In this document: positions 1 to 64,000 of the stretch, one piece after another
Position numbering within the stretch: the stretch's first letter is position 1
Layout of the letters: the number at the start of each line of letters is the position of its first letter
Sequence record: NC_100327.1
Source of the DNA: a phage
Reading direction: 5' to 3' (one strand)
Length of the DNA stretch: 64,000 nucleotides
Translations under genes and position numbers: made by a program
The notes under the pieces: model-generated
Database searches by the model: none
What the model was told of the DNA's origin: nothing
Seen by the model: the letters and a program-made list of their open reading frames with translations, nothing else

Positions 1-127
1 GGCGGACGAAATGGGAATACTTCTCATTCTTATAACAATTCTCAAATATCAAGGCAGTGAGGCAAATTAATAGGCTAGGCCGTTCACACAGTGGCACAAC
101 ATTTGCAACCTATCTTGTGGGAGTGAA

Positions 128-161
128 TGAGAATACCTATCATTGTGAGAATAGTTATCAT
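128..161. repeat. Two tandem copies of a 16-bp motif GAGAAY-N3-TATCATT
   Basis: gagaatacctatcatt at 128-143 and gagaatagttatcatt at 146-161; the same motif recurs at 11440-11455 and 11576-11591. Confidence 0.5.
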
Positions 162-494
162 TACGGGCAATTTAACATAATACCCATTATGCGCACCACT
201 GGCGATACATACAGGGATTGATAACATGGGTTACTGTTTACGCACATAACAATTATATTTCTTATTATTTGTGGGGGATATAGTTAGCAGCCAATAGATT
301 AGATATTGACCTGCAGACTTCTGACCGTCCAGACGTCTAAACGCCCACACAACAAGGATTATACATACAACACTGAATGTAAACAGGACCGCAAAAATGC
401 TACCATACAAGCTTGTAAATTTTTCATGCAGCACTTGACAAAGAGGAGAAAAACTTGTCTGACATAATGTGACCTAACTGACACAACATGACAC

Positions 495-590
495 TTTTAC
501 ACACCTATTAGTTTACACACTGGATTGTTTACATTCCTGATTGTTCACATGCTAACCATTTACATGATTGACTGTTTACACACCGATAAT
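495..590. repeat. Array of six direct repeats, core TTTACA(C/T)A, about 16-bp period (iteron-like; resembles DnaA-box 9-mer TTWTNCACA)
   Basis: Cores read at about 495, 512, 528, 544, 559 and 575; lies in a non-coding region. Confidence 0.5.
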
Positions 591-591
591 C

Positions 592-845
592 AGCCATGCC
601 ATTCGTTTGCATGACAATAATTATACATGACAATAATCGCACTGATTATAATTAGCATGACATAATATAAAAGCAGGGCAACTATTAGCAGATCTATAGT
701 TGCCTTGCTTGTTATGTCATAATTAACTAAATACAAGGCAACTATGATCTGATTAATAGTTTGCAGACAAACTATCACGGGGGTGATGGTTACTGCTTTT
801 ATATTATGTCGCGACTCCGTCGCGCCATGCCATTCGTTTGCATAG
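592..845. repeat. Pair of 20-bp direct repeats flanking a palindrome-rich segment
   Basis: gccatgccattcgtttgcat at 592-611 and 826-845; between them ggcaactat...atagttgcc palindromes and catgacaataat repeats. Confidence 0.5.
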
Positions 846-1449
846 TTGCCTTATTGTTACGAATAAAACAATTGCATTGTTAATGATTTCTTATCTTTCT
901 CTTAGTCATCTAATGATTCCAGTCAGTATAGTAATGTACAGTAAACATTAGACGACTAAAGATTTCTCTGTTTATTATAACTCACCGTTATAATTTCGAG
1001 CTGTTTACGAAAAATGTTGACATCCTAGCCGATTTATGTTATGCAGTTTACACGAATAATTATTTTATGCAGGTATTGACTATTCCGTTATTCTATGGTT
1101 GGAATAAATACTTAGCAGGCTATAGACTGGTGAGCGTACGTAAATTCTGAGATCTGGCGGCTATAGTTATACTCGATTTTTCACGTAGAACACGCTTTTG
1201 TGGTTATGTAAGTGCATGACTTATAAAGATTTTTAGTTGTTGACAAGATATTGGAGATGTGCATCAGGTTAAAATTTGTGCAATAGCGGCATTACGTGCA
1301 ATTTTGGAAGGTAAAACGGGTAAAAATGGCCTTGCTACCACACAATGAAAAATTATGCAATAGTTATTTTCCATGTATATTTGTACAGTGTGTGGGATTG
1401 ATGGCTCGTCAATTATTCCACTTGCCAGGTAGGGCCGTTTATGGTAGGA

Positions 1450-1486
1450 AAAGAGAAGACAAAAAGAAAGGGGCTTTAAGCCCCTG
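1450..1486 (-). terminator. Rho-independent terminator ending the early gene block
   Basis: Minus-strand hairpin aggggcttaaagcccct followed by TTTCTTTTTGTCTT, directly after the 1505-1768 stop. Confidence 0.6.
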
Positions 1487-1504
1487 ACCGTTCATCTTGT
1501 TGTA

Positions 1505-1768
1505 TTATTTGTTGCTCATCCAGTTTTCCCAAGCTGCCTGATAATCTGCCTCACTACGGCGGATCTCTTCTTGTTCTTCAAGTCGGATCTCTTCTTCCAG
1601 GTACCCCAAGATGTCAGCCTTTTTGGTCTGGCGTAGCATCCAGTCATCTTTTTTGCGGGTAAAGATCTTATAAGCTTTCTCGCAAACCTCTTTTTTGCTA
1701 CCTTTCTGGACTTCCAGAACACGATAAGCCATATATTGAACTAGTTTGAGCTGGTCAAGACGTTTCAT
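1505..1768 (-). CDS. hypothetical early protein (87 aa)
   Basis: ORF-track ORF; RBS AAGAGGAAAAACATC before the ATG; terminator downstream. Confidence 0.5.
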   Translation of the reverse strand: MKRLDQLKLVQYMAYRVLEVQKGSKKEVCEKAYKIFTRKKDDWMLRQTKKADILGYLEEEIRLEEQEEIRRSEADYQAAWENWMSNK

Positions 1769-1830
1769 GATGTTTTTCCTCTTTATGTGGTTTTTGTTTA
1801 GTGGGCCTTTTGGCCCGTGTCATTATCTTA

Positions 1831-2103
1831 TTACTTACGGCGGCAGAATTCAAGCGTTTTTAATTGATAATCTTCCTCAGCCTGGAGTACAACCGCCTCG
1901 ATCATTTCGTTGGCATTGTTGAAGCCATACCATTTAGCGAACTCATCCGCACCACCTTCGTGATCATGTTCTGCGTTCATCGCTTCCACGAAATGGAATT
2001 CAAGATTATTGAGATAAGGGCTTGATGTTCCGTCCTCTTTTTCGATGAGATCCCAAATAGCATTAAAACGTGATTCGACTTCTTGATTAATCCAGCTTGA
2101 CAT
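1831..2103 (-). CDS. hypothetical early protein (90 aa)
   Basis: ORF-track ORF; RBS AGAGAGGAAAACATT; promoter plus GC-rich leader element upstream. Confidence 0.5.
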   Translation of the reverse strand: MSSWINQEVESRFNAIWDLIEKEDGTSSPYLNNLEFHFVEAMNAEHDHEGGADEFAKWYGFNNANEMIEAVVLQAEEDYQLKTLEFCRRK

Positions 2104-2212
2104 AATGTTTTCCTCTCTTCTGGTTGTTGTGTGGGCACTTTTGCCCCTTCAAGATAAATGTTACCCCACCACCTGGCAGATGTCAACGGTTTTTATAGTT
2201 CTTATATGACAG

Positions 2213-2250
2213 GCAGGCCCGGTGATTGTCTCCCCCGTCGCCAGGTGCCT
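2213..2250 (-). promoter_or_regulatory. Conserved GC-rich promoter-proximal element, copy A (GGCAGGCACC..GACGGGGGAGACAATCACCGGGCCTGCC)
   Basis: Lies just downstream of the promoter at 2262-2289; near-identical copies at 11383-11420 and 11527-11568, each just downstream of a promoter. Confidence 0.5.
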
Positions 2251-2261
2251 GCCGTGTAATA

Positions 2262-2289
2262 AGTATAACAAAAAACAGGACCATTGCAA
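2262..2289 (-). promoter_or_regulatory. sigma70-type promoter (TTGCAA, 16 bp, TATACT)
   Basis: Hexamers read on the minus strand upstream of 1831-2103. Confidence 0.45.
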
Positions 2290-2313
2290 GCCCTGTTTTC
2301 TAGTTAATAAGGA

Positions 2314-2505
2314 TTATATTTTTTCGCCTATGTAGTCCGGTCGGTTTTTCTCTGTCATGCGCTTTAGCAATTCTTGCATGTTACTTATGGCTTGTAGTGT
2401 ATCCTCTTCCAGACTTGAATCAACATAATCAGGATCGTCTATGACCTTTCTATGATTATGATAACGCAGTACCGCCAATACCTTTCTAACTTGTTCAACA
2501 TTCAT
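2314..2505 (-). CDS. hypothetical protein (63 aa)
   Basis: ORF-track ORF tiling the minus-strand early block. Confidence 0.4.
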   Translation of the reverse strand: MNVEQVRKVLAVLRYHNHRKVIDDPDYVDSSLEEDTLQAISNMQELLKRMTEKNRPDYIGEKI

Positions 2506-2517
2506 TTTTATCGCTCT

Positions 2518-2652
2518 TTAAAACAAGGTGCCAACCGTTTCTAGTAGATCACTGACCACCAGGACAATACTGATCAGCACATATCTAACCATAAGGGGAA
2601 AGAGCGCCAGCGATCCCGCCACAATCCCCAAGGTAATGATTATCTTTTTCAC
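2518..2652 (-). CDS. small hydrophobic membrane peptide (44 aa, GTG start overlapping upstream stop as GTGA)
   Basis: Hand translation VKKIIITLGIVAGSLALFPLMVRYVLISIVLVVSDLLETVGTLF; two hydrophobic segments; fills the gap between 2505 and 2649; not in ORF track. Confidence 0.35.
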   Translation of the reverse strand: MKKIIITLGIVAGSLALFPLMVRYVLISIVLVVSDLLETVGTLF

Positions 2653-2939
2653 GGTTGACGGTTAACGTAAGCTTTACCGTTCACGGTTATGGGTAGATCC
2701 TCCAGGTCTGGATCTTCCTTAAGGTCGCGAGCAAGCTCACCGCACCGGATACCCTCGAATCCGTAGTACTCTGTTGTACCGTCATTAAAAGTTTTAGCGG
2801 CAAGGCATAAGCGATAAGTAACCCCGATTTGATTGACGGCATGGATATCCGTTAGATCAACCTCTTTTGCCAGCTCTTTAGCCATTACAGGCGCATTAAG
2901 TCCAACAACCAGGGCAACTACTGCGATCATCTTTTTCAT
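2649..2939 (-). CDS. small secreted/periplasmic protein with N-terminal signal peptide
   Basis: N-terminus MKKMIAVVALVVGLNAPVMA-KE is a typical Sec signal with an AxA cleavage site. Confidence 0.55.
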   Translation of the reverse strand: MKKMIAVVALVVGLNAPVMAKELAKEVDLTDIHAVNQIGVTYRLCLAAKTFNDGTTEYYGFEGIRCGELARDLKEDPDLEDLPITVNGKAYVNRQP

Positions 2940-3030
2940 TGTGTCTATCCTCTTTCTGCTACGTTTAAGGCGGCGGTAACCGCCTGTTTATGATTTATTG
3001 GTTAATTTTCAGGTATCGCTATAAATTAAA

Positions 3031-3255
3031 CTATGCTGTACGCTCAACTATAACAACGGTTTGAGGGATCTCACCTTCCACCACTATCAAGGCCTTTTTC
3101 TGCGTGATGGATATCTTTACCCGTTGCAGCGTGGCGGTGAAGTCTTTCATTTCGTCACGTGGTGTTTTAGTGCAATGCCAGATCTCAGGCTTACCTATTT
3201 GCAAGCCGCGTAAAAATTCTGTTTTACCTGTCTTATTCGTGATCATTTGATTCAC
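3031..3255 (-). CDS. hypothetical protein (74 aa)
   Basis: ORF-track ORF tiling the early block. Confidence 0.4.
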   Translation of the reverse strand: MNQMITNKTGKTEFLRGLQIGKPEIWHCTKTPRDEMKDFTATLQRVKISITQKKALIVVEGEIPQTVVIVERTA

Positions 3256-3256
3256 C

Positions 3257-3460
3257 TTAACCGATACCGTGGGAAGATAGGATCATGTTAGCCATAGTTG
3301 CAACCACTCCAACCGATAATGCCAGGCCAACTACTACAACCGTGAAAATTTTCTCTAACATGATTCTACCCTCATTAATGGGCGTTGCCTTATTGCCCCG
3401 CCCTACGAAATACAGTCTATCAAGTAATAAACTATTGTCAAGATTTATTTTACTTCCCAA
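3257..3460 (-). CDS. hypothetical small membrane protein; true start probably the internal ATG near 3361
   Basis: Track start is TTG; an ATG with RBS GAGGG (aatgagggtagaatcATG) would give a 34-aa hydrophobic peptide MLEKIFTVVVVGLALSVGVV... Confidence 0.35.
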   Translation of the reverse strand: MGSKINLDNSLLLDRLYFVGRGNKATPINEGRIMLEKIFTVVVVGLALSVGVVATMANMILSSHGIG

Positions 3461-3919
3461 ACGGAAAATTCACTACCTGGCGGAATCATCTTTTTAATCT
3501 TGTTTGCTGCTGCTACCAGATCCACGGCTTGTACTGTAATAATATAACCAATTGTCGAGGCTGTTGCGTTGAAAGTTTTCATTAAATTACCCTCATTAAT
3601 GGCGGGAAGTATTCCCGCGCTATGTAGTACACTTTACCAGATTGTTGACTGTTGTCAAACTATTTTAACGATAATCATCATATGCTTTATTGACCTGGCG
3701 AATATAACATTCAAAAGCTAGATCAATAGATTTATATTCACGGATATATTCACCATAGGAAACCACATACATTTCTATAGCTTCCTCATATGCGAGGAGA
3801 ATAGAATCTAAGCCTACGATCTCAGTCTTTGCAATAATAGCCATGATTTTTATCCTCTTTGTGGTTGGTGGGGCTTGTTGCCCCCTTTGATTTATATTCT
3901 ACAGTCTTATAAGGTCATG

Positions 3920-4153
3920 TCAACTATTTTCAAAAAATTTTTCTGCTGTAATATTTTTCCCGGTAGGGTTCGCTACTTTCAAAATTTTATCATGCACCGG
4001 ACGCCCGAAAGAATAAGATCCGTATACAGTAAACCAATAATTGCCGTCAGGCTGTACTATTACCGCCGCATGTGGTACGCCTTTTTCGTTTTTGCTGACA
4101 AAATAGATCACATTGCCATTAATAGCCTCGGCGCGTTTAATTTGTTCCATCAT
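3920..4153 (-). CDS. hypothetical protein (77 aa)
   Basis: ORF-track ORF; RBS TAGGTGA upstream; GC hairpin in 5' UTR. Confidence 0.45.
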   Translation of the reverse strand: MMEQIKRAEAINGNVIYFVSKNEKGVPHAAVIVQPDGNYWFTVYGSYSFGRPVHDKILKVANPTGKNITAEKFFENS

Positions 4154-4215
4154 GATGATTCACCTATCTTTATTTTTCATAGTTTCAGGAGGGGGCCTTT
4201 TCGGCCCCGCCAGGT

Positions 4216-4500
4216 TTATTTATTGATAGCGTGCAGCGGGAAAGGTACGCCAGGTTGATAGATAACCTTTACAACCTCATCAGGACAAAAGAAATTGCAG
4301 AACTCACCGCAATAGGCCTCATCCTCTTTCAACTCTTCATCAACATACTCAAAAAAGTAGTCGATGCTTGGATAATCTTGCCCTGGGTTATAGTCAACCA
4401 TTGTCAGGACTAGTTCAAGATCGTTGCGTAGGATATGCATACCCGCTTTTAAGTATTTTGCTTCCATTTTCACTACATCGCCAACGGTAACAATAGCCAT
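4216..4500 (-). CDS. hypothetical protein (94 aa)
   Basis: ORF-track ORF; RBS ATAGGAG before the ATG; promoter at 4561-4590. Confidence 0.5.
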   Translation of the reverse strand: MAIVTVGDVVKMEAKYLKAGMHILRNDLELVLTMVDYNPGQDYPSIDYFFEYVDEELKEDEAYCGEFCNFFCPDEVVKVIYQPGVPFPLHAINK

Positions 4501-4560
4501 GGTTTTAACTCCTATCTATCCGGTTAATGATTGGAGGCCTCGCCGCCCCCCCGACACCCT

Positions 4561-4590
4561 TTATTATCCATATTGTAGGACTTGATGCAA
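4561..4590 (-). promoter_or_regulatory. sigma70-type promoter (TTGCAT ... ATAATA) with AT-rich upstream region
   Basis: Read on the minus strand upstream of 4216-4500, downstream of the terminator at 4636-4673. Confidence 0.4.
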
Positions 4591-4635
4591 GTACTTCTTT
4601 AAAAATTTTTTAAGCGCCTTGGGGGCCGCTGTAAC

Positions 4636-4673
4636 GCCAAAATAATAAAGGCTATGCGGTTGCATAGCCTTTA
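4636..4673 (-). terminator. Rho-independent terminator
   Basis: Minus-strand hairpin aaaggctatgcaaccgcatagccttt followed by ATTATTTTGG, just after the 4708-5058 stop. Confidence 0.6.
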
Positions 4674-4707
4674 TGTGATTATATCGCTGCAGGCCCTGCC
4701 AGGGGCC

Positions 4708-5058
4708 TTATTTTGCATTCTTTCCTATATTGCCGCTACGGTACCAGCGTTTACGGTGAAAATGGTAATAATCACCATCGGCATTAAACATCAGATGATT
4801 TTCAATAACCAGCTTACGAAGGTGGGCCGGATCTTGTTCCATTCTTGCCAGATTCTGGCGGCTGTTACGTAAGCGGATAAATTCTATATTCAGGCCGTTG
4901 ATTGCAGCATGGATGTCAAAGTAACCACCTTTGAGACGTTCACGCATGGCGTTAAGCTCAACACAATATACAGATTTCTCACAAATCAAGGTATTAGCCA
5001 GGGCGCGGACCTGGGCAAGGGGGTTAAGCTCATTAAGGTAATATAGTTTTACTTTCAT
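4708..5058 (-). CDS. hypothetical protein (116 aa)
   Basis: ORF-track ORF; probably co-transcribed with 5076-5396. Confidence 0.5.
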   Translation of the reverse strand: MKVKLYYLNELNPLAQVRALANTLICEKSVYCVELNAMRERLKGGYFDIHAAINGLNIEFIRLRNSRQNLARMEQDPAHLRKLVIENHLMFNADGDYYHFHRKRWYRSGNIGKNAK

Positions 5059-5075
5059 AAAATCACCTGCTGAAA

Positions 5076-5396
5076 TTAGTTTGAGAAAACATCGTTCACA
5101 ATAGCGATCACAATGCCGCCCACCTTGTCACGGTCAACAATGCACAAATCACCATAGATCATGTGGTAGTCTGGATGATCTTTGACGGAATAGTCGATAA
5201 GTGTTTTCTTGTCATCCAGCTTACTAACTTCCATTCTCATAACGATATGAGAATCATCAAAGGCATTATTCCGAAAAGTCATAACCTGACCGCCAGGGCA
5301 CCCGGTGATTTCCACCTCCACGCCGTCTACGATCTGACCATCAAAGAAATAAAGATTATTAGCCTGGATAAACATGATCATTACTCCTTTTTGCAC
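5076..5396 (-). CDS. hypothetical protein; likely start is the ATG at 5375 (MFIQANN...)
   Basis: RBS AAGGAG lies 8 nt before the ATG at 5375; the track start is an upstream GTG. Confidence 0.5.
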   Translation of the reverse strand: MQKGVMIMFIQANNLYFFDGQIVDGVEVEITGCPGGQVMTFRNNAFDDSHIVMRMEVSKLDDKKTLIDYSVKDHPDYHMIYGDLCIVDRDKVGGIVIAIVNDVFSN

Positions 5397-5417
5397 TGAT
5401 TATTTTAACAGGGTTTA

Positions 5418-5447
5418 AATTTACTTTATTGATGGCCCTGGAGTCAA
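5418..5447 (-). promoter_or_regulatory. sigma70-type promoter (TTGACT ... TAAATT) inside a palindromic element
   Basis: -35 sits in the palindrome gatggccctggagtcaaggccatc; part of a repeated 45-bp element also at 9155-9200 and 9776-9820. Confidence 0.45.
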
Positions 5448-5466
5448 GGCCATCTAAAAATAAATT

Positions 5467-5667
5467 TTACAGGCCTACAATCTCTTTAATTCGTTTTACT
5501 GCTGCCTCAGCGCCTTGAGGGTAAAAATTATGGTAACCAATCACGCGAGTGATACTAATCGCCGTTTGATGATCTTCATAATCACCTTTAAAGATTTCTT
5601 GACCGTCAATCAGCACGGCAATTTTTTCTTCTTTTTTGAAGTTAATAACGCGGATATTGTTGCTCAT
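5467..5667 (-). CDS. hypothetical protein (66 aa)
   Basis: ORF-track ORF; RBS AAAGGAG; 5' hairpin ggggagacactcccc; promoter at 5727-5755. Confidence 0.45.
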   Translation of the reverse strand: MSNNIRVINFKKEEKIAVLIDGQEIFKGDYEDHQTAISITRVIGYHNFYPQGAEAAVKRIKEIVGL

Positions 5668-5726
5668 TTTGTTTCTCCTTTTGGAACTTTGTCTATGCGG
5701 TGGGGAGTGTCTCCCCGTTGATTGTT

Positions 5727-5755
5727 ATTATCCACATTCCGGGACCGGATTGCAA
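5727..5755 (-). promoter_or_regulatory. sigma70-type promoter (TTGCAA, 17 bp, GATAAT)
   Basis: Read on the minus strand; followed by a 5' hairpin and RBS of 5467-5667. Confidence 0.45.
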
Positions 5756-5954
5756 CACCCCGGAAGAATTTTTTTTTTTTTTAAAGATAGGCCCCCATGA
5801 TCGGGGGGCCGTTCTTAGTTACTTACAGCGATAAAGTACATCCCTACCCCTAACAATATTTCAAGGGCGATGATCTCAAGCCATACCATAACACGGCGCG
5901 CCTTATCGGTGCGGGGCTTATCCTTGGGTGTCATCGTCTCCCCCTTTCCCCCTG

Positions 5955-6194
5955 TTAGTAGTGACGTGGTTTACAATGGCCCCCAGGAGTACCATCACTA
6001 CGCACACCACAAGAAAAATTATCTCTGTCGTTGTTCGATCCATTGTTATAAAATTCCTCAAGATCAGGCTTGAAAATAAAGCGTTCGTTATTGAATCCAT
6101 CACGCCAGGCGGCTGGCTTCAAATCTTCACTAAAGGGATTAATTAACGTGGCATTATTTAAACGGTTGGCCCACATATTTTCTATTCCTCTCAA
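5955..6194 (-). CDS. hypothetical protein (79 aa)
   Basis: ORF-track ORF; same-strand tiling. Confidence 0.4.
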   Translation of the reverse strand: MRGIENMWANRLNNATLINPFSEDLKPAAWRDGFNNERFIFKPDLEEFYNNGSNNDRDNFSCGVRSDGTPGGHCKPRHY

Positions 6195-6525
6195 ATAGGC
6201 GATCCGCCTCAGTTAAACATATCTCATGGGCTTGATCTCTGGTTTTAGCCTCATCGAAAACTTGTTGTGCCAGGCTGCAGCGTAGGGAGACTGGAAGATC
6301 ACTATAATAGGCGTTGACAAACGTTTGAGCGTCGTACAGGTCTGAAAATACTTTACCCTTTCTATTATTCCCCTTGTCAACAATTGCAAGGATAACAAGT
6401 ACAATAGTTGCAACCACCCCCAGGAAAATAGATATAATAAACCATAAAAAGGCGGATCTACCCATCTTGCCAGCGATCCAGGCGTTGAACAAGGCAACTA
6501 CTACAGCCAAAATAATAAATTCCAT
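6154..6525 (-). CDS. membrane protein with two N-terminal transmembrane helices; start ATG at 6525 (MEFIILAVVV...)
   Basis: RBS AAAGAGG before the ATG at 6525; hydrophobic stretches EFIILAVVVALFNAWIA and FLWFIISIFLGVVATIVLVILAIV. Confidence 0.5.
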   Translation of the reverse strand: MEFIILAVVVALFNAWIAGKMGRSAFLWFIISIFLGVVATIVLVILAIVDKGNNRKGKVFSDLYDAQTFVNAYYSDLPVSLRCSLAQQVFDEAKTRDQAHEICLTEADRLFERNRKYVGQPFK

Positions 6526-6589
6526 TCTATGTACCTCTTTTGCAGTTCTGTTTAACAATAAGGCGGCAAATATGCCGCCTGTTACCTGA

Positions 6590-6970
6590 TTAAAAATTAT
6601 CGCCGTAAATCTTTCCGCTTTCTGCCCACACCACCACGCGGGGCATGTTATCCCATACGTCTTGTTTTAGATTGAGCGCGTGCAATTCTTCGGTGGTGCC
6701 CATACCGGGCACGGGCTGATTGTATACTGCAAAACGACCACCCGCATAGTCATAGGCCAGGGTTAAATCACACTGGATCATCTTTTTGATCATGGCGTTG
6801 AGCATAGCGTTAGCCGCATACTGGTCACGTTTTAGGGGCAACTCTTTGATTAGTTTGCGATAGTTTTCAATGTGATCGCACACTGTTTCACGTGGAAGAT
6901 CTTTCATATCTTCACGGAATGTAACCAGGTTAAACATAACGGTGTCAATAGCCTTGGTAGTGTTTTTCAT
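6590..6970 (-). CDS. hypothetical protein (126 aa)
   Basis: ORF-track ORF; promoter at 7024-7051 and 5' hairpin at 6995-7014. Confidence 0.5.
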   Translation of the reverse strand: MKNTTKAIDTVMFNLVTFREDMKDLPRETVCDHIENYRKLIKELPLKRDQYAANAMLNAMIKKMIQCDLTLAYDYAGGRFAVYNQPVPGMGTTEELHALNLKQDVWDNMPRVVVWAESGKIYGDNF

Positions 6971-7023
6971 AATGTTTTCCTCTTTGTTTTGTGTGGGGCA
7001 AACGTCTTGCCCCCTTGAGTTTT

Positions 7024-7051
7024 AATATAGCAGGTTTTTAGGTTATTGCAA
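7024..7051 (-). promoter_or_regulatory. sigma70-type promoter (TTGCAA, 16 bp, TATATT)
   Basis: Read on the minus strand; transcript would start just before the hairpin ggggcaaacgtcttgcccc. Confidence 0.4.
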
Positions 7052-7059
7052 CACTTTAT

Positions 7060-7683
7060 TTATGAAAAAGTCATCTCGCCATATTCATCCACATCAAACC
7101 GCCAATCATTGGCCTCAATAAGGCCGATCAGGTTTTCGGTAGTAAACTGTTCAAGATAGGCCTCCTCCAGGTCTACGTAAACCTTGCGGGATAGCTCCCG
7201 TACCGTCTCGGTGATCAGCTCTTCCAGGTCTTCCACTTTGTTTTCTTGTTTGGCGGTCAGATCTAGCCAGGCGGTATCAATGTATCCGCTTACAGTGTTT
7301 TCGTGACTATAGCGGCTATATGGATCACGCTCAACACTGGCTGATAACTCGCCATCGTGCATTGTGCCGAACAAGTGACGAATTGATCGGAACTTGGTCA
7401 GGGCCCTTACTTTACGCAAAAATTTTTCTAAATCCACGTTTTCAGCACTGATTGACGCGCCGTCACCCTGGCACCAAAAGCCTGACCAATGTACTTCGGT
7501 ATCTTCAAGGCCATACTCTGGAAAAACATATTCTTTATAGTATTCAATTACACTTTCTGCAAAAAAGTTATCCCCGCTGTGTTCTTCTCTTTCGCGGACC
7601 ATTTCAACGGCTTTTTCTTTTTGTTCGTCGGTCAGCACGTCGAAAGATAAATTGTAACCTGCGGTAATGTTAACGGTGGTCAT
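7060..7683 (-). CDS. hypothetical protein (207 aa)
   Basis: ORF-track ORF; RBS AGGAGAAAATATC before the ATG; promoter and 5' hairpin upstream. Confidence 0.55.
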   Translation of the reverse strand: MTTVNITAGYNLSFDVLTDEQKEKAVEMVREREEHSGDNFFAESVIEYYKEYVFPEYGLEDTEVHWSGFWCQGDGASISAENVDLEKFLRKVRALTKFRSIRHLFGTMHDGELSASVERDPYSRYSHENTVSGYIDTAWLDLTAKQENKVEDLEELITETVRELSRKVYVDLEEAYLEQFTTENLIGLIEANDWRFDVDEYGEMTFS

Positions 7684-7739
7684 GATATTTTCTCCTATTT
7701 TCTTTGTTAGTGGCGGGAAGTTTTCCCGCCTGTGTGTTT

Positions 7740-7767
7740 AAGTATACTTATTGAGGCTTACTTGTCA
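7740..7767 (-). promoter_or_regulatory. sigma70-type promoter (TTGACA, 16 bp, TATACT)
   Basis: Read on the minus strand; followed by 5' hairpin ggcgggaaaacttcccgcc (7712-7730) and RBS. Confidence 0.5.
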
Positions 7768-8018
7768 ACACTATTTTTTAAATTATTGTGGCGTAAAATG
7801 TTTAGAATCTCTTCAACGTCATCAACACGGCGGCAATTTTTAAACGCTACCAATTGCCCCCGGATCTTAATCACTGGGCGGCCTTGCCAGTGCCCCTGGA
7901 GAAAGCGCGCTTTAACTTTATCGGTGGAACTATCACGCCACCAAACGGCCTTATTATTGCAGTAGTAAAAATTATTCAGGACAACATCGACTTTATCAAA
8001 ATTTTTTAATTTACGCAT
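7758..8018 (-). CDS. hypothetical protein (86 aa)
   Basis: ORF-track ORF; RBS AAAGGGG; promoter at 8054-8082. Confidence 0.5.
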   Translation of the reverse strand: MRKLKNFDKVDVVLNNFYYCNNKAVWWRDSSTDKVKARFLQGHWQGRPVIKIRGQLVAFKNCRRVDDVEEILNILRHNNLKNSVDK

Positions 8019-8053
8019 GGCGTTTACCCCTTTCTTCTTGCTTTGATGTGGTT

Positions 8054-8082
8054 AGTATATCCAGGCGATTCCAAGGTGTCAA
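8054..8082 (-). promoter_or_regulatory. sigma70-type promoter (TTGACA, 17 bp, TATACT)
   Basis: Both hexamers read on the minus strand upstream of 7758-8018. Confidence 0.5.
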
Positions 8083-8252
8083 GCTTTAAATAAAAGATAT
8101 TTTTAACACCATAAAACGGTCCTGGGTGATGTTTTCAGGCTAAGAAAGGGGATTGCATAGGTAGGGGCTTTTGTGGCGTTTGTGGTGCCAACCAGGGGCG
8201 CTATTCGTAGGATAGAAATAAAAAGCCCCGCACAATGGCGGGGCGTTGGTTG

Positions 8253-8474
8253 TTATTTGCCTTTGTGGCGGTATCGTTCCGCCTGTCGTTCACGTTCCAA
8301 AAGCAGGCCCGGTAATTTGCGATCATAGTGATTCCTCCAGATCTTCCCGAACCTTTTCGGTTTATTCAGTTTATTGTTACGCTGGCGGCGTTCCGGCAGC
8401 TCTTCGGAATCGTGGGGGCGCTTTACAATTTTTTCGAAATTAATTTTCATAAATTTCCCCTTTACTAATTTCAA
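8253..8474 (-). CDS. hypothetical basic protein (73 aa)
   Basis: ORF-track ORF; Lys/Arg-rich. Confidence 0.4.
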   Translation of the reverse strand: MKLVKGKFMKINFEKIVKRPHDSEELPERRQRNNKLNKPKRFGKIWRNHYDRKLPGLLLERERQAERYRHKGK

Positions 8475-8793
8475 TATTTGCCTGAATCGCCCGGATACGA
8501 CGTTTTATGACCTCCTGATCCTTGCAATCATATCCCCAAAAGTCTACGATCTTTGCGCCTCCGGCCTTTAGGCGGTATAGTGTTTCCTGCATCTTGTAAG
8601 CTGGGATCGGTCGCGGTGTTACCTGGTCGCCTCTCTCATCTTTGTACTTGATTATGTAGTCTTCGTTGTCGTTGAATACCCAAAATGGGTATTCTGTGAG
8701 CGCGTTGCTATCTTTTTCGTTTTTAGATTGGATCTTGTTTACAATTAAAGCCGTAGCAATAGCGCCAATAATAAAACTAGCCCCGCTGATCAT
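8440..8793 (-). CDS. membrane-anchored protein; start ATG at 8793 (MISGASFIIGAIATALIV...)
   Basis: RBS AAAGGAGAAAG before the ATG at 8793; N-terminal transmembrane helix. Confidence 0.5.
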   Translation of the reverse strand: MISGASFIIGAIATALIVNKIQSKNEKDSNALTEYPFWVFNDNEDYIIKYKDERGDQVTPRPIPAYKMQETLYRLKAGGAKIVDFWGYDCKDQEVIKRRIRAIQANIEISKGEIYEN

Positions 8794-8867
8794 GTACTTT
8801 CTCCTTTCATGGTGTTGATAAATTATCTTTATAGATGGCCCTGCAGCCAGGACCACCGAAAAAATAA

Positions 8868-9113
8868 CTATTTCACAATGCCTACAAAACAGATCCCGCC
8901 TTCACCTATATAAGCAATATCGGTCACTTTATAACTTGTCAAGATCTGCTTATTTAGTTCATTAATAAAATCGGTCATTGCGTTGGTGTAGTTGTCTTCC
9001 GTGTCTAAGGCATAATCCCAGGTGTACACCTTTTTACGTCCGAAGCCTTTTACCATGATACGGGCGCTTTTGGTGTTGGTAGGGGCATAATATTTGGTGA
9101 TTAGTGCTGCCAT
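8868..9113 (-). CDS. hypothetical protein (81 aa)
   Basis: ORF-track ORF; RBS TAGGAG; promoter at 9155-9184. Confidence 0.45.
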   Translation of the reverse strand: MAALITKYYAPTNTKSARIMVKGFGRKKVYTWDYALDTEDNYTNAMTDFINELNKQILTSYKVTDIAYIGEGGICFVGIVK

Positions 9114-9154
9114 GGTTTTAACTCCTATGCATTAGTTCAGTGTTAACAGTATAA

Positions 9155-9184
9155 AGTTTACTTTATTGATGGCCCTGGTGTCAA
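9155..9184 (-). promoter_or_regulatory. sigma70-type promoter (TTGACA ... TAAACT) inside palindrome gatggccctggtgtcaaggccatc
   Basis: Second copy of the 45-bp palindromic promoter element. Confidence 0.45.
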
Positions 9185-9202
9185 GGCCATCTAAAAATAA
9201 GC

Positions 9203-9544
9203 TTACTCGTTTTCTTCCAGCTCCGCAAGCTCTTCTTTTGCTTCTTCTAACTCTGTCTGTAATTCCTGGTATTCTTCATCGTCCTCAATATCCAGGCTGT
9301 CGATGTAGTCGCTAAATCCGCAGCGGTAAGCGATAGGATCTAGCTCCTTGAGGATACGCGACGGAAGAAAAGAAATGTTTCCGATCATAATTTCGCCGTA
9401 GATCTCGTCTAACCATTCATCATAGTTTTCGTCGTACTTGTCCTCGTCGATTTCAAAGTTATCGATCTTATTCTCAAGGTCTGCGATCTGTTTTTTCAGT
9501 TCAGCGATCTGCATAGCTTTTTCTGAGGCGGTCATAGTAGTCAT
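9203..9544 (-). CDS. highly acidic coiled-coil protein (113 aa)
   Basis: ORF-track ORF; very Asp/Glu-rich; RBS AAAAGGAGAAAAAC; promoter at 9596-9623. Confidence 0.5.
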   Translation of the reverse strand: MTTMTASEKAMQIAELKKQIADLENKIDNFEIDEDKYDENYDEWLDEIYGEIMIGNISFLPSRILKELDPIAYRCGFSDYIDSLDIEDDEEYQELQTELEEAKEELAELEENE

Positions 9545-9595
9545 GGTGTTTTTCTCCTTTTGTGTGTTCTGGGAAGTTTTCCCGTTTATGTGCTT

Positions 9596-9623
9596 ATTAT
9601 ATCGATTTAAGTTAGCTTGTCAA
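9596..9623 (-). promoter_or_regulatory. sigma70-type promoter (TTGACA, 16 bp, TATAAT)
   Basis: Consensus hexamers on the minus strand; 5' hairpin then RBS of 9203-9544. Confidence 0.55.
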
Positions 9624-9626
9624 TTA

Positions 9627-9743
9627 AAAGTTTAAGAAAAATTTTGCGACACCGTTGGCGCTACCCATCAACATTTGCGCCAGGATGTACCCAATGATGC
9701 AAACGATGATGGTTACCTTTGTGTGCTGGCGTGTAGTGCTCAT
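9627..9743 (-). CDS. small hydrophobic membrane peptide (39 aa)
   Basis: Hand translation MSTTRQHTKVTIIVCIIGYILAQMLMGSANGVAKFFLNF; RBS GGAGG; own promoter at 9776-9805; not in ORF track. Confidence 0.35.
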
Positions 9744-9775
9744 CTTTAAGCCTCCTTTTCCGCTCAACTGTGGTT

Positions 9776-9805
9776 AGTTTACTTTATTGATGGCCCTGGT
9801 GTCAA
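9776..9805 (-). promoter_or_regulatory. sigma70-type promoter (TTGACA ... TAAACT) inside palindrome gatggccctggtgtcaaggccatc
   Basis: Third copy of the 45-bp palindromic promoter element. Confidence 0.45.
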
Positions 9806-9823
9806 GGCCATCTAAAAATAAAC

Positions 9824-10219
9824 TCAATAAGTTTTTAGTACTTTCCCGTCCAATCTGTCAAGCTGGATCTCGATAGCTGCAGAAAACCTATTGTAAACCA
9901 CATCGCCCAGGGAGTCCAGCCAATCTATGACGTTATATACCTGCTCTTTATTCTTGCAAGTCCGGATCCGTTTCATTACGTAAGACGGATCAATATTAGC
10001 GCTCTCGTTGTTGTGGTCCTGCGCCTGGCCTGCTGCGCTAGTTATAGATTTTACAACCACCTGAAAGGGCTTTAAGGTGCCTTTTGCGTTCATCTCACGC
10101 GCTTTTGCGGCGCGGTTGTTATATGTTACACAACGGCGGCAAATGTTGACCAAATGCATATCAATAATTTTTTCATCGTTTGCCAGTTCGTTCATGATGC
10201 GGCGTACGTTCTTATTCAT
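9824..10219 (-). CDS. hypothetical protein (131 aa)
   Basis: ORF-track ORF; promoter at 10268-10297 and 5' hairpin gcgggaaacattcccgcc. Confidence 0.5.
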   Translation of the reverse strand: MNKNVRRIMNELANDEKIIDMHLVNICRRCVTYNNRAAKAREMNAKGTLKPFQVVVKSITSAAGQAQDHNNESANIDPSYVMKRIRTCKNKEQVYNVIDWLDSLGDVVYNRFSAAIEIQLDRLDGKVLKTY

Positions 10220-10267
10220 GATCTTTTTCCTTTGTGCTGGCGGGAAACATTCCCGCCTTTTGTGTCT

Positions 10268-10297
10268 AGTTTACTTAAATTTTGCAGCGTGTCAATG
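10268..10297 (-). promoter_or_regulatory. sigma70-type promoter (TTGACA ... TAAACT)
   Basis: Read on the minus strand upstream of 9824-10219. Confidence 0.45.
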
Positions 10298-10301
10298 ATT
10301 T

Positions 10302-10700
10302 TTATTCGTGGGCGCATGTTACAATGTGTTTTTTATAGCCCAGGTGGTCAGCAAGTGCCGACAAAAACTTTTCTTCGTAGATCCAGCCGTCGGCAGTGAT
10401 CCCCATAGCATTTAATGCGCTCTCAAGTGCTGCGTTAGCTTTATCGTAACCGTGACCGCTCGCCTTGCCGCCAGTATAACCGTACTTATTGTTCTTGTTG
10501 TCGTGAATCCAAAACACGCAGTAGTGAGTGTTCCCGCTGGCGGCGGCATAATACCGGATCTCAGCTACTTCGTGCAAATTATTGTCATCGTCCAGGCCCA
10601 CCAGATTATAAGCCTTGTAAAATCCACGATCACGGCGGCAGTTCTTGACATCAGAAAAAGAAAAGTCCGCATTATCAAAATTAAAGGTAGTGGTTTTCAT
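10302..10700 (-). CDS. hypothetical protein (132 aa)
   Basis: ORF-track ORF; RBS AAGAGGATAAAATC; promoter at 10733-10761. Confidence 0.5.
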   Translation of the reverse strand: MKTTTFNFDNADFSFSDVKNCRRDRGFYKAYNLVGLDDDNNLHEVAEIRYYAAASGNTHYCVFWIHDNKNNKYGYTGGKASGHGYDKANAALESALNAMGITADGWIYEEKFLSALADHLGYKKHIVTCAHE

Positions 10701-10732
10701 GATTTTATCCTCTTAGTGTCTTTTGTGCTTTT

Positions 10733-10761
10733 AGTGTATTTGGTGTCGGACTATATGTCAA
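10733..10761 (-). promoter_or_regulatory. sigma70-type promoter (TTGACA, 17 bp, TACACT)
   Basis: Read on the minus strand upstream of 10302-10700. Confidence 0.45.
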
Positions 10762-10764
10762 TAC

Positions 10765-10962
10765 TTATTTTTTATTAAACCAGTGGTTGATCTGTCCTTT
10801 TGTCAGGGCGCAACGATTAAGCTGTTGCCGGGTATAGCTCTGACCGCGACGGAATTTATAAAGGCCTTGCCCGTTGTTGATGGTTACGTCCACCTGGCAA
10901 ACCATTTGATCGGTGACCACCTGGCGAGTGTTGCGACGTACTTTGATCCCGTATGCGTTCAT
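10765..10962 (-). CDS. hypothetical basic protein; start ATG at 10962 (MNAYGIKVRR...)
   Basis: RBS AAAGAGGA before the ATG; the track start lies inside promoter 11013-11040, so the true start is downstream. Confidence 0.45.
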   Translation of the reverse strand: MNAYGIKVRRNTRQVVTDQMVCQVDVTINNGQGLYKFRRGQSYTRQQLNRCALTKGQINHWFNKK

Positions 10963-11012
10963 AAATTTATCCTCTTTACTGGTTAGTGCGGTGTTGTTCA
11001 CCTTGTAGGGTA

Positions 11013-11040
11013 ATAATACCATGATTAACCTTGTTGTCAA
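11013..11040 (-). promoter_or_regulatory. sigma70-type promoter (TTGACA, 16 bp, TATTAT)
   Basis: Read on the minus strand upstream of 10765-10962. Confidence 0.5.
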
Positions 11041-11339
11041 CGATTATTTTAAATTATTTTTATGATAGAATCCACCTGCCGCCCCCGCCAGGTTAACCAC
11101 CATTTTTTCGTACTCTTCTTTATGTTCCCGCGCTTCTGTATCATTAATCACTACATTTCCAGGTGAGTAGCATTACCTTTCATTTTTGTACCTCCTCTTC
11201 AATTGTTTACCCTACAGCATGGGCCTACCAGGTTTGCAAGATTTCACCCTCTCCCACCTGGTCAGTTAGGTCCTGCCAGGCTGGCCCCGCCAGGTTGCAG
11301 CGGTTAGCGCATCAGGTTAGAAAAATTTTTTGAAAAGTG

Positions 11340-11368
11340 TTGACAGCGGCCCCGACAGGTGGCACAAT
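11340..11368 (+). promoter_or_regulatory. sigma70-type promoter (TTGACA, 17 bp, CACAAT) reading into the non-coding region
   Basis: Plus-strand hexamers; GC-rich element copy B begins about 15 nt downstream. Confidence 0.4.
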
Positions 11369-11382
11369 ATACCTATCGAAAG

Positions 11383-11420
11383 GACGGCAGGCACCGGTGA
11401 CGGGGGAGACAACCACCAGG
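11383..11420 (+). promoter_or_regulatory. Conserved GC-rich promoter-proximal element, copy B
   Basis: ggacggcaggcaccggtgacgggggagacaaccaccagg; followed at 11440-11455 by GAGAACGGTTATCATT. Confidence 0.5.
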
Positions 11421-11483
11421 GATGAGCGCTGCATAAAATGAGAACGGTTATCATTATCATTTAAAAATTTATGCAAAAAATCC

Positions 11484-11511
11484 TTGCTTTCTTTGTCCTG
11501 TGTGATACTAT
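11484..11511 (+). promoter_or_regulatory. candidate sigma70-type promoter (TTGCTT, 16 bp, TACTAT; overlapping TATAAT)
   Basis: Plus-strand hexamers just upstream of GC-rich element copy C. Confidence 0.35.
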
Positions 11512-11526
11512 AATAACAAGCCGGGG

Positions 11527-11568
11527 CAACAGGGGCCGGGAGACAATCACCGGGCCTGCCCGTTATTC
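11527..11568 (+). promoter_or_regulatory. Conserved GC-rich promoter-proximal element, copy C
   Basis: caacaggggccgggagacaatcaccgggcctgcc; followed at 11576-11591 by GAGAATGATTATCATT. Confidence 0.5.
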
Positions 11569-11707
11569 TGCAAACGAGAATGATTATCATTCAAGATTCT
11601 AAATGAGAACTCCTCGCATTTAATAAATTTAATTAGCACGCTAATTACCCTCCGTAACAATTTACTATAAAATAGTATCCACTAAAATATTCCCATATAG
11701 AAATTTT

Positions 11708-11884
11708 AAAAATCCATTTCTGAAAACGAAAAATCGATTTCGTCCCCAAAAATTTCAGGTTGAGAGCCGGAACGATTTCCAGAAAATCCGATTCAGAAAA
11801 CGAAAAACAGATCGAGTACTGAGAAATTTATCGAGAAAAATTTTCAGAAAATCCAAGCCCTGAAATGAAAAGTAGATCGAGTAC
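11708..11884. repeat. Iteron-like array of three about 40-bp direct repeats (core GAAAATCC..GAAAACGAAAAA..GATCGAGTAC)
   Basis: Units at about 11708-11742, 11781-11819 and 11845-11884; related partial copies near 12059-12100 and 12140-12160. Confidence 0.5.
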
Positions 11885-12196
11885 CTGGAAAGCTGCACCG
11901 CAACTTCAAGATAGCGGTTAGATTGTTACCATAGAAGGTCAAGGGTAAGTGGAGGAAGTTCTAGTAGAGGGAGGTTAGCATGTGTGGGAAATCTATAATG
12001 GTGGCCTGGAATATGGTGCAAACGATAGAATGAGTTATTCAGCTTGTCGCGCCTACTCTGAAAAATCCATTTTAGTTTTCGATCCATTTTCTGATTTTCT
12101 AAGAATTTTAAAATATCCAGCCCGGTGAAATATCAAAAGGAGGAAATCCATTTTAGAAATCCCCCTTATACTTGATATGCCAGGAATTTTCAAGTA

Positions 12197-12526
12197 TCAG
12201 TTGTCTTTGTTTTTAGGTTTGTACATGCGCAGAGGTATGGTCTTTGTAACATTCCATTTCCTCAACCCTTCCCAGCTCCAGTTGTGGGCGTGGTATCCGG
12301 TTATGCATGCACTACTGGAGTGATCGTAAGCATAAGAGAACGCTAAGCGCACCAGGTGGGGCCAGTCCTTCCATGGTTGTGGACCGTAAGCTTTTCTCCA
12401 ACACCGACACAAACTAAATGTCTCAAGGATAGGAAGGATAACAAATCCATACACCGCCACCAGAATAGCCAGCGCAATGATTGTCAGGAATACATACCCT
12501 GCAGTTGAAATGATGATCTCTGTCAT
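12197..12526 (-). CDS. membrane protein (109 aa)
   Basis: ORF-track ORF; hydrophobic N-terminal segment. Confidence 0.45.
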   Translation of the reverse strand: MTEIIISTAGYVFLTIIALAILVAVYGFVILPILETFSLCRCWRKAYGPQPWKDWPHLVRLAFSYAYDHSSSACITGYHAHNWSWEGLRKWNVTKTIPLRMYKPKNKDN

Positions 12527-12720
12527 TTGTCCTCCCCTTTCTTACGAATATAGATGTGAGAGCCTGCCTGTATATAAATTTCTCGACCATCTTCTGCAAA
12601 GATATGAAATACACGATCACCTTCGTACTCGATACGAGATATTTTCATAATGGTCTTTCCACCTGGGATACGGATCTCGTCCCCCACAGCGATGTTCCAT
12701 GCAGATTTAAGCTTAAACAT
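12523..12720 (-). CDS. hypothetical protein; likely start ATG at 12720 (MFKLKSAW...)
   Basis: RBS AAGGAAGG before the internal ATG; the track start would overlap the upstream gene by 74 nt. Confidence 0.4.
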   Translation of the reverse strand: MFKLKSAWNIAVGDEIRIPGGKTIMKISRIEYEGDRVFHIFAEDGREIYIQAGSHIYIRKKGEDK

Positions 12721-12958
12721 CTGCACCTTCCTTTGGGAGCTCGAACTCTGGCATAGCCATATACGCCACAACAGGGTTGTAATCAAAGTAGAAATGACCG
12801 TTAATTATCCCAGTTTTGTGAGCATAGTCACCAGATCCTGCAAGAACAACCTCGCAAACTCCGAAATCAACCTTGCCATTCTCATCTGCCATGGCTACAA
12901 TATACTTTCCTAGAGGCATGTTTTTAACGCCGTCTACAAATGTCCACCCTTTGTTCAT
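12713..12958 (-). CDS. hypothetical protein (81 aa)
   Basis: ORF-track ORF. Confidence 0.45.
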   Translation of the reverse strand: MNKGWTFVDGVKNMPLGKYIVAMADENGKVDFGVCEVVLAGSGDYAHKTGIINGHFYFDYNPVVAYMAMPEFELPKEGADV

Positions 12959-12979
12959 AACTTTATCTCCTGGACTTTC

Positions 12980-13312
12980 TTAAGGTAACCAGTAAACAAT
13001 TTCGCCTTTCAGTTCCATGTCGTTACCGACATAGATTTTCCAGCCATCCATTTTAGCCACTGCAGGAGTGAAGTCCGAAGAACCACTAACCTCTTTCCAA
13101 GTCCCGTAGTCAGGTTGCCAGATATAGAATCCACCTTCCTTGTCCCATGCTCCATATACCACATCGAGCAGGTTGCCCATTGCAACAATAGTAGGCCGTG
13201 GGAATAATACATCTACAGATGCACCACAATTTCGGGTAGATTTTAAATTACAATCCCAAAAGATGTCTGCCAGTGTGGCGGCAATAGCTTTACGTCTTTC
13301 CAATGTTACCAT
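12980..13312 (-). CDS. hypothetical protein (110 aa)
   Basis: ORF-track ORF. Confidence 0.45.
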   Translation of the reverse strand: MVTLERRKAIAATLADIFWDCNLKSTRNCGASVDVLFPRPTIVAMGNLLDVVYGAWDKEGGFYIWQPDYGTWKEVSGSSDFTPAVAKMDGWKIYVGNDMELKGEIVYWLP

Positions 13313-13322
13313 GGCACGATAC

Positions 13323-13514
13323 TCACTTGTTGTTAAGAAGTTCTAAAACTTTCTGTTTTACTTTGTCAAGGTCTGTGGATTCAAAAACTGTACGATATCC
13401 CCAACTTTGCCCATAGGAGTGACTGCAATCCCCGTAGCACCATTGCTCAATTTGATAGTATTCAAGGAACGGGTGCTGTCTAACTATGATACCATCCCGG
13501 TTAAAAATTACCAT
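13323..13514 (-). CDS. hypothetical protein (63 aa)
   Basis: ORF-track ORF. Confidence 0.4.
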   Translation of the reverse strand: MVIFNRDGIIVRQHPFLEYYQIEQWCYGDCSHSYGQSWGYRTVFESTDLDKVKQKVLELLNNK

Positions 13515-13577
13515 AATACATCACCCTCTGTTAGTTTATGCGTATATTATACACTGCAGTTTTCAGATGTCAACCTC

Positions 13578-13829
13578 TTACAGATTGCTCCAGTACAATC
13601 GGCATTTACATTTTGGGCAATGAGGTTCTTTTATGTAGTAACCGTCAGTCTTTGGAACACTTTTTGGTGCAGTTTTAAGATTGTACCTGGTAAAACATCG
13701 GAAGCAGGTTACCTCTCCCACCTGTTGATCGTTGATCCACTCACCGGAGTAAAGTTCTTTCTTGTTTCTCATAATTCTCTCCCAAATCCTCTGCAATCTT
13801 ATACCAAAATCTCCAGCCAGAAAGCACAA
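13578..13829 (-). CDS. small zinc-ribbon-like protein (CxxC ... CxxC)
   Basis: Two Cys pairs (CFRC and CPKC); true start may be the internal ATG (MRNKKELYSGEW...). Confidence 0.45.
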   Translation of the reverse strand: MCFLAGDFGIRLQRIWERIMRNKKELYSGEWINDQQVGEVTCFRCFTRYNLKTAPKSVPKTDGYYIKEPHCPKCKCRLYWSNL

Positions 13830-14023
13830 GGGAACACTTTGAGGATTGAATCTTTACTTGGCTCGGAAGTTCTTTTTCCGTATGGTAGGTAGAAATACCC
13901 TCCTGCAGATTCGAATATAGCTCCTTCGGTTGTATCTACCACAGCAAGAATTAAGATTTTAGTCTCCACAGTGCTCTCCTCTCTTAGTTGTCGTGGAAAC
14001 TATATCACCTCAGAAGATGGTCG

Positions 14024-14482
14024 TCAACACTTTTTGTACTCCACCACGACAATATCTATGTCGAAAGTGGCAAGGTTAATAACGTCCTCTACGTGTTCCC
14101 ACTTCAAACCGCCTATGCCGCACCCGATCTTAGGGATGTAGAATGGTAAAGTCGATCCGCTGAATACTTCATTGACTAGCTCAAAGCCTTTCAGGATTGA
14201 GAAATACTCAGCATTAGGTCCTGGGTAGAACTGGGTATATAGATTGATTCCGTAGACAATACCTATCGGAGATAAGTGCTCCCATCGGGAGAACGCACCC
14301 AGTTTACTTAGGCAACCGTATCTAGTCTCTTTGTCGGCTGACAGTGCTTGAGGAAACTCACGGGCAATCTGTTTTGCTATACCCTTGCCCATTGTGTGGA
14401 AGCAGTTACAACCGTGGATCAGGTGACCAGCACCGCTCTTAAAAAGGGAGATTAAATCTCCCTCTACAGTATCAATAATCAC
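14024..14482 (-). CDS. macro-domain protein (ADP-ribose binding/processing); probable GTG start at 14482
   Basis: N-terminal block GDLISLF...HLIHGCNCFHTMGKGIAKQI and C-terminal IPKIGCGIGGL match the macro-domain pattern; RBS GAGGAG lies 10 nt before the GTG; the track start at 14563 would overlap the upstream gene. Confidence 0.55.
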   Translation of the reverse strand: MIIDTVEGDLISLFKSGAGHLIHGCNCFHTMGKGIAKQIAREFPQALSADKETRYGCLSKLGAFSRWEHLSPIGIVYGINLYTQFYPGPNAEYFSILKGFELVNEVFSGSTLPFYIPKIGCGIGGLKWEHVEDVINLATFDIDIVVVEYKKC

Positions 14483-14897
14483 GGTAAGCCAGCTCCTCTT
14501 CCGCAATTTCAAAAAACTCAGTCCAGCACTGTGGCATATTGGAGTTACCGAAGTGGCTTTCATAGTAAAGGTTCTTACCGCTAGGAAGGTAGAAATCTGT
14601 TACCTCATAAAATCCACAATCGTCGCACTCACCTTCTTCAAACTTGGCCTTAACCTTAATACCGAGGAAGGTGAAAAGTTTATGGACATCTTCAGTTTCG
14701 AACTCCCAGGGAATGTTGTTTTCCGCATCGGTGTAGAACTGGATCAGCAGACCATTGTCCAGTTTACCAAAATACTCTGTGAAGTAACTTCCTTCCCAGA
14801 AATCTTTATGACAAATAATATCCATGCGTTTGCCCATAATAATGGTGTGAGCGTTTTGGGCATCGTCACGAATCAGTTTTGGCATTTCATAGATCAT
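14472..14897 (-). CDS. hypothetical protein (141 aa)
   Basis: ORF-track ORF. Confidence 0.5.
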   Translation of the reverse strand: MIYEMPKLIRDDAQNAHTIIMGKRMDIICHKDFWEGSYFTEYFGKLDNGLLIQFYTDAENNIPWEFETEDVHKLFTFLGIKVKAKFEEGECDDCGFYEVTDFYLPSGKNLYYESHFGNSNMPQCWTEFFEIAEEELAYRDY

Positions 14898-14965
14898 CTT
14901 AGTTCTCCTGGTTCAACAGGTGGTGGCGCTACAGGAAGATCATAAAACATAGCTATCACAGTCTC

Positions 14966-15163
14966 TTACACAGGAATTGCTTCAAACAGGCCGTTATCTA
15001 TACCGTCCTTCAGATAGAGATTATATTCTATGTCGGTATCTGTGTAAAGGGCAGCATCCAGCATTCTATCTGTGAGTCCATCCATTGGGTGGATAAACCA
15101 CCACCCACGCCAGTCAAAGTAACAGCCTGGTGCATCTTCTCTTACACGGATTCGATAAATCAT
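14966..15163 (-). CDS. hypothetical protein (65 aa)
   Basis: ORF-track ORF. Confidence 0.4.
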   Translation of the reverse strand: MIYRIRVREDAPGCYFDWRGWWFIHPMDGLTDRMLDAALYTDTDIEYNLYLKDGIDNGLFEAIPV

Positions 15164-15259
15164 GGGCAGTGGCCTCCTGTTAGTTATACATCCCAGTTTT
15201 CTTCGTTCATCACGTCCTCCCGTTCTATGAAGTTATAATTGCACACCTTTCAATCTGTG

Positions 15260-15676
15260 TCAACAGAAAACTTCAACAAACTCTTCCACAGTTTTAATGT
15301 CGTGGGAAAAAGGTTTACGGCTATAACGGGCAATAGCACTATCAACCACCGCCCGGTACTCTAAATCTTCAGAGTATTTCATGAAGCATTGTAGCGTCTC
15401 TGGACAGATAGCTAAATAGCTCCACCACCCTTCTTCAGATTGGTAGTCGAATCCCATACTCTCCAACCATGAAGCATATACTCCTGCACCCTCAAGCCAG
15501 TGAGTATTTTCATCCAGAAACTTGTTAATAGACATGTGAGCTTCTAAGCATTTATCTAGCTCTTTTCCGTTAACCAGCCACGCACTGACCGTGGCGCATC
15601 CAAGGTCTACAGATTGAGTTGACAGGTTGTATTGGTCATAGTTCTCAGGTTTAACAATGATATCTTCTAATGTCAT
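15260..15676 (-). CDS. hypothetical protein (138 aa)
   Basis: ORF-track ORF; RBS AAGGAG after the terminator at 15690-15725. Confidence 0.5.
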   Translation of the reverse strand: MTLEDIIVKPENYDQYNLSTQSVDLGCATVSAWLVNGKELDKCLEAHMSINKFLDENTHWLEGAGVYASWLESMGFDYQSEEGWWSYLAICPETLQCFMKYSEDLEYRAVVDSAIARYSRKPFSHDIKTVEEFVEVFC

Positions 15677-15689
15677 TTTTCAGATCTCC

Positions 15690-15725
15690 TTATACAAAAA
15701 TGCCCCACCCTTTCGGGCAGGGGCT
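15690..15725 (-). terminator. Rho-independent terminator after the SSB-like gene
   Basis: GC-rich hairpin (plus-strand tgccccaccctttcgggcagggg) followed by a U-run on the minus strand; near-identical copy at 26570-26602. Confidence 0.5.
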
Positions 15726-15739
15726 ATGTTAACTAATTG

Positions 15740-16966
15740 TTAAAAAGGGATGTCATCATCAAAGGAGTACTGTGCTGGATTCTGATCCATTGGGTCATCT
15801 TCCTCATCATTTACAGGAGGAGCGTCTACAGTGTTTTGCTGTGGAGCTGCTTCCTGTTTGGTAGCCTGAGGTTCTTGATGGTCAGTTGACCCAGCACCGT
15901 TCTTGATCCAATCGTACAACGGCTCAGCCAGATTAGTCAAGACATCTTTTGCTTCTGCAGTAATTGCCGCTGCAAAATCATCAACTTTCGTTTTCTTGTC
16001 AATACGGCGACAAGCGTTCAACACCGCATTACCGACACTGGCACCTACTTCATCTTCAGTTCGGTTGGTGGCCTGAGCATACTCTTTCTTAAGCTCAATG
16101 GTGACTACGTGCAGTGTTTTAGCCACGCCCAGTGGGTCGTCTACCTTAAACCCGCGATCCAGGATGATCTGCAACGCATTGATGCTATGCCCCGTTTCCA
16201 CACCGATAGGGTCGTAAGAGGATTTACGCTTGCCACCGGAGCCTTGAGTGCCGTTCTCTGCCTTAGGGGGGTAGGCTTTGAAACCACTGATAATGTTTCC
16301 GGTGTCTTTGTCAACAATGGCTGCAACACGACCACCTACCACCAGATCTTTAAGCTGCTCATCGGTGACAACCATAGCACCTTCGCCAATCTTGTGGTCA
16401 TTGACAGTAACCACGTTGCCAACAATCTGAGTCACATCGCCATAGATGCGTAAAACGTCCTGATTGGCATTCTGCTGAGGTTTCTGCTTCTGGCCTTGTG
16501 ATTGTGCACCTTGTTGCTGTTTTTGCTGCTGAGTCGCTGCTGGAGCCTCTCCTGCACCCAGCTTGACCATCTTAGCCAGTGAGCCTTTGTAATAGGTCTT
16601 ACCGTTATGCTCGTTTGCCTTCAAAGGGATATTTACGATCCATCCCGGCGTTACGGTTTCCCACTTGTCATCAATTTTAACAGAGACAGAGTCTTGATGA
16701 CCAGGTTTAAGCAGCTTATCACCCATGCTGATCCAAACTTCTTCACCACCTTGAAGCAGGTTATCAGAGGAATCCAGTTCAGAAATCAGTAAAGAGATGG
16801 TGTGGCTGGATTCAATTTTCTTACCTTGCCACACAGTGGTTTTAATACCTGTTGTAGGATCAGCACCTTTGATAGGCTTGATGCTGACACGTTTAATCAT
16901 GCCGTGAGCCAGTAAAACAGTTTCACGCGGATTCATCGGGTTAGCGAATTGTTGAATAACGCTCAT
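15740..16966 (-). CDS. putative ssDNA-binding/recombination protein with SSB-type acidic C-terminal tail
   Basis: Ends in DDDIPF, matching the E. coli SSB C-terminal tip; Gln-rich linker; sits next to the replication module. Confidence 0.5.
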   Translation of the reverse strand: MSVIQQFANPMNPRETVLLAHGMIKRVSIKPIKGADPTTGIKTTVWQGKKIESSHTISLLISELDSSDNLLQGGEEVWISMGDKLLKPGHQDSVSVKIDDKWETVTPGWIVNIPLKANEHNGKTYYKGSLAKMVKLGAGEAPAATQQQKQQQGAQSQGQKQKPQQNANQDVLRIYGDVTQIVGNVVTVNDHKIGEGAMVVTDEQLKDLVVGGRVAAIVDKDTGNIISGFKAYPPKAENGTQGSGGKRKSSYDPIGVETGHSINALQIILDRGFKVDDPLGVAKTLHVVTIELKKEYAQATNRTEDEVGASVGNAVLNACRRIDKKTKVDDFAAAITAEAKDVLTNLAEPLYDWIKNGAGSTDHQEPQATKQEAAPQQNTVDAPPVNDEEDDPMDQNPAQYSFDDDIPF

Positions 16967-17331
16967 TATTTGTCTCCTTGTTCTTCGTTAGTGTTTGCCG
17001 TGTGTGCAAACCCTGCTTGAATTAATTTGTCCTGAACTTGAGCCAACAGCCCCATTGCAAAACTTGTGGTCCCAGAGAGGGCCATCAGCATATCTCGTTG
17101 TTGAGCTACCCAACCTAAGGCATAGTCCAAACGACGATATTTTTCTTCTTCACGCAGAGCTTGAAATAATTGTTCAGCCTCTGGTTGTTGTGTTAGCTCC
17201 TGAAGTCTTCCCATGAAAGAAGAAAGCACTAGCAAAAGAGACACTTGATCTTTACTTAACCCTAAGAAAAATTCTTGAGGTTGTTCTTGCTCGTTCATCG
17301 CAACCGACTCTTGATCGTTCATTTGTTCCAT
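16966..17331 (-). CDS. hypothetical acidic protein (121 aa)
   Basis: ORF-track ORF; start overlaps the upstream stop. Confidence 0.45.
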   Translation of the reverse strand: MEQMNDQESVAMNEQEQPQEFFLGLSKDQVSLLLVLSSFMGRLQELTQQPEAEQLFQALREEEKYRRLDYALGWVAQQRDMLMALSGTTSFAMGLLAQVQDKLIQAGFAHTANTNEEQGDK

Positions 17332-17414
17332 TATGGAATCTCCGATTTTATTTGAACAACATAGAAGGAGACACTATTTTAGCATCCCCTTCTGTAAATT
17401 ACAATAGGTATTTG

Positions 17415-17660
17415 TTAGCCAATCACTTCGAAAGTTCCCCAATTCCCGTCCAGCAGGCAGGTGATCGGATCCCCATCGTCGTCAAAGATTTCAAAGTTTT
17501 CAGCATCCAGGATGTGGCCCTCGAACACAATACTTTCGTCGCCACCACCAGAGATAACAGCGTATTCCTTACCTTGAGTCAAGTTTTGACACCCTTTGCC
17601 ACCAAAACCTACTTCAACACAACGTACTTTCTGTCCTGCGCGAGCAACTACTTCAGTCAT
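17415..17660 (-). CDS. hypothetical protein (81 aa)
   Basis: ORF-track ORF. Confidence 0.45.
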   Translation of the reverse strand: MTEVVARAGQKVRCVEVGFGGKGCQNLTQGKEYAVISGGGDESIVFEGHILDAENFEIFDDDGDPITCLLDGNWGTFEVIG

Positions 17661-17677
17661 CTTAAGGTCTCCTGATA

Positions 17678-17998
17678 TTAATCGTCAAGTTCAAAATAGA
17701 TTTTAACAGCTTCATCGAAGATTGGAATCCCGATGTTGTTGATAAGCTGCCAAACTACCATATCTTTACCTGGATCTGGGAGAATGTCAACCTTTCTCCA
17801 TGCGCTGTATACCCAGTTCGGACCGCCTTCTGCACTAACTGGCAGATTTTCACCAGCCTCCTGTAGATACTTATACAGCAAAAGATATTCTGGATACTCC
17901 AGAACACTGTCCTCTGTAGTATATAGCAGTTCACGGTATACTTTTAAGAACCCTGCTGGGGTGATGTTTTCAGTCTTCATTTGCTGCTTCTCCTGCAT
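17678..17998 (-). CDS. hypothetical protein (106 aa)
   Basis: ORF-track ORF. Confidence 0.45.
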   Translation of the reverse strand: MQEKQQMKTENITPAGFLKVYRELLYTTEDSVLEYPEYLLLYKYLQEAGENLPVSAEGGPNWVYSAWRKVDILPDPGKDMVVWQLINNIGIPIFDEAVKIYFELDD

Positions 17999-18359
17999 TC
18001 ATCAGATCTGCCATAGCGTCACCCACGAAGAGAACAACCACATCGTTTACCGCGTCAGCATCATCTTTGTTGACGTTGCTGAATTTAGGACACACAGCAA
18101 TAATCATATAGACACCGTTACCCACCTGAACTGTCCGTGTGGTGCACATCATGGCGGTATTTGTGCCTTCTTTGAAGGCGAAGCCTTGAAGACGCTCCTC
18201 TAGAGTGTTACCGGTAGACTTCAGAAGCGCCAGCTCGTCCAAGGCATAGATGATATCTCCGGAAGTTAGTGTTGCCTTGCCATCAGACACCATAATCACT
18301 CCATCAGCACCGTCAAGCTTAGAGGCTTCAAAGATATCAATATCCCAAATATTTTTCAT
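17970..18359 (-). CDS. hypothetical protein (129 aa)
   Basis: ORF-track ORF. Confidence 0.45.
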   Translation of the reverse strand: MKNIWDIDIFEASKLDGADGVIMVSDGKATLTSGDIIYALDELALLKSTGNTLEERLQGFAFKEGTNTAMMCTTRTVQVGNGVYMIIAVCPKFSNVNKDDADAVNDVVVLFVGDAMADLMNAGEAANED

Positions 18360-18691
18360 TACGCTTCCTCGTCATCTAAGTAATCATCAAGAGAGGTGAA
18401 GATTTCACCGAAGTATTCTAAGATTTCTAGCTCCCGTGTGGTGCAGCAAACATAATCGCCTTGGTCGTCCTTAATAGTGGCCTCTTTACCAAGAATATCT
18501 ACTTCAAGTTCATCGTTCAGCAGGACGGCCCCTGTGTAAACTTTGTCAGCTGTGCAGTCCCGAAAAGCAGAGTCCTTCTCCAGATAGTCTGGCTTAACCT
18601 TGGCTTTAATTCGTTGGTATTGTTTGGTCATTGTTGTGGTCCCCTTTCGTTTTGATAGGACCATTGTATTAGGTCCTATCGCTGTTGTCAA
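18359..18691 (-). CDS. hypothetical protein, paralog of 18695-18949
   Basis: Shares DSAFRDCT...GD.V.CT..E pattern with the neighbouring gene. Confidence 0.5.
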   Translation of the reverse strand: MTTAIGPNTMVLSKRKGTTTMTKQYQRIKAKVKPDYLEKDSAFRDCTADKVYTGAVLLNDELEVDILGKEATIKDDQGDYVCCTTRELEILEYFGEIFTSLDDYLDDEEA

Positions 18692-18694
18692 GTA

Positions 18695-18949
18695 TTAATG
18701 TTCAGGTTTTACAAAAACGACTTCATTAACAGTGCACCAGACAGAGTCTCCTTCATCATCTTTAAAGGTAAGGCACTGTGCTGAGTTTTCCAGCTCATCG
18801 ATCTCTTCTTGTGATAAAGGGGCCCCTTCTTCCAGAAGGGCTTTTACCAGAGGGTTCTCACAAAACTCTGCTTCATAAATTGCACCGACTGTGCAATCTT
18901 TAAAAGCTCGGTCATTTGCAACGCATTCTGGCTTCAAAGTAATTTTCAT
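18695..18949 (-). CDS. hypothetical protein, paralog of 18359-18691
   Basis: DRAFKDCT ... EGDSVWCTVNE aligns with the neighbour. Confidence 0.5.
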   Translation of the reverse strand: MKITLKPECVANDRAFKDCTVGAIYEAEFCENPLVKALLEEGAPLSQEEIDELENSAQCLTFKDDEGDSVWCTVNEVVFVKPEH

Positions 18950-19025
18950 CTTGGCAGTCTCCTTAGTTATTTAAAAATCAACGCTCTGTTTGTGTGAAGC
19001 ATCTTATATCTAATCTTACTTCTTG

Positions 19026-19424
19026 TCAATGGCTATTTTCAATCAGCCACACAGGGTCGAGGTAAATTTGTTGGCGTGTTGCCCAATGACAAACTTCATT
19101 GTACATCTGAATCTCTTTGTCTGTCAATTCACGAATAGGCTCATCTATACCCTCATTTTTGTGGTAATCCCAGTCGGCATCGATTTCCCACAGCCATGAC
19201 TTGTTGTCACCACGCTTACGCACACAAAAGTCACCTGGACGGCCTGCCAATGCATTTAAGAACTCGTTCTCCGCTCGCTCTTGGAGAATACTAAGGAGCA
19301 AAACGTTAGAACATGACCGTAGAATATGCTTCAGCTCACAATCATCAATCTCAACTTCAATACGTTGTTTGACTGTGTGGGTACCTTTTACTAACATCCT
19401 ACCTCCTCTAAACGAACTCTGCAA
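19026..19424 (-). CDS. hypothetical protein (132 aa; start uncertain)
   Basis: ORF-track ORF. Confidence 0.45.
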   Translation of the reverse strand: MQSSFRGGRMLVKGTHTVKQRIEVEIDDCELKHILRSCSNVLLLSILQERAENEFLNALAGRPGDFCVRKRGDNKSWLWEIDADWDYHKNEGIDEPIRELTDKEIQMYNEVCHWATRQQIYLDPVWLIENSH

Positions 19425-19602
19425 GAGTTGTGTTGTTCACTGCACCGCAGTAAATGGAGTATCCCAGCCCATTAGAGTGCAGAAACCACGGCGTTCCGAA
19501 ATTATCTTTCACGTAGACATCGCCGTTGCTTGTAAAGGGCCAATATTCTTCGCCAAGGGTAAAATACCTACTCATACCTTCAGCAAGATACTTTACTTTC
19601 AT
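19408..19602 (-). CDS. small protein, member of a three-gene tandem paralog family
   Basis: Shares F..G..Y.V....D..G..WF pattern with 19599-19826 and 19823-20197. Confidence 0.45.
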   Translation of the reverse strand: MKVKYLAEGMSRYFTLGEEYWPFTSNGDVYVKDNFGTPWFLHSNGLGYSIYCGAVNNTTLAEFV

Positions 19603-19826
19603 AGGTCCTCTTCTACAGCTACAAACTTGGCAAGCAGGGTGGTTCCGTAGATATGATACTCACCGTTTGCCAGATGGGAGATAAACCAGGCAATCCCTTC
19701 CTCGTCTTTAATCATCTTGTTTGCACGATTTTTATCGTAATAAACCTCGTAGGTCTTTCCTTCTTTAAAGAATGACAGGTCTGTCATCTTTTCTTCTACA
19801 AAGGTAGCTTTAACCAAAGTCGTCAT
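19599..19826 (-). CDS. small protein, tandem paralog family member
   Basis: FFKEGKTYEVYYD...IKDEEGIAWF pattern; start/stop overlap with neighbours. Confidence 0.45.
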   Translation of the reverse strand: MTTLVKATFVEEKMTDLSFFKEGKTYEVYYDKNRANKMIKDEEGIAWFISHLANGEYHIYGTTLLAKFVAVEEDL

Positions 19827-20197
19827 TGATCGGTCTCCTTCTTGTTAAGTCTGAATACTGCAATAATAGCATTCCCAAGGTGCAGTGTCAAGTCATTTCC
19901 AAGATACCACAGCATCCCACGGTCATCTTTAATGAAAGGGTAACAATCTGGTGCCTTCCAGACATTGTACACTTTCCCAACCTGAAAGAAATCAGGCCCT
20001 GTTGGGATTTTGGTGCCAGGCCACACTTGAGATACCTGAACACACTCCACCTGCATAATAACAGGAATGGTCATGGATGTAAATGTTTTTGTTGGCTCTA
20101 CTACCATAAAAGTCTCCTCTTTGCTCAACAACACTTCCATGTGTTGATAGTTTACATTAGTGACAATCACCCCAATTACGACCACACAAGTATTCAC
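19823..20197 (-). CDS. small protein, tandem paralog family member (start probably downstream of the track start)
   Basis: FFQVGKVYNVWK...IKDDRGMLWY pattern; the track start overlaps the polymerase 3' end. Confidence 0.45.
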   Translation of the reverse strand: MNTCVVVIGVIVTNVNYQHMEVLLSKEETFMVVEPTKTFTSMTIPVIMQVECVQVSQVWPGTKIPTGPDFFQVGKVYNVWKAPDCYPFIKDDRGMLWYLGNDLTLHLGNAIIAVFRLNKKETDQ

Positions 20198-22934
20198 CTG
20201 TGATCTGGAACGGGACTCCCATCATTTTAGAAGCTTGCCAGAAGCAATGTACCACCATTTCGCCCACAGGACTCCAGATAAGTTCAAGCTTTCCGTCATC
20301 GTTCAAGATAGGATCGTACACCGTGTTTCCGTCTCTGTCAACCACTTCGTTTCCGTTTTCATCCTTGCGTGCCTTTTTGTACTTATGACCGTCGAACACA
20401 TGAAGTTTGGCCTCCTGCTCTGCCTTAAATGCTTCCAATTCTTCAATTGTGTCGAAGGTGTACACAGTCTTATACTTCGGTGTGTCAGGTACTTGAAGCT
20501 GATATTCGTCATGGTAATAGATAATACGACGAACACCTTCATCGTACCACCCACGCTTCACCATTTGGTGGTGCATAAGTATCCCAACCAAGTCACACAG
20601 CGATGCACCACCATTCTGTTGGTATGCATTAAGTAAAGAGTGTTTAGATCGGGTCCAGATGGCATGACCATCAAAAGAGTAGATAAACTTCTTACCCGTT
20701 GCTTCCCAGAATTTCTCCAGATCCTCTTTGCGCCCCTTAAGACCGGGGTTGGCATCCCAAAGTGCATCGATCACCCTTTGCCCCAACTCTGGGGAGATAT
20801 CCAGCATATCTGCAACTTTATCTTTTTGTGCCCCGTACATAACCCCATACGTGATAGGTTTACCGTCGTTACGAGACACCTCTCTGCCTGCTACTTTTGT
20901 ATATGCCTCAGCATTGTTTTGGTGTGCGTCCCCGTTACTTACAACATCATAGTACAAGCCGTTGTCGAACTCAAAGGCACCCCAAGCCCCGATAAGCTGC
21001 TCTAAGTTGGACCCGTCAATACCGATCTCAAAGTATCCAGGAGGAACACCCCACAAGCTACGCATCTCTTTACCCATAACCACTTTAGGAGATGGTTTAG
21101 GCATGTTTGCACAAATACTGTGTTTCTGTCGGGAAGTGTTTGTTAATCCAGAGCTTTTAGCAGGAAGCTTATGGTCAATCTTCAAACGTGGGTGATTAAG
21201 AAGACCAGTATCAACCTTATCCTCCTTGATTGGATCAAGGACCGATCTGCGGTTTCGCAATGATAACCACAAGACGATATCTTTAGCCATCTCTCCGTTC
21301 AATTTTTCAAGATTCGGACATAGGTGTCCAAACGTATCTTTCAGTTGCGGAGAAGTAATAAGTGCCCTGGCTTTTCTGCGTATTTTCCCGAACACTTCCT
21401 TTTTAATCCTTTCGGAGTTAGGAAAGCTTCGGAACTTGTGCACTGTTGTCTGAAACTTAGCATCAGTTTTGTTCCAGAAGTTGATAATTAGGTCACAATA
21501 CTCTGACTCTAAAAGCTCGTCCATGTATGCATATACTCGTGCATCAACATCTGCATCAGGTAGAGCTTTCTTCTTGCTGTCCTTAGTTACATCCTTAGTT
21601 CTCCACATTGTCGGAAGCCAACCAGCACTGATCAGGTATCGCTTAATGTCGTCCTGATTGCTGATTTTCATAGGTATCTTGCAATCAGGCATTCGCTTCT
21701 GCTGCAGATCACTTATTGCCTGATCCATCAGCTCTTTAGGTAAAGGTTGTGGTGTGGAGGTGCCCTTAATATAACCTCTCAAGAAATCAGCCATCTTGTC
21801 GGGGTCTTTGCAGCCCATCTCTTCGCACCATTTTATCCCCATCTTGCTGACATCTCCTGTGGAGGTAAATGCTCGCTTAGGCGGGGCTTTGAATTCTAAA
21901 GCGCTCATGTCTACAGGATAGCCAAGCTTATCTTTTAACCATTTCCAACCATTATTGGAGATTGTCCCATCTTGGTTAAACGGCTTTTCAGGGAACTTGG
22001 GCCGCTGAGACATTGACAACTCTTTTAAAGGAAGTTGTGGTTCAACACGATCAGCGATCTCTTTCATCCACGCATCGCAGCGGTCACGTAAAGCAATAGC
22101 CCCATCTATGTCGAAATACACACCCTGTCGAGCCTGCAGCTCCATCAGGAAATGCTGCAGCATGCCTCGGCGTAATGCATTCTTCCAGGTAATCTTCTTG
22201 AATCCTTTAGGCTTCTCTTTGGCAGGGTCATACATAAAGTTCTGCATGTCAGATTTGCCGTAGAATACACCTTTTGATTCCGCTACCAACTCTTTCCAGA
22301 GCAACTCCTGGATGATAACGTCCTCGAACACACGATCCACATATTTCCACAGCGGAAGATCGCGCCAGTCATCAATTTGAACTTTCTGGTTACCAAGGGC
22401 GTAGCCCCATGCCATAAGGCCGTGAGGACCAACAGGTTGCATTTTCTTAGTAACCGGGTTGAATACAGCGTCCGGACAACCTTTTGGTAAAGGGCGATCA
22501 GGCCACAAGATTCGGCTCATAGCCAACGTATCAAACAGGTTAACCTGGTGGTCGTTGATAGTCCCCATGCATTTAGGATCACGGAACATATCAAAATGAA
22601 TACCGGATAATCTTTCCATTAGCATAAAGTCATAACTGTAGCAGTTATGGCAGTTCAAAGCTGTTGGTGACCAGTCAGAATTGCCTGTAAGCCAACCTTC
22701 CAACTCCGAAAAATCTGCTATGCGAACTTCAAAATCTTTATAAAGAGTTTTCTTTGCCAGAATGAAGTTCTTAGCCTTTTCTATATCCTCCTCGGAGTAG
22801 TGTGTGCGGTCATTTAGAGGAAGGAACAGCATAAAACGGTTCTTATTCAGCTCTTTAAACAGACCGCAGTGATAATAAAGATCTGGGTCTTCCAAAAGCC
22901 CTGAGGCCTCCAGATCGAAGCACCAATTACTCAT
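20157..22934 (-). CDS. DNA polymerase, family A (T7-like), with N-terminal 3'-5' exonuclease
   Basis: Exo I motif FDLEASG at residues 6-12; motif A GIDGSNLEQL; motif B RNDGKPITYGVMYGA; motif C YYHDEYQLQV. Confidence 0.85.
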   Translation of the reverse strand: MSNWCFDLEASGLLEDPDLYYHCGLFKELNKNRFMLFLPLNDRTHYSEEDIEKAKNFILAKKTLYKDFEVRIADFSELEGWLTGNSDWSPTALNCHNCYSYDFMLMERLSGIHFDMFRDPKCMGTINDHQVNLFDTLAMSRILWPDRPLPKGCPDAVFNPVTKKMQPVGPHGLMAWGYALGNQKVQIDDWRDLPLWKYVDRVFEDVIIQELLWKELVAESKGVFYGKSDMQNFMYDPAKEKPKGFKKITWKNALRRGMLQHFLMELQARQGVYFDIDGAIALRDRCDAWMKEIADRVEPQLPLKELSMSQRPKFPEKPFNQDGTISNNGWKWLKDKLGYPVDMSALEFKAPPKRAFTSTGDVSKMGIKWCEEMGCKDPDKMADFLRGYIKGTSTPQPLPKELMDQAISDLQQKRMPDCKIPMKISNQDDIKRYLISAGWLPTMWRTKDVTKDSKKKALPDADVDARVYAYMDELLESEYCDLIINFWNKTDAKFQTTVHKFRSFPNSERIKKEVFGKIRRKARALITSPQLKDTFGHLCPNLEKLNGEMAKDIVLWLSLRNRRSVLDPIKEDKVDTGLLNHPRLKIDHKLPAKSSGLTNTSRQKHSICANMPKPSPKVVMGKEMRSLWGVPPGYFEIGIDGSNLEQLIGAWGAFEFDNGLYYDVVSNGDAHQNNAEAYTKVAGREVSRNDGKPITYGVMYGAQKDKVADMLDISPELGQRVIDALWDANPGLKGRKEDLEKFWEATGKKFIYSFDGHAIWTRSKHSLLNAYQQNGGASLCDLVGILMHHQMVKRGWYDEGVRRIIYYHDEYQLQVPDTPKYKTVYTFDTIEELEAFKAEQEAKLHVFDGHKYKKARKDENGNEVVDRDGNTVYDPILNDDGKLELIWSPVGEMVVHCFWQASKMMGVPFQITGEYLCGRNWGDCH

Positions 22935-23203
22935 ACTGTCTCCTCCTGTGTCTTCTCAGCATTCTTTCTTGCAGCTATTGCATCGTCCCTGTTCTTGAAG
23001 TATCCAAGGCATTTCCTTTTACCATCTACATAAATTCTGGCTACCCATCTTTCATGGGTTTTATCCCAATTCACCCCTGAGCAACCGCTGGTGTTATTAT
23101 ACTGCACGGCTCTTCCACTCTTGTGCGAAAAACCATTATCTTCGAAGAACTTTCTTGCCCACTCTGCCTCTTCAAAAGTTCTGTACTGGCCTAGCCAGAC
23201 CTT
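22931..23203 (-). pseudogene. Out-of-frame C-terminal AP2-domain extension of the HNH endonuclease gene
   Basis: The -1 frame after the HNH stop translates as KVWLGQYRTFEEAEWARKFFEDNGF ... GVNWDKTHERWVARIYVDGKRKCLGYFKNRDDAIAARKNAE, two AP2-type segments; its TGA overlaps the polymerase ATG as ATGA. Confidence 0.55.
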
Positions 23204-23664
23204 TCACCTACAGAGTCTGTGCCTTGAGCTACCCATGCCTCTCTTTCTTCAGAATAGTGCACCCCGACCCTGCCAGATTTGTTGTTGCTACGAGGTATCT
23301 TGCAACTTTTCTTTTTGTTATCTGTAGGTTCGAGTAGTTGCAAATTTTGAATACTGTTGTCAGCCACACCACCTGTTTCCCTTATCTCCTTGATGTGGTC
23401 AACCTCATACCCTTCCGGTACAGGACCGTTAAACATTTCCCAGATTATAACGTGGGCACCTTTAGTGCAATGCTTTCCTAGACTAACCACAGGCCTGCCA
23501 TCAGCATCTTGCCCCTTGTCAGCTCTGGAGCCTGCTGAAGTTTTAACATATCCTACACCGCTGCCTGCCAGAATGTCTATCTTCCAAAAAAGATTTTGAC
23601 CGTCATACTCCAATATTTCTGACCACAAGTGATTAGCTACACAGTGATCTCTGAACTCGTTCAT
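23191..23664 (-). CDS. HNH homing endonuclease with AP2-type DNA-binding domain start
   Basis: HNH-like block EVDHIKEIRETGGVADNSIQNLQLL; C-terminal SGRVGVHYSEEREAWVAQ begins an AP2 domain that continues out of frame. Confidence 0.7.
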   Translation of the reverse strand: MNEFRDHCVANHLWSEILEYDGQNLFWKIDILAGSGVGYVKTSAGSRADKGQDADGRPVVSLGKHCTKGAHVIIWEMFNGPVPEGYEVDHIKEIRETGGVADNSIQNLQLLEPTDNKKKSCKIPRSNNKSGRVGVHYSEEREAWVAQGTDSVGERSG

Positions 23665-23722
23665 AAAGTGTTCTCCTTAAAGGGGAGGCGGTTGTACTAC
23701 CCCTCCCACTCTTGGTTAAACA

Positions 23723-24838
23723 TTAAAAAGGCGTTTCATCATCCTCAAAACCAGGGACCTGGTCAGAGGATGGATCATCGTACTGGAGGTCTTCCTGCGT
23801 GTCAACAGGCTTAACAGTAGGAGTTACAACCTTATCAGCCACAACCTTGCCCATAGGTGTTTCTACAACTGCATGCTCCTGATCCTCAAACATAGCCTGA
23901 GGTCTCCAAACAACCTCCCCACCTTCTCCGTCTGTAAACATTTGCATTTCTTTGTCCCAGTACCAATTACTGGCATCATGGAACTTACCTGTGTGCGGGT
24001 CCATAACCAAAGTGTCAGCAATACCTAGAGTTTTTGCTGGACGGTTTTTAAGACCTACCAGACGGACACGTCCACGAGAACGATCCACCATTTCTTCGGC
24101 CTCGACACCTATGACTACCCAACTCAACTGTTCAAGCCCAGCCGATCCTCGCAAATTCTCTTTTCGCACAGGATACCAGAAAGGTAATGGGTTACCATCC
24201 TTGTCCTTAGGGGGCACAATCTCTGTACGTTTGAGGTGAGCGATCACCAAGATAAACACGTTAAACTGCTTACAAAACGCAGCCAGTTGGGTCATAGCCA
24301 TGTCCAGTTCTTTTCGCTCATCCTTAACATTAAGCCCTGAAATTACCATGGACAGGTGATCCAGCACAATATAACGACAATGGTACAGGCAAACCATTTG
24401 CTTAAGCTTGGTAATCAACTCGTCCACTGGAATAGACCCGAAATGTTTGAACACTTTGATTTTTCCAGCTTTTGCCCATGATTGGTGAATCTCTGCGTGT
24501 TCTTGATCAGTTAAAAACTGGCTAGGATCTTCAACAAACTCTTTAACATCAAACCCTAACTGGTTTGCATACAAGGAGTTAATTGCTTCCTCTGGGCCCT
24601 CCTCAAGATGAATCATGCATAGACGATCATCCTCTTCGTAATCATCAGCCTTTGGACATGTCGGGTCCATTAGGTATCTTGCAATACAGTGTTCCAGTTT
24701 TTTAGCTACAGTTGTTTTACCGCCTCCTGATGGACCTGTAAGCATTACGAGTGTCCCTTTGTGCAAGCCTTTTAGCATTTTTTGCAGTTTTGGGAACTCT
24801 GCGCTGATATCTACCCCGTTGGAAGTCTTTTTCCGCAA
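23723..24838 (-). CDS. replicative DNA helicase (DnaB/T7 gp4 helicase-domain type) with acidic C-terminal tail
   Basis: Walker A LTGPSGGGKTT; YIVLDHLSMV block; ends DDETPF. Confidence 0.8.
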   Translation of the reverse strand: MRKKTSNGVDISAEFPKLQKMLKGLHKGTLVMLTGPSGGGKTTVAKKLEHCIARYLMDPTCPKADDYEEDDRLCMIHLEEGPEEAINSLYANQLGFDVKEFVEDPSQFLTDQEHAEIHQSWAKAGKIKVFKHFGSIPVDELITKLKQMVCLYHCRYIVLDHLSMVISGLNVKDERKELDMAMTQLAAFCKQFNVFILVIAHLKRTEIVPPKDKDGNPLPFWYPVRKENLRGSAGLEQLSWVVIGVEAEEMVDRSRGRVRLVGLKNRPAKTLGIADTLVMDPHTGKFHDASNWYWDKEMQMFTDGEGGEVVWRPQAMFEDQEHAVVETPMGKVVADKVVTPTVKPVDTQEDLQYDDPSSDQVPGFEDDETPF

Positions 24839-24858
24839 AGATTCGATAGAGAAGTCTT

Positions 24859-25701
24859 CTAAATCCGATACAGCATCCGGTACATACTTACAGGATGCCG
24901 GAACATGTTTACAATATCTTCCAGCTTTTTAGCCTTCAGCATGTCACGGATATCTTTTACACCGTCAGGATCGTTTACTTCACCAGGGTACTCTACGTGG
25001 TAAACGTTATCAGCCATCAAAAATGCTGCGATATTGTGCGTAGCCTCAACACCTTTAATGACGTGTTTTTGCTTCTCTACCTCGTTAGCTGCATCGTTAT
25101 CCATTGCCAGCACAACTGTTCCATAGCTACGGATAAACTTCTCATTGTTTGCAAAAGTATCTACTGCGTTTGCACATCCGCAGTTAATTCCAACAAAAGG
25201 TAGGCAGGGTTTTCCTGCCAGATCACCACCGTTGATAACTGCATCGATCCCGTCCTGTACCTCTTTAGCCCACTGCTTCACCTTTGCCGGGGCTTTAGCG
25301 TTGGTGAGAATCCCTTTTACTTGTATCTGATATGCAGCCTGCCATGCTGCAATAACATCACCTTCTCCCTCGCAAACGTTAATCTGCTTACGGTTGTTGG
25401 AAGATGCACACAGCTTTTGACCAAACATCTGGGAGTTAGCCTTTACGATGCCAACAACGGAGAAATGGCCCCTTTGCTCTTTAGGAATCGTCCAGTCGCG
25501 CTTTTTGAAACCGGACAGATTTCCGTAGCGGTCGTAATATGGGAAATATGTTGCAGTGACTGTCACACCGTCTTCTTGGGACAATGCTGATCGCACACCA
25601 AAATATTGTGCAGCCATCAGACCGATATTTTGTTGTGGGACAGGGACAATTTTAGTATTTTCTAAAACAGTCTCTACAGTTTCAAACTTCTTTTTCATCA
25701 C
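24859..25701 (-). CDS. DNA primase (TOPRIM domain, T7 gp4 primase-like)
   Basis: TOPRIM motifs NVCEGEGD and VLAMDNDAAN; directly upstream of the helicase; no zinc-binding domain seen. Confidence 0.75.
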   Translation of the reverse strand: MMKKKFETVETVLENTKIVPVPQQNIGLMAAQYFGVRSALSQEDGVTVTATYFPYYDRYGNLSGFKKRDWTIPKEQRGHFSVVGIVKANSQMFGQKLCASSNNRKQINVCEGEGDVIAAWQAAYQIQVKGILTNAKAPAKVKQWAKEVQDGIDAVINGGDLAGKPCLPFVGINCGCANAVDTFANNEKFIRSYGTVVLAMDNDAANEVEKQKHVIKGVEATHNIAAFLMADNVYHVEYPGEVNDPDGVKDIRDMLKAKKLEDIVNMFRHPVSMYRMLYRI

Positions 25702-25790
25702 GATAGTCTCGTTTCACACTTCCCCCACTTTTATACTTAGTTGCTTTCGGGTTTGGCTCACCGAAACGGTTGTATGCAGATGCCATAAAT

Positions 25791-26585
25791 TTACTTCCCA
25801 TTAATTCTGCTCCTTACTACAGGCTCGTTTGCTAAGAATACAGCTTTTGCCCAGCCACGTGGTGTGAGGCTTCGGATCATCTTCGTTCTTGCACTCTTCC
25901 CACCCAGCTTGGCGTGTTGCATGGAATACCCGCTAACCGCGTCAACTATTTGCGGGACAGGTTTTGTGGCCGGGATTATAAATCCATTACCTATCCAGCC
26001 GCAAGTTATTTTTGGATAGGCATCACGTGGAGCTATAAATTCAGGAAACCAGGGGTTTACATCATCCTCCGGTAAATACCCGCCATAGTCAGAAGGATGA
26101 AAACGGTAATCAGGTTTGCGCCACAGTGTGGACATAACACCAACAGGATTCTCTACATGCCACGGGCAATCGTAAATCTCTCCCAGCTCTTCCGCAACCC
26201 GAGCATCCTTTACAGCATTAATTTGGATCAAAGGATCCTTAGCCAGCTTTTTCTTAAAATGTGCAGCACCTGATACCGCTAAATGCGTGCACGGAGGAAA
26301 TGCAAGAATAAAGTCTGGAGCTGGATACATGCAAAAAGTTTCCTGAGGGAACCATGGGTCAATCCAATAATCCACATAGTGAATGTTAGGATGATCGGTT
26401 ATCACCTCTGCATAACTGCCGTGGTCAGCACCTTCTGCATTAAAGCACAGGCACAGGTACCCAGCTTTTGCCCAGTCAATAACTGCACCACCAGACCCGT
26501 CAAATAGACTCCACACAACACCTTTGTGGTAGTGTTCTTTGTAGATGAATTTCAATTTGCTGTCTCCTAATGCAAAAAGCCCCAC
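25791..26585 (-). CDS. DNA cytosine-C5 methyltransferase-like protein (short, non-canonical; start uncertain)
   Basis: Motif I LFDGSGG, motif IV FPPCT (PCQ-like), motif VI HVENPVG; only about 264 aa; an RBS AGGAGA plus TTG at about 26557 is an alternative start. Confidence 0.55.
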   Translation of the reverse strand: MGLFALGDSKLKFIYKEHYHKGVVWSLFDGSGGAVIDWAKAGYLCLCFNAEGADHGSYAEVITDHPNIHYVDYWIDPWFPQETFCMYPAPDFILAFPPCTHLAVSGAAHFKKKLAKDPLIQINAVKDARVAEELGEIYDCPWHVENPVGVMSTLWRKPDYRFHPSDYGGYLPEDDVNPWFPEFIAPRDAYPKITCGWIGNGFIIPATKPVPQIVDAVSGYSMQHAKLGGKSARTKMIRSLTPRGWAKAVFLANEPVVRSRINGK

Positions 26586-27090
26586 CCTTTCGGGCAGGGC
26601 CTAGTGTTAAACCCGGATACCTATTGTTATACTCGGTGGATACCAATGTCAAATCTAAATTTAAAATTTCTTGCATCTCATAATATGCGTCCAGGGTTAG
26701 ATACATTTCCCCATCCTTTTCTACATACTTGTCCAAGTGCTTGAGGCATTTCGGATAACTATCAAGTGCAGCTTTCAGGCACTCAAACTCTGTGCTGTTG
26801 ATGAATCCTTCCATCTTGGCTACCCGTTCTGGGGTAATGATAGCACTGTAGTGAGATTTAGCTTCCTGAATGCAATGGGTCCAAGCATCAACCTTCTCTT
26901 CGAAAAGTCCAAAGAACTTCTTTTTGGTGAGCTTCAGATTCTTTAAGTGCTTAAGCACTCGGTTGCCGATTACAGCCACATCACGAAACTTAAGAATCAC
27001 TTTGTCGATATCCTCGCGACCTATTTTCACAAAACAGGCCTTACACATTTCAGGGGAGGAATAACCAACTTTCCACATAAAATCTGACAT
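26500..27090 (-). CDS. hypothetical protein (196 aa; 3' end overlaps the terminator hairpin)
   Basis: ORF-track ORF; the C-terminal tail looks low-quality, so the true stop may differ. Confidence 0.45.
   Translation of the reverse strand: MSDFMWKVGYSSPEMCKACFVKIGREDIDKVILKFRDVAVIGNRVLKHLKNLKLTKKKFFGLFEEKVDAWTHCIQEAKSHYSAIITPERVAKMEGFINSTEFECLKAALDSYPKCLKHLDKYVEKDGEMYLTLDAYYEMQEILNLDLTLVSTEYNNRYPGLTLGPARKGGAFCIRRQQIEIHLQRTLPQRCCVESI
26570..26602 (-). terminator. Terminator-like hairpin, near-identical copy of 15690-15725
   Basis: Plus-strand gccccaccctttcgggcaggg; U-run then RBS AGGAGA on the minus strand. Confidence 0.4.
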
Positions 27091-27102
27091 ACCACCTTCT
27101 CC

Positions 27103-27498
27103 TTATTCCTTAAAAGCTATGATATCATAGGAACTTGCAGATGATTCTGGTGAAGAATGACTCCAGTCCAGGTCATCAGAATAGTCAGCGTACTGTGCGC
27201 CACTACGCAGTTTGTATTTTACCCACTTACCTGGTGCAGGGTTTTCACCACCTTCCCATACTTCCCAGCCTTCTGGCAGGCCGTCCTGAGCGTAGTCATC
27301 CACCTCACTAATGATCTTAGGGTTTGGCACCAAGATCCCCGCAGGCTCTTCCTTCCGGATAAGTGTCCACACAGCGTATGTGTCTGAGCAGGCGCATGAT
27401 AGCAAAGTATATCCACTATTCAGAACTTCTGCAAGCTCTTTTTCAGCATCTTCCAATTTGGTTAAGTGGTATTGGATAATCTTCACACCTGTAATCAT
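27103..27498 (-). CDS. hypothetical protein (131 aa)
   Basis: ORF-track ORF. Confidence 0.45.
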   Translation of the reverse strand: MITGVKIIQYHLTKLEDAEKELAEVLNSGYTLLSCACSDTYAVWTLIRKEEPAGILVPNPKIISEVDDYAQDGLPEGWEVWEGGENPAPGKWVKYKLRSGAQYADYSDDLDWSHSSPESSASSYDIIAFKE

Positions 27499-27803
27499 CA
27501 GAAACCTCCCACTTCTTCAGCAAATGCAGCTGCTGTCGTCGCTGCATCCAGATAGGACTCTAGTTCACGGGCTGCACGTTTGTAAATTGAGTGGCGCATA
27601 TCGTTTGGCAGTTGGTGGGAGTCCACCTCTTCACCGTTGTGGTAAACATGCACATCGGTGATTTGTCTAAATCCGTAACAGTCAACATCAGAATCCCGGC
27701 ACTCCGGATCTGGCAACTGAACAACTGCCTGAGCTTCCACAGTAAACATATCGTCAAGTTCGAAATCGATTTCAAAAGTGTATGGTTTATAACGTTTCAT
27801 CAT
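27498..27803 (-). CDS. hypothetical protein (101 aa)
   Basis: ORF-track ORF. Confidence 0.45.
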   Translation of the reverse strand: MMKRYKPYTFEIDFELDDMFTVEAQAVVQLPDPECRDSDVDCYGFRQITDVHVYHNGEEVDSHQLPNDMRHSIYKRAARELESYLDAATTAAAFAEEVGGF

Positions 27804-27816
27804 TTGATTGTACTCT

Positions 27817-29142
27817 TTATTGATCAGAATTATCTTTCGTAATTAAGGTCTGGGTAAGTTTGTAATAGCGGAAGCCACCGCCACCTTGCCAGCTTGCAGA
27901 CTTAGAAATACCACCTTGATCTTCACCATCAATCACTTTTTGCAAGCGAGGGATAATATGGGTATGACAATGATCACCCAGTTCGATCAAGATCCAACGT
28001 CTTTTCATCTTGTGGGCTACAGCAGCAGTAGTTCCCGAACCGCCGAATGAATCCAATACCAAATCACCTTCTCGCGTACACATTTCGAGAATCCGCTTCA
28101 AAAGCGCTTCTGGTTTTTTTCCATTTTTGAAACTAACGCCGCCTTCATTTGCTATCCCATTCCAACTAATGTCTGTCCAAACATCAGTTATTAGTTCCGC
28201 AGGTTGCATCTCACCGTCAATTTCCAAAAGCCTGTTGGAGTAAAAGACCATTTGCCTACCATTTGCGATATAAAATCCTTCAACATCCTCATTCGGATGT
28301 ACATAAACCTTATCCCTATCTTTCTTTGACTTCTCGATAGTTTCTTTTCTCTTTATTTTAGCGCCACCACCAATTGCAACAGATTGAAATACACGTTCTG
28401 CATTATCAATTGCGAATTGTGCTAATTCATCATCGAATGTGTCAGGCAGTTTTTTCTTAGCTTCTTTTGCATCTTTATAGCCATTGGCCTTTGCAAACGC
28501 ATCGGCAATACCGCACCACGTCCAATTTTTATAATGGTCATCCGGGTTTAATAGGTATTTGTTATATCCTGTATCATACCCTTTAGTTATATAGATTTTG
28601 TTAAGCGGTTTCTGGTTGCGATCTTTTGCATATACAAGCAAAAAGTTTGCTGTGGAGAAAACTGTGGCTCCTGTTGCCTTAAATCCCGAAGGGGAATTTG
28701 TGGTCATCGATATGGTATTTAACTGATTTGCACGACCAAAAATCTCGTCCATCAAAACTTTTAAATACGCCATTTCGCAACCATCTAAGTGAACGAATAT
28801 TACCCCATCATCACTCAGAAGATTACGAATTATTTCTAACCTATCCCTCATTAAGCCCAGCCAAATGGAATGCTCCAGACTATCATCGTAGTGCTCAAAA
28901 GCCCTTCCGGTATTGAATGGTGGGTCTATGTAAACACACTTCACTTTGCCTGCATACTCTTGCTCTAGCGCCTTCAATGCTAATAAGTTATCTCCAAAAA
29001 TCAGCTTATTATCAAAAATATCGTTTTCGGTAACTTTCTGGCTGTGGTAAGACTTGCTCGAATCTTCTAACAAAGTGTGCGGCTCTAGCTTTTTGCGCTC
29101 GTTTTTACCTATCCAGGTGAGTTCTAATTTGGTTTTGCTCAT
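27817..29142 (-). CDS. DNA methyltransferase, beta-class amino-MTase (probably N6-adenine; type III Mod-like)
   Basis: Motif IV VYIDPPFNTG near the N-terminus and motif I VLDSFGGSGTT near the C-terminus; no restriction partner seen. Confidence 0.8.
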   Translation of the reverse strand: MSKTKLELTWIGKNERKKLEPHTLLEDSSKSYHSQKVTENDIFDNKLIFGDNLLALKALEQEYAGKVKCVYIDPPFNTGRAFEHYDDSLEHSIWLGLMRDRLEIIRNLLSDDGVIFVHLDGCEMAYLKVLMDEIFGRANQLNTISMTTNSPSGFKATGATVFSTANFLLVYAKDRNQKPLNKIYITKGYDTGYNKYLLNPDDHYKNWTWCGIADAFAKANGYKDAKEAKKKLPDTFDDELAQFAIDNAERVFQSVAIGGGAKIKRKETIEKSKKDRDKVYVHPNEDVEGFYIANGRQMVFYSNRLLEIDGEMQPAELITDVWTDISWNGIANEGGVSFKNGKKPEALLKRILEMCTREGDLVLDSFGGSGTTAAVAHKMKRRWILIELGDHCHTHIIPRLQKVIDGEDQGGISKSASWQGGGGFRYYKLTQTLITKDNSDQ

Positions 29143-29203
29143 AGTTTGGTGCTCTCCTTAGTTTTTGTGGGGAGGAGTGCCTCCCCTTTAGACTCACATC
29201 TTA

Positions 29204-29545
29204 CTACTGAAGGTCTTCACAGTCAAGCTCAAAAAGAATCAAACTGTGCATGCCTGCAGAGAGATCGACACACCCTGCAACAATAAGGGTCTGATAGTAA
29301 GGTTCAGCACCCTCGATGTCTTCGTTAAAATCCACAACAAGATAGTCACCTTTGTTAAAGGTGTATTTGTCCGATGTAAACGCAAAACCTGCCCAGTCCC
29401 CTACTGCAGGATCTTTATCAGTCACCTTTGTCAGCAGTAGATCTTTTTCACGAGATCTTTTAGTAAAATCGTGAATCACAACATCCTTCTCTTCAGGAGT
29501 TGGATTGCCACACACGTAGTTAACTATATTTCTCCACAAACTCAT
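29204..29545 (-). CDS. hypothetical protein (113 aa)
   Basis: ORF-track ORF. Confidence 0.45.
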   Translation of the reverse strand: MSLWRNIVNYVCGNPTPEEKDVVIHDFTKRSREKDLLLTKVTDKDPAVGDWAGFAFTSDKYTFNKGDYLVVDFNEDIEGAEPYYQTLIVAGCVDLSAGMHSLILFELDCEDLQ

Positions 29546-30912
29546 ACGTCCCCCTCTTCTGCTCTGGTTTCAAAATCTTTCCTGACAATTTTGTCTAAGT
29601 CAGGAAAGGTTGTATTGTAAAACTCTACTACTCGCGGGTCAACAATAATGTCAACTTCTCTTAGTGGACGCAACAAGTTTATTCCTTGTATTGTCTTAAC
29701 TCGACTCAAAGCAACATACGTCATCCCAGGAGAGAAAGCTCCGTTCTTTCCAAGGTCCAGGTTGTAACAATCTAGCGTAAGTCCTTGACTTTTATGAGAT
29801 GTTACGGCGTACCCAGATTTCAGAGGGAGTTGCTTGTATGATCCAATCACTACCCTCTCTATAAACTTCTCCATCTTCCTTTCTGCAATGTTGTATCTTT
29901 GAGATGGCTTATACTCGTTATTCTCCCACAACCTTTGTTCTATGTCAACCTGTGTTCCATCTTCAAGCTCCACCACCACCGCCTTGTTCTTAAATTTAAC
30001 AATTGTGGCACGTGTTCCGTTAACATAATAAGGTACTTTGTGCGTCGGGTCAACATCGTTGGCGGTTATCATAACTTTCATGCCAATTTTCAACTTCATC
30101 TCCTGCTCAACTGGCAAGGTGGAGGGAAACTTACCCTTCATTTCACCAGTGTATACCTTCTCTGGGGCGTTGATGGCATCATAGAACCTTCTGTTTACTT
30201 CCTCTGCTTGTTTGTTGGTGGCGCAAATTGTGAGAGCATCTGTTGGTACACCACCTTTGTAACAGCGAGCATTAAGTTCTGCTACAACCTCTTTTATGCG
30301 ACGACCCTCACGAACACAGTTGAGCATTGTGGCAAATCGAATAGACTCCTGTCGGAACTGATCTATTAGGGCTATGTTGTGGAGGTCAAGCTCTTTCCAA
30401 GATTCGGTGTAGCAACACAGGTCCGTATGGTAGAAGTTGAAGTAGGCTTCCTTCTCCATAGAAGAGACAACAGGAGGTGCCTGGTAAAAATCGCCAAACA
30501 ATATGACCTGTATGCCTCCGAAAGGTTTGTCATTTTTTCGAAGGAAGCGGAGTTTCCTATCCATCTCTATAAACTTATCAGCACGGATCATAGAGATTTC
30601 ATCGATAATTAGGATGGTAAATGCCTTGCTTTTCAAAGGCTTTGCTGTTTTTGCCCTTATTGCGGTCCAGTCCGACTCCATGCTCACACCTGCTGCAAGA
30701 TCGAATGTTCGGTGTGCTGTTGCTCCATTAACGTTTAAAGCGGCTACCCCTGTCGGGGCAACCGTTATGCAAGAGTCTCCATACATTGACTGGATCATGT
30801 TGATGAGATACGTCTTCCCACAACCTGCAGGTCCTGAAACGAAGACATTCTCACCACTCATGATTGCAATGAGGGCAGCATCTGTGCCTACGTCATACTG
30901 CCCTTTTTCCAT
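29542..30912 (-). CDS. SF1B DNA helicase (Dda/RecD/Pif1-like)
   Basis: Walker A VFVSGPAGCGKTY; Walker B ILIIDEISM; C-terminal YVALSRVK block. Confidence 0.75.
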   Translation of the reverse strand: MEKGQYDVGTDAALIAIMSGENVFVSGPAGCGKTYLINMIQSMYGDSCITVAPTGVAALNVNGATAHRTFDLAAGVSMESDWTAIRAKTAKPLKSKAFTILIIDEISMIRADKFIEMDRKLRFLRKNDKPFGGIQVILFGDFYQAPPVVSSMEKEAYFNFYHTDLCCYTESWKELDLHNIALIDQFRQESIRFATMLNCVREGRRIKEVVAELNARCYKGGVPTDALTICATNKQAEEVNRRFYDAINAPEKVYTGEMKGKFPSTLPVEQEMKLKIGMKVMITANDVDPTHKVPYYVNGTRATIVKFKNKAVVVELEDGTQVDIEQRLWENNEYKPSQRYNIAERKMEKFIERVVIGSYKQLPLKSGYAVTSHKSQGLTLDCYNLDLGKNGAFSPGMTYVALSRVKTIQGINLLRPLREVDIIVDPRVVEFYNTTFPDLDKIVRKDFETRAEEGDV

Positions 30913-32117
30913 TACGCCTCCTCGTAGATAATGTCGATGATGTTACCATCACGGTCAACTACGTATTCAATCGGATCGCCATCTTTGCGTGATTCCGGTG
31001 CTGCTACGATTTCGTAGCGGCATGCACGGCACTTAGCACTGTTGTGTTGGTATGGCACACTAACCACATCCGCAGGGTCAACCATAACCATCATTACAGT
31101 GCCATAGCCCGCTGCATACTCTTTGCTGGCGCAGTGCAGGCCATAAGAACACGCAGCTTCCGGATCATCTTCTACAAAGTTACGAGGCATGGACACAAAA
31201 GCACCCTGGTATTGTGGAACTTTACCGCTGTGCCAATCCACCCACCTGCTCCCGTTAAACTGAACCCCCTTATAGCAAATGATTCGACCATCTTCTGCAA
31301 CCTGGATGTCATTAGCCTGCATGAAATCGTAGAGCATGTTCACAGATTTTGCAGACGGGTTGCGTAGCAGACGGACAAGGAATTTAACATATCGGTCGTC
31401 CAGTGTTCCATCTACATAATCTTCCTCAATTTTCTTTGCAATGGTGGATCGCATCTCTACACCGTAGTAGTAGAGCTTACCATCTTTCATGATCAGGTTG
31501 TCTGCAAGTGTGGTGAACTCATTCTTGCGTTCCAGCCAGACAAGGATTTCACCAATTGCCTCATCATATTCCTGAACAGAAATATGGTCGAAGACTTTCT
31601 GGTAAACTTCCTCACTTTCGCTGCGGCGAATTTCAAAAATGCCTTCGTTGCAGGTGATCTGGAGGAGTTCCCCGCAAATAACTACCAAAGGCTCGATGCT
31701 TCGAGACTGTTGCTGAGACACACTGCTCACCACTTCCAGCACCGGATCTTTGACTTCTACTAAAGGTTCTTCTGACTTGATTGCTACCCCAGTGACCCCC
31801 ACACCGTGAACAACACACAGTGGGTATACCACGCCCCAACGTTTAACGGAACCTTCACCTGAATCTAAGATCATGGCGTACTTACCGTTGTCTTCCAGTC
31901 CGTAGCGGAATAAACGGGCCTCTTCGCGGGTTTCAAAATCCTCACGGGTATAGCAGACACTGTCTCGGTCAGGATCAAACAGCTCTGGGGCACCTACTGC
32001 CAGTGTCCATGTTGTAGTACCTTTCTCAATAGCACATGTGAAACCCTTCTTCTCAAGTTCTGCACGGCGGTCGCGTGCTTCTTTACGAGTTTTGAAATGT
32101 TCGTAGATGAAAATCAT
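30912..32117 (-). CDS. rIIB: rIIB-like protein (assigned by position after rIIA-like gene)
   Basis: 401-aa ORF immediately downstream of, and coupled to, the rIIA-like gene; no motif read independently. Confidence 0.4.
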   Translation of the reverse strand: MIFIYEHFKTRKEARDRRAELEKKGFTCAIEKGTTTWTLAVGAPELFDPDRDSVCYTREDFETREEARLFRYGLEDNGKYAMILDSGEGSVKRWGVVYPLCVVHGVGVTGVAIKSEEPLVEVKDPVLEVVSSVSQQQSRSIEPLVVICGELLQITCNEGIFEIRRSESEEVYQKVFDHISVQEYDEAIGEILVWLERKNEFTTLADNLIMKDGKLYYYGVEMRSTIAKKIEEDYVDGTLDDRYVKFLVRLLRNPSAKSVNMLYDFMQANDIQVAEDGRIICYKGVQFNGSRWVDWHSGKVPQYQGAFVSMPRNFVEDDPEAACSYGLHCASKEYAAGYGTVMMVMVDPADVVSVPYQHNSAKCRACRYEIVAAPESRKDGDPIEYVVDRDGNIIDIIYEEA

Positions 32118-32127
32118 AGCTGTCTCC

Positions 32128-34110
32128 TTATTTGGTGTTATTCTTTGCGTCGATCAGTTCACGGTATTCAATCATAGCAGGAGTGTCCCAATATTTCAAG
32201 CCCACATGCTTCAAAAGTGGATATTTCTTTTCCAATCTTGCAATATAGGCCTTCCCGCACTTGACTCGGTTGGCGATTAAGATTTTGGCACGATGATTTA
32301 GCTCACTGTGCTTCCACGCGGTGTTACCTTCCCACTTGTGGAAATGTGGCCGATAATTTCCAAAATCTTGCATGGGGATAATTTTCCCTAATTGTCTATA
32401 CAGGCTGTCATATGAAGTTTCATTTGCTGCGCGAGTCAGTAAGAATTTCCAGGCGTCCTCTTTCAACAAATGTTCCACATTTTTCTCTGTAACATACTGG
32501 CAATCAGGATCAGTCCAAAGCAGACGAGATTCTGATACCAGGTACAGATCTTCCCCTTCAGGAATCTGGAGTGCCGCACGCACACGGTCATAATTTTGCT
32601 GGTAGATGTTACTTAGCTGTCCCAGCCAACAACTTCCACGTTGGATATCACCCTCATAAGGAATGCAGTGCTTAATCTTCTTGAACTCTGCCTTAGTAAT
32701 ACGCTCACGACGGAAGTAACCATCTTTCTCAAGTTTTTTAACCCAATACCCTGGCTCATAGTGAGTTTTTGTTTCACCTTTCTTTACAGGACGGCGAGGG
32801 AGCTCTGATAACAATTTGACCGTATCTGCAAAGAACGGGTGGTGTGCCGCTTCTTTAAACTCTTCCATCAGATCCGTGTTACGGCAATAGAAAACGTTGC
32901 GTCCGGTGATCTCGCTTAAGTAGTTACACTTATTTCGGTTATATTTGCCGTCTCCGTCGTTAAATACAAGGTATACACCTCGTAAGAACTCCGACTTTCC
33001 GTAACGAGCATAGCCTATGCGGCCTTTATTTAAGCCGCCAGCGAAAATTTCACAATCGCCTAAGTCGCCAAGCCCTGTTTCTTCCCAACGGTTCCACATA
33101 AAGTTTTTGCCGAAGATGTGTCCGAACACTCCACTGTTCTTCATCATCTCACGTGCTTCTGAGGATGTTTTTGCTGTCTCCAATTCCGCAACAACTTCTG
33201 CCCCACGAAGACGTATACCTTCTTTGACAAAGGCCTCCAGGCGATCCTGGAATCCACCATCGTCGTGCCCCTCTATGGTCCATTCGCGCCCAGGGTTAAT
33301 ATTGCAATCCCCGATAGGGATCTCTACACAGATTGCAGGGTAGTCTGTCAATGTTTCCAGAAACTTAGAGCGGTAAGGTTGGTGTCCCATCACCACACGG
33401 CTCTCATCAGAGCTGGTATAACCTTTCAGGATAGTCATTTTCCAACCATCTTTCTCGTAGCGATACTGCGCCTCAACCTTGTCACCTTCCAGCATCTTAC
33501 TGGTCATAGGGTCGGTAACGGTAAACGGAAACTTTGCATAGCGTAGGCATGACGCAATAGCAGTGCGATATTTCAGAACATGCTCTTTCTTAACATGGAA
33601 CTGAACTTTTACCCCGTTGTGCTCTTCAGTCTTTCGCTCGCGGATCTTGGTAACGTTTGGGATACCCTGATCCAAGAACAATAGATATGTGCTTTCAACA
33701 CCATTGTGCACACTGATAACATCGAAAGTGTCCACCATACTGAACGGAGCCTTTGAACCAACACCTTTATTACCTACCAGAGCGTTGCTGTTGCGCTTGG
33801 TTGACTCCCCGAGATTCATGAAAGTGTTGCGGACCATCTCTTCTGACATGCCCAATCCAACGTCCTGCACAAAGAAGTATGGTTCAAGGTCTGTAGGAGA
33901 GTGAATGATGATCGGTACATCACCCCGTCCAGACTCAACATGGGAGTCCACAGCATTGAAGATTGGTTCACGGCAGCTTGCCAGCACCTTATCTTCGTAA
34001 ATCCCTTTAATGATTAGCCCAAAAGTCTCTTTGTTCAGAGAAATTGAGCCCCTGGTGACCTCCATATTTCCGGTTAGTACTGCTTTAGTTTCATTACTGT
34101 TTACAATCAT
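32128..34110 (-). CDS. rIIA: rIIA-like protein with N-terminal GHKL/HATPase domain
   Basis: N box FNAVDSH, G1 box VQDVGLGM, G2 box GNKGVGSKA; 660 aa. Confidence 0.65.
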   Translation of the reverse strand: MIVNSNETKAVLTGNMEVTRGSISLNKETFGLIIKGIYEDKVLASCREPIFNAVDSHVESGRGDVPIIIHSPTDLEPYFFVQDVGLGMSEEMVRNTFMNLGESTKRNSNALVGNKGVGSKAPFSMVDTFDVISVHNGVESTYLLFLDQGIPNVTKIRERKTEEHNGVKVQFHVKKEHVLKYRTAIASCLRYAKFPFTVTDPMTSKMLEGDKVEAQYRYEKDGWKMTILKGYTSSDESRVVMGHQPYRSKFLETLTDYPAICVEIPIGDCNINPGREWTIEGHDDGGFQDRLEAFVKEGIRLRGAEVVAELETAKTSSEAREMMKNSGVFGHIFGKNFMWNRWEETGLGDLGDCEIFAGGLNKGRIGYARYGKSEFLRGVYLVFNDGDGKYNRNKCNYLSEITGRNVFYCRNTDLMEEFKEAAHHPFFADTVKLLSELPRRPVKKGETKTHYEPGYWVKKLEKDGYFRRERITKAEFKKIKHCIPYEGDIQRGSCWLGQLSNIYQQNYDRVRAALQIPEGEDLYLVSESRLLWTDPDCQYVTEKNVEHLLKEDAWKFLLTRAANETSYDSLYRQLGKIIPMQDFGNYRPHFHKWEGNTAWKHSELNHRAKILIANRVKCGKAYIARLEKKYPLLKHVGLKYWDTPAMIEYRELIDAKNNTK

Positions 34111-34607
34111 TTATTGCGCTCCTTGTAGTAGATATGACTCCCGAATTGAGCTGTCCTCTGCATCTTTTTTGCCCATTTCGGTCGTACTTTGGTTGTATGG
34201 TAGTGTGTTGCTCCACCTGTTATGTCCATAGCCATGTATGCAACATGGTTGTTATTATAGACCTTTAGAAGCATCTTTGCAAGACTTTTAGCGTGATCCC
34301 ATGAATCTTTTTCTGTCACCTTAAAAGTTTTGCCGTGGTTTGTCCACGAAAACTGGTTAGGTTGGTAGACAATCTTTCTTATAGTGTCTGGGTATTTGGG
34401 GTGAGATTTCCTGTTTAGTGTGGCAAACCCTGATGCCAGCATACCCATCGTGCCATCCCCTCTAGCCTCCCTGTAGATATTGCATGCCAGAATGTTTTCC
34501 TTAGTATCTGAGGGCTTGCAAGTATGATATACTTTTTGTTTTGGTGCTGCAACAACAGGCAGCGATAAAAGTGCGCTCAAAATAATAGCAAAGATCTTAA
34601 TTTTCAC
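34107..34607 (-). CDS. cell wall hydrolase, SleB family, with N-terminal signal peptide
   Basis: Signal MKIKIFAIILSALLSLPVVAA; NIYREARGD, ATLNRK and VYQPNQFSW blocks; GTG start overlapping the rIIA start region. Confidence 0.7.
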   Translation of the reverse strand: MKIKIFAIILSALLSLPVVAAPKQKVYHTCKPSDTKENILACNIYREARGDGTMGMLASGFATLNRKSHPKYPDTIRKIVYQPNQFSWTNHGKTFKVTEKDSWDHAKSLAKMLLKVYNNNHVAYMAMDITGGATHYHTTKVRPKWAKKMQRTAQFGSHIYYKERNK

Positions 34608-34614
34608 AATGACT

Positions 34615-34645
34615 CCAAATAGAAAATCCCCGCCGAAGCGGGGGA
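34615..34645 (-). terminator. Rho-independent terminator
   Basis: Hairpin ccccgccgaagcggggg followed by ATTTTCTATTT on the minus strand; same hairpin core as 61045-61076. Confidence 0.5.
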
Positions 34646-34656
34646 GGTCTTAGAAA

Positions 34657-35037
34657 TTAATCGTAGTGTGCCAAAATCTCTCCATCGTTGCAAGTTCCCT
34701 CTACAAAGTTATGAAGATTCATGCACTCATCTTGATAGAAGAATTTACCGCTTTTCAGCCGTAGGCCAAACAACTCCGCATCTCCACGATGGCAAGCCTC
34801 TACAAGTTCATAGATTTCATACGGCAACTCTCCGTCGTCATGGAAGAATCCAGCCTTATCGTTGACATAAATGAAGAAATAATCACTGCTATCGCAAGCG
34901 TCCAATATTTTAAACCAGATTTCATCTACATCTTTTTCTCGGATATCGATCACGCAAGTGGAGCTGCATTCGTACTCCTTCTCCGGCTCCTCGGTCAATA
35001 CCACCAGGTAGTTTCCCCGCTTACCTACTTTAGCCAT
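34657..35037 (-). CDS. hypothetical protein; start ATG at 35037 (MAKVGKRGNYLVV...)
   Basis: RBS AAGGGGGG before the ATG; this start avoids overlap with the AAA ATPase gene. Confidence 0.5.
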   Translation of the reverse strand: MAKVGKRGNYLVVLTEEPEKEYECSSTCVIDIREKDVDEIWFKILDACDSSDYFFIYVNDKAGFFHDDGELPYEIYELVEACHRGDAELFGLRLKSGKFFYQDECMNLHNFVEGTCNDGEILAHYD

Positions 35038-35047
35038 ACAACCCCCC

Positions 35048-36232
35048 TTAAGCTTTAGCCAAAATGGCGCTAAACTCTTCACCAAACTCTTTTACAATCT
35101 TCATCAGGTTTGGGTATGCTTTGATCAGCTGAGCAACAATCTTGTCACGCCCTTTACCGATAAGCAAGGCATTTCCTAAGGCATTAGGTTTCATCATCGC
35201 CATAAAGACTGAGAATACAAAATCTCGGTTCTCGTCCTTGAAGTTTTCCCAAAGGAAATCGAGGAAGTTTGCCACACAGCTGACAAGATCTTCGTCTGAG
35301 ATACTTGCATTTTCCATCATATTACGAATAGCGATACAACCTTCAGATCCAAGAATCCACAAAATGTCTGGCTGCTTAGGACCTACGTATTCTTTGCAGC
35401 CACCTGCCATAATCCGACCGATTTCCGGTAAATTGCGTTTCTTGGTGTGGTATGTCCAGATCTCTACCGCTGCAGTGTGACCAATAGCACCTTGCAGAAG
35501 AACACGGGCCATAGCGTCAGAAATAATACCGCTGTCAAAATCGTGCAAGATGTCAGATGCAGCAACCCAAGATCGTGGTGTGGCAAAAGATGGACAATTA
35601 ATCTCAGCCATAGCCTCATAATTATCAATAGCTGATGGAACTCTTTTCAGATACCCAATTACAGAGGAGTGAACCCCGTTGAGGAATGCGTAGTCCTCAA
35701 TAAACACCTCTGCATTGCTTGTAACCTCTACAATGATAAAACGGTTAGCCAGAGGGGCTTCGAGCGCCGAAAGAACCGCACCATCTGTAGAACGGTTACC
35801 CGCAGCCACAAAAACAGAACCCTTAGGGAATGCATAGGTGCCGCACTTGTGGTCAAGCATAATTTGCATTGCAACCTTTTGCAGGTAGTTATCTGCATGA
35901 GTGAGCTCATCCAGAAAGATAATTCCGCTCCAGTCAGGATCCGCAGGCCAAAATTCTGGAATTGCAAACACTGTACGTGTAGTTCCATCCGCTTCTACAG
36001 GGATAGGTAGCCCAGATAAGTCGGCAGGATCTTTATCTGACAGTCGCACGTCAACAAGGTTGTCATCTCGCTCACCGAACATATTATCAGCGATCTGCTT
36101 CATCACCTGGCTTTTACCCACACCCATTGGTCCCAAAATTAGGACAGATCGGCTATGACGTTGGGCAAACTGAATAATAGCTGGCAACTCACGGACAGTG
36201 ATTTGACCACTTTCGAATACGTTTCTTGACAT
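35048..36232 (-). CDS. AAA+ ATPase, MoxR/CbbQ-like
   Basis: Walker A VLILGPMGVGKSQ; Walker B IIFLDELTHA. Confidence 0.7.
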   Translation of the reverse strand: MSRNVFESGQITVRELPAIIQFAQRHSRSVLILGPMGVGKSQVMKQIADNMFGERDDNLVDVRLSDKDPADLSGLPIPVEADGTTRTVFAIPEFWPADPDWSGIIFLDELTHADNYLQKVAMQIMLDHKCGTYAFPKGSVFVAAGNRSTDGAVLSALEAPLANRFIIVEVTSNAEVFIEDYAFLNGVHSSVIGYLKRVPSAIDNYEAMAEINCPSFATPRSWVAASDILHDFDSGIISDAMARVLLQGAIGHTAAVEIWTYHTKKRNLPEIGRIMAGGCKEYVGPKQPDILWILGSEGCIAIRNMMENASISDEDLVSCVANFLDFLWENFKDENRDFVFSVFMAMMKPNALGNALLIGKGRDKIVAQLIKAYPNLMKIVKEFGEEFSAILAKA

Positions 36233-36501
36233 TAGTAAAAGTCCTCTACTTGTGTGTAAGTGTTTTCAAAGTTTTCCAAAACAGATATCACATCGAATCT
36301 GTCAATATCATACGTGACTCTCCAGTTGTACGCAACCCTTTCTGCTGTTGCCTCTTCTGGCGCTAGTCGTCTGCTGGCATAAAAGAGTGTTGGAGTACAC
36401 TTTCTTGCTTGCCCTCTAACTTTCCCATAATAATATCTGTGAATATCTTTGTCAAAATTTAACTCTTTTTCTGCACGAAGTTCATATTGCTGGTATAACA
36501 T
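36232..36501 (-). CDS. hypothetical protein (89 aa)
   Basis: ORF-track ORF. Confidence 0.45.
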   Translation of the reverse strand: MLYQQYELRAEKELNFDKDIHRYYYGKVRGQARKCTPTLFYASRRLAPEEATAERVAYNWRVTYDIDRFDVISVLENFENTYTQVEDFY

Positions 36502-36545
36502 CTCTACTACTCCTTAAGCAGCATCCTTGCCGCCATTCCTGCCCA

Positions 36546-36926
36546 CTAAAATGCAGTCCGAATCCAGACAAGGTTCTTATCTGCCCAATCATAGAGGCAA
36601 GTCATTGCACTATTGAATTGCTCACACGGAGGATAATCTTCTTCCATCTGGCGCATAGCAGAGCCTTGTGGGTAAAGCTCCCGTGCTGCAAACCACGCGT
36701 CGTAGTCATCAACGGTGTCGAAGTAGTATACAACATCCTCTAACTCAGGATCGAACTTTGAACTATCAGGATCCAGTTGTTCAGGGAACTTGGAGCGTAA
36801 CTTGCCAGCCACAATACTTGCCAACTCGCTAACATGCTTATTGTCCCACTCCACTAGCTTCCCATCTTCAGTGATGCGTCCTAACCACTGATCATGAAGG
36901 TCAACTGTTGTCTTCCACTGAGCCAT
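36546..36926 (-). CDS. hypothetical protein (126 aa)
   Basis: ORF-track ORF. Confidence 0.45.
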   Translation of the reverse strand: MAQWKTTVDLHDQWLGRITEDGKLVEWDNKHVSELASIVAGKLRSKFPEQLDPDSSKFDPELEDVVYYFDTVDDYDAWFAARELYPQGSAMRQMEEDYPPCEQFNSAMTCLYDWADKNLVWIRTAF

Positions 36927-36928
36927 TA

Positions 36929-37186
36929 TCAGTCCACCTCTTCTTCTCGTTGTAGTTCAAGATACCCGTAGGTCTGGACATCTTGAAGGGTGTGGAACTC
37001 CCCCTCTGCCGCTAAGGCACGAACAACTTGGCACAAAACCTTATGAGGAACTTCATCCAAACCTAGATTCAGTGCAGGAAACACCTTATCTAAGTCAACA
37101 AAATAAACGAACTGTAGCTCACCAGCTTCAAAAGGTGTATCTTCAATAAACATCTTCTCGGCATTAGTCAAGATCTGCACTTTCAT
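36929..37186 (-). CDS. hypothetical protein (85 aa)
   Basis: ORF-track ORF. Confidence 0.45.
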   Translation of the reverse strand: MKVQILTNAEKMFIEDTPFEAGELQFVYFVDLDKVFPALNLGLDEVPHKVLCQVVRALAAEGEFHTLQDVQTYGYLELQREEEVD

Positions 37187-37542
37187 TATTCTACCTCCTC
37201 TTCTTTTTCTTCGGCATTAGTTTCATGGCTACCCCACTCGGGAGTTTCCACCTCGATAGTAAACTCACGCACTACACGGTAATTGCCCATGAAGCGCTCT
37301 ACTTCGTCAAGGCTTATGGAGAGGCCATTGGCAACCAGGTCTGCAGCACCCTCTTCTACCAGGTAGTCCAGATTGGCTTCCAGAGCCTCAGGTTCAAACC
37401 CTGTCAATGCAATCAGATAACCTTCCCCTTCATCAGGGAGGACAATACAGCCCAATTGATTTTCTTTAAAAAGGCAGTGACCATCATTATTGATTGGGTG
37501 TTCATTGCAGTAAATAGCTGCACGATAAGTAACTTTAGACAT
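37186..37542 (-). CDS. hypothetical acidic protein; start ATG at 37542 (MSKVTYRA...) inside a 29-bp inverted repeat
   Basis: RBS TAAGGAG lies 9 nt before the ATG; the first 8 codons sit within repeat 37519-37547. Confidence 0.45.
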   Translation of the reverse strand: MSKVTYRAAIYCNEHPINNDGHCLFKENQLGCIVLPDEGEGYLIALTGFEPEALEANLDYLVEEGAADLVANGLSISLDEVERFMGNYRVVREFTIEVETPEWGSHETNAEEKEEEVE

Positions 37543-37547
37543 CGGTA
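37519..37547. repeat. 29-bp perfect inverted repeat, left copy
   Basis: Reverse complement of 39381-39409 (taccgatgtctaaagttacttatcgtgca); flanking bases differ. Confidence 0.7.
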
Positions 37548-37555
37548 AGGTCTCC

Positions 37556-37834
37556 TTAGGCAATTGTCATTTTACATTCTTGAAATTTTAACACAAGACG
37601 GTGATTGTGTCTAGTGTCTAAAAAGATTTTTTCAACCATCAGGCACACGGTATAACCGTCCATCTTGTTGACAACAAAATCTCCAGGATGAGGGAGGATG
37701 TCTCCCGGATTGGGGAAACATAGTCCACTCAGAAAGGCATCGTCAGTGGTGGACTTAATAGATTTCCACACACTGTCTGCCTGAACATGTTCACCGACGT
37801 AATATACATTACCACATGCCTTCATCATAGTCAA
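37556..37834 (-). CDS. hypothetical protein (92 aa)
   Basis: ORF-track ORF. Confidence 0.4.
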   Translation of the reverse strand: MTMMKACGNVYYVGEHVQADSVWKSIKSTTDDAFLSGLCFPNPGDILPHPGDFVVNKMDGYTVCLMVEKIFLDTRHNHRLVLKFQECKMTIA

Positions 37835-38730
37835 ACCCTCGCATAAATTAAACTTGTATCAGTATACTTCTTTAATGGGTAAATATCCTGTCCATAGATG
37901 CAATCATTAAACACCTCATCTACCCAAAGGCTACACTTATATCCCATCATTTCTAAAACACCCATCTCTTCTTCGGTAAACTTATCACCGCTCTTGCAAG
38001 ATGTCAATACCTCATTCTGAACTCTTGCTACCTCGAAGCGGTTATTGGCAATATCGCTATTGGCGATCAAATACTCACCTAGAGGGTGTGCGGCATTAAA
38101 GATGCACAGTGGACGGCTGACGTAATAGTCTCCAGGTGTATAAAAATTGTTGAGGTCTTTCACTAGAACATTCTTATCAGTCACTTCATTTATAACATCA
38201 TGCATATCGCACATCTTTATATGTTTGAGGATTCCATCCCCCATCACAAAATAAAAACTTGCTGAAACACTTTCGGCATAGATCTTACTAGATCCGTTGT
38301 AGTTGTATTTTACTCGGATGCTAACGGGGGTTTTTCCTGTCGCGTTAGCCATCATCCAAAGAAATGGCAGCTCATACTTCTCCTCTGAGGAAACAAAAGG
38401 TGAGGTAGCCAGAGATCGAAAACCTCCAGAGAAGTTGAAAGTTACAGAACCGCTCCGGCGGTATGATACCGCGTATTCTACTTTTATATCGACATACCCA
38501 TTGGAATAGGTGTGTCCTTCATTATCTAAATATGTCCACTTATCAGACCCAGATACCAATCTACGCTCAATAACCTTCATCACTATAGGAATTAATGGGT
38601 TGGTACAAACCGCTTTTGAAGTAGCTTTATCATCTAAAGCCTCGTAAATTGCAGAAAGGATGTCCCCAGCTGAAAGATTGGTTGTTATGTCCTGTTTCCA
38701 CCGCGTACTAAAACTGTTAAGATTTGCCAT
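37831..38730 (-). CDS. hypothetical protein (299 aa) in an AT-rich segment
   Basis: ORF-track ORF; RBS AGGAG; own promoter at 38771-38799. Confidence 0.5.
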   Translation of the reverse strand: MANLNSFSTRWKQDITTNLSAGDILSAIYEALDDKATSKAVCTNPLIPIVMKVIERRLVSGSDKWTYLDNEGHTYSNGYVDIKVEYAVSYRRSGSVTFNFSGGFRSLATSPFVSSEEKYELPFLWMMANATGKTPVSIRVKYNYNGSSKIYAESVSASFYFVMGDGILKHIKMCDMHDVINEVTDKNVLVKDLNNFYTPGDYYVSRPLCIFNAAHPLGEYLIANSDIANNRFEVARVQNEVLTSCKSGDKFTEEEMGVLEMMGYKCSLWVDEVFNDCIYGQDIYPLKKYTDTSLIYARV

Positions 38731-38770
38731 AAGTAAGTGCTCCTATGTTAGTTTTCTTTCGAATGGGTGC

Positions 38771-38799
38771 ACTATATTGTGGAGTTAGAGTAAAGTCAA
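38771..38799 (-). promoter_or_regulatory. sigma70-type promoter (TTGACT, 17 bp, TATAGT), divergent partner
   Basis: Read on the minus strand upstream of 37831-38730. Confidence 0.5.
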
Positions 38800-38812
38800 C
38801 ACGTTTTTGATG

Positions 38813-38841
38813 TTGACATCTGTTGAGACAATTGATAAGAT
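38813..38841 (+). promoter_or_regulatory. sigma70-type promoter (TTGACA, 17 bp, TAAGAT) for the plus-strand accessory block
   Basis: Plus-strand hexamers back-to-back with the minus-strand promoter. Confidence 0.45.
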
Positions 38842-38872
38842 TTCTTCACTTACAGAGCACGAGAGACGACTC

Positions 38873-39850
38873 ATGAATCTTGAAAAATATTATACACCAG
38901 AAGAGTTAGAGCGCTTGCTCAAAAAATATAGACGCAAACAGAATAACGCACGGAAACGAGATATAGAGTTCGACCTGTCATGGGAAGAATACCTCCTATT
39001 TGGTAAAAAACTTTTAGGAGATGGAGTATGCGACTATACCCTTATACCTTTTGACATGCACACAGATGAAAACGGGCTGGGGAATCCTTTCTACCCATCC
39101 CTGGAGCGGATAGATGATGAAGGTCCTTATGCGGTTGATAACTGTTGTGTGGTGGGATTGAGATGCAACTCTCTAAAGGACTGTCTGGTAGATAAAAAGA
39201 CTGCAGTCTTGATTAAAGACGAAACTGATCGAAAAATTGTCCAGCAGATGATGCTCCACCTGAGCGAAGAGCGTATGGAGAAATTGAAAGGTGATTATAC
39301 TTTTGAAGATTTCATCTTGCAATATGGAACGGAAGAGGATAAACTAGCACTCTTTGACGAAGAAGAGGAGGAAGATATGCTACCGATGTCTAAAGTTACT
39401 TATCGTGCACCCAAGAAGCACATTTCCGACATTGTAAACGAGCCTATCACAGAAGAGATTGAAGAAATGACGCAACAGGTGCATGAAGAGGAAAAAGAGA
39501 CTCAGGAGGTCGAAGAGGAGCTTACAGAAGAGGTTCCTGCACTACCTGATGATGTTGAGATTGCCAAAGCTTACACTTTCTATTGTCAAACGTTCTACGA
39601 TGTAGGTATGAAAGTTGATCTGTCGTTCAGCCAATTTAAGAGTTCGTATATTCGCAAATGCTGTGCTTTAACTGGTGAACGTCTTGGAGCTGGACTTAAA
39701 CCCCTGTTGGTGACCGACTGGAATAAAGGTTTCACTAAAGGAAACTTTATGGTAGTATCTCCGATTATGGAGAAAGCTATGACAGATCTTATGAAGACCA
39801 CCCGCATGACAATGACCGAGTTGGCAGGTATTTTCAAACACGTTAAATAA
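38873..39850 (+). CDS. hypothetical protein; the track ORF starts at 38807 but the ATG at 38873 is more likely
   Basis: The track N-terminus overlaps promoter hexamers; Cys cluster C..CC..C in the N-terminal half; internal MSKVTYRA coincides with the inverted repeat. Confidence 0.45.
   Translation: MNLEKYYTPEELERLLKKYRRKQNNARKRDIEFDLSWEEYLLFGKKLLGDGVCDYTLIPFDMHTDENGLGNPFYPSLERIDDEGPYAVDNCCVVGLRCNSLKDCLVDKKTAVLIKDETDRKIVQQMMLHLSEERMEKLKGDYTFEDFILQYGTEEDKLALFDEEEEEDMLPMSKVTYRAPKKHISDIVNEPITEEIEEMTQQVHEEEKETQEVEEELTEEVPALPDDVEIAKAYTFYCQTFYDVGMKVDLSFSQFKSSYIRKCCALTGERLGAGLKPLLVTDWNKGFTKGNFMVVSPIMEKAMTDLMKTTRMTMTELAGIFKHVK
39381..39409. repeat. 29-bp perfect inverted repeat, right copy
   Basis: Exact reverse complement of 37519-37547. 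Confidence 0.7.
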
Positions 39851-39862
39851 TGACAGGGGCCA

Positions 39863-41344
39863 ATGGCCCCTTCTGGAGTTTTAATGGATAGCAGAAGTTC
39901 AGAAATCATTGCCTCGCAGAAAGATGATGCCCTGAGAATGTTGCAGGCTGCACGTATGTATCTCCTTGAAAAGCTGCCGTTTTATGGCACACTACTGTCA
40001 GGGTTGCAGTTCGTAGAAAACCACACATGGTGCTCCACCATGGCAACCGACCATAAACGCATCTATTACAGTCCTGAGTTCATTATGGGATTGGCTGATG
40101 AACGCAAGGCTATTCTTAAGGCTTCTCTAACTGACGAGCAGTTTGAGATGGCTGAAGTTTTCTATTCCCCAAAATCTGTGAAAGAGGTGGCCTTCCTTCT
40201 GTCACATGAGGTGGGGCATATTATCTGTGATCACCTAGTCCGTGGTAAAAGCTTTGAGCCGGAACTGTTCAATATTGCTTGTGATCACGTTATCAACACA
40301 GGCCTTGTGGTTGACTTTAGCAAACCTCCTTGTGTTTTCTTCCCGAAGGGGAAAAGCACTACGTTCCTGAAAGGTAAGCCTTTTGGCTTCTTAGCCAGCT
40401 GCTACTGCGACATGAAGTTTCATGGATGGATTGCTGAGAACGTTTATGCAGTTCTTGATAAGCAAAGAGATCAGAATAACGGTAAAAGTAAGAACGGTAA
40501 AGGTGAGAACTCTCAAAGTGATAAGCGACAAACCGATGATCGCATGAGTGGGAACGGTGGCACCAGTGATAATCTTGGAAAGGCTATGGGGTATGATCAG
40601 CCACAACCTGTAATCAGCCAATCTGATAAAGATCAGGCCATGCAGGACTCTGGTGATATGCTGGAGGCAGCAATGCAAGCGTCCGGAGGCCGTTGCCCTG
40701 AGGCGGTGCGTGAGTTTGTCAAGAACAGAGGTAAGCCTGTAATCAACTATATAGACATCATTAAGCAACGTATGTTGTCTAAAAGAAAGGCCGAACTGAC
40801 CTACAGAAAACCTGGTCGCCGATCTGGGTCTTTGACCAGCACAATGCGAAAAGTTGGGGCTATAAACAAGAACCAGCACGTTATTGTTCCTGGTCGTAAT
40901 CCGGAAAACACTATAGATATTGTGGTGGCTTTAGACGTTTCTGGCTCGATCTCTCAAAGAACTTTAAAGAAAATGTTCAATGAAATCACCGGATTGTGCA
41001 ATCTGTATAAAGAGTTTAAGGTTACAATGTTCTGTTGGTCAACTGAGGTTGGAGAGGTTAAAGTATACACTCGCGGCAACATAGACGAGATGGTCAACTA
41101 TGAGGTCCACTCAACATGGGGCACAACAGCTGCTTGCGTGTTCGAGTATCTGGATGCCAACATACCTAATGCAAAAGATGTCATCGTCCTGACCGACCTA
41201 TACTTTGAGCATAACTTTGAACAAAAGGTTGTTGACAACAAGTGGAAAAAGTACGATACTCTATGGGTCCTCACTGAGGGGTATAATAAAAATTATATCC
41301 CGAGCTTTGGGAAAACTGTGGAATTAATCGAGTACGCTAAGTAA
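39863..41344 (+). CDS. putative zinc metallopeptidase (HExxH) with C-terminal von Willebrand factor A domain
   Basis: HEVGH in the N-terminal half; MIDAS-like DVSGSIS in the C-terminal half. Confidence 0.6.
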   Translation: MAPSGVLMDSRSSEIIASQKDDALRMLQAARMYLLEKLPFYGTLLSGLQFVENHTWCSTMATDHKRIYYSPEFIMGLADERKAILKASLTDEQFEMAEVFYSPKSVKEVAFLLSHEVGHIICDHLVRGKSFEPELFNIACDHVINTGLVVDFSKPPCVFFPKGKSTTFLKGKPFGFLASCYCDMKFHGWIAENVYAVLDKQRDQNNGKSKNGKGENSQSDKRQTDDRMSGNGGTSDNLGKAMGYDQPQPVISQSDKDQAMQDSGDMLEAAMQASGGRCPEAVREFVKNRGKPVINYIDIIKQRMLSKRKAELTYRKPGRRSGSLTSTMRKVGAINKNQHVIVPGRNPENTIDIVVALDVSGSISQRTLKKMFNEITGLCNLYKEFKVTMFCWSTEVGEVKVYTRGNIDEMVNYEVHSTWGTTAACVFEYLDANIPNAKDVIVLTDLYFEHNFEQKVVDNKWKKYDTLWVLTEGYNKNYIPSFGKTVELIEYAK

Positions 41345-41359
41345 GAGAGGAGGTTATTT

Positions 41360-41623
41360 ATGGCAACAGAGTTAAAATTTGCATCAAACCGTAAAACTAA
41401 GAAGTATCTGTCCTCAGTAGCTCCAGGCACTGTGGTGATGTTTGTTGATGAACTTGGGGATGTGAATACAGCACTTGTTGTAAAATCACATCCTGCAAAC
41501 ATATATGTTGGGGTATTTGACCTGTTCAGAAAGGTGTTTGTAGAACTGCCTCACAGTTTGGTTGTTACAGAAATGGATGCCTGCATAGAAATTCTTGGCG
41601 AAGTTATGGTGGAGGAACAATAA
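41360..41623 (+). CDS. small protein (87 aa), tandem paralog 1 of 4
   Basis: Aligns with the next gene (MAT..F.S..K.KK....GTVV....FDL....VTE.D..I.ILGE); stop/start overlap TAATG. Confidence 0.5.
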   Translation: MATELKFASNRKTKKYLSSVAPGTVVMFVDELGDVNTALVVKSHPANIYVGVFDLFRKVFVELPHSLVVTEMDACIEILGEVMVEEQ

Positions 41624-41886
41624 TGGCTACCAGCATTGTATTCAATTCTAAGGTGAAGAACAAAAAGCGTGCAGACAGTTTTCCGTGTGGGACCGTGGTA
41701 AGTTGCGACGGAGACGGCATTCAAAACATAGTTATGATTGTCAAAACAGGAGAACATTGTGTGTGGGGGTTCGATTTAGAAAATAATGAGTTGTACGATC
41801 TGCCGCCAAACATGAAAGTTACAGAGCTTGACACCAAAATTACCATCCTTGGAGAGACAAGCTATTCAAAAGAAGGAGGAGAATAA
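41623..41886 (+). CDS. small protein (87 aa), tandem paralog 2 of 4
   Basis: Same length and conserved blocks as paralog 1; translationally coupled. Confidence 0.5.
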   Translation: MATSIVFNSKVKNKKRADSFPCGTVVSCDGDGIQNIVMIVKTGEHCVWGFDLENNELYDLPPNMKVTELDTKITILGETSYSKEGGE

Positions 41887-42149
41887 TGACCACAAAAATC
41901 ACTATCGCAGAACCGAAAGCTAACACTCAGCCTATCGAAAAGTTTAAGTGCGGTGAGGTGGTAACATTCACACCAGATAATGAAGATGCTAAGATTTTCG
42001 CAATGGTCACAGCTGAGTGGATGTGTGACAACACCACACAGGTTCTGCGTTTTGACACCTATCTTACCGATGAAATCAGGAACGACAAGATTGTGACTGG
42101 TGTGGATACTGAGATTGTTTTCTACAAGAGCTTTTTAGAGGGTTTCTGA
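41886..42149 (+). CDS. small protein (87 aa), tandem paralog 3 of 4 (more divergent)
   Basis: Same length; CGEVV block; coupled start. Confidence 0.45.
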   Translation: MTTKITIAEPKANTQPIEKFKCGEVVTFTPDNEDAKIFAMVTAEWMCDNTTQVLRFDTYLTDEIRNDKIVTGVDTEIVFYKSFLEGF

Positions 42150-42150
42150 T

Positions 42151-42384
42151 ATGGCAAAAATTAGAAAATTATCTAGCAATCAGGTTGTGAAAGACTTCGA
42201 ATCTGGAGAGATTCTTTATGTTCGTGATGCAGATGACGAAGGTGAAGATCTCGTTATGTTGGTGGGGCACGCTGAGGACGGATGCATCCAAGCTGTTTTT
42301 CTTGAAACAGCTATGGTGCACTGGATAGAGCTGGACCTGAAAGCACGAAAACCTAAAGCAGAAATCCTGATTTACGAAGATTAA
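42151..42384 (+). CDS. small acidic protein (77 aa), probable divergent paralog 4
   Basis: Similar size and GEIL/LVMLV blocks; adjacent. Confidence 0.4.
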   Translation: MAKIRKLSSNQVVKDFESGEILYVRDADDEGEDLVMLVGHAEDGCIQAVFLETAMVHWIELDLKARKPKAEILIYED

Positions 42385-42400
42385 CAAAAAGGAGATAGCC

Positions 42401-42850
42401 GTGTTGAGCAAACGTGAATGCGACAGCATTAGCCTGAATTCTTATAAGAAACAATGGTTTGGGGTGGAAGTTTGCCGACTGCGGCTAGGCTCCTACCTGA
42501 ACTTCGTTTATTATGAGAGTGACAGTCGTATCGTTTCTTATGAAGTGTTCTACACTAAGAACACATTCGAACTGCGCCGTAAAGTAGATGGCGGGAGAAC
42601 TACCACCCAGAATAATTGGGAAACTATTCTGCCTCCAGATGTTATAGGAAGTCCCCTGAATGTATCTGAAGATGAAAATCTTATGGTTCATGCTATGATG
42701 GGACTTGACAGCTTAGAGCTGGCAATCTATGATATGTCCATCGAAGCAGTTAAGCTGGACTACATCGAAAACACTTTAGAGGAAGGTATCAAGAAGTTTC
42801 TCAGTGAGAAATTAAAAGACCACTTTCATAAGGAGCTATATCTGTTATGA
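42401..42850 (+). CDS. hypothetical protein (149 aa)
   Basis: ORF-track ORF. Confidence 0.45.
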   Translation: MLSKRECDSISLNSYKKQWFGVEVCRLRLGSYLNFVYYESDSRIVSYEVFYTKNTFELRRKVDGGRTTTQNNWETILPPDVIGSPLNVSEDENLMVHAMMGLDSLELAIYDMSIEAVKLDYIENTLEEGIKKFLSEKLKDHFHKELYLL

Positions 42851-43092
42851 AGACCCGTAAAGAACGTAACAAAATTTTACCTGGAGCTCTCGAACACCTG
42901 ATGAAGTGCAGATCTATTTGGCACTCTGCCAAGGAAGGGCAGAAGGTGGTTGTGGTTAGTGACAATACCAACCCGTTTGGAGATTATACCACCATGATGG
43001 CCCCATATGTCCGTGATGGCGTTGTAGAAGTGGTCCCTTACAACGGTTTGCATGAACGGCACTTTGAAAGCGCTTTGCTAGTGGAGCTATAG
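42847..43092 (+). CDS. hypothetical protein (81 aa)
   Basis: ORF-track ORF. Confidence 0.45.
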   Translation: MKTRKERNKILPGALEHLMKCRSIWHSAKEGQKVVVVSDNTNPFGDYTTMMAPYVRDGVVEVVPYNGLHERHFESALLVEL

Positions 43093-43094
43093 TC

Positions 43095-43661
43095 ATGGCG
43101 GTCAATGTGGCTTACAACACAGGAAAGCTTGACAGAGACATTGGGTGTCTTGTCCTTTCAGATACAGAAGAGTATTGGGGTTATGGGTTGCTGTCAGACC
43201 CACACCCGAGCAACCTTGTATCAACAGTGCTATACCGCTACGACCCTGTGCCAACGGTACACGACAAAGACATTCACGACCTTCGGATCAAGTGTCTGGA
43301 AGATCTGCTGAACAATGGTTGCAACGATCTGCGGGTAGCCAAGGAGAAGCTTACAAACATTCACAAAGAGGAAGTGATGAGTACCCTCAGTAAAAGATCA
43401 GTGCACAAAAAGATGATGCTGAACTTTGCAATGGGTATCTACATGGATGGGTATAAGGGAGGGGATCCGATCCTCAAGCTTCGCTGCCCGACACTGTGGG
43501 AAAGAGTGGTTGACAGTAAGGACGGTACTGCCCTGCTCGAACTCCACACTGCAGGTTGGATTTGGCGGTATGTAGACGGATACCCTCTGTGGGCATGTGG
43601 ACCTGGGGAATTTGTTGACAGACCTAGCGCGGTGGTGGACTTACTATTGCAGTTTGAATAA
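43095..43661 (+). CDS. hypothetical protein (188 aa)
   Basis: ORF-track ORF. Confidence 0.45.
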   Translation: MAVNVAYNTGKLDRDIGCLVLSDTEEYWGYGLLSDPHPSNLVSTVLYRYDPVPTVHDKDIHDLRIKCLEDLLNNGCNDLRVAKEKLTNIHKEEVMSTLSKRSVHKKMMLNFAMGIYMDGYKGGDPILKLRCPTLWERVVDSKDGTALLELHTAGWIWRYVDGYPLWACGPGEFVDRPSAVVDLLLQFE

Positions 43662-43718
43662 AAAGGTGAGTTATAAGGTATTCATACACCTACCAACAAT
43701 ACAACAGGAGAGACTAAG

Positions 43719-43994
43719 ATGACGAAAGAAGAGGCCGACGTATTAGATTTTGCACTAGAGGCTACGCAGGAGGCTTTGGTGTTAGCTTGGAAAATGAACC
43801 AGCGTGCTGCAGAATGCAACCGCCGCATCAATGAGATCTTGGGCATGTCTATGTATGATTTCACCATGTATGCCGGAGAGATTCCTGAATTAACTGCCGA
43901 GATGAATGATCTTGACGATAAAATTAATATCATTCTGAAGACAGCAGAAACAACTCACCAAACCGCCCGTAAATTTATCAACGAGAAGGTGTGA
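43719..43994 (+). CDS. hypothetical coiled-coil protein (91 aa)
   Basis: ORF-track ORF; RBS AGGAGAGA. Confidence 0.45.
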   Translation: MTKEEADVLDFALEATQEALVLAWKMNQRAAECNRRINEILGMSMYDFTMYAGEIPELTAEMNDLDDKINIILKTAETTHQTARKFINEKV

Positions 43995-44461
43995 ATATGG
44001 ACTACAGCTACTGCGGGGAAGAAGTCCCTTTTAATTACAGCAATCTTACCACGAGCAATCCATATGAGACTCGCCACGGCACGCACATCATTGCCATCGA
44101 CTTTGATGGAACGTTTAATGCGAGCCCTTTCATCTTCTCCAGCCTGATCAGGGATCTGAAGAAGGAGGGGTGGACAGTCTACCTTGTGACTTTCCGATTC
44201 ATTACTCAAGACAATGTAGACATTGAGTATTGGCGCAAGGAGCTCGATGTTGGTGTGTTCTACACAGGTGGTGTTCAGAAGGCAGCCTACCTGGCGCAGT
44301 TTGATATCTACCCAGATATCTGGATTGATGATTCTCCGGCATGTATTCCGGCTAAGAATCAGTTAGAGTTTGCAATGAAGGAGATTGAGTATAAGTCTGA
44401 GGCTAAGCGGAACGGATGGCCCTTTATTATTGAAGATTACCCAGATCCTGAACCGGAGTAA
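43991..44461 (+). CDS. HAD-superfamily phosphatase (putative nucleotidase)
   Basis: Motif I IIAIDFDGTF; later DIWIDDSP block. Confidence 0.55.
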   Translation: MNMDYSYCGEEVPFNYSNLTTSNPYETRHGTHIIAIDFDGTFNASPFIFSSLIRDLKKEGWTVYLVTFRFITQDNVDIEYWRKELDVGVFYTGGVQKAAYLAQFDIYPDIWIDDSPACIPAKNQLEFAMKEIEYKSEAKRNGWPFIIEDYPDPEPE

Positions 44462-44687
44462 GAGCCATGAGGCGAAGATATCATTACCTGATGTGGAAGT
44501 TATATCAAAATGCTGCCAAAGCCTATCATATCATGTTTGGCAATGACGATCACTACATCATGTTACATCTCACCGCTATTGAGCATCACAATGAGTGGAT
44601 TCATGCAATCGTGGCAGGTGATAAAGACTTTAAGTAAAGTATACCTCAAAAACGTATAGTGCGGCTTTCTAGACGGAGACTGATTAA

Positions 44688-45068
44688 ATGTGCAAGTGTA
44701 AATCCTATAATTGGAAAGTGAAAGGTGCCAAGCATCCAAATGTTATCGTTGATGTGCCTAAAAATCTTCGTGACGGCAAAAAACGTGTGTGCCTTGATAA
44801 GTGTATGGCTAAGCCTATCATGAGTTTGTGGGCAGCAGGTTTGAAAACGCTAAACTGCTGCTGTGGTCATAACAAAGATATTCCAAGCATCATTATCCCA
44901 GAAGATGCAGATCCTAAAGCTTATGCCAAAATACTGACCCGCTATCCCAGCACCTTCCTGATCGGAAAATGGTGTCACGATGAACTCCAATGGTGGATAG
45001 CCTATGGTAGTATAGGCACTACTTTTGGCTTCCCAGCTTTGTCAGAGCGCTATGTCAAAGTGTCATAA
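44688..45068 (+). CDS. Cys-rich hypothetical protein (126 aa)
   Basis: ORF-track ORF; CKCK and NCCCGH clusters suggest metal binding. Confidence 0.45.
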   Translation: MCKCKSYNWKVKGAKHPNVIVDVPKNLRDGKKRVCLDKCMAKPIMSLWAAGLKTLNCCCGHNKDIPSIIIPEDADPKAYAKILTRYPSTFLIGKWCHDELQWWIAYGSIGTTFGFPALSERYVKVS

Positions 45069-45172
45069 TAGAATTTAAGGCCTCAAACGAGGCCTGTGCC
45101 TTCATAAATTTCTCCACCCTGTGCGATTGCCTTCCTGAATAAAATACCCTCTCAGATCTCTTAAAATTAAGC

Positions 45173-45637
45173 TTGACACCACCACCAGATCTATATATAA
45201 TTCTCACCAACCAAACAGAGGAGATCGTCATGGATAATCTTGCAGATGTAAATGTCGAAATTGTTAAACTAAAGTTCTTGGGCTTTCGAGACCCTTATTC
45301 TTTAACAGCCATACTAATGGATACTCACTTCACACCAGGTAAAGAGTACACTGCCTTCCGTTATATTTGCGGAGATCACGAATCAGCTTACAGTGTGAAT
45401 ACAAACCTCGGAGAGGGATATTTCATCAGAGATATCACAGATCACTTGTGGGGTATGTGGGAGTTGGTGGAGGAAGAGAATAAATCCCTTCCTAAAGAGA
45501 TTTGGGTGCACACCTTCCACACAGGTAAGTTTGGAGGTACGGAACATAAGTCTATCCACTATGATGAAGAAAGTGCCATCAAACAACAAGCTGTGCTTGG
45601 TGGATCTATAGAAAAATTTGTTAAATGCGAGGACTGA
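45173..45637 (+). CDS. hypothetical protein (154 aa; start possibly the ATG at 45231)
   Basis: ORF-track ORF. Confidence 0.45.
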   Translation: MTPPPDLYIILTNQTEEIVMDNLADVNVEIVKLKFLGFRDPYSLTAILMDTHFTPGKEYTAFRYICGDHESAYSVNTNLGEGYFIRDITDHLWGMWELVEEENKSLPKEIWVHTFHTGKFGGTEHKSIHYDEESAIKQQAVLGGSIEKFVKCED

Positions 45638-45640
45638 GAA

Positions 45641-45841
45641 ATGGCTGATTTTTGTAAAGATTGCTCTGAAGAGTTGTTTGGCTTTGACTGCAAAGATTTG
45701 GAAGGTCTGATCACTGAGGATCAGTGGAAGGAAGGCTATGCAGCACCTGTTATTTGTGAAGGTTGTGGCTATACCTATGTTGACCATAAAGGTAAGCGCG
45801 TCAAGCCGTCTGAAGATGGGGCATGTTGGGAGTATTACTAA
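45641..45841 (+). CDS. small zinc-ribbon protein (66 aa)
   Basis: CKDC ... CEGC Cys pairs. Confidence 0.45.
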   Translation: MADFCKDCSEELFGFDCKDLEGLITEDQWKEGYAAPVICEGCGYTYVDHKGKRVKPSEDGACWEYY

Positions 45842-45846
45842 CTATA

Positions 45847-45880
45847 AAAAGAAAGGGGCCGTTTGGCCCCTTTTTATTTA
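45847..45880. terminator. Bidirectional rho-independent terminator between convergent blocks
   Basis: Hairpin aaaggggccgtttggcccctttttattt with U-runs on both strands. Confidence 0.7.
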
Positions 45881-45888
45881 CCCCCTTG

Positions 45889-48800
45889 TTAACGAGAAAA
45901 GGTTGCGTAGGCTTCTAGACGATACTGCTGGTCACCAGGGAACATAACACCTATAGAGGCTGTCCCTAGAATCCTGCCTTCCTTTCCAGACTCCATTCTG
46001 AACCCTACCCATCCTGAACTCCTTGCAGCCTCGATGTTGTCGCTATACCCGAAAGTGGCAAGATCGTCAACACCAGCCCCAAACAGCAACTGAAGCTGAC
46101 TTCTCGGAAGCCCTATAATTTCAGGAATATACGCACCAAAGTACACCATCTGCCCTACCTTAGGACCGCTGCCGTACTCCATCGGTTTGCTTGTAGAGAA
46201 AGTCTTCATACCAGAAGTACCTGCCGGATTAGGGTATGCCCCATTTGTTGCTGTACCTATCCACATTCTCCACTGTGGTGCCATCTGTTTGACAGTAAAA
46301 GATGTTGAAGACGTTTTGCGCCCTGCATCATCAGTAACTACAAACTTTATGGTGACATTCCCAGTAGCTTTAAATGTTACCAGCCCTGTGGCAGCATCCA
46401 CTGTTGCAATGTTGGTATTACTACTTTCCCAAGTCTTTCTAATACCGGATACGTTGGAAGGGGTAATAGAAGGTTCCTGCATCTGCAGTTTACCACCCAC
46501 AATCCCTATGCCGTTACCTGGATTATACAGCACACCAACCTCGTCTACAATGTTCCCTGCTTTGAGACTATACTTCCTTGAGAAGTTGTAGGTTCCGTTA
46601 TAAGTGTGTGTCCCTGAGAAGGTGACATCTGCCTTCCCGTAAGAGATGCAAACCAAAGCATACTTCCTGTCAGGCAACGTTTCTCCAGTCTCTGGGTGAG
46701 TTTTACCCACCTGGAACACGCTCGGGTCAGTAGAGTCGTGACTATCGCTAATGGAGCTTGGACCTCCCATCAACTGTGACAAACAATTCCTTACCCATGT
46801 CCAGTTATTATCACTGGAGAAGTCCACAGTCAAATCAAACACAACCCACTCATTCGGCTTCCACACAGGTGTTGCAATGGACTTGCCTACACCACCTCCT
46901 TGGAGTGTTGCCGACTGTTCGGTGATCAGGGCCGCATAGGCCAGAGTCCCTAAACTCAGAGTCTGGCTTGCTGTCCTCACTACCTTAGAATCAGCATCTG
47001 TGAAGTTGTTGATGATTTGGAATGTGCCATAAGTGTTTTTACAGGTAATTCTGGCGTTCAGCGTGTCAATCTTCCTCACATCTGCCATAGCAGTGTTAGA
47101 CACAGAGAAGTCAGAAGCTTTAGCTGAGTTTGCCGCAACAGCAGGATCAACGTTAAGAGTTGCGTTGAACTGACAGGCAGGGGTAACCAGCAGCTTGTTA
47201 TCACCTATTTGCTTCCATGAAATACTTTGGACAGGTAGATTCCATTTAATACCTGAGAAAACTTTAGCAACCCTTGGCCCCAAAGCTCCAGTCCTGTTGT
47301 CTTTACAGCACATAGACATGGTGATCGTTGACGGAGTTGCCTGACCGAACAATTCCTGTGCTTTTGCAGAGGACATAGTGTAGAAATTGTCCTTAACAAA
47401 CTCATCAGCGGCTAAAGATCCGTCAGCCCTCCACCACTGCACCTGGTACCCGGTCTTATCCCAGCCACCGACCTGCTTCAGGTCTTCCCAGGAGATTTCC
47501 AGATCCCCAGTGGTAGGGTTGATTGCAGCAGCCCCTGGTGTTCCAGAGGACCATAATGGGATATCGAACCACGCTGGTTTAGCAGACTGCACTGCGCTGG
47601 GACCTATTGCGGCAGCAAGTTGCTGGCCCATCAATACGCGAGCATCTTTCACCAGACCCCACTCGATCATAGACCCAGAGTAACCTTCTTTCTTGTAGGC
47701 TGAGGATCCGTTCAAATGGATGAGTCGGCTTGTGCCAAAGTTATGTGCTCCACCACCGTTGTCGTCTGCAAAATTGGTTATGATTCTATCCCTGATATTT
47801 TTCCATGCCCTGCCCCCAATCTCATAGTCATGGTCATAACATCTTTGCAGTGTTGTCCAGCAAATGATCGCCATCCTTCTACCATCGCTGAATCCAAAGG
47901 CCTGATCGTTAAGCTCTCTCCACAAGTAGCAGTTAGTGGTCCACATGGCCCTATGAATGTTAAACCAGTTTATAGATTTGGCTGAGTTGTCCCACTGAGT
48001 CCCAGGTAATTCAGGCCATACTGCATTAACCAGCATGTCTTCTGTTCCTGCATCAACCAAGAACCCTCTTACCTTCTTACCCATGCCTACCCTATCTTTT
48101 GCAATCCAACTGCCAAACAATCTCAGTTTTGGACCATAGACAACATCTTCCGGATGCTCAAAAGAAATATATTTTAGGTATATTGTAGGGTCACCATAGG
48201 TGCCATCACAAACAGCTTTGTGCATGTTCTCGCCAAGGTCTAGACGAAGTCCTGTTACAACTTTAGATGTGTCGGTGAATTTGTCTGTTAAATCAAACTC
48301 ATACCACCACCAACCTGCACCCAACAATACTTTCTTACAACGCTGTGCATCTGTATCAGATATTCTCTTATCACCTGCAAAAGGCGAGTCAGCAAACTGA
48401 TAGTGCAGAGCAATCTCAAAAGGATGTGTGGATGTCCCGTTTTCTGCAAGAACTTGTTTACCTATTAAGTCGCACTTAATGATCATCACAACACGTTTGT
48501 ACCCGTTTGTTACCGGAATTTGCATAGACATGGATGTCCCGTCCATGTTTGATCTCAGTGCAGTCATGATGATATAAGGGTCAACGGCATTGCCCAGAGT
48601 CTCAGGACCGGGGATTATCTTATACTTCTTGACCTGCCCCATGATGTAGTCACTTGCGTAAGTTGCCGCATTCAAGCAAGATCCCCCACCAGGTAACTCA
48701 CCAGGTCCCCAGAAAAATGCGCCGTAACAGTTGTAGAACCACTTGTTAGGATCGTATTTATTCTTGAAGGTCTGAACCTCGTTGGCCTGTTTTGTCAAGA

Positions 48801-51525
48801 AAACCTGCGTGTCTGTGAAGATTGCAGGGTTTACTCTCGCCTGTCTTGGAGGGTAACCTGTAGTTTGGTTAAACCACAAATTACAAGAGTAATCCCTCAT
48901 ATAGTCATAATCAGAGTATTTGTTTACATCTTCGTTCCAACACATGTTTAGGTTGGTACCGCCCATGCATACAATATATTCTGCGACATACTTATCACTT
49001 CTGGTAGGAATACCTATGAACCATCTGTTAACAGGCTCATCCCAAGCTGTGCGCTCATCTTTAACGCAGATAGCAATCCAGTCATGTGTTCCTGTTTTCT
49101 TGCACACATCTCGCTTCATACCATAGTAGAACTCTTTAGTATCCGGCTCAGGTGCATTTATCAGGTAACTCCATGCCTGATTTGCATAAGTTCCATTGGT
49201 GCGTGGATCATGATCAAAGGCATACATGATGATCCTTTCCCCACCAAGATGTTCGCCAAGAGTAACTTTGACATTCACATCGCCGTAACCGTTGCGAACA
49301 ACATCCATATTATCAATAGAGATACCTCTGGGCGTGTAGGCAATTTTCAGCGAGTTATCTTCACTAGTGCCGCCAAGTGTAATCCCTATGTTGTTTGTTG
49401 TCCCGTCGACATATCTTACTGTAGCTTCCCAGCGTATTCCGAAATATCCTGCATCATGGCTGACAATTTTCAGTGTACGAGCCCCAGAGCTAGGTTTTCC
49501 AGGATCAGGCCAAGGATCTGGATGTTCATGGACAGTCAACGATGTTCCGTTTTGCTCGTTGACCTGCAACATTTTACCGCCTCTGCCGTTAGGGTTGAAC
49601 TCCCACAAGGCTTGTGTTTTCACAACATTGTCATACGTGGTACGTCTCTGATCGTAGATCTCTTGAGTCACATCGTAGGTTACAGACCCGGCATCCATTC
49701 TATGGAGTCGTACCATATACGATGTATCGCCTTCTACAACAGGTTGAGCTGCGTTAAGCCCGAAGTATACAGTATCGTTGACATGGAACTGTTTGTTTCT
49801 ACCGACAGTATGCCACTTGCCGTTGGACGGATACGCAGGAACTATGGTGTTCCAGTTCAAAGTTCTTGTCGTATGGGTTCTGCCTGTGCCATGCTTGTCA
49901 TGATAGGTTATTTTTACAGAGTACAGGCCACGTCTGTTAACATTTCTGTTATACTGGGTAACAACAACTTCGTTGGCCCCACCGTGGTTCCAGTTGGTGG
50001 AGAATTGGTAATTTGCATCTGTAACAACCGTACCTGCAGCATTTACCAACTCAATCTTGTCAATAATGAACGTAGCCCCCTCTGGCTGAGGCTTCAATTT
50101 CATCTTGACCGTGTCACCAATGTAGATATTGCTAACACTACTAACACCATTAACGTCGAAAATATCATCAACGCCCCAACTGTCTACTGGGACATTTTTA
50201 TACCAATTCTCAGGAACCTCTGTGAACCCCTGACTATTAAGTCTGCCGCCAAACAGGTTATTAGAGCCTGCAAAACTTCCCCTTGGGATGCCTGACCACC
50301 AAAGTTTGCCATTAACAACAGTAAAGGTCCCTAAGAAACCTTCTCTGTGGATACCCTGGAAATAAACACTTTCTGTCCAGCTTACTGGCATCCGTTGCTC
50401 GACGTATTTAGCCGTAGCCAGAGCCTGATAGTGAATAAAATTAGCCCTAGGACTGTTGTTTGCAGATTGTGCACCAATATCATTGCACAGATTGCGAGAG
50501 AAGCCACGATACTGTTTGGTGCCATTATTGAAGAAAATGCCACTTGTGCCGTATCCACGAGCCATTATCACCTCATGGGTGTAGGTGATATTTAAGGAAC
50601 GCCATGTGTCATCTCCCCAGACGTCTTGCCCGTAGAATACGTTAACAAGCTGTTGGTCATCAGGTTTGTGCATCCTTTCTGTGGCTATAATTGCACCATT
50701 AGGTCCACACATGAACCCTTTCCATGTCTCGCCCACCGGGATGCCTTTAAACTGGTCAAGAGTCACATGCTCGGCTGGATAAACTAGTGTGTTTTTGCTG
50801 TTATTTCTTAAGAAATCGTAACCTGCAATCCAGAATCCGTTAGGACCACCAAAAATAACCGAGTTGTCATGAACTTCACAATTAATTCTTGGATTTTTCC
50901 AAGGACCTGTCTCTGGACTTTCAGATGTTTCACCGATCTTAACTGGAGTAGCGTGTTGACTTTTGTCAACATGAAGAGAGCCGTAAGTATTATTGCCAGA
51001 GCCGTACAGGTGAAGCATACCATCAGCCTCTGGTGCAGCAATTACCCACACTGTATTGTTTACGCCACCCATTACTTCAACAAGTCTCTCAGGATGGGTG
51101 TCCAAATGCAACCCTGTTACGATCTGTTCCGGCAAAGGTGTCCACTCTCTGACACAAACATCGTTTCCACCTGCTGCCTCCGATCCGATAAGACCAGCTG
51201 TGCAACCAATATAGAAAAATTTATTATCGAATGTGCGGATTACAAATGCACGGTCAGCTCTCCAAACATGGTCTACGTTCCAAGCTGCCTCATTAGGATA
51301 GTTTATTGTATCAAGATCTCCAGTCCGACACTCTCCGAACCTATTATAGCCAGTAATATTAAGCTGACCATCATCAAAAAGTATAGCTAAGCTATTTACA
51401 TAGGATACTGTGTTGCTTGTACCATCACTGTTGTCTATTGGGTATGACAGAACAGCAAGTTCCTTAATTCCACCCCTCTTATCGAGGAAATGACGACCAA
51501 GTTTTAGCAAAGGGATTGGAAGCAT
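45889..51525 (-). CDS. very large virion protein (1878 aa), putative tail fibre/host-specificity protein with Ig-like domain
   Basis: Single long ORF; Big_2-like segment near the C-terminus (ATVDAATGLVTFKATGNVTIKFVVTDDAGR); in the structural block. Confidence 0.55.
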   Translation of the reverse strand: MLPIPLLKLGRHFLDKRGGIKELAVLSYPIDNSDGTSNTVSYVNSLAILFDDGQLNITGYNRFGECRTGDLDTINYPNEAAWNVDHVWRADRAFVIRTFDNKFFYIGCTAGLIGSEAAGGNDVCVREWTPLPEQIVTGLHLDTHPERLVEVMGGVNNTVWVIAAPEADGMLHLYGSGNNTYGSLHVDKSQHATPVKIGETSESPETGPWKNPRINCEVHDNSVIFGGPNGFWIAGYDFLRNNSKNTLVYPAEHVTLDQFKGIPVGETWKGFMCGPNGAIIATERMHKPDDQQLVNVFYGQDVWGDDTWRSLNITYTHEVIMARGYGTSGIFFNNGTKQYRGFSRNLCNDIGAQSANNSPRANFIHYQALATAKYVEQRMPVSWTESVYFQGIHREGFLGTFTVVNGKLWWSGIPRGSFAGSNNLFGGRLNSQGFTEVPENWYKNVPVDSWGVDDIFDVNGVSSVSNIYIGDTVKMKLKPQPEGATFIIDKIELVNAAGTVVTDANYQFSTNWNHGGANEVVVTQYNRNVNRRGLYSVKITYHDKHGTGRTHTTRTLNWNTIVPAYPSNGKWHTVGRNKQFHVNDTVYFGLNAAQPVVEGDTSYMVRLHRMDAGSVTYDVTQEIYDQRRTTYDNVVKTQALWEFNPNGRGGKMLQVNEQNGTSLTVHEHPDPWPDPGKPSSGARTLKIVSHDAGYFGIRWEATVRYVDGTTNNIGITLGGTSEDNSLKIAYTPRGISIDNMDVVRNGYGDVNVKVTLGEHLGGERIIMYAFDHDPRTNGTYANQAWSYLINAPEPDTKEFYYGMKRDVCKKTGTHDWIAICVKDERTAWDEPVNRWFIGIPTRSDKYVAEYIVCMGGTNLNMCWNEDVNKYSDYDYMRDYSCNLWFNQTTGYPPRQARVNPAIFTDTQVFLTKQANEVQTFKNKYDPNKWFYNCYGAFFWGPGELPGGGSCLNAATYASDYIMGQVKKYKIIPGPETLGNAVDPYIIMTALRSNMDGTSMSMQIPVTNGYKRVVMIIKCDLIGKQVLAENGTSTHPFEIALHYQFADSPFAGDKRISDTDAQRCKKVLLGAGWWWYEFDLTDKFTDTSKVVTGLRLDLGENMHKAVCDGTYGDPTIYLKYISFEHPEDVVYGPKLRLFGSWIAKDRVGMGKKVRGFLVDAGTEDMLVNAVWPELPGTQWDNSAKSINWFNIHRAMWTTNCYLWRELNDQAFGFSDGRRMAIICWTTLQRCYDHDYEIGGRAWKNIRDRIITNFADDNGGGAHNFGTSRLIHLNGSSAYKKEGYSGSMIEWGLVKDARVLMGQQLAAAIGPSAVQSAKPAWFDIPLWSSGTPGAAAINPTTGDLEISWEDLKQVGGWDKTGYQVQWWRADGSLAADEFVKDNFYTMSSAKAQELFGQATPSTITMSMCCKDNRTGALGPRVAKVFSGIKWNLPVQSISWKQIGDNKLLVTPACQFNATLNVDPAVAANSAKASDFSVSNTAMADVRKIDTLNARITCKNTYGTFQIINNFTDADSKVVRTASQTLSLGTLAYAALITEQSATLQGGGVGKSIATPVWKPNEWVVFDLTVDFSSDNNWTWVRNCLSQLMGGPSSISDSHDSTDPSVFQVGKTHPETGETLPDRKYALVCISYGKADVTFSGTHTYNGTYNFSRKYSLKAGNIVDEVGVLYNPGNGIGIVGGKLQMQEPSITPSNVSGIRKTWESSNTNIATVDAATGLVTFKATGNVTIKFVVTDDAGRKTSSTSFTVKQMAPQWRMWIGTATNGAYPNPAGTSGMKTFSTSKPMEYGSGPKVGQMVYFGAYIPEIIGLPRSQLQLLFGAGVDDLATFGYSDNIEAARSSGWVGFRMESGKEGRILGTASIGVMFPGDQQYRLEAYATFSR

Positions 51526-51537
51526 TGTGTTCTCCAG

Positions 51538-51566
51538 ATAAGAAAACCGCCCCGTCAGGAGCGGTT
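51538..51566 (-). terminator. Terminator-like hairpin
   Basis: Minus-strand hairpin ccgctcctgacggggcgg followed by TTTTCTTAT. Confidence 0.4.
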
Positions 51567-51573
51567 AGATATA

Positions 51574-53319
51574 TTAACGTTGTGCAATTACTACGTCTAC
51601 AATATCACCAACACCACAATACGTTAATTGCAGCAAGGTAACACTGTTAGCCTTGTTGTTAATAACAGGTGTTGCCGACAGGATAGCATACTTATCGTGC
51701 AAAGTCACGTTGTGACCTACAGCATCCTGAATGACATAGATAACTGCAGTGAATGGATAAGGTTTATCTTCCGCTGATGTCCCAGGCCACTGTCCTATTG
51801 TAAAATCCCCTTTCGCGTGGACAACATACATGCTGGCCTGCCCGTTAGGTGTCCATGTCCCACTGGACGCGTCAACCTCCTCTAAGTCAAAATCTACCTT
51901 TCCTGCGTGGAAAGTAGGGGCAGTAATGGTTTTACCCGCCTCAATTTCTTGAGAGGTGGTTATCTTACCACTGGAGTTAATGCCATTACAGACAAAGTTG
52001 ACATTAGAGAAGTCTGGCAGCCACCCGGTCACTGTGCCGGATATTTCAAGGTTGTGAAGGTAGGTGGTGCCAGTCCCTGCGGCGTTTAAACTAACATCTC
52101 CATTTACCTGCAAGTTTCTGGTAATGTTGCAGTTTTCAGAGTTTGCAGTTGTTGCAGTTAAAGTGGTGGTGGTTAGCTCGGTAATTGTACCTTTATTGGC
52201 TGTAAGCCCTTCTCCTTCAAAAGTTGCACGCTCATTGACTCTTAGAGTATTCAGAGCTATATTTTGGATAGAGGCTGTACCTCGAATAACTACAGACCCG
52301 CCAACCTCCAAATCGCCATTTATCAATGCATCACCCGTGCTTTCAATATAGCTAGGGTAGATCATGGTGCCATCGACAGAGTATGTTATCCCTGTAACGG
52401 TACCTGTCACCTCAAGGTTCTTAACCCTGGTGGTCCCATCGACCTGCAATGTCGGTTCGGTTGCTGCCTTCATGGCATTACCACGAATGTACACGTAGTC
52501 AAAAAAGTTATTACCCAGACCATCAAAATGCACATCGTTATTATTGGCCACTGGTTTCCCAGAAGTTATAGTGTCAGCTATAACCCTGTGGGTGGACACT
52601 TCATGAGGTTGCAGCTCTGTACTTCTCCAGTCTGCATGCTTAGGATCGCTCCACGCAAAAGTAAGTGTAGAAGTATTTGCCGTGAGGATTAGATTCCTAA
52701 AGCGTGCAGTAGAATCTGCCCCATTAACAGGTCCATGTAAGGTAAGGGTGCCACCAACTATAGTGTTAGCGAGTTCTGTAAGACCTTTTACCACCAAAGA
52801 CCCTACAGTAACTTTCATCCCCTCCATGGCTTTAAATATGCTATCAACATAGTCAACAACAAACTCTGTGTTTGCTATGGACTCTGACTTATCGTCCATT
52901 GGAGGTGTAGGTACTCGTGGGTCACCTTCGAACCTCGGGCTGTTAAGTTTTGCGTAGTATTTTGCCATTACTGCAGAGTCGGTATATAATCTCCAGTTTG
53001 GAGATTGTGAAGGATCTGCTGGCATTCTAACCGGGTTAGATTTTGATGCTGCGGGAGCGTACCACCACTGAGGGCCTGTGTCCCCTTTAAACTCGTACAG
53101 CTGGTTAAAAACTGTTGTGGATGCACCATACGCCCAAGGGATCGGTGGCGTTTTAAAATAAAGGTTGTCAAGCATGGCTTTTCGTACCGTAGGGATGGTG
53201 GTCCCATCCTCTACGACAACTTCATCCACAGCGTTACCGTTGACAACCAAGTGCAAACGTTCAGAATCAACAATTACTTGATCTACCGCCTGCTCAAAGC
53301 TTGTCATGTCTTGCGCCAT
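51574..53319 (-). CDS. putative tail fibre/tailspike protein (581 aa)
   Basis: Repetitive beta-rich segments (LEVTGTVTG, LQVNGDVSL, LEISGTVTG); structural-block context. Confidence 0.45.
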   Translation of the reverse strand: MAQDMTSFEQAVDQVIVDSERLHLVVNGNAVDEVVVEDGTTIPTVRKAMLDNLYFKTPPIPWAYGASTTVFNQLYEFKGDTGPQWWYAPAASKSNPVRMPADPSQSPNWRLYTDSAVMAKYYAKLNSPRFEGDPRVPTPPMDDKSESIANTEFVVDYVDSIFKAMEGMKVTVGSLVVKGLTELANTIVGGTLTLHGPVNGADSTARFRNLILTANTSTLTFAWSDPKHADWRSTELQPHEVSTHRVIADTITSGKPVANNNDVHFDGLGNNFFDYVYIRGNAMKAATEPTLQVDGTTRVKNLEVTGTVTGITYSVDGTMIYPSYIESTGDALINGDLEVGGSVVIRGTASIQNIALNTLRVNERATFEGEGLTANKGTITELTTTTLTATTANSENCNITRNLQVNGDVSLNAAGTGTTYLHNLEISGTVTGWLPDFSNVNFVCNGINSSGKITTSQEIEAGKTITAPTFHAGKVDFDLEEVDASSGTWTPNGQASMYVVHAKGDFTIGQWPGTSAEDKPYPFTAVIYVIQDAVGHNVTLHDKYAILSATPVINNKANSVTLLQLTYCGVGDIVDVVIAQR

Positions 53320-53328
53320 GATTTCTCC

Positions 53329-53595
53329 TTAAGCTTTTTGCTCTTCGTTTTTAACGTGGTCAGGGTGCTGGCAACCCCACCGGAGCGAGATGAATTTGCT
53401 AATAAGCTGGGGGCAAGCTACTGAAGGCGCGTATATCCACGCATACCATTCAGGAAGCGTATCATTATACCCCATATGAATAAACACCCCAGTCATCACC
53501 GCCATGCCTATGTTCGACCATAGCTTAGTTTGGGACACTTTCGTAGGGTCATCAGATGCCGCAACCAGTCCCCATAAAAACTGAGTTAGTTTCAT
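53329..53595 (-). CDS. small membrane protein (88 aa)
   Basis: Hydrophobic segment NIGMAVMTGVFIHMGY; follows the fibre paralog. Confidence 0.35.
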   Translation of the reverse strand: MKLTQFLWGLVAASDDPTKVSQTKLWSNIGMAVMTGVFIHMGYNDTLPEWYAWIYAPSVACPQLISKFISLRWGCQHPDHVKNEEQKA

Positions 53596-53606
53596 TTACC
53601 CTCTTT

Positions 53607-54650
53607 TTAAGCATAAGATATAGTGATCCATTGACCATTTACAAGTTTTTGGATAGCACCTGTCCAGTAGTCACCTTGATAAGGGTGTTTATAAGCGTAG
53701 TTACCAGAGCACATCACATGCCCAGGGTAGACTCTTGACTCTCTGTAGGTGGTTTTGAAACGGTTTGCTATCCTTACATCATCAACCCCTCTGCTAGGCA
53801 TAGGAATAGTAAGGTTACCACTACTGTCTGCGCCGTTACCATTTACCCTGCGGACCACGTTTCTTCCACCAACTGTTGCGTATTGGCCCCTGACGGTTTC
53901 ATCGTTACAATCAACTCTTCCACCTATTTGAGCGCTTCCGCAGGATTGTTGTCCATTAATAGTGGCTCTTGGTATCGTGACCGCATTGGCATTTGCAGAG
54001 GAACTTTTTGCATCGTTGCATTCAAGATTCCCTTGGATAGCCAGTCTTGCACGGTTGGCAGTTATAGCATTGAGCTTCATAGCCGAAAACACAGGCTGCC
54101 CACCAGAAGGTTGAAATCTCCAACGGAACCCGTCTATTTGGTGAGAAGGATCATCAAGGTCTGTGCCGTCAGCACCACCGATGTTGTCCATAATCCAGAA
54201 ATCCATCGTCGTCTTGTCTGGAGTTATGGTGGTATATATTGCCGCATTGTCTGTTGACGCAGATGCAAACTCGATTCTTTGAAGACCTAAAGTTTGAGTC
54301 TGAGTCATTATGTCTCCAGACTTGTCAATATATAGATCGTCCATTTCTTCAGGCGAGTATACATTGAGAACTTGACGTGCAGCAGCTTTGTCTGGAACGT
54401 CTGCTAGATTATTAGTGACCCTTAAGAATCTATTATCCCATCCTGGGACAACATCTTCTGTTAGATGCTTTAACCACGCAGAAAGCATGTGAAGTTCAAA
54501 GTTAACAACTTCACATGCCACTCTTTGTGTCATATCCCAACCTTTCAATCTCTCTTCTTTTTTTGGTTGAGACTTATTCAACTCTCCCGTATTTTCAAGC
54601 ACAACATCCTGATTGGCCCAAATATCAAGAGGGATAACTGGTTTAGTCAT
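53607..54650 (-). CDS. tail fibre protein, paralog of 55665-56705
   Basis: Shared N-terminus (IPLDIWA) and C-terminus (QKLVNGQWITISYA) with a divergent middle. Confidence 0.5.
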   Translation of the reverse strand: MTKPVIPLDIWANQDVVLENTGELNKSQPKKEERLKGWDMTQRVACEVVNFELHMLSAWLKHLTEDVVPGWDNRFLRVTNNLADVPDKAAARQVLNVYSPEEMDDLYIDKSGDIMTQTQTLGLQRIEFASASTDNAAIYTTITPDKTTMDFWIMDNIGGADGTDLDDPSHQIDGFRWRFQPSGGQPVFSAMKLNAITANRARLAIQGNLECNDAKSSSANANAVTIPRATINGQQSCGSAQIGGRVDCNDETVRGQYATVGGRNVVRRVNGNGADSSGNLTIPMPSRGVDDVRIANRFKTTYRESRVYPGHVMCSGNYAYKHPYQGDYWTGAIQKLVNGQWITISYA

Positions 54651-54739
54651 CGCGTTCTCCTGAGAAAATTCCTTAGGACTATTTTAACACTTTAGAGAAC
54701 AAAATGCAAGAACGGAGTCCTTTCCGTTCTGACCTTTGT

Positions 54740-55054
54740 TTACCTTTTACTATGCTCTACGAGCATGTGCAAAATCTTTTGTACATCAGCTCGGATACCG
54801 GAGACATCTGTCCTGACATCCTGCTTAAGGTCGTTAATATCGGCCTCTAGCTTGCTTAACCGGGTCTCGATAACGGAATCAAGTTTATCTTTTGTAACCA
54901 TACTGTTTTTCACTAAGATGAGGTCTTTCTCCAGTTCATCCAACCTCTTGGAAATGCCTTTCCATTTGGTGTGCCACTGGTTGAAAGCCCATACACAGAT
55001 CGGGACAACGGTACCCATGCAGATACCGTACAATGCCGCCAAATCCAACTCCAC
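54740..55054 (-). CDS. small membrane/coiled-coil protein (104 aa)
   Basis: N-terminal transmembrane segment ALYGICMGTVVPICVWAF, then a coiled-coil. Confidence 0.35.
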   Translation of the reverse strand: MELDLAALYGICMGTVVPICVWAFNQWHTKWKGISKRLDELEKDLILVKNSMVTKDKLDSVIETRLSKLEADINDLKQDVRTDVSGIRADVQKILHMLVEHSKR

Positions 55055-55065
55055 AACACCTCCTC

Positions 55066-55650
55066 TTAGAGGGTAGGTCGCTCCGGGAAGAAAATGTCAG
55101 GGGCTTTAGATGTATCTATTTCAAGAAGTTTTACCCTGTACATTTTCAAATCTCTGATGTTACGTTTCTGGTCATCAGTAAGATCATATTCAAGGTCAAT
55201 CATGTCTTGATAGGCACCAATTCTAGCAGTAGCCCAAGCAAGTTCTGTCTCTATGACACCCTCTGCCTGTTGAACAAAGAATTCATTGTCTGTGACAAAT
55301 TCATCACCAACTAAACGCAAAGCGTCGTGGTGAAGCATAATGTTTTCTGGTACCTCTTCTTTTTTGGCGATAACCACACGAAGACCTGGAGCAGGCCATA
55401 AGGCATCAGGTTCTTCTGTAGATGTCTTAAGAATTCCCTTTTCGTCAACAAGTAGGAAGATACAACCCGGATTTTCTTGTCGTAATGTTCTTGACTGCAC
55501 ATACCAATCGCCATCATCATTACGTAAAAAATACCCAGTGTATGCGGTGTAGTCCTCAACCTCTTGAGGGGTCAGCTCTTTGGTTTCCTTGTTGGCGTGG
55601 TATTCGCCAGATCCCGGTTGGTAAAGTTTAAACTCTTGGAGTATTTTCAT
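55066..55650 (-). CDS. tail fibre assembly protein (Tfa-type chaperone)
   Basis: C-terminus LKMYRVKLLEIDTSKAPDIFFPERP matches the Tfa family signature; directly downstream of a fibre gene. Confidence 0.7.
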   Translation of the reverse strand: MKILQEFKLYQPGSGEYHANKETKELTPQEVEDYTAYTGYFLRNDDGDWYVQSRTLRQENPGCIFLLVDEKGILKTSTEEPDALWPAPGLRVVIAKKEEVPENIMLHHDALRLVGDEFVTDNEFFVQQAEGVIETELAWATARIGAYQDMIDLEYDLTDDQKRNIRDLKMYRVKLLEIDTSKAPDIFFPERPTL

Positions 55651-55664
55651 GCTAGTCCTCCGAT

Positions 55665-56705
55665 CTATGCATAATTAACAGTGATCCATTGACCATTTAC
55701 AAGTTTTTGTAAAGGTCCTGCCCAGTAAGTTGAACCACGCATCTCTTTTTTGTCACCGAAATGCCAGCCTGTGACAACGTAGCCATTGCGGATTGGAGAC
55801 TCAGAAACGCCGTCCACAAGTCTTGCACCGATTCTGATGTCTTGCACACCTGTCTGCGGGATAGTGATCGTTACATCACCGTTACCGTTAGCCGTCACCC
55901 CGTTCACAGAGCGCACCACATTTCTGTTACCGACAACACAGTGCTGGCTTCTTACAACCATACTGTCACAACTTGCACCACCATTAACATATACTGACCC
56001 AGCCGTCAACTGACTAGCCACATTACAGTTGGTGAATGTTGCGGTATTGCTGATAGTAAGGTTATTGCACCTCATGTTATCGACAACTTCAACATTGCCT
56101 ACCACTTTCAACAGCGCACGGTTAGCCGTGATCGCGTTAAGGTACATCAAAGTGAACTCCGGATTAATATCCGGTTGAGTTGGCTGGAATCTCCAACGAA
56201 ACGCATCTATTGTAGATGTGCCACCATCATCAAACGCCCCAGTATTATCACTTAACCCAAAGTCGAGAGTTGTCTTATCTGGGCCAATAGTTGTCTCTAT
56301 CCAAGCCTTATCTGTCTCGGCAGCTTTAAAGTTGATACGTTGCAAACCCAATGGGCCTGTCATTGTATCACCTGTAACTTTTACATACCTGGCGTCTGCC
56401 TCTTCCTTAGTAATAATCCCAAGGTTTCTACGGGCAACAGGAATGTTCAAAAGATCACTCAAGTTATTATCACGTACCAGATAACGGCCTTCTTGAGCGG
56501 GGATCTGCTCGTCAGCAATGTATTTTGCCCAAGTTCCGAGCATATTGAAAATATAGTTAAGTTCTTCACATGAGGGCTTTTGACCAAGATCCCAACCTTT
56601 TCTCCACAAATCATCAATCGGGCGTAGCCTGTTCTGTCTGTGGGTGTTAGGCAGAACCTGATCCTCCTCTGCCCAAATCTCTAATGGAAAACTAGGTTTT
56701 GACAT
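55665..56705 (-). CDS. tail fibre protein (346 aa)
   Basis: N-terminus FPLEIWAEED, C-terminus QKLVNGQWITVNYA; followed by the Tfa gene. Confidence 0.55.
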   Translation of the reverse strand: MSKPSFPLEIWAEEDQVLPNTHRQNRLRPIDDLWRKGWDLGQKPSCEELNYIFNMLGTWAKYIADEQIPAQEGRYLVRDNNLSDLLNIPVARRNLGIITKEEADARYVKVTGDTMTGPLGLQRINFKAAETDKAWIETTIGPDKTTLDFGLSDNTGAFDDGGTSTIDAFRWRFQPTQPDINPEFTLMYLNAITANRALLKVVGNVEVVDNMRCNNLTISNTATFTNCNVASQLTAGSVYVNGGASCDSMVVRSQHCVVGNRNVVRSVNGVTANGNGDVTITIPQTGVQDIRIGARLVDGVSESPIRNGYVVTGWHFGDKKEMRGSTYWAGPLQKLVNGQWITVNYA

Positions 56706-56717
56706 TTTATCTCCTGA

Positions 56718-58790
56718 TTATGAGAAGTCTGGCGGGACAACATCTTCTACATACCCTTTCAGAGCAACCTGCCCCATATGAAGCACGGTAGAATCTCTAG
56801 CGGTAACAGTGATGCTGTCAGACATTACTTGCGGGTATGCCCACACATACTGTTTTACCTCAGGGTATCTATACTCTATAGTTGCCATGTTTCCGCAAAT
56901 ACATCTCCATAAAAATTCTTGGTAATTCCTAGTTGGGTCGTAACCATATACCGGAGCAAGCTCTTTACTAGGAACGAACCCTGTAAGGTATTGTATTTCA
57001 GACGGTTGCCAACCTAACTTAACGATAGGTATGTTTACAGACTCTTTTGCCTTTTCAATACCTCCCTGCATCACCCAATCGTAGCACTCGGTGCAGAAGA
57101 AATCAAGAGCACCTGCTTCCTTTTTATATTGGTCAGCAAGGTTAAGCTTTTGCGTAAGCTCGGTTTCCATAATGGTTGGGAAAAACAGCAGAGCTGTCAT
57201 CTGAGCTGATGCAGCGTGTGCCTTTATTGCCTTTGAAATAGCAGCAATACGAGCGCCAAGCTTACCACGACAAAATGCTACATACTTATCGTAAACACCG
57301 CCAGTTTTAGGATCGTCAATAGTCCCAATATCTAATGCATACTCGCCTGTCTCATCATAAAACGCCTGTTTTGTAGGGTAATCATAAATACAAGGTCTAC
57401 GAGTATCGGTATTGTACCACCACCACGGTTCACCAACCTGCATAATCACTGGCAGGTTGTTTCTCATAGCGGCTGATGCAAAATTCTTAAATACTGCAGT
57501 AAGGAAATTCATACCCTCTTCAATGGTTGGAGACAGGAGGTAGCTACAAGGTGTATACCCTGTTTTAGCGTAGTTATCGTTCCAGTCTCTTTGGGTCCAT
57601 TCCAACGGGCAGGCATCGCTGAAAAGCTCAAAACTTACAGATTGCATAACGTCGAAGTTATGTCGTTTGGCATTGTACATAAAATCATCATGCCATTTAT
57701 AAGCTGCAGCGTTTAGCGCTCCTGTTCTGTTTATAGACCATTGGGTTCCTGACCATGTGTAGTCATAATAATGACTCATACCAACATAATGGTTTATGGT
57801 TCCGGTATAGCCCAGACGCTTGATATTGTTCAACACCCTTAAAGGGGACACGTTCCACATATCGTCATATGCGGTGCAGATCCCAACGTCGTGCTCTCTC
57901 ACCTGGATATTATTAAGTTGCATCATTTTCCAGCCTGTGTCTGGCTGAAGCAGATCTAGGCGCAACTCACACTCTACATTTTCCGTTCTTGGATCTGTGC
58001 TATTACTTACCCAGTCTTTAGGCATAAGTGGTATTAAAATCCTTCTCACCTGCCGAGGATCAACACCCATCATGTTGTTGTTCTGGTCCATCCCGACGCA
58101 GTCCTCAAAATCAATATGAATTTCTGCAACATTTTTATCCTCTGAGATGCTGACAGCATATTGAGCTAAAGGAACATAGATGATTGTGCCATCAACAAGG
58201 TCTACAGTCATAATCATCTTTTCAGGAGTGGAGAAGTTGCTGGCGTTGGTTATTGACATTCTGAACCAAAGCTTGGTGTTTCTCATCTCATAGTGATCAT
58301 CAAACCCAATACCGAAATGGTCATACTTGTCAACTGTTTCCCAAATGCACCCAGCCATACCTCCATATGTTCTTGACACTAAACGGTTAATACAACAGTT
58401 GTTATCTGCAACAATACAGGTACTTTCAGTCTGCTGAGTGGTTGTAACCCAATATCTTGGGTGAAACATTCTCTCCTCAACAGTATCCCAAGATATCCTG
58501 TCAAGATTCTCATCTGAAACTATTGTACATTTCGCCCTTTGTGTTCCAATCATCACTCCTTGAGATTTTGATGAAAACTCCATAAAGAAGCTTCTTGGCA
58601 ACCTGTTGGGTAATTTGTCAACAATTTCCACTGGGATCTCAATACTGGTTGCCCCAACTGGGATAGTTACATCGCCCTCAACATGATCATAATCTCTACC
58701 AGGAACGGCAGTATCCTGAACTGTGCGGTAATGAAACTGTGCAGCCATTGTAGAGTAATCACGGTAAGGTTTAAAAACAGCTGTTGCCAT
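56718..58790 (-). CDS. putative tail/baseplate-associated structural protein (690 aa)
   Basis: Long ORF in the structural operon; aromatic-rich. Confidence 0.4.
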   Translation of the reverse strand: MATAVFKPYRDYSTMAAQFHYRTVQDTAVPGRDYDHVEGDVTIPVGATSIEIPVEIVDKLPNRLPRSFFMEFSSKSQGVMIGTQRAKCTIVSDENLDRISWDTVEERMFHPRYWVTTTQQTESTCIVADNNCCINRLVSRTYGGMAGCIWETVDKYDHFGIGFDDHYEMRNTKLWFRMSITNASNFSTPEKMIMTVDLVDGTIIYVPLAQYAVSISEDKNVAEIHIDFEDCVGMDQNNNMMGVDPRQVRRILIPLMPKDWVSNSTDPRTENVECELRLDLLQPDTGWKMMQLNNIQVREHDVGICTAYDDMWNVSPLRVLNNIKRLGYTGTINHYVGMSHYYDYTWSGTQWSINRTGALNAAAYKWHDDFMYNAKRHNFDVMQSVSFELFSDACPLEWTQRDWNDNYAKTGYTPCSYLLSPTIEEGMNFLTAVFKNFASAAMRNNLPVIMQVGEPWWWYNTDTRRPCIYDYPTKQAFYDETGEYALDIGTIDDPKTGGVYDKYVAFCRGKLGARIAAISKAIKAHAASAQMTALLFFPTIMETELTQKLNLADQYKKEAGALDFFCTECYDWVMQGGIEKAKESVNIPIVKLGWQPSEIQYLTGFVPSKELAPVYGYDPTRNYQEFLWRCICGNMATIEYRYPEVKQYVWAYPQVMSDSITVTARDSTVLHMGQVALKGYVEDVVPPDFS

Positions 58791-59476
58791 TAACCCTCCT
58801 GTCTAGTTGCGTTTACTGTAATACTTTCACAATAAATGGTTGTGGTGTCCCAATCAGGTCTTACGTCAGGAACATATAGCAAAGTAGCCAGCCCACCAAC
58901 TCCGAATTGGTTTTCTTCCCACACTGATCCGAAGCCCAGAGCTGTAGAGTCCCCTTCAAAACCAAAAGCTTGCCCTTGCGATTCTGTAAGACGCAAATGA
59001 CAAGGCAATGGTAGCATATCTAAGATCTGATCGATAGACTGCAATATGTCAAAGCAAGTTTTTCTAATATTTATGTCAAACCTGAAGTTGTCTCCTTTCC
59101 ACGTATCGAAATTGTCTCTTCCGAACAATTGTCGCAAGGTGGAGATGACATCTTCGCGAGTCCCGCCCCTTGATGCTGCGGCCTGCTGAATAATTAGTGT
59201 GGCACGAAAATCAGCATCTGAAAGTCCATTCCTAAGAATACCAAGTTGATTACCAACTTCGTCAAGGTATCTTCCGCTGGCATTGTTAAGCAATCTTCCT
59301 TCAGCCAAACCTACCAGCATCTTATCAACATCCTCCAACCTTTTAAGGTATACGGTTAAGAATGTGACTAAATTAACCTTCTCAGCCAGAAAATCTCCAG
59401 GTAGGTAGTCAAGACCTCCCTGAACAAAATCTGGCAGAGTGTGGATGTGGTTAACATCCGACTTAATCTCTGCCAT
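58790..59476 (-). CDS. putative baseplate protein (228 aa)
   Basis: Coupled to flanking structural genes. Confidence 0.4.
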   Translation of the reverse strand: MAEIKSDVNHIHTLPDFVQGGLDYLPGDFLAEKVNLVTFLTVYLKRLEDVDKMLVGLAEGRLLNNASGRYLDEVGNQLGILRNGLSDADFRATLIIQQAAASRGGTREDVISTLRQLFGRDNFDTWKGDNFRFDINIRKTCFDILQSIDQILDMLPLPCHLRLTESQGQAFGFEGDSTALGFGSVWEENQFGVGGLATLLYVPDVRPDWDTTTIYCESITVNATRQEG

Positions 59477-59487
59477 ATCTCGACGCC

Positions 59488-60978
59488 TTAAATAGTTTGT
59501 TGGAAAGTTATATTACTTTCGTCGAGGTCAAACACCTCGGTCATGTTCGCAACAATATCGTTTGTAGTGTAAGCTTCATCAGAAGCTCCTACGGATTTAA
59601 CTTGAATTACCAGTCTATTAAATCTGCCTATTGACACAGCAGCGGATGCAGCACCGACCAATTGGATATTGTATAACGTATCTGCAACATCCAGTCCGTT
59701 AACAACCTGCAAAAGAGCCTCTACAATGGCATCTTTTTCGGTTGTGGAAAGCGCAGCACCGGAGTAGGTAATTCTTACATCCAAGCGGTAGGTATTTGCC
59801 TTGGAGTAATAAATTCTTTCAGTTTGACCGTCAGATGTAGTGACATCGTAGAAAATATTACCATAAGTCCTGTTCGTACAGGCTATAGTTTGGTAAAGTG
59901 CTTGGCAAATGTCCTCCGTTGCACCACCAAACACAACCACTTGGAACTTGTAAGGAGGTATACCTTTAGCATCAGTTTTATCAGTGTTGTTGGAGAACAC
60001 TCTCACTTTCTCAACACCTTTCACCTCGCTTACAGCGCTAAGGATTGCAGGACGGGTAGCCTTCGATGTTAACTGTTTTGTGCTGGAAGCTCTTAAGCGA
60101 TACTCTGAGTCTTTCTCAACATCCCTGCCCTCATTGAATCTTTCTCTGTTGGTAAGCTTGATAAATCCACTGGGAGTAGGTGACATTGTTGTCACGGTTT
60201 CTGCCTCTCTTGACAGCTCACCAGCCTCGTTAGCGATAACATCTAGGGTGATAGTTCTTTCCCCTACAATCGGAGATACTCTGAAATCTACCCTACTATT
60301 AAGTCCAACTTGATCAAGATTCGAATTGTACCCTATCCACAACGTTCCTGTCAACATATCGATCTGAATCAAATCGTCGTTCAACAGGGTTGTATTATCG
60401 ACAATGAACTGCTTAATCTCTCCGTAAAAGCTTGGCAGATCAGAGGAGTCCAGAGACTTATCTGTTAAAACCAGACTTTTTGTTTTGATACTTCCATCTG
60501 TCTGGTTGGTGATTTGAAAGTTGTATTTACCAATCCTTAGGTCTGGAGCATTTATTCTGTGGGCAATAAGATTCCCTGCCACCTGCACATCATTGCTAAG
60601 AACAAAGTTGCCACTATCCAGCGTATAAGTTTTGGAATCATAAATCATATTGTACGGCACAGTTGTGTTGATTGTCAACTGGCAGGTACCTGATGATTTA
60701 GAACGGCCTCTTCGGTAAATACCCTGTCTTCCAAGAAGCTCATCCAGGTAAATACCTTCTGCCCCATACAGCGTCTGTGATGCGTATACAGATGCTGCCA
60801 TAAGAATAAGTTGATACTCTCGCTCGTTGAAGATAGTGGTCAGCTTATCTGCAACGGAGTTACTCTGTACGTTGAAGTTTTCGCCAAAAGCACGGATCAG
60901 GCTTTGCTTAGTTTCAACGATTAGGTCATTTAGGGTTGGTATAACGAAACCAGCCTCTGTCAATCCATACTTAGCCAC
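59488..60978 (-). CDS. putative baseplate protein (496 aa, J-like by position)
   Basis: Lies between the hub/central-fibre gene and the fibre genes. Confidence 0.4.
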   Translation of the reverse strand: MAKYGLTEAGFVIPTLNDLIVETKQSLIRAFGENFNVQSNSVADKLTTIFNEREYQLILMAASVYASQTLYGAEGIYLDELLGRQGIYRRGRSKSSGTCQLTINTTVPYNMIYDSKTYTLDSGNFVLSNDVQVAGNLIAHRINAPDLRIGKYNFQITNQTDGSIKTKSLVLTDKSLDSSDLPSFYGEIKQFIVDNTTLLNDDLIQIDMLTGTLWIGYNSNLDQVGLNSRVDFRVSPIVGERTITLDVIANEAGELSREAETVTTMSPTPSGFIKLTNRERFNEGRDVEKDSEYRLRASSTKQLTSKATRPAILSAVSEVKGVEKVRVFSNNTDKTDAKGIPPYKFQVVVFGGATEDICQALYQTIACTNRTYGNIFYDVTTSDGQTERIYYSKANTYRLDVRITYSGAALSTTEKDAIVEALLQVVNGLDVADTLYNIQLVGAASAAVSIGRFNRLVIQVKSVGASDEAYTTNDIVANMTEVFDLDESNITFQQTI

Positions 60979-61044
60979 GTCACTCCTCCGGTATGAAAAT
61001 CTCTACAAGGTATTTTACCAAATTTTGTAACAATAGTCAATCTG

Positions 61045-61076
61045 AGCATAAAAATAAACCCCGCCGAAGCGGGGCT
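61045..61076 (-). terminator. Rho-independent terminator-like hairpin
   Basis: Hairpin ccccgccgaagcgggg followed by TTTATTTTTATG on the minus strand. Confidence 0.45.
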
Positions 61077-61083
61077 TTAAAGG

Positions 61084-64000
61084 TTAGTCGTGAGACTCGT
61101 TCCAAGGTCCCTGGAAGCTAGAGTTTGAACGACTTACTATCACAGTAGGACAGGAAATTGTGACACCTGTCACGCTCGACGTTGACCACGGTGTGTAAAT
61201 CTCGATAACAATGTCTATAGTTTGTTCACCAAGACCTGTTATCCCTACCGCACACATGCCGTTGTTGTCGTTAAAATACTTCTTGCCAGCAAGGATCTGA
61301 TGACCAGCTATCCATGCATTCAGTTGGGAGCTGGCAAGAGTACCATTCAGTTTAAAGAAGAATGTTACGTTCTTACCCTGACCTGAAACGTTATCTACGT
61401 ATCTCCACCTCCAACGGCAAACCCTTTGCTGGGAGTTATATACTGGAGCACAATCCCCGTAAGTCCTGTGTGCAACAATTGCACCTTCGAACTGGTTAGC
61501 ACGGATAACAGAAGCTTCTACACGACCACGGAAGGTACCTCCGGTTGCATCTATGGTGCCCCTAAAGCTACCATTATTGGCATAAACATCCCCACGGAAG
61601 GTACCACTAGTGGCGTTAACTGCCCCTGTGAAGTTACCAGAACTAGCGTTGATGTTGCCTTTCACCCACACATCCATAAATTGGGCGTGCCCGTTCTTGT
61701 TAATATACCAACCGTATTTATGGTACCCGTTGCCATCGTAGTTGTTTGACGAAATTTCTTGTGCAATCTTAGCAGAGGAGATCGTGCCATTCTCTATAAA
61801 AGCGTCTTTCAAGAACGCTTGGTTGTTCTTGATTGCGAAAGCAAGGGTTGCTGTTCCATTGCCAGGGTTGTATACCGCAAAATTGTTTGCGCTAACCATG
61901 AAGTAGGATTGAACTTGGCCTCCAGACCCTTCCATCCCCAACTGAATACCTGCAACATATTTATTCCCTGCGGAGTCTACCTGTATTTTTGTGCCCCATT
62001 GAGCATTTACTTTACCCTCTAAGTCGGTTACAGCCTTAGATGTTGTAGCTACTGCAGCCCTGATCTCAGACACATCCCCAACATCATCAATGATCTCCTG
62101 CTTAGCAACAGCAAGTTCTTGACGAATAGCTGACGCTGTGCCGTTGATAAGGTCCACAGTGGCTTTATTGGTATCGGAAATTGTAGCATCCAGCGCTGTT
62201 TTTGTGGAGGTCAGTTTTCCATCCAAAGCATCAATCGCTTGCTTGTTGGTAGAAATCTCCCCACGTGCAGAAGTTATCTGCTCTGACAGTGCAGATGTTT
62301 TCTGATTCAACAAGTCAGTGGTGGCCTTGTTGGTATTGGCAATCAAGGTGTTGAGGTCAGTTTTTGCGGTAGTTATCTTGCCGTCAAGGGTGGTATAGTT
62401 TTTAGATACCGTCGCGTTTGTCTGACTAATCTTTTGATCCAGAGTTTCAGATGTCCTGTTCAAAAGATCCACAGTGGCCTGGTTAGTGCTCAAGATGCTT
62501 GCGTCAAGTTCTGTTCTCTGAGTATTGATCTTACCATCCAGAGTTTTATCTCCGGCTAAATACCCGCTCTCAACTCCCTCTATCTGCTCTACCAGCTCAC
62601 CTTTGGCGGCAACCAATTTCTCATCTAAAGCCTCTGTCTTTTTGTTCAGAAGATCAGTAGTTGCTTTATTGGTTGTCTCAATCAGGGATGCCAATCTTCC
62701 ACTTTCAGTGTTCAGATCGTTGGTGAACTTGTTCTGTGCAGCAACAAGTTTCCTATCCAGCGCTGTGATATTGCCATTGACATCCTCAAACTTCTGAGTT
62801 GTCTCTGTAACTACCGCACCTATTCTGTCTCCAAGTTGCTGGAATGCCTCATCTACCCTACCATCCATGTACCTGTTAAGTTCTGTGACACGATTTTCAA
62901 CCTCTTCAATAGAGGAATCCAAAGTGCTCATCAACTCTTTATAAGTTTCTGTCTTTTTGAATTCAGCATCTATCTGAGGCATCAAATCCTCAATAGAGGT
63001 GTAGCAGCGTGCAGCGCATTCTACAAACTGAGAACTACCAAAAGCGTTTGTGGTTCGAATATACCAATAATAAACCTTATCGTTCTGCAGACCTTCAGAT
63101 GTCCAAGTTGAACCAACACCCATACGGGTGGCGTTTGAAGTAACGGTTGCATCACTGGTGTCGGGCAACCTTGTCATACCGGATGTCCAAAAGTCATACT
63201 GGGTGCTAACACTTGCTAAATCCCTACTATGCGGAATCAAGGTGATAGCAAAGTATCCTTGCTTAACCTCTACAGAAACCGGAGCTTCAGGTGCCTGAAT
63301 GTTAAACTCACAATACGCTTCTGGAGATACACCACCTTTATAAGATGTTGCAACAACAGTGGCTGTGTAGGAACCTTTAGTCAGACCTTCAACACGGACA
63401 AACTGCTCAACTGTCTGTGCTGTCCAAACAATCTCTCCGTTCTTTCTTACCTGCACAATATTTTGAGCGTAAGTCCCAACGTTGTCCCAGGCCAAAACAC
63501 CGTGAGTTACTTCCCCAGCTTGGAGAACGGAGTATCTGAAGTTTTGCGGCTGAGCTACACCGGACGGGGATATCGGAATATCTACATCGCCGGAATCCGG
63601 AAGTTGCCCTGTGGCATCATTCCACTCTTTAGCATCTTGACGAAGTTTTACCTTGACACCGCCCTTTTTGGTGAACTCCCATTCAAGAACCCTCATTTCT
63701 TGGCCCACGATACCAATACTTGGGAGGTCCATTGTAACATAACGGCCAGGCTTAAATTTAAAACCTCGCATATTGCAGGTGACTTCAATAATCCTGCCAG
63801 CTCTAGCACGTCTTAGGAAGATTGCAGAAACACGCTGAGCTTGATAAGGACTGGTAACAAAGCGATAATCTATATCGATTATCTTTCTTTCTCCATCCTT
63901 CTCTACCCACTCTGGGACAAATACTGATGGAAAATCTGTTTCAGAATACCCTTTAGTCGGACTGGTGAATCTGCCAGTTATTGTGTTGGATCTTTTGTCA
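61084..64000 (-). CDS. central tail fibre/host-specificity (J-like) protein, 5' end beyond the window
   Basis: The frame stays open upstream of the track ATG at 63771 to the window edge; FN3-like segment (YYWYIRTTNAFGSSQF) then coiled-coil repeats with recurring TDLLN. Confidence 0.55.
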   Translation of the reverse strand, partial: DKRSNTITGRFTSPTKGYSETDFPSVFVPEWVEKDGERKIIDIDYRFVTSPYQAQRVSAIFLRRARAGRIIEVTCNMRGFKFKPGRYVTMDLPSIGIVGQEMRVLEWEFTKKGGVKVKLRQDAKEWNDATGQLPDSGDVDIPISPSGVAQPQNFRYSVLQAGEVTHGVLAWDNVGTYAQNIVQVRKNGEIVWTAQTVEQFVRVEGLTKGSYTATVVATSYKGGVSPEAYCEFNIQAPEAPVSVEVKQGYFAITLIPHSRDLASVSTQYDFWTSGMTRLPDTSDATVTSNATRMGVGSTWTSEGLQNDKVYYWYIRTTNAFGSSQFVECAARCYTSIEDLMPQIDAEFKKTETYKELMSTLDSSIEEVENRVTELNRYMDGRVDEAFQQLGDRIGAVVTETTQKFEDVNGNITALDRKLVAAQNKFTNDLNTESGRLASLIETTNKATTDLLNKKTEALDEKLVAAKGELVEQIEGVESGYLAGDKTLDGKINTQRTELDASILSTNQATVDLLNRTSETLDQKISQTNATVSKNYTTLDGKITTAKTDLNTLIANTNKATTDLLNQKTSALSEQITSARGEISTNKQAIDALDGKLTSTKTALDATISDTNKATVDLINGTASAIRQELAVAKQEIIDDVGDVSEIRAAVATTSKAVTDLEGKVNAQWGTKIQVDSAGNKYVAGIQLGMEGSGGQVQSYFMVSANNFAVYNPGNGTATLAFAIKNNQAFLKDAFIENGTISSAKIAQEISSNNYDGNGYHKYGWYINKNGHAQFMDVWVKGNINASSGNFTGAVNATSGTFRGDVYANNGSFRGTIDATGGTFRGRVEASVIRANQFEGAIVAHRTYGDCAPVYNSQQRVCRWRWRYVDNVSGQGKNVTFFFKLNGTLASSQLNAWIAGHQILAGKKYFNDNNGMCAVGITGLGEQTIDIVIEIYTPWSTSSVTGVTISCPTVIVSRSNSSFQGPWNESHD

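Follow-up and report, generated by a model that had tools for sequence, protein, structure and literature searches.

A phage AAA+ ATPase and an HExxH-vWA protein encoded on opposite strands: a conserved pair split by inversion and probably an accessory module of infection

The genes for a predicted MoxR-class AAA+ ATPase and for a protein combining an HExxH peptidase-like domain with a vWA domain, both found in a 64,000-nucleotide stretch of phage DNA (NC_100327.1; hereafter the window), probably represent one conserved module that was split by an inversion and that serves as a non-essential accessory for protein remodelling or proteolysis, directed in part against the defence system DS-28 (estimated probability roughly 0.6). 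The window belongs to a Vequintavirus, an rV5-like coliphage, and shows 100% identity with Escherichia phage nimi. Because both genes already carry annotations and have in part been characterised, the finding is for the most part ordinary: the pair itself has been described before, and only the account of its split by inversion is new.

As an earlier, sequence-only reading had noted, the open reading frames (ORFs) of the two proteins lie 3.6 kb apart on opposite strands, and the genes are transcribed divergently. Together with the elements around and between them, they are arranged as follows:

35048..36232, minus strand: MoxR-class AAA+ ATPase (predicted class), 394-aa ORF
36232..38730, minus strand: six genes upstream of the ATPase gene and in the same direction (89, 126, 85, 118, 90 and 299 aa)
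36427..36455, minus strand: candidate promoter TTGACA-17-TATTAT, 11/12, scoring highest of the region's sigma-70-like matches; consensus match only
38731..38872, no strand: candidate control region between the divergent arms, with back-to-back sigma-70-like promoters, from consensus scan and sequence
38799..38771, minus strand: candidate promoter TTGACT-17-TATAGT; consensus match only
38813..38841, plus strand: candidate promoter TTGACA-17-TAAGAT with TG upstream; consensus match only
38873..39850, plus strand: gene for an Srd-like 'anti-sigma factor' (phrog_3118), the first in the plus-strand arm
39856..39872, plus strand: GC-rich palindromic hairpin AGGGGCCAATGGCCCCT between the Srd-like and peptidase-vWA genes
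39863-41344, plus strand: HExxH-vWA (DUF2201_N/DUF2201) ORF, open over this range; likely gene 39884..41344, 486 aa

The sequence-only reading had let the HExxH-vWA gene begin at 39863. An ORF does open there, but its first ATG falls within the GC hairpin, and the GenBank records together with a GGAG ribosome-binding site make 39884 the likely start. The same reading had counted six small genes between the pair, where in fact there are seven, six on the minus strand (85-299 aa) and one on the plus strand encoding the 325-aa Srd-like protein. This split layout recurs in 121 phage records with at least 90% nucleotide identity, 114 of which have a single match over at least 80% of the query.

The ATPase carries a Walker A motif (GPMGVGKS), a Walker B motif (IIFLDE), sensor-1 N146, an arginine finger (LANRF, R164) and sensor-2 (TPRSW, R220), and these residues are invariant in alignments of 13 and 78 homologues. 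A helical extension of ~125 aa follows the AAA+ core. The label 'MoxR-like', which had been proposed from the sequence, finds no backing in the protein's own Pfam scores (AAA_5 at 16.7 bits where the cut-off is 22, AAA_3 unreported), and an NCBIfam scan returned no match at cut-off; it is supported by homologues, profile search and fold search instead. A family scan places the protein in phrog_1297 'ATPase' (2e-110), homologues with 31-38% identity carry Pfam AAA_3/AAA_5 domains (precomputed PF07726/PF07728), and the homologue L105 from Aliarcobacter scores 33.9 for AAA_5 and 27.2 for AAA_3. The best PDB match of the profile search was to the AAA domains of Midasin. In a Foldseek search of the PDB with the AlphaFold model (pLDDT 85.9), the 17 best matches were all NorQ and CbbQ2 (E 3e-8 to 2e-6; TM-score normalised to the target 0.59-0.65). 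The helix-2 insert and the pre-sensor-1 hairpin expected of a MoxR-class fold also have counterparts in the predicted model: beta2 and beta3 are separated by a beta-hairpin at residues 75-90, and beta4 is preceded by short strands near 129-135. The homologues' domains, the Midasin profile match and the NorQ/CbbQ fold match thus support assignment of the modelled protein to the MoxR class.

For the second protein, its proposed HExxH-vWA identity was borne out by both Pfam domains, PF13203 (DUF2201_N; 99.1 bits against a cut-off of 23.2, 4e-28) and PF09967 (DUF2201, VWA-like; 44.2 bits against 26.4, 2.5e-11), which occur in the order expected of the family, with the peptidase-like domain N-terminal, the vWA domain C-terminal and a disordered linker (residues 200-228) in between. 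The HExxH motif of the DUF2201_N domain reads HEVGH (residues 108-112); H108 and H112 do not vary among 13 sequences and are kept in at least 90% of 28, and H117, R120, N130 and D134 are likewise conserved. The vWA domain has a complete and conserved MIDAS site (D351, S353, S355, T414 and D438; DVSGS...GT...TD), and in the model (pLDDT 80.6) this C-terminal domain matches vWA folds, NorD among them. With regard to a zincin fold of the N-terminal domain, two whole-chain fold searches listed vWA matches only and no peptidase structure.

That the two families are known partners, usually encoded next to each other, had been part of the sequence-only reading and is supported by other genomes. The ATPase gene precedes the DUF2201 gene, adjacent and on the same strand, in 66 of the 68 IMG/VR loci with both genes (gap 9-563 bp), and the DUF2201 gene likewise comes directly after it in 65/75 informative loci of bacterial genomes. 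They are also neighbours in the N4-like phage IME11 (annotated gap 7 nt), and in CR3 (Certrevirus), ABPH49 and metagenomic relatives the ATPase gene lies immediately 5′ of the DUF2201 gene. In N4-like phages, the corresponding genes, gp24 and gp25 of N4, count among the 14 core genes (PMC4193335). Co-occurrence in related genomes, on which the sequence-only reading had let its claim depend, holds in every related genus examined; where a locus left room for both, one gene was kept without the other in one IMG/VR locus and two bacterial loci and in no other that was examined. Identity to the window's ATPase and DUF2201 proteins is 50/45% in SSE121, 43/43% in Hena1, 35/33% in CR3 and 34/36% in ABPH49, so that the divergence of the two proteins tracks across lineages, as in co-inheritance. 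Unlike the pair, the genes in between are not conserved across lineages.

Synteny indicates that the separation of the pair is secondary. In CR3 and ABPH49, one strand carries the HD-phosphohydrolase gene, small genes, the ATPase gene and the DUF2201 gene in this order. The window, SSE121, Hena1 and BIS47 have flanks of unchanged order and strand, and only the block from the HD-phosphohydrolase gene to the ATPase gene is flipped. The split arrangement is common to Vequintavirus, Seunavirus, Henunavirus and Mydovirus and corresponds to a single inversion that broke between the ATPase and DUF2201 genes. The ancestral state would have been a two-gene operon, with the ATPase gene followed by the peptidase-vWA gene; a single inversion in the common ancestor of the four genera, with one breakpoint exactly between the pair, would have flipped the central block ending in the ATPase gene. 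Such an event would therefore have left the two genes on either side of a single divergent promoter region, each still transcribed outward.

Regarding the elements now found between the pair, the divergent promoter region that had been proposed does contain back-to-back sigma-70-like consensus matches and stands as a candidate. The candidate promoter at 36427..36455 falls within the 89-aa gene, with the ATPase start ~190 nt downstream of it, and could on sequence grounds be an ATPase-proximal promoter. We found no transcript data for the genus. A Pfam scan of the six minus-strand genes found no domains, and among them only the 126-aa gene has a Seunavirus homologue. The Srd-like gene sits directly 5′ of the peptidase-vWA gene and is equally upstream of DUF2201 in SSE121, Hena1 and BIS47. 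The intervening hairpin, which carries a terminator annotation in the Murica record, may be an attenuator or stabiliser and could break the link between the divergent promoter and the peptidase-vWA gene. An inverted-repeat cassette had also been reported between the pair: the repeat is real, with two perfect 29-nt arms (37519-37547 and 39381-39409; chance expectation 0 copies), but it has no demonstrable tie to the split.

Genetic evidence comes from published HIDEN-SEQ transposon data on phage Bas54 (preprint 10.1101/2025.11.20.689424), whose bas54_0063 protein is identical to the window ATPase over 394/394 residues. On K-12, both bas54_0063 and the peptidase-vWA gene bas54_0055 are dispensable, with insertions in 60/64 and 81/86 TA sites, respectively, and the six minus-strand intervening genes are non-essential in Bas54 (10.1101/2025.11.20.689424). 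On the clinical strain CFE311, bas54_0063 was depleted with a log2FC of -7.23 (q = 0) and bas54_0055 with a log2FC of -2.20 (q = 0.009), while the seven intervening genes as well as bas54_0053/0054 and bas54_0064-0067 were unaffected, which argues against a polar effect (10.1101/2025.11.20.689424). This co-depletion lends modest support only, since the effect on bas54_0055 is much weaker and ~10% of the genes of Bas54 reached significance on this strain (10.1101/2025.11.20.689424). A clean bas54_0063 knockout is sensitive to DS-28, a two-gene defence system, and the genes named as countering it are bas54_0063 and the unrelated 99-aa bas54_0140, the peptidase-vWA gene being absent from this naming (10.1101/2025.11.20.689424). 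By sequence, the window ATPase is an ortholog of the anti-DS-28 factor bas54_0063. The earlier statement that the function of the pair in phages is poorly understood broadly still holds, except that the pair has been described in jumbo phages (PMC7824862) and an identical ATPase acts in anti-defence (10.1101/2025.11.20.689424).

The module would consist of a MoxR-class AAA+ motor and an adaptor protein in which an HExxH peptidase-like domain precedes the vWA domain. CbbO binds its substrate via the vWA domain, with CbbQ as the motor (PMC4660213), and a 'finger' of the NorD vWA domain enters the NorQ pore, and the partner bound at the MIDAS site is the target and not the ATPase (PMC9976466, PMC13036017). 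By analogy with these pairs, the vWA domain would be engaged by a hexamer of the ATPase and would bind, through its MIDAS site, an acidic patch of a target protein, which would then be remodelled by ATP hydrolysis and cleaved or processed in some other way by the HExxH domain. The analysis shows what the two proteins are, with their motifs and modelled folds, as well as the adjacency elsewhere and the inversion, and the literature supplies the genetic phenotypes; that the two partner physically in the window phage, that a target is proteolysed, and which protein this target is, are points that we infer. Expressed early or in the middle of infection, the module would aid infection of particular host strains, at least part of its role being counter-defence against DS-28. 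An early/middle ATP-driven remodelling/proteolysis module in counter-defence is the most likely description.

The two proteins could also have become functionally independent after the split, the ATPase acting against DS-28 alone or with others such as the bas54_0140 product, and the peptidase-vWA protein having a separate role. This appears unlikely, although the naming of bas54_0063 and bas54_0140 without bas54_0055 as DS-28 counter-defence genes, the ~30-fold difference between the CFE311 effect sizes, the ATPase's own strong promoter-like site and its ~125-aa C-terminal extension, which could bind other partners, are all in its favour. Yet the catalytic motifs of both genes are intact in all split-clade genera examined, the divergence of both proteins tracks across lineages, no lineage was found to have clearly lost one partner apart from the one IMG/VR and two bacterial loci mentioned above, and bas54_0055, too, is significantly depleted on CFE311 where the intervening genes are not.

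Chaperoning of enzyme activation or metallo-cofactor insertion, as by NorQD, CbbQO or CobST, would make the pair a maturation factor for a metalloenzyme of phage or host, e.g. one of nucleotide metabolism. The nearest solved structures are indeed NorQ and CbbQ, many of the phages have nucleotide-metabolism neighbours (HD phosphohydrolase, ThyX/ThyA, dCTP deaminase, dUTPase), and the cellular version in Aliarcobacter lies amid housekeeping genes; we nonetheless consider such a role improbable, as the nearly invariant HExxH of the adaptor speaks for hydrolysis over pure remodelling, the genes are dispensable on K-12 but required on a strain with a specific defence system, and no candidate client enzyme is conserved next to the pair across lineages. 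Slightly more improbable still is a virion-assembly chaperone with a processing protease. Bas54 needs neither gene to form plaques on K-12 (60/64 and 81/86 TA sites), the phenotype varies with the host strain, the surroundings are early/middle genes (rIIA/rIIB, the Srd-like gene, nucleotide metabolism) rather than a structural module, and the N4 homologues are middle transcripts (PMC4193335). In favour of such a role are its proposal for jumbo phages by Iyer et al. (PMC7824862), the requirement of a MoxR-vWA pair for tail development in Acidianus two-tailed virus, and a 578-kb phage contig in which the pair lies among HSP20, ClpS and ClpP genes.

The preferred reading, a conserved remodelling or proteolysis module split by inversion, can be set against several known systems. 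NorQ-NorD and CbbQ-CbbO provide the closest solved folds for the window ATPase, even though its core shares only 15-21% identity with NorQ/CbbQ; adaptors of the NorD/CbbO type have the same layout of N-terminal domain, disordered linker and C-terminal vWA domain with MIDAS, but lack an HExxH domain and serve NOR and Rubisco as clients. Cellular operons of AAA_5/AAA_3 and DUF2201_N/DUF2201 genes, e.g. on Campylobacterota chromosomes, encode an ATPase 33-38% identical to that of the window and a partner with the same two-domain architecture, adjacent in 65/75 loci; unlike the window pair, they lie in a chromosomal housekeeping context, and their proteins are shorter (~335 and ~404 aa in the one operon considered in detail, L105 of Aliarcobacter).

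Among phages, the MoxR AAA+/metallopeptidase-vWA 'chaperone-cochaperone' pair of group 2.2 jumbo phages (Iyer, Anantharaman, Krishnan, Burroughs, Aravind 2021, PMC7824862) shares the domain architecture of the window pair, with tblastn homologues at 23-28% identity, but is not split; virion assembly was proposed for it (PMC7824862), whereas the Vequintavirus genetics point to a dispensable, host-strain-dependent function. N4 gp24 (AAA ATPase) and gp25 (vWFA) of the Schitoviridae belong to the same two families, and one tblastn match is annotated 'N4 gp24-like'. The N4-like proteins share ~21-28% identity with those of the window, which are longer, the ATPase by its C-terminal extension and the peptidase-vWA protein by insertions in its peptidase domain. 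As in the window, the N4-like pair lies among non-structural middle genes near rIIA and nucleotide metabolism, and, as in the proposed ancestral order, the ATPase gene comes first and the peptidase-vWA gene second; its genes are adjacent on one strand (7 nt apart in IME11), whereas those of the window are split.

The MoxR-class AAA+ ATPase gene and the gene for the HExxH-vWA protein (also called the peptidase-vWA or DUF2201 gene) lie in a 6.8-kb stretch that is 100% identical to Escherichia phage nimi. At least 90% nucleotide identity to this stretch is found in 121 rV5-like (Vequintavirus) records, and 114 of these records have one match spanning at least 80% of the query. Both open reading frames exist as the sequence-only reading had claimed, and its observation of a separated, divergently oriented pair is confirmed; its count of six small genes between the two needs correcting to seven, since a plus-strand Srd-like gene has to be added to the six minus-strand ones.

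Features of the locus (window coordinates)
35048-36232, minus strand: ATPase gene (394 aa), open reading frame exactly as first read from the sequence
minus strand, between the pair: six open reading frames of 89, 126, 85, 118, 90 and 299 aa
gap of ~140 bp between the minus-strand genes and the Srd-like gene: back-to-back sigma-70-like promoter matches (consensus)
38873-39850, plus strand: Srd-like gene (325 aa), the last of the seven genes separating the pair
39884-41344, plus strand: peptidase-vWA gene, frame open from 39863, GenBank start ATG at 39884 preceded by a GGAG ribosome-binding site

The upstream ATG at 39863 falls within a GC-rich hairpin (39856-39872). The best sigma-70-like match in the region (11/12) is located inside the 89-aa gene (36427-36455, minus strand), ~190 nt upstream of the ATPase start, and this candidate may provide the ATPase gene with a promoter of its own. 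Directly 3′ of the peptidase-vWA gene, at 41360-42384, is a group of four genes, three of them in tandem with an identical length of 264 nt (87 aa) and one of 77 aa; the four look like paralogues, and nimi gives two of them one VOG.

The ATPase and the peptidase-vWA protein form a known module that was annotated before this analysis. GenBank labels the former 'MoxR ATPase' or 'ATPase' and the latter 'putative metallopeptidase' or 'VWA-like domain containing protein', while the latter is erroneously an 'HNH endonuclease' or 'anti-sigma factor' in some RefSeq and PHROG-derived annotations. Such mislabels of the DUF2201 gene occur in RefSeq and GenBank entries, e.g., in NC_041871, NC_024134 and nimi_141, and Pfam lends the HNH assignment no support. 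PHROG families 1314 and 3118, which concern 39884-41344 and 38873-39850, both carry the label 'HNH endonuclease'. The 299-aa gene (37831-38730) is a 'putative alpha 1-3 fucosyltransferase' in several records, a label that appears unsupported given that the gene has no Pfam or NCBIfam match and that its PHROG is of unknown function.

Taken alone, the ATPase stays below the Pfam cut-offs (AAA_5, 16.7 bits vs 22), and its matches to PDB sequences are at P-loop level only. The direct PDB and NCBIfam search returned ClpB, ClpC and p97 only at the level of the P-loop; such matches are uninformative for the subfamily and were rejected as an argument for a Clp-like unfoldase. The protein does possess the full AAA+ motif set, including a MoxR-typical LANRF arginine finger and TPRSW sensor 2, and the motif residues are invariant among 78 homologues. 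AAA_5 and AAA_3, the latter being the MoxR family in the strict sense, occur in homologues that share 31-38% identity with it; the family profile best matches the AAA domains of Midasin, and the 17 best PDB matches of the structural model (pLDDT 85.9) are NorQ and CbbQ2. Together, motifs, homologues, profile and fold justify the term 'MoxR-like' at class level, for a member that has diverged and bears an additional helical region of ~125 residues at its C-terminus.

In the peptidase-vWA protein, two Pfam domains exceed their curated thresholds: DUF2201_N, a putative metallopeptidase (4e-28), and the VWA-like DUF2201 (2.5e-11). Across alignments of 13 and of 28 homologues, little or no variation occurs at the two histidines of HExxH, at H117, R120, N130 and D134, or anywhere in the complete MIDAS set (D351-x-S353-x-S355, T414 and D438). 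In its AlphaFold model (pLDDT 80.6), the N-terminal domain is helical and the C-terminal one is of the alpha/beta type, with residues 200-228 forming a disordered linker between them. Because whole-chain fold searches gave no structural match for the N-terminal domain, it is the Pfam family and the HExxH motif that point to its putative peptidase fold.

The sequence-only reading's interpretation of the two genes as a known partnership, usually encoded as an adjacent pair, is supported: adjacency is the norm across phages and bacteria. The ATPase alignment retrieved 80 IMG/VR loci, 68 of which contain both genes; in 66 of these 68, the DUF2201 gene follows immediately downstream on the same strand at a distance of 9-563 bp. 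The remaining two are the rV5-like contig itself and a locus in which an additional 3.6 kb separates the genes without a change of strand. Among the 12 loci lacking a DUF2201 match, the sequence stops within ~220 bp of the ATPase in 10 and extends just ~1.1 kb downstream in another. In bacterial genomes (80 loci, mostly Campylobacterota), the pair is adjacent in 65 cases and separated by 0.9-5.6 kb on the same strand in eight; five loci have no partner only because the contig ends, and two lack it despite sufficient room. Adjacency is also seen in the N4-like phage IME11 (annotated gap 7 nt) and in metagenomic relatives at 37-39% identity. None of the sampled lineages other than the rV5 relatives has the opposite-strand arrangement.

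The module is among the most widely conserved non-structural gene pairs of large lytic phages, being core in N4-like phages and present in rV5-like, jumbo and many marine phages. In N4-like phages, gp24 and gp25 are two of the 14 core genes and belong to the middle transcripts (PMC4193335). The GenBank phage records matched by tblastn number 812 for the ATPase and 614 for the peptidase-vWA protein, with closely parallel host distributions. On a 578-kb JGI megaphage contig (L007, 1592-8591), the pair is surrounded by HSP20, ClpS and ClpP, a proteostasis neighbourhood. The PA5oct omics paper makes no mention of these genes. In an Aliarcobacter locus (L105, 5974-8149), the pair lies among housekeeping genes (pseudouridine synthase, GreA, methyltransferase), meaning that the module is also cellular rather than phage-restricted; a cellular version of the two-gene operon occurs in about 70 other Campylobacterota loci.

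The anomalous gene order in the rV5-like phages has an ordinary explanation: an inversion. Within the Vequintavirinae, Certrevirus CR3 and Acinetobacter phage ABPH49 have a single operon running from an HD-phosphohydrolase gene (HD) via small genes to the ATPase and DUF2201. This order is also found in Escherichia phage A5-4, except that a gene for an HNH homing endonuclease is inserted between the last two. Four groups show the split layout, namely Seunavirus (SSE121, LNA4), Henunavirus (Hena1), Mydovirus (BIS47) and Vequintavirus: here, the leftward block from HD to the ATPase is followed, across a divergent gap, by the rightward Srd-like gene, in some cases a small gene, and DUF2201. Pairwise protein synteny between CR3 and SSE121 revealed that order and strand are kept in both the left flank (phosphatase) and the right flank (DUF2201 and downstream genes) and that only the block from HD to the ATPase is reversed; ABPH49 and SSE121 give the same picture. 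Judged from these gene orders, the split is accounted for by a single ancient inversion, one end of which lies between the ATPase and DUF2201; the other breakpoint falls roughly in the vicinity of the divergent promoter or of the Srd-like gene. The homing endonuclease gene of A5-4 (L096, 10868-11362) sits exactly at the ATPase/DUF2201 junction, the one at which the inversion broke in the rV5 clade. Since both genes are still transcribed away from a common promoter-like region, their co-regulation is plausible.

A 29-nt perfect inverted repeat between the two genes (37519-37547 and 39381-39409), which the sequence-only reading had alluded to, is real, and none would be expected by chance. Both arms encode PMSKVTYRA, one where the 118-aa minus-strand gene begins, the other within the acidic linker of the Srd-like protein. 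As a mediator or mark of the inversion, however, the repeat was rejected: both arms are perfect in nimi and Murica, but the Srd-like arm is missing from an IMG/VR relative and from MaxBurger, which has unrelated linker sequence in its place, and Seunavirus, Henunavirus and Mydovirus, which share the split, lack the repeat. It is restricted to the Murica/nimi lineage, appears to be an ectopic patch that this lineage carries in a variable linker, and is without link to the ancient inversion.

What the module does was described as poorly understood by the sequence-only reading. This still applies to its biochemistry; a preprint on genome-wide transposon mutagenesis of Vequintavirus Bas54 (MaxBurger) begins to address the function of this very ATPase (10.1101/2025.11.20.689424), whose Bas54 counterpart bas54_0063 is identical to it at 394 of 394 residues. 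A role in virion assembly has been proposed for the MoxR and metallopeptidase-vWA pair of jumbo phages (Iyer et al., PMC7824862). On E. coli K-12, both genes are non-essential in Bas54 (TA sites hit: 60/64 for the ATPase gene, 81/86 for the peptidase-vWA gene bas54_0055), as is every gene between them (10.1101/2025.11.20.689424), and these transposon data argue against an essential assembly role of the pair. On the uropathogenic strain CFE311, by contrast, bas54_0063 insertions are lost (log2FC -7.23, q = 0) and bas54_0055 insertions are reduced (log2FC -2.20, p = 0.0009, q = 0.009), whereas bas54_0056-0062, 0053/0054 and 0064-0067 are unaffected (10.1101/2025.11.20.689424). In total, 27 of the 227 Bas54 genes reached significance on this host; the supplementary sheets labelled CFE303 and CFE311 contain one and the same table, and the command line printed in the first names the 311 sample. 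Knockouts of bas54_0063 and of the unrelated 99-aa gene bas54_0140 are sensitive to the defence system DS-28, as confirmed by the authors (10.1101/2025.11.20.689424). The latter gene has no orthologue in the window; in MaxBurger (MZ501093), it is located at 96210-96509, ~39 kb from the ATPase gene, an estimated position just beyond the window start.

These phenotypes support a host-specific accessory role of the ATPase in counter-defence. The depletion of bas54_0055 stands in the supplementary data and is not discussed in the preprint text (10.1101/2025.11.20.689424). A polar effect would be an alternative cause, yet neither upstream bas54_0056 nor downstream bas54_0053/0054 insertions are depleted, which argues against polarity; the significant but weaker depletion is consistent with, though no proof of, a weaker or partial contribution of the peptidase-vWA protein. 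Along with the inversion account, this is one of two small additions made here, neither of which changes the classification of the feature. A PADLOC scan of both proteins and their neighbours gave no meaningful match, so neither gene belongs to a catalogued defence system, and for DS-28 itself the literature yielded only its description as a two-gene, plasmid-associated DefenseFinder system.

The most economical model would be an ATP-driven, MIDAS-targeted device for remodelling and proteolysis, with the DS-28 components as obvious target candidates. The widespread module as a whole, including N4 gp24/gp25, may be a general ATP-driven counter-defence machine, a reading to which we assign a probability of roughly one in four: an immune protein of the host, in this case part of DS-28, would be captured by the MIDAS site, remodelled by the MoxR hexamer and destroyed by the HExxH domain. 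If true, the Vequintavirus split would provide a natural 'unlinked' variant whose two activities are genetically separable. What remains of interest is how so widespread a phage module works biochemically, and the Vequintavirus copy offers the best entry point, combining a clean host-specific ATPase phenotype (DS-28 sensitivity) with dispensability of both genes on K-12 and a natural separation that eases single-gene manipulation. The AAA+ ring serves as the motor of CbbQO, whereas CbbO is the adaptor, to which the substrate is bound via the vWA domain (PMC4660213); in NorQD, a vWA finger reaches into the pore of the ring, and it is the target, not the ATPase, that the MIDAS site binds (PMC9976466, PMC13036017). 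Like NorD and CbbO, the phage adaptor is laid out as an N-domain, a disordered linker and a vWA domain, with its N-domain bearing the conserved HExxH motif.

Follow-up and report, generated by a model that had tools for sequence, protein, structure and literature searches.

A tandem array of four paralogous small-protein genes with a predicted SH3/Tudor-like barrel fold in Vequintavirus phages

Vequintaviruses, the rV5-like phages, are widely used as candidates for biocontrol and therapy, and most of their early genes have no assigned function. In one such genome, four small genes follow one another on the same strand, raising the question of whether these are real genes of common origin and what their products might do in the infected cell. 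We examined this locus within a 64,000-nucleotide stretch of phage DNA (record NC_100327.1; hereafter the window), for which an initial annotation, made from the sequence alone, had proposed a translationally coupled array of diversified paralogs. Where it was compared (4.7 kb, bases 39800-44500), the window matches Escherichia phage nimi (MN850626) and also the BASEL phage CarlMeissner with 100% identity, and its coordinates correspond to nimi 35503-99502. This segment is at least 90% identical in 120 records, nearly all of them from the genus Vequintavirus, and on this similarity we assign the window phage to that genus of rV5-like E. coli myophages. The four ORFs are already deposited in GenBank as hypothetical proteins (nimi_142-145; Murica gp013-016), and together they represent one small-barrel gene that has expanded within this lineage. 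As a phage accessory array it is an ordinary one, and unsurprising in a phage early region.

Gene organization and the surrounding transcription unit

Four consecutive small ORFs, three of 87 and one of 77 amino acids, were confirmed at the locus, with the first preceded by a Shine-Dalgarno sequence:

41347 to 41353, + strand: Shine-Dalgarno sequence of ORF1, GAGGAGG, read off the sequence
41360 to 41623, + strand: ORF1, 87 aa, family-A member, phrog_10698, pVOG VOG5597, pI 5.0
41623 to 41886, + strand: ORF2, 87 aa, family-A member, phrog_10698, pI 4.9; the extra copy, found in 43/117 Vequintavirus records
41886 to 42149, + strand: ORF3, 87 aa, phrog_12861, distant paralog and the most constrained member, pI 4.5
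42151 to 42384, + strand: ORF4, 77 aa, phrog_12046, the most divergent paralog, pI 4.6

The overlapping TAATG junction that had been read into the whole array is found between ORF1 and ORF2 and between ORF2 and ORF3, where stop and start share a single base; it does not extend to ORF3 and ORF4, which are joined by TGAtATG, where a single base separates stop from start. At each of the four starts, a Shine-Dalgarno-like GGAGG/GAGGG lies 6-8 nt upstream, within the 3' end of the preceding gene. The geometry of junctions and Shine-Dalgarno sites fits coupled translation, which we infer from this arrangement. The GC content of the array is 0.39-0.42, as compared with 0.40-0.50 in neighbouring segments, so that there is no anomaly of composition.

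The array is embedded in a longer run of genes, with the following landmarks:

38813 to 38841, + strand: predicted sigma-70-type promoter with extended -10 (TTGACA-17-TAAGAT with TG), equivalent of rV5 P011
38873 to 39850, + strand: Srd-like ('anti-sigma factor') gene, first of the unit, with PHROG matches to the Srd anti-sigma factor, a decoy of host sigma70
39863 to 41344, + strand: DUF2201 metallopeptidase-like and VWA-like gene (N4 gp25-like), conserved left anchor of the array (Pfam DUF2201_N 4.3e-28, DUF2201 2.5e-11)
42401 to 42850, + strand: phrog_6790 gene, 149 aa, conserved right anchor (PHROG match)
45852 to 45873, bidirectional: intrinsic terminator found in the window, equivalent of rV5 t026/t027 (rV5 terminator table, PMC3606486 Table S4), end of the unit

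The promoter sequence, TTGACATCTGTTGAGACAATTGATAAGAT, has one mismatch relative to rV5 P011 and likely marks the start of the transcription unit that holds the array. It falls inside the longer version of the Srd-like ORF, which begins at TTG 38807; the start at 38873 used here is that of the Murica annotation. The authors of the rV5 genome proposed that genes 11-26 form one transcription unit, closing at the bidirectional terminator (PMC3606486). Within this unit the array lies 15 nt downstream of the VWA gene, and MoxR-type ATPase genes are found nearby on the other strand.

Several observations bear on when and where the products may act. A scan for the late-promoter motif returned no site just upstream of the array, and peptides of gp14-16 are absent from the rV5 virion mass-spectrometry table, which lists 19 proteins. 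The family members are acidic, with pI values of 4.2-5.0 and net charges of -4 to -9. No transmembrane-length hydrophobic run was seen on reading the sequences. Taken together with the promoter match, these observations point to early, cytoplasmic, non-virion expression. In the literature searched we found neither a transcriptome of a Vequintavirus nor functional work on the array genes.

Relationships among the four genes and to known families

ORF1 and ORF2 share 38% identity, with a Smith-Waterman z score of 20 (500 shuffles), and all of the common blocks noted in the initial annotation (MAT, GTVV, FDL, VTE.D..I.ILGE) are present in both. Scores against shuffles were lower for ORF2/ORF3 (z=5.0), ORF3/ORF4 (3.8) and ORF2/ORF4 (3.1). 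The family-A profile was built from 7 sequences of the ORF1/ORF2/gp014/P0011 family, for which rV5 gp014, the homologs P0002, P0008 and P0011, and the array of a divergent metagenomic phage (L023) had been gathered as diverse relatives, and it was searched against the 366 six-frame ORFs of the window. It recovered ORF3 (E=7.5e-7) and ORF4 (E=4.7e-4), followed only by noise, starting at 0.076. The earlier description of ORF3 and ORF4 as diverged versions of the first two genes thus stands, as the profile matches both and no other window ORF beyond noise. Alignment with family-A by hhalign gave P=1e-6 for ORF3 and P=1.3e-4, across 69 collinear columns, for ORF4. The reverse profile searches were each weak, and their top non-self matches were still members of the array.

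On these comparisons, we conclude that all four ORFs belong to a single superfamily of paralogs, in which ORF1, ORF2 and gp014 are about equidistant (38-40% identity) and ORF3 and ORF4 form deep branches. The paralogy of ORF4 is the least certain link, yet it is supported by the profile alignments. Existing classifications divide the same proteins differently. ORF1 and ORF2 match phrog_10698 over their full length (7.6e-43 and 4.8e-41), as ORF3 does phrog_12861 (8.8e-62) and ORF4 phrog_12046 (5.1e-55), and nimi_142 and nimi_143 are both labelled pVOG VOG5597. PHROG lists phrog_10698, phrog_12861 and phrog_12046 as three separate families of unknown function, which the profile comparisons made here unite; the merger of these three into one superfamily is new.

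We considered further candidates for membership. The 81-aa ORF6 (42847-43092) is not significantly related (P=0.44), and the 85-88-aa genes that lie between Srd and VWA in Av-05, SSE121, Mydo and Hena1 align with P=0.011 over 37 columns only; neither was accepted. A HMMER search of 1.84 billion representative proteins gave 11 matches. Among these are two giant repeat proteins (P0012 and P0013), which we treated as sums of low-scoring repeats and not as homologs; P0013, the one scanned, bears DUF11 and pilin domains. A word-indexed protein search with ORF2 returned 3 near-identical proteins only.

Scans of the four proteins and their neighbours against Pfam, NCBIfam and PADLOC gave no functional match to the array proteins, for which all library scores lay below threshold and amount to noise (E roughly 0.02-0.13, to aSelB_III, Kelch_HCF and BrnT). 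The PADLOC search, which covers defence proteins only, matched none of the four ORFs and none of their neighbours at E<=1, and a PDB sequence search with the family profile had none below E=0.46. A BrnT type II toxin-antitoxin assignment for ORF4 was rejected, at 13.1 bits as compared with a cut-off of 34.5 (E=0.13). So was the DUF1883 label carried in nr by one homolog (P0043): hmmscan of this protein and nine other members found no match to PF08980 at E<=10, and the label probably stems from automatic annotation. The earlier judgement that no function can be read from the sequence is borne out by these searches, in that neither Pfam, NCBIfam, PADLOC nor the PDB sequences yield a match and no library assigns a function.

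A predicted SH3/Tudor-like barrel

Structural models of two members were generated using AlphaFold2. ORF2 was modelled as an all-beta barrel (pLDDT 76.1, pTM 0.62) and ORF4 as an all-beta 5-strand barrel (pLDDT 79.5, pTM 0.68), from shallow alignments of 5 and 9 sequences; the ORF4 model was built on the family alignment and so does not test the fold independently. The five core strands of the two models match after a 4-residue alignment offset. The models thus predict a single SH3/Tudor-like small beta-barrel domain of generic type with a five-strand core, and this is a new, if model-based, fold assignment for the array family. Structure prediction followed by Foldseek comparison, the route suggested at the outset for this locus, led to SH3/Tudor-like barrels, with a core that superposes on solved SH3-like structures, and the best viral matches outside the family were uncharacterised small phage proteins.

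The barrels compared included Tudor or 'royal family' domains and other SH3-like barrels (the Tudor domains of PHF19, SMN and TDRD2, PWWP, the Spt5 KOW and the uL2 C-terminal domain). In the listed matches the array proteins share 2-20% sequence identity with these, without a Pfam match. Unlike them, the array proteins are acidic, and the 87-aa members have extra N-terminal strands. Three specific assignments were tried and rejected. A Tudor-type reader of methyl-lysine or methyl-arginine would be expected to carry the aromatic cage of 3-5 residues, which is not conserved here; two aromatic columns are common to the family, and there is no Pfam TUDOR match. Assignment as a KOW protein of the NusG/Spt5, uL24 or uL2 type fails on the lack of a PF00467 match and on pI values of 4.2-5.0, which are not basic, and the eS4 KOW region was reached in the PDB profile search at E=1.2 only. 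An Sm/Hfq assignment fails in that the models have no N-terminal helix, the Sm motif is absent and the pI is acidic.

Many SH3-like barrels (KOW, uL2, Sm) bind nucleic acid and not protein. The array products could similarly be RNA or DNA binders, akin to KOW, uL2-SH3, Sm or PSHCP-Tudor domains, that tune phage or host translation or transcription. We consider this very improbable, since all members carry a net charge of -4 to -9, the models lack the N-terminal helix of the Sm type, and no KOW, Sm or TUDOR family of Pfam was matched by the four window proteins (E<=1) or by ten further members (E<=10).

The matches of ORF2 include bacterial RNA-polymerase-binding Tudor-like domains (the UvrD/PcrA C-terminal domain and the CarD N-terminal domain), without a sequence relation and with scores no better than those of dozens of other barrels. 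Those of ORF4 include HspQ (YccV), a modulator of the Lon AAA+ protease and itself a small acidic SH3-like barrel; the match is weak and generic, has no sequence similarity behind it, and serves as a lead only. Small barrels of other phages (N4 gp21, together with kuravirus and N4-like proteins in BFVD) were matched by Foldseek at E of 1e-2 to 7e-4 and TM of 0.6-0.8. These resemble the array proteins in size and are likewise uncharacterised. The gene for N4 gp21 lies in a non-structural region. No sequence relation to the array family was detectable for these barrels, and neither gp21 nor other small N4 proteins were close enough to be accepted as family members.

A swappable slot, a conserved pair and their possible roles

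By sliding comparison, the flanks of the window and of rV5 are 95-100% identical; identity drops to at most 56%, and a gap of some 260 nt opens, over precisely the following segment:

41348 to 41900, + strand: replaceable cassette, ORF1 and ORF2 here, a single gp014-type gene in rV5, delimited by sliding identity and by the gene content of the locus

The drop is sharply bounded, and the difference between ORF1+ORF2 and gp014 is therefore the replacement of a cassette. Across Vequintavirus records, ORF1 and ORF2 occur together in 43/117, and the remaining 74/117 carry a single family-A gene, which in every such locus that was read is a third variant, of the rV5 gp014 type. The type of cassette does not track species labels, as Pr121LW and nimi are both named 'V. 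murica'. ORF3 and ORF4 are present in all 117 records, at amino-acid identities of at least 93% for ORF3 and approximately at least 88% for ORF4.

Further afield, the number of copies changes. The slot is empty in the other Vequintavirinae that were read, namely Av-05, SSE121, Mydo, Hena1, PBES02 and the unclassified A5-4, where the DUF2201/VWA and phrog_6790 genes are adjacent. One copy, an 83-aa gene of the P0011 type, fills the slot in a metagenomic sister clade (L014, L028-L031). There are three copies in rV5 (gp014, gp015, equivalent to ORF3, and gp016, equivalent to ORF4). The window has four, as does a divergent metagenomic phage (L023-25). In a further lineage, solitary gp014-like and ORF3-like genes are found elsewhere in the same region. 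Homologs of the DUF2201/VWA gene are spread over Vequintavirinae, N4-like and jumbo phages.

This distribution bears on one possible role, in which the paralogs would form a hetero-oligomer, or would be adaptors or substrates for the pair of MoxR ATPase and DUF2201/VWA protein encoded close by, with coupling fixing their stoichiometry. The stop/start overlaps and equal gene lengths would suit such an arrangement, as would the VWA gene 15 nt upstream, the nearby MoxR-type ATPase genes, the general tendency of small barrels to oligomerise, and the Foldseek match to N4 gp21, the gene for which lies three genes upstream of the N4 ATPase/VWA pair. However, related phages have 1, 3 or 4 copies, genera that retain both MoxR and VWA have none, solitary copies sit elsewhere in the early region of another lineage, and N4 gp21 is unrelated to the family in sequence. 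We regard a role as complex subunits as quite unlikely.

To gauge constraint on the genes, dN/dS was estimated by the Nei-Gojobori method across Vequintavirus genomes, and every value fell well below 1:

ORF3: 0.01-0.05, with dS reaching 0.5 to >1
ORF4: 0.02-0.13
ORF1: 0.11-0.24
ORF2: 0.15
gp014 type: 0.11-0.14

Between the window and rV5, ORF3 differs by 20 synonymous changes and 1 non-synonymous change, and the reading frames are intact in 117 phage genomes. By these measures the four ORFs are real protein-coding genes under purifying selection, and not chance ORFs. That they are chance frames or decaying remnants might be suggested by the confinement of homologs to one phage lineage (the 11 matches in 1.84 billion representative proteins). 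Yet this reading is contradicted by the selection analysis, with its many synonymous changes, and is hard to square with the intact frames, the Shine-Dalgarno sites at 4/4 starts and the confident fold predictions, so that we find it barely credible.

The genes evolve at two speeds. In the divergent phage L023, ORF3 and ORF4 retain 95-98% identity as flanking genes fall to 55-65%, and these two are among the most constrained genes of the region. At the other extreme is the single-copy P0011-type gene of the sister clade, for which dN/dS is 0.31-0.54 in 5/6 pairs and 0.14 in the closest pair, as compared with 0.04-0.13 for its flanking genes at similar dS. In the metagenome collection, this gene falls into 58 distinct clusters at 90% identity, and their variability is restricted to residues 1-36 and the C-terminal end, with a near-invariant centre. 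This pattern suggests positive selection on the slot gene, with no dN/dS value above 1, and the faster rate in the family-A slot could also come from relaxed constraint.

The array had been described as a diversified accessory region. This is upheld for a lineage-specific slot with a copy number of 1 to 4, and not for ORF3 and ORF4, which are constrained and present in all 117 records. Only the first slot (ORF1/ORF2 or gp014) behaves as a diversifying accessory cassette, and the separation of a conserved pair, ORF3 and ORF4, from this swappable first slot is new.

Could the array be a counter-defence locus, in which the variable first-slot genes (ORF1, ORF2, gp014 and the P0011 type) inhibit strain-specific bacterial immunity? 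The sharp borders of the cassette replacement, the copy number of 0 to 4 across phages, the dN/dS of the single-copy clade at 5-10 times that of its flanks, and the localised variability of 58 diverged P0011-type variants all point in this direction, as does the small, acidic nature of proteins encoded in a probably early unit. On the other hand, there is no similarity to any characterised protein (the PADLOC search, of defence proteins only, gave nothing), dN/dS is below 1 throughout, and ORF3 and ORF4 do not follow an arms-race pattern. In the BASEL screen, moreover, Vequintaviruses proved exceptionally sensitive to restriction-modification (RM) systems (PMC8594841), which makes an effective anti-RM role unlikely. 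A host-interaction or anti-defence role, as raised in the initial annotation, is plausible; the counter-defence locus in particular we hold to be possible, if rather unlikely.

The explanation that we prefer, and to which we would give an even chance, is that the four ORFs encode small proteins that are made early and bind other proteins in the cytoplasm, the target being conserved for ORF3 and ORF4 and variable for the first slot. One ancestral small gene would have undergone tandem duplication and divergence to give the four ORFs, each encoding a soluble, acidic product that is roughly 80-87 residues long and has one SH3/Tudor-like barrel domain. All four are probably carried on one transcript, running from the sigma-70-type promoter upstream of the Srd-like gene to the terminator near 45.86 kb; since this would be made from a host sigma-70-type promoter, the products would be early and non-virion. 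Each start has its own ribosome-binding site, placed such that ribosomes finishing one gene may begin the next. The products may then act in the cytoplasm of the infected cell as small modules that bind proteins, whether as inhibitors or as adaptors. For ORF3 and ORF4 the partner would be a conserved one, supplied by the host (a core machine) or by the phage itself (a conserved protein), which we propose as the reason for their near-invariance. The first slot, whether occupied by ORF1+ORF2, by gp014 or by the fast-evolving gene of the sister clade, would bind a host-variable target, with the cassette exchanged between phages. A more specific proposal, which we think unlikely, is that of a phage family of Tudor/SH3-like mini-binders with divided labour, in which ORF3 and ORF4 act on an invariant host machine (e.g. 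RNA polymerase or an AAA+ protease) and the first-slot genes are strain-specific immunity inhibitors.

For Vequintaviruses, the result unites three PHROG families in one superfamily with a predicted fold, in which two invariant members are distinguished from a swappable slot. If the slot genes are immunity inhibitors, they would help to account for strain-to-strain differences among near-identical therapeutic phages; if they are not, the array is another lineage-specific accessory family. Were the mini-binder proposal true, the array would represent a new anti-defence or host-takeover family, the specificity of which is swapped between phages as a cassette.

The MoxR/VWA gene pair

Two annotated MoxR ATPase genes lie a few kb from the DUF2201/VWA gene that borders the array on its left, on the opposite strand, so that in Vequintavirus the MoxR/VWA pair is split by a divergent promoter region.

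35048-36501, minus strand: two neighbouring MoxR ATPase genes (nimi_133 and nimi_134)

This differs from the arrangement in the Vequintavirinae relatives PBES02 and A5-4, where the MoxR and VWA genes are co-directional. GenBank records give the DUF2201/VWA gene itself (39863-41344 in the window; 2024-3485 in the related locus L003) various names: 'HNH endonuclease', 'anti-sigma factor', 'metallopeptidase' and 'DNA repair ATPase'. The rV5 reference carries it as an overlapping pair of ORFs (gp012 and gp013), a split that points to either a sequencing error or a frameshift in that record.

Gene starts, names and conservation in the array's predicted transcription unit

The predicted promoter at 38813-38841 (the equivalent of rV5 P011) falls within the longest ORF for the Srd-like gene, which begins at a TTG at 38807. 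The start of this gene differs among records, being placed at 38810 in nimi and at an ATG at 38873 in Murica, and we consider the Murica start more plausible than those upstream.

Some records label the 149-aa gene at 42401-42850 'putative holin' or, by way of its family phrog_6790, 'tail protein'. It nevertheless lies within this unit, driven by the predicted sigma-70 promoter, and directly 3' of the VWA gene in all examined genera; both names look like propagated guesses. Further along, the HAD-like or 'polynucleotide kinase' gene (43991-44461) is present as two ORFs in phage JLBYU08 (L002 7191-7663), a split suggestive of a frameshift there. Also conserved in the unit is a Cys-rich protein, whose gene is directly adjoined in another phage lineage by solitary gp014-like and ORF3-like genes.

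44688-45068 (window), 1621-2052 (related locus L017), 3558-3986 (related locus L019): Cys-rich protein (MCKCKSYN...CCCGHNK)

Host labels and a TnpB-type gene among related records

Sixteen UNVERIFIED 'Campylobacter phage' records from a phage collection (e.g. MG065635, MG065661; L007) are Vequintavirus genomes matching the array region, those listed having either 98.7% DNA identity or 97.8-99% VWA protein identity. Since they are Vequintavirus genomes, attribution to a Campylobacter host looks doubtful.

A 123-kb metagenomic, Vequintavirus-like contig (L014) carries a TnpB-type gene between a fucosyltransferase-like gene and an Srd-like gene.

L014 2119-3258, also in L015: OrfB_IS605/Cas12f1-like_TNB (TnpB-type) gene, 379 aa

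Its product would be a transposon-type nuclease within an apparently lytic phage genome.

Follow-up and report, generated by a model that had tools for sequence, protein, structure and literature searches.

What is the 208-kDa product of the last tail-fibre operon gene of this rV5-like phage, and how could it serve the virion? The window analyzed here, a 64,000-nucleotide stretch of NC_100327.1, carries one ORF of 1878 aa (stop included in the coordinates) at 45889–51525. The original prediction of a single 5.6-kb ORF is borne out; its strand, which had gone unstated, is the minus strand. The gene and its flanking signals are as follows.

45889–51525, minus strand: complete ORF of the gp27 orthologue, with the ATG at 51525 and the stop codon ending at 45889
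51532–51535, minus strand: ribosome-binding site GGAG, evident in the sequence itself 6 nt ahead of the start codon
51545–51566, minus strand: terminator-like hairpin (9-bp stem with 6 G-C pairs, and a T-run) within the 48 nt separating gp28 from gp27
45852–45873, minus strand: terminator-like hairpin at the end of the late fibre operon

A frame this long cannot have arisen by chance. Its counterpart in Escherichia phage rV5_ev168 is annotated 'structural protein with Ig domain' (99.3% nucleotide and 99.5% amino acid identity), and 107 phage records cover at least 80% of the gene at 80–99% nucleotide identity. ORF size and product mass agree with rV5 gp27, and the match to phrog_15684, the group of gp27 orthologues, spans residues 1–1878 of 1878. 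Full-length identity, together with synteny that is conserved at this end of the fibre operon, places the ORF in this group as the orthologue of rV5 gp27 and of Bas54_0041, which is annotated as 'lateral tail fiber protein with intimin domain'; we refer to it below as gp27. The Vequintavirus orthologues (rV5 gp27, Bas54_0041, LL12 gp27) share 92–99.5% amino acid identity with it over the full length and occupy the same place among the same neighbours. The window copy shows no difference of substance from them and represents one allele. The gene is already catalogued in rV5-like E. coli phages and is not new. A foreign origin suggested by composition was considered and rejected (GC 0.457, versus 0.439 for the window).

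The predicted fibre-operon context is confirmed, as gp27 is the last gene of the tail-fibre operon. A hairpin with a T-run and a ribosome-binding site is found at the equivalent site in ESCO13, 4MG, phi92, Av-05 and Csp-D17. The stem sequences differ, such that across the six phages the structure of the intergenic terminator is kept while its sequence diverges. We propose the hairpin at 51545–51566 as a candidate attenuator. Elsewhere in the window, gp34 carries NCTSP_N (PF23844) and NCTSP TIM barrel (PF23845) domains. An apparent truncation of gp37 was rejected, as its frame just runs past the window end.

The original prediction held that no domain of this protein could be named from sequence. 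This proved wrong: profile searches identify an RCC1-like domain, a Big_2 domain and an esterase-like module, although they match no enzyme family. The features along the chain, in N- to C-terminal order, are listed here.

51490–51525, minus strand: N-terminal peptide MLPIPLLKLGRH, a candidate docking peptide, with the M[LFY]PIP motif common to last-gene proteins of five genera
50191–51525, minus strand: putative RCC1-like β-propeller domain, residues 1–445, the most conserved part (Pfam, PHROG and PDB profile matches)
49846–50181, minus strand: Ig-like β-sandwich, residues ~449–560, with the Ig-like domain placed at about 500–555 (sub-threshold match to PF16403, Bact_surface_Ig-like, in 12 of 16 family members)
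48634–49845, minus strand: β-rich region including the W/Y-rich stretch, residues 561–964, with no relatives detected outside the family
48151–48633, minus strand: confidently predicted β-sandwich, residues ~965–1125 (AlphaFold model m1a65b1aebbc5, model residues 201–360, pLDDT 59–86)
47578–48087, minus strand: truncated SASA/SGNH-esterase-like module with the motif VDAGTEDM, residues 1147–1316 (BLASTP, hhalign)
47251–47577, minus strand: β-sandwich of the N4 gp65 C-terminal repeat type, residues 1317–1425 (AlphaFold pLDDT 65–72; profile comparison)
46486–47238, minus strand: Ig-like β-sandwich array, residues 1430–1680, the most variable region (low identity; Foldseek)
46327–46482, minus strand: Big_2 bacterial Ig-like domain, residues 1682–1733, the 'intimin' domain of annotations (Pfam)
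45892–46278, minus strand: C-terminal β domain, residues 1750–1878, a candidate ligand-binding tip, allelic among Vequintavirus (phrog_215)

Residues 1–445 are, by profile similarity, an RCC1-like β-propeller. The N-domain profile matches solved propellers in the PDB significantly and in both halves of the domain: HERC1 RLD (2e-8), HERC2 (1e-6), RPGR (1e-3, profile positions 283–411), UVR8 and RCC2. phrog_4219, 'regulator of chromosome condensation', matches at 1e-7, and PF25390 matches at E = 3.8e-4 and is also seen in 12 of 16 family members. The Pfam gathering cut-offs are missed by gp27 itself (PF25390, 20.3 bits versus 150; RCC1_2, 13.8 versus 22), while the homologous ESCO13 domain clears that of PF00415 (24 versus 21.7). 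Blade-type G-x-N-x-x-G-x-L-G repeats are common to gp27 and to HERC1/2 RLD, RPGR and UVR8, but the canonical motif is kept in only about two blades of gp27. The GEF and UV-sensing roles of the cellular proteins are irrelevant here. In phage W70, another member of the Vequintavirinae, RCC1-like proteins were detected in virions by mass spectrometry.

Amino acids are used rather evenly overall (G 9.9%, N 6.7%, W 3.0%, Y 4.3%), and the Gly/Asn-rich N-terminal region and Trp/Tyr-rich middle described originally are only loosely true. G+N content per 100 aa is 16–23% in residues 1–750 and 11–14% in 950–1600, and W+Y content peaks at 11–13% around residues 750–900. The repeated blocks reported for the N-terminal region were not detectable as internal repeats: self-BLAST returned nothing, the best probabilities in profile-profile self-comparison were 18% (residues 441–1878) and 19% (inside the N-domain), and hhalign with -alt and segment against segment was negative. 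What had been seen are probably degenerate RCC1-like propeller blades with G-x-N-x-x-G motifs.

The middle of the protein is largely private to its family. An exhaustive phmmer search with residues 451–1650 against 1.84 billion representative proteins gave two matches, both to the family itself, and word-indexed searches with the whole protein, the N-domain and the C-terminal 134 aa found close family members only. Beyond hints of RCC1-like and Ig-like domains, such as the PF16403 match at positions 506–558 of P0003, nothing was added by Pfam searches of four segments at E≤10, by NCBIfam, or by scans of all 16 family members one at a time; the family profile against PDB sequences gave nothing relevant. 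Residues 561–964 have no Pfam, NCBIfam or PDB match and low AlphaFold confidence. AlphaFold2 was run with a 16-sequence family alignment on residues 1–760 and 761–1878, with mean pLDDT of 38.9 and 54.0; since both runs were poor, the domain borders are predicted only. The first model is unusable for the putative seven-bladed propeller, and its sole moderately confident strands lie in the Ig-like region at ~449–560 (pLDDT 50–71).

The last ~450 residues are a row of Ig-like sandwiches, Big_2 included. The Ig-like domain predicted near the C-terminus is clearly present: Big_2 (PF02368) scores 35.3 bits over residues 1682–1733 against a gathering cut-off of 22.8, and PDB matches of this region are intimin and the Sap S-layer protein. 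When the C-terminal model was compared with PDB and BFVD, Foldseek matches were confined to generic arrays of Ig/cadherin-like domains and to pieces of the protein itself. No relatives of the C-terminal domain were found outside the family. The last 289 aa fall into two allele classes, of at least 95% and ~80% identity, with the window copy in the former. T4 Hoc and the C-terminal Big_2 domain of lambda gpV likewise expose Ig-like domains on a virion protein, but these are small capsid or tail-tube decorations, whereas gp27 is a large fibre-operon product with many other domains. Weak adherence to glycans has been proposed for the Ig-like domains of Hoc and gpV, which are dispensable in the laboratory.

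Conservation declines along the chain, with the N-domain 90–100% identical where the rest is 36–80%. In distant homologues, identity is 12–24% in residues 1430–1680, compared with 70–80% in the N-domain. This gradient fits a receptor-binding role.

The conserved N-terminus of gp27 has a possible partner in the product of the preceding fibre gene.

51577–51891, minus strand: C-terminal ~105 aa of gp28 (residues 477–581; ORF 51574–53319), a conserved domain and candidate docking site for gp27

The gp28 C-terminus is 51% identical to that of ESCO13 gp246, the remainder of which is unrelated, while gp28 is homologous over its full length to 4MG gp039 and Av05_105. Both phi92 gp151 and 385 phage records contain a domain of the same type. 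Fibre genes carrying this ~105-aa domain are, in five genera, followed by the terminator hairpin and then by a last gene, which encodes a protein beginning with M[LFY]PIP (gp27, ESCO13 gp245, 4MG gp038, phi92 gp152 and Av05_106), and the most divergent gp27 homologue has the same synteny. A strict rule that the domain always precedes an M-x-PIP gene was rejected on two counter-examples: the gp28-type domain of Klebsiella Mydovirus is part of the last gene itself, and the protein encoded after it in GAP32 begins with MIYLS. Because the domain also occurs without an M-x-PIP partner, it cannot serve as a docking site alone.

The other last-gene 'tail proteins' (Phapecoctavirus ESCO13 gp245, Seunavirus 4MG gp038 and PVP-SE1 gp40, phi92 gp152, and Avunavirus Av05_106) share operon position and initial motif with gp27. 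Those of ESCO13, 4MG and PVP-SE1 also have its RCC1-like N-domain (30–39% identity), followed by Big_2 domains; phi92 gp152 and Av05_106 have no propeller. These relatives are 2–9 times shorter (ESCO13 gp245, 891 aa; 4MG gp038, 567 aa) and lack the ~1000-residue core, which is restricted to the gp27 family. ESCO13 gp245 ends in a domain resembling the RcGTA head spike (PDB 6TB9, 5.7e-14), which gp27 does not have.

Evidence from virions was also considered. In the BASEL paper, rV5 gp27 is described as the last of the large lateral tail-fibre genes, and it is among the 19 proteins of the published rV5 virion mass spectrometry list. The underlying MudPIT data comprise three non-tryptic peptides, nine spectra and 3.1% coverage, comparable to the matches for gp228 and the rIIA-like gp1; the support for gp27 in virions is thus weak, at noise level. 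According to the HIDEN-SEQ preprint (10.1101/2025.11.20.689424), the gp27 orthologue is dispensable for infective virions on E. coli K-12, and it is among the fibre genes listed there as dispensable, whereas the gp28 orthologue is not. Therefore, gp27 is not an essential receptor-binding protein on that host.

We give roughly even credence to the reading that gp27 is a non-essential, low-copy accessory adhesin of an ordinary type, which belongs to the lateral tail-fibre network and docks on gp28. Its predicted architecture would be a series of domains that each fold independently, and not a trimeric β-helical fibre: the M-L-P-I-P peptide, the RCC1-like propeller, an Ig-like domain, ~600 β-rich residues, a degenerate esterase-like module with its sandwich (1147–1425), the Ig-like array (1430–1745) and the C-terminal domain. 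The conserved N-terminus would anchor on the conserved C-terminal domain of gp28, and the intergenic terminator hairpin would hold the amount of gp27 below that of gp28. At the variable distal end, the Ig-like and C-terminal domains may contact surface glycans of particular hosts reversibly, possibly together with the propeller and the esterase-like module. Such contacts would widen or tune the host range while being dispensable on E. coli K-12.

A more specific form of this reading is tentative and carries clearly less of our confidence. Here gp27 would be a monomeric adhesin resembling N4 gp65, whose M-L-P-I-P peptide plugs into the conserved C-terminal domain of the trimeric gp28 fibre in a 'fibre-on-fibre' joint found in at least five genera (Vequintavirinae and Stephanstirmvirinae). 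The terminator would set its copy number, and the ~1000-residue core would fold without a sequence relative among 15 billion proteins.

Alternatively, gp27 could be an ordinary homotrimeric lateral tail fibre attached to the baseplate or an adaptor, with the bead-like picture an artefact of poor monomer modelling. GenBank and BASEL label it a 'lateral tail fiber protein', its conservation gradient is typical of fibres, and phi92-type phages have three sets of trimeric fibres, some without an assigned gene (phi92 paper). We nevertheless regard this as unlikely. Unlike the neighbouring fibres, gp27 has no coiled-coil, collagen, β-helix, T4 gp12-like or S74 chaperone signature in Pfam, PHROG or NCBIfam; no same-strand gene follows it, and hence no assembly chaperone gene is located there; and RCC1 propeller, Ig-like and N4 gp65-like modules are monomeric folds. 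In addition, of nine annotated fibre proteins, published cryo-EM of Bas54 and Bas49 accounted for only three, as proximal fibres; distal fibres have no assigned gene there or in the cryo-EM of phi92.

The original prediction suspected a receptor-binding protein with enzymatic domains. The virion and fibre-operon part of this suspicion is supported by operon position, BASEL naming, weak mass spectrometry and the conservation gradient; the enzymatic part depends largely on residues 1147–1425. There, ~220 columns (residues 1147–1417) are homologous to the phi92 gp153 family ('tail carbohydrate esterase'), which is also encoded at the end of a fibre operon, but as a separate 295-aa protein rather than part of an 1878-aa chain. 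BLASTP of gp27 against gp153 gives E = 1e-8, and hhalign against the gp153-family profile gives a probability of 83.5% (E = 8e-6, 224 columns), with a window scan and eight shuffles all at or below 1.4%; scored alone by HMM, the link is weak (16 bits). The possibility that gp153 is a wrong-strand annotation was rejected, since only the plus strand is open there. gp153 itself matches SASA (PF03629) weakly, with 16.3 bits against a cut-off of 24.8, and matches N4 gp65 (PDB 9LC0) at 1e-24, at gp65 residues 506–593 and 911–1276. The connection of gp27 to gp65 runs via gp153, as the gp27-family profile against gp65 directly reaches 0.7% probability, with no PDB match.

N4 gp65, a non-contractile tail sheath and receptor-binding protein (PDB 9LC0, 9YF4), is long, multi-domain and non-trimeric, as proposed for gp27. 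It has ten domains and forms six gp64–gp65 heterodimers rather than a trimeric fibre (PMC13434306). gp65 also contains the NCTSP_N domain and TIM barrel, both absent from gp27 by Pfam although gp34 of the same phage has them; gp65 and gp64 sheathe a podovirus tail, and nothing similar is indicated for gp27.

On this basis, gp27 could be an active receptor-destroying fibre, an O-acetyl esterase or depolymerase acting on capsule, O-antigen or ECA and opening the way to the outer membrane. Such a role would agree with the relationship to the phi92-like esterase module, an invariant block of acidic residues within 1160–1290, the glycan-modifying domains of neighbouring fibres (the gp34 TIM barrel and BASEL glycosidase/deacetylase annotations), and the ~600 residues without a recognised fold, which could conceal an enzyme. 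The module nevertheless appears degenerate. gp27 aligns to the SASA fold from block III only, with VDAGTEDM opposite WGQGENDA, and the first third, including the GQSN nucleophile block, is absent; Pfam at E≤10 finds no SASA match. There is no conserved catalytic serine, as S1139, the only serine in the right area, is not invariant in the family. The QGEND and DGRIH motifs of gp153 are replaced, with no histidine at the position aligned with DGRIH; Av05_106 has a fuller esterase-like domain. No pectate-lyase-type β-helix, sialidase, glycoside hydrolase or lyase was found by sequence, profile or fold search, no enzyme family in Pfam, NCBIfam or PDB was matched by sequence or profile, and Foldseek on the C-terminal model returned only the Ig-like arrays. 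Enzymatic activity of gp27 is not supported by these comparisons, and we consider an active enzyme improbable, somewhat more so than the homotrimer.

A fibre or decoration on the capsid or neck, Hoc-like or RcGTA head-spike-like, adhering loosely to mucus or cell surfaces, is very unlikely: it would accord with the 'head and packaging' filing of phrog_215 (residues 1592–1877), the 6TB9-like C-terminus of the ESCO13 relative, the similarity of phi92 gp140 and gp151 to a head-spike protein (phi92 paper) and the record note of a potential capsid-binding N-terminal domain in gp151, but in all genera examined the gene closes the tail-fibre operon, gp27 itself has no 6TB9 match, the PHROG category reflects Ig-domain similarity only, and gp61 is already the decoration protein of rV5.

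The accessory adhesin docked on gp28 thus remains our preferred reading. With their broad host ranges, rV5-like and phi92-like phages are candidates for use in therapy and biocontrol, and the literature explicitly leaves the gene-to-part assignment of their multi-fibre apparatus unsettled. The domain map presented here replaces the label of 'hypothetical / Ig-like protein' and yields a testable assembly rule, in which the C-terminal domain of gp28 is the partner of the M-x-PIP start of the following gene's product and the terminator sets their ratio. If the rule fails, gp27 would be an ordinary accessory Ig-domain protein. If it holds, it could guide the exchange of distal modules between phages, and the fibre-on-fibre joint, if real, would place one unplaced component of the multi-fibre 'Swiss army knife' and would provide a portable docking module for engineering host range.

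The interval 45889-51525 of the window is, as predicted, a single uninterrupted ORF of 1878 codons; it lies on the minus strand, with a GGAG spaced 6 nt from its ATG. Since size and mass agree (1878 aa, 208,334 Da), the product is rV5 gp27. The DNA is 99.3% identical to that of Escherichia phage rV5_ev168 and matches 120 phage records, nearly all from Vequintavirus, in which the protein is labelled "structural protein with Ig domain", "Ig-like domain-containing protein" or "lateral tail fiber protein with intimin domain". The feature is real: rV5-like phages are already known to carry gp27, and it is annotated in them. It is the final gene of the late fibre/baseplate operon, and the genes downstream are on the opposite strand. 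Synteny is unchanged around even the most divergent homologue, a metagenome-derived sequence of 45% identity. The elements upstream of gp27, with their equivalents in other phages, are as follows.

51545-51566, minus strand: intergenic hairpin, GC-rich stem and T-run
L003 ~6975-6995, L004 ~3475-3495, L007 (phi92) ~6310-6325, L013 (Av-05) ~4075-4095, L005 ~3355-3378: equivalent hairpins in compared phage loci
upstream, same strand: gp28, a 581-aa fibre
upstream, same strand: gp29
upstream, same strand: gp30 and gp33, two short tail fibres with their chaperone
56718-58790, minus strand: gp34, 690 aa, with Calx-beta, NCTSP_N and NCTSP TIM barrel (PF23845, 9e-80) domains
upstream, same strand: baseplate genes

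Several observations concern the records and the surroundings of the gene. The orthologue is annotated as two or three ORFs in GenBank records under hits H8, H28, H31, H35, H39 and H49 and in the BFVD entries for ime, APECc02 and V18; either the dispensable gene is decaying by frameshift or nonsense mutation, or the sequences contain errors. The C. jejuni host label of 15–20 "Campylobacter phage" records (MG0656xx) looks doubtful, as these are 95–100% identical to E. coli rV5-like/phi92-like phages, and assembly contamination probably explains a partial protein labelled "Eggerthella lenta", which matches part of the gp27 N-terminal domain with 100% identity. In precomputed Pfam assignments, a gp27 homologue carries PF26918, and the gp28 homologue at L014 4211-5965 carries PF26208/PF26209 (Phage_phiTE_241_N/C). 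Shortly beyond the 3' end of gp27, the opposite strand has a perfect sigma-70 consensus (TTGACA, 17 nt, TATAAT; 45173-45201, plus), and three ORFs arranged head to tail, every one exactly 87 aa long (41360-41623, 41623-41886 and 41886-42149, plus), are possibly tandem paralogues. In the ORF listing, the gp37 homologue spans 61084-63771 on the minus strand and has 895 aa; truncation was considered and rejected, as the frame is open as far as the window edge (64000) and simply leaves the window (the rV5 gene encodes 1279 aa).

The composition of gp27 (G 9.9%, N 6.7%, W 3.0%, Y 4.3%) is rather even. The proposed Gly/Asn-rich N-terminus and Trp/Tyr-rich middle are discernible only in part, as somewhat raised G+N in residues 1–750 and a local W+Y maximum of 11–13% at residues ~750–900. 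The repeated blocks were not recovered: self-BLAST detected no internal repeats, and segment-against-segment profile-profile comparison reached at most 18% probability (441–1878) and 19% (within the N-terminal domain).

The most conserved part of the protein is the N-terminal domain (residues 1 to ~445), with 90–100% identity to a homologue whose overall identity is 76%, and 70–80% to homologues of ~50% overall identity. It has a weak RCC1-like Pfam match (3.8e-4), with hits in 12 of 16 family members, and matches phrog_4219, "regulator of chromosome condensation", at 1e-7. A domain of this type heads the last fibre-operon gene in Phapecoctavirus, Seunavirus (4MG gp038, PVP-SE1 gp40) and further phages; the total is 213 phage records. 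The copy in Phapecoctavirus ESCO13 gp245 (39% identity over residues 1–207) is above the RCC1 repeat cut-off. A profile built from these N-terminal domains matches solved RCC1-like propellers, namely HERC1 (2e-8), HERC2 (1e-6), RPGR (1e-3, over the second half of the domain), UVR8 and RCC2. Based on these matches, we call the domain a predicted RCC1-like beta-propeller. Mass spectrometry has detected RCC1-like proteins in the virions of W70, a phage of the Vequintavirinae (PMC11370258).

The gene pair at the operon end is itself conserved. At its C-terminus, gp28 has ~105 residues that share 51% identity with the C-terminal end of ESCO13 gp246, a collagen-like protein otherwise unrelated to gp28, and the same type of domain terminates 4MG gp039, Av05_105 and phi92 gp151. 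In all five genera, the gene following the gp28-type fibre is the last one, and its product starts with M[LFY]PIP and continues with hydrophobic residues, independently of the propeller, which phi92 gp152 and Av05_106 lack. The N-terminal peptide of gp27 may thus dock on the C-terminal domain of the upstream fibre; however, gp28-type domains are found without an M[LFY]PIP partner in Mydovirus and GAP32. Six phages from five genera share the layout of the 35–48-nt intergenic gap, in which a GC-rich hairpin and a T-run precede the RBS. Since the stems vary in sequence, conservation is at the level of structure, and the hairpin is a predicted terminator/attenuator that would lower expression of the distal protein.

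Behind the propeller lies an Ig-like sandwich (~500–555). The core (451–1650) is without a Pfam, NCBIfam or PDB match, and an exhaustive HMMER search of 1.84 billion cluster representatives yielded nothing but two members of its own family. AlphaFold predicts a confident beta-sandwich at ~965–1125 and a helical, poorly resolved segment at 1125–1323. The sole lead came from a targeted comparison with the phi92 genes at the same operon end, in which gp153 (295 aa) matched gp27 1218–1419 (BLASTP E 1e-8). When profiles of the gp153 family (phi92, Av-05 and three distant phages) and of the gp27 family were compared, they aligned over 224 columns (gp27 1147–1417; probability 83.5%, E 8e-6); all other 350-residue gp27 windows and eight column-shuffled controls gave at most 1.4%. 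The link is weak when scored alone by HMM (16 bits). Distant homology between gp27 1147–1417 and the gp153 family is probable. In Av-05, a single protein of 647 aa that starts MYPIP (Av05_106, L013 4101-6044) has Big_2 domains followed by the gp153-type module; its phi92 counterpart is split into gp152 and gp153.

Phi92 gp153 in turn matches N4 gp65 (non-contractile tail sheath/receptor-binding protein; PDB 9LC0) at 9.9e-25, a protein that the gp27 profile did not reach directly. As gp34 has the N-terminal gp65 modules (NCTSP_N and TIM barrel) and gp27 a part related to its distal esterase-like/beta-sandwich region, the modules of the single N4 protein appear to be split over two proteins here. 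N4 gp65 is a 10-domain receptor-binding protein, arranged as six gp64-gp65 heterodimers and not as a trimeric fibre (PMC13434306). In the literature, LL12 gp27 is one of the seven putative fibres named by Piya et al. (PMC7229145), and the unclear assignment of genes to fibres has been stressed (PMC8594841). We regard an ordinary trimeric fibre as unlikely.

An active esterase or depolymerase, in line with the enzymatic domains originally suggested, is improbable. In its favor, gp153 has a weak match to the SASA esterase family and is labelled "tail carbohydrate esterase" in some records, and the VDAGTEDM motif, invariant in gp27, aligns with the SASA block III motif WGQGENDA. The N-terminal nucleophile block is missing from the gp27 module and no conserved Ser or His was found at the expected positions, leaving a catalytic role unsupported. 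Phi92 gp153 (L007 7109-7996) likewise resembles a SASA-type esterase without this block.

Residues 1430–1878 are the least conserved. The predicted Ig-like domain near the C-terminus is present as Big_2 (1682–1733; 35.3 bits, Pfam cut-off 22.8). The AlphaFold model of the C-terminal region is confident, and Foldseek matched it solely to strings of Ig/cadherin-like sandwiches (protocadherins, Sap S-layer, NUP210, phage Ig-domain proteins). Across Vequintavirus, the last 289 residues fall mainly into two classes of alleles (≥95% and about 80% identity), and no relatives of the terminal ~130 residues were found beyond the genus.

A virion or fibre protein remains a reasonable assignment that agrees with the literature, although direct evidence is thin. 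Kropinski et al. identified gp27 among 19 virion proteins, by three non-/semi-tryptic peptides (9 spectra, 3.1% coverage) in the supplementary table; this is weak, given so few peptides alongside equally weak identifications of gp1 (rIIA-like) and gp228 (PMC3606486). In the HIDEN-SEQ preprint, disruptive transposon insertions are tolerated in bas54_0041, which we verified as the gp27 orthologue in phage MaxBurger; infective virions can therefore be made on E. coli K-12 without the gene. The list of dispensable genes does not include bas54_0040, the orthologue of gp28, and some fibre genes are conditionally essential on clinical isolates. Cryo-EM of Bas54/Bas49 and phi92 left the distal fibres unassigned. 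A head-attached fibre, encoded at the end of a fibre/baseplate operon, is very improbable.

We give roughly even credence to gp27 being an accessory, low-copy, multi-domain adhesin that is attached to the gp28 fibre and contributes to host range on non-K-12 hosts. Such a protein would be ordinary in kind, its moderate interest limited to the sequence isolation of the ~1000-residue core and the proposed docking rule.
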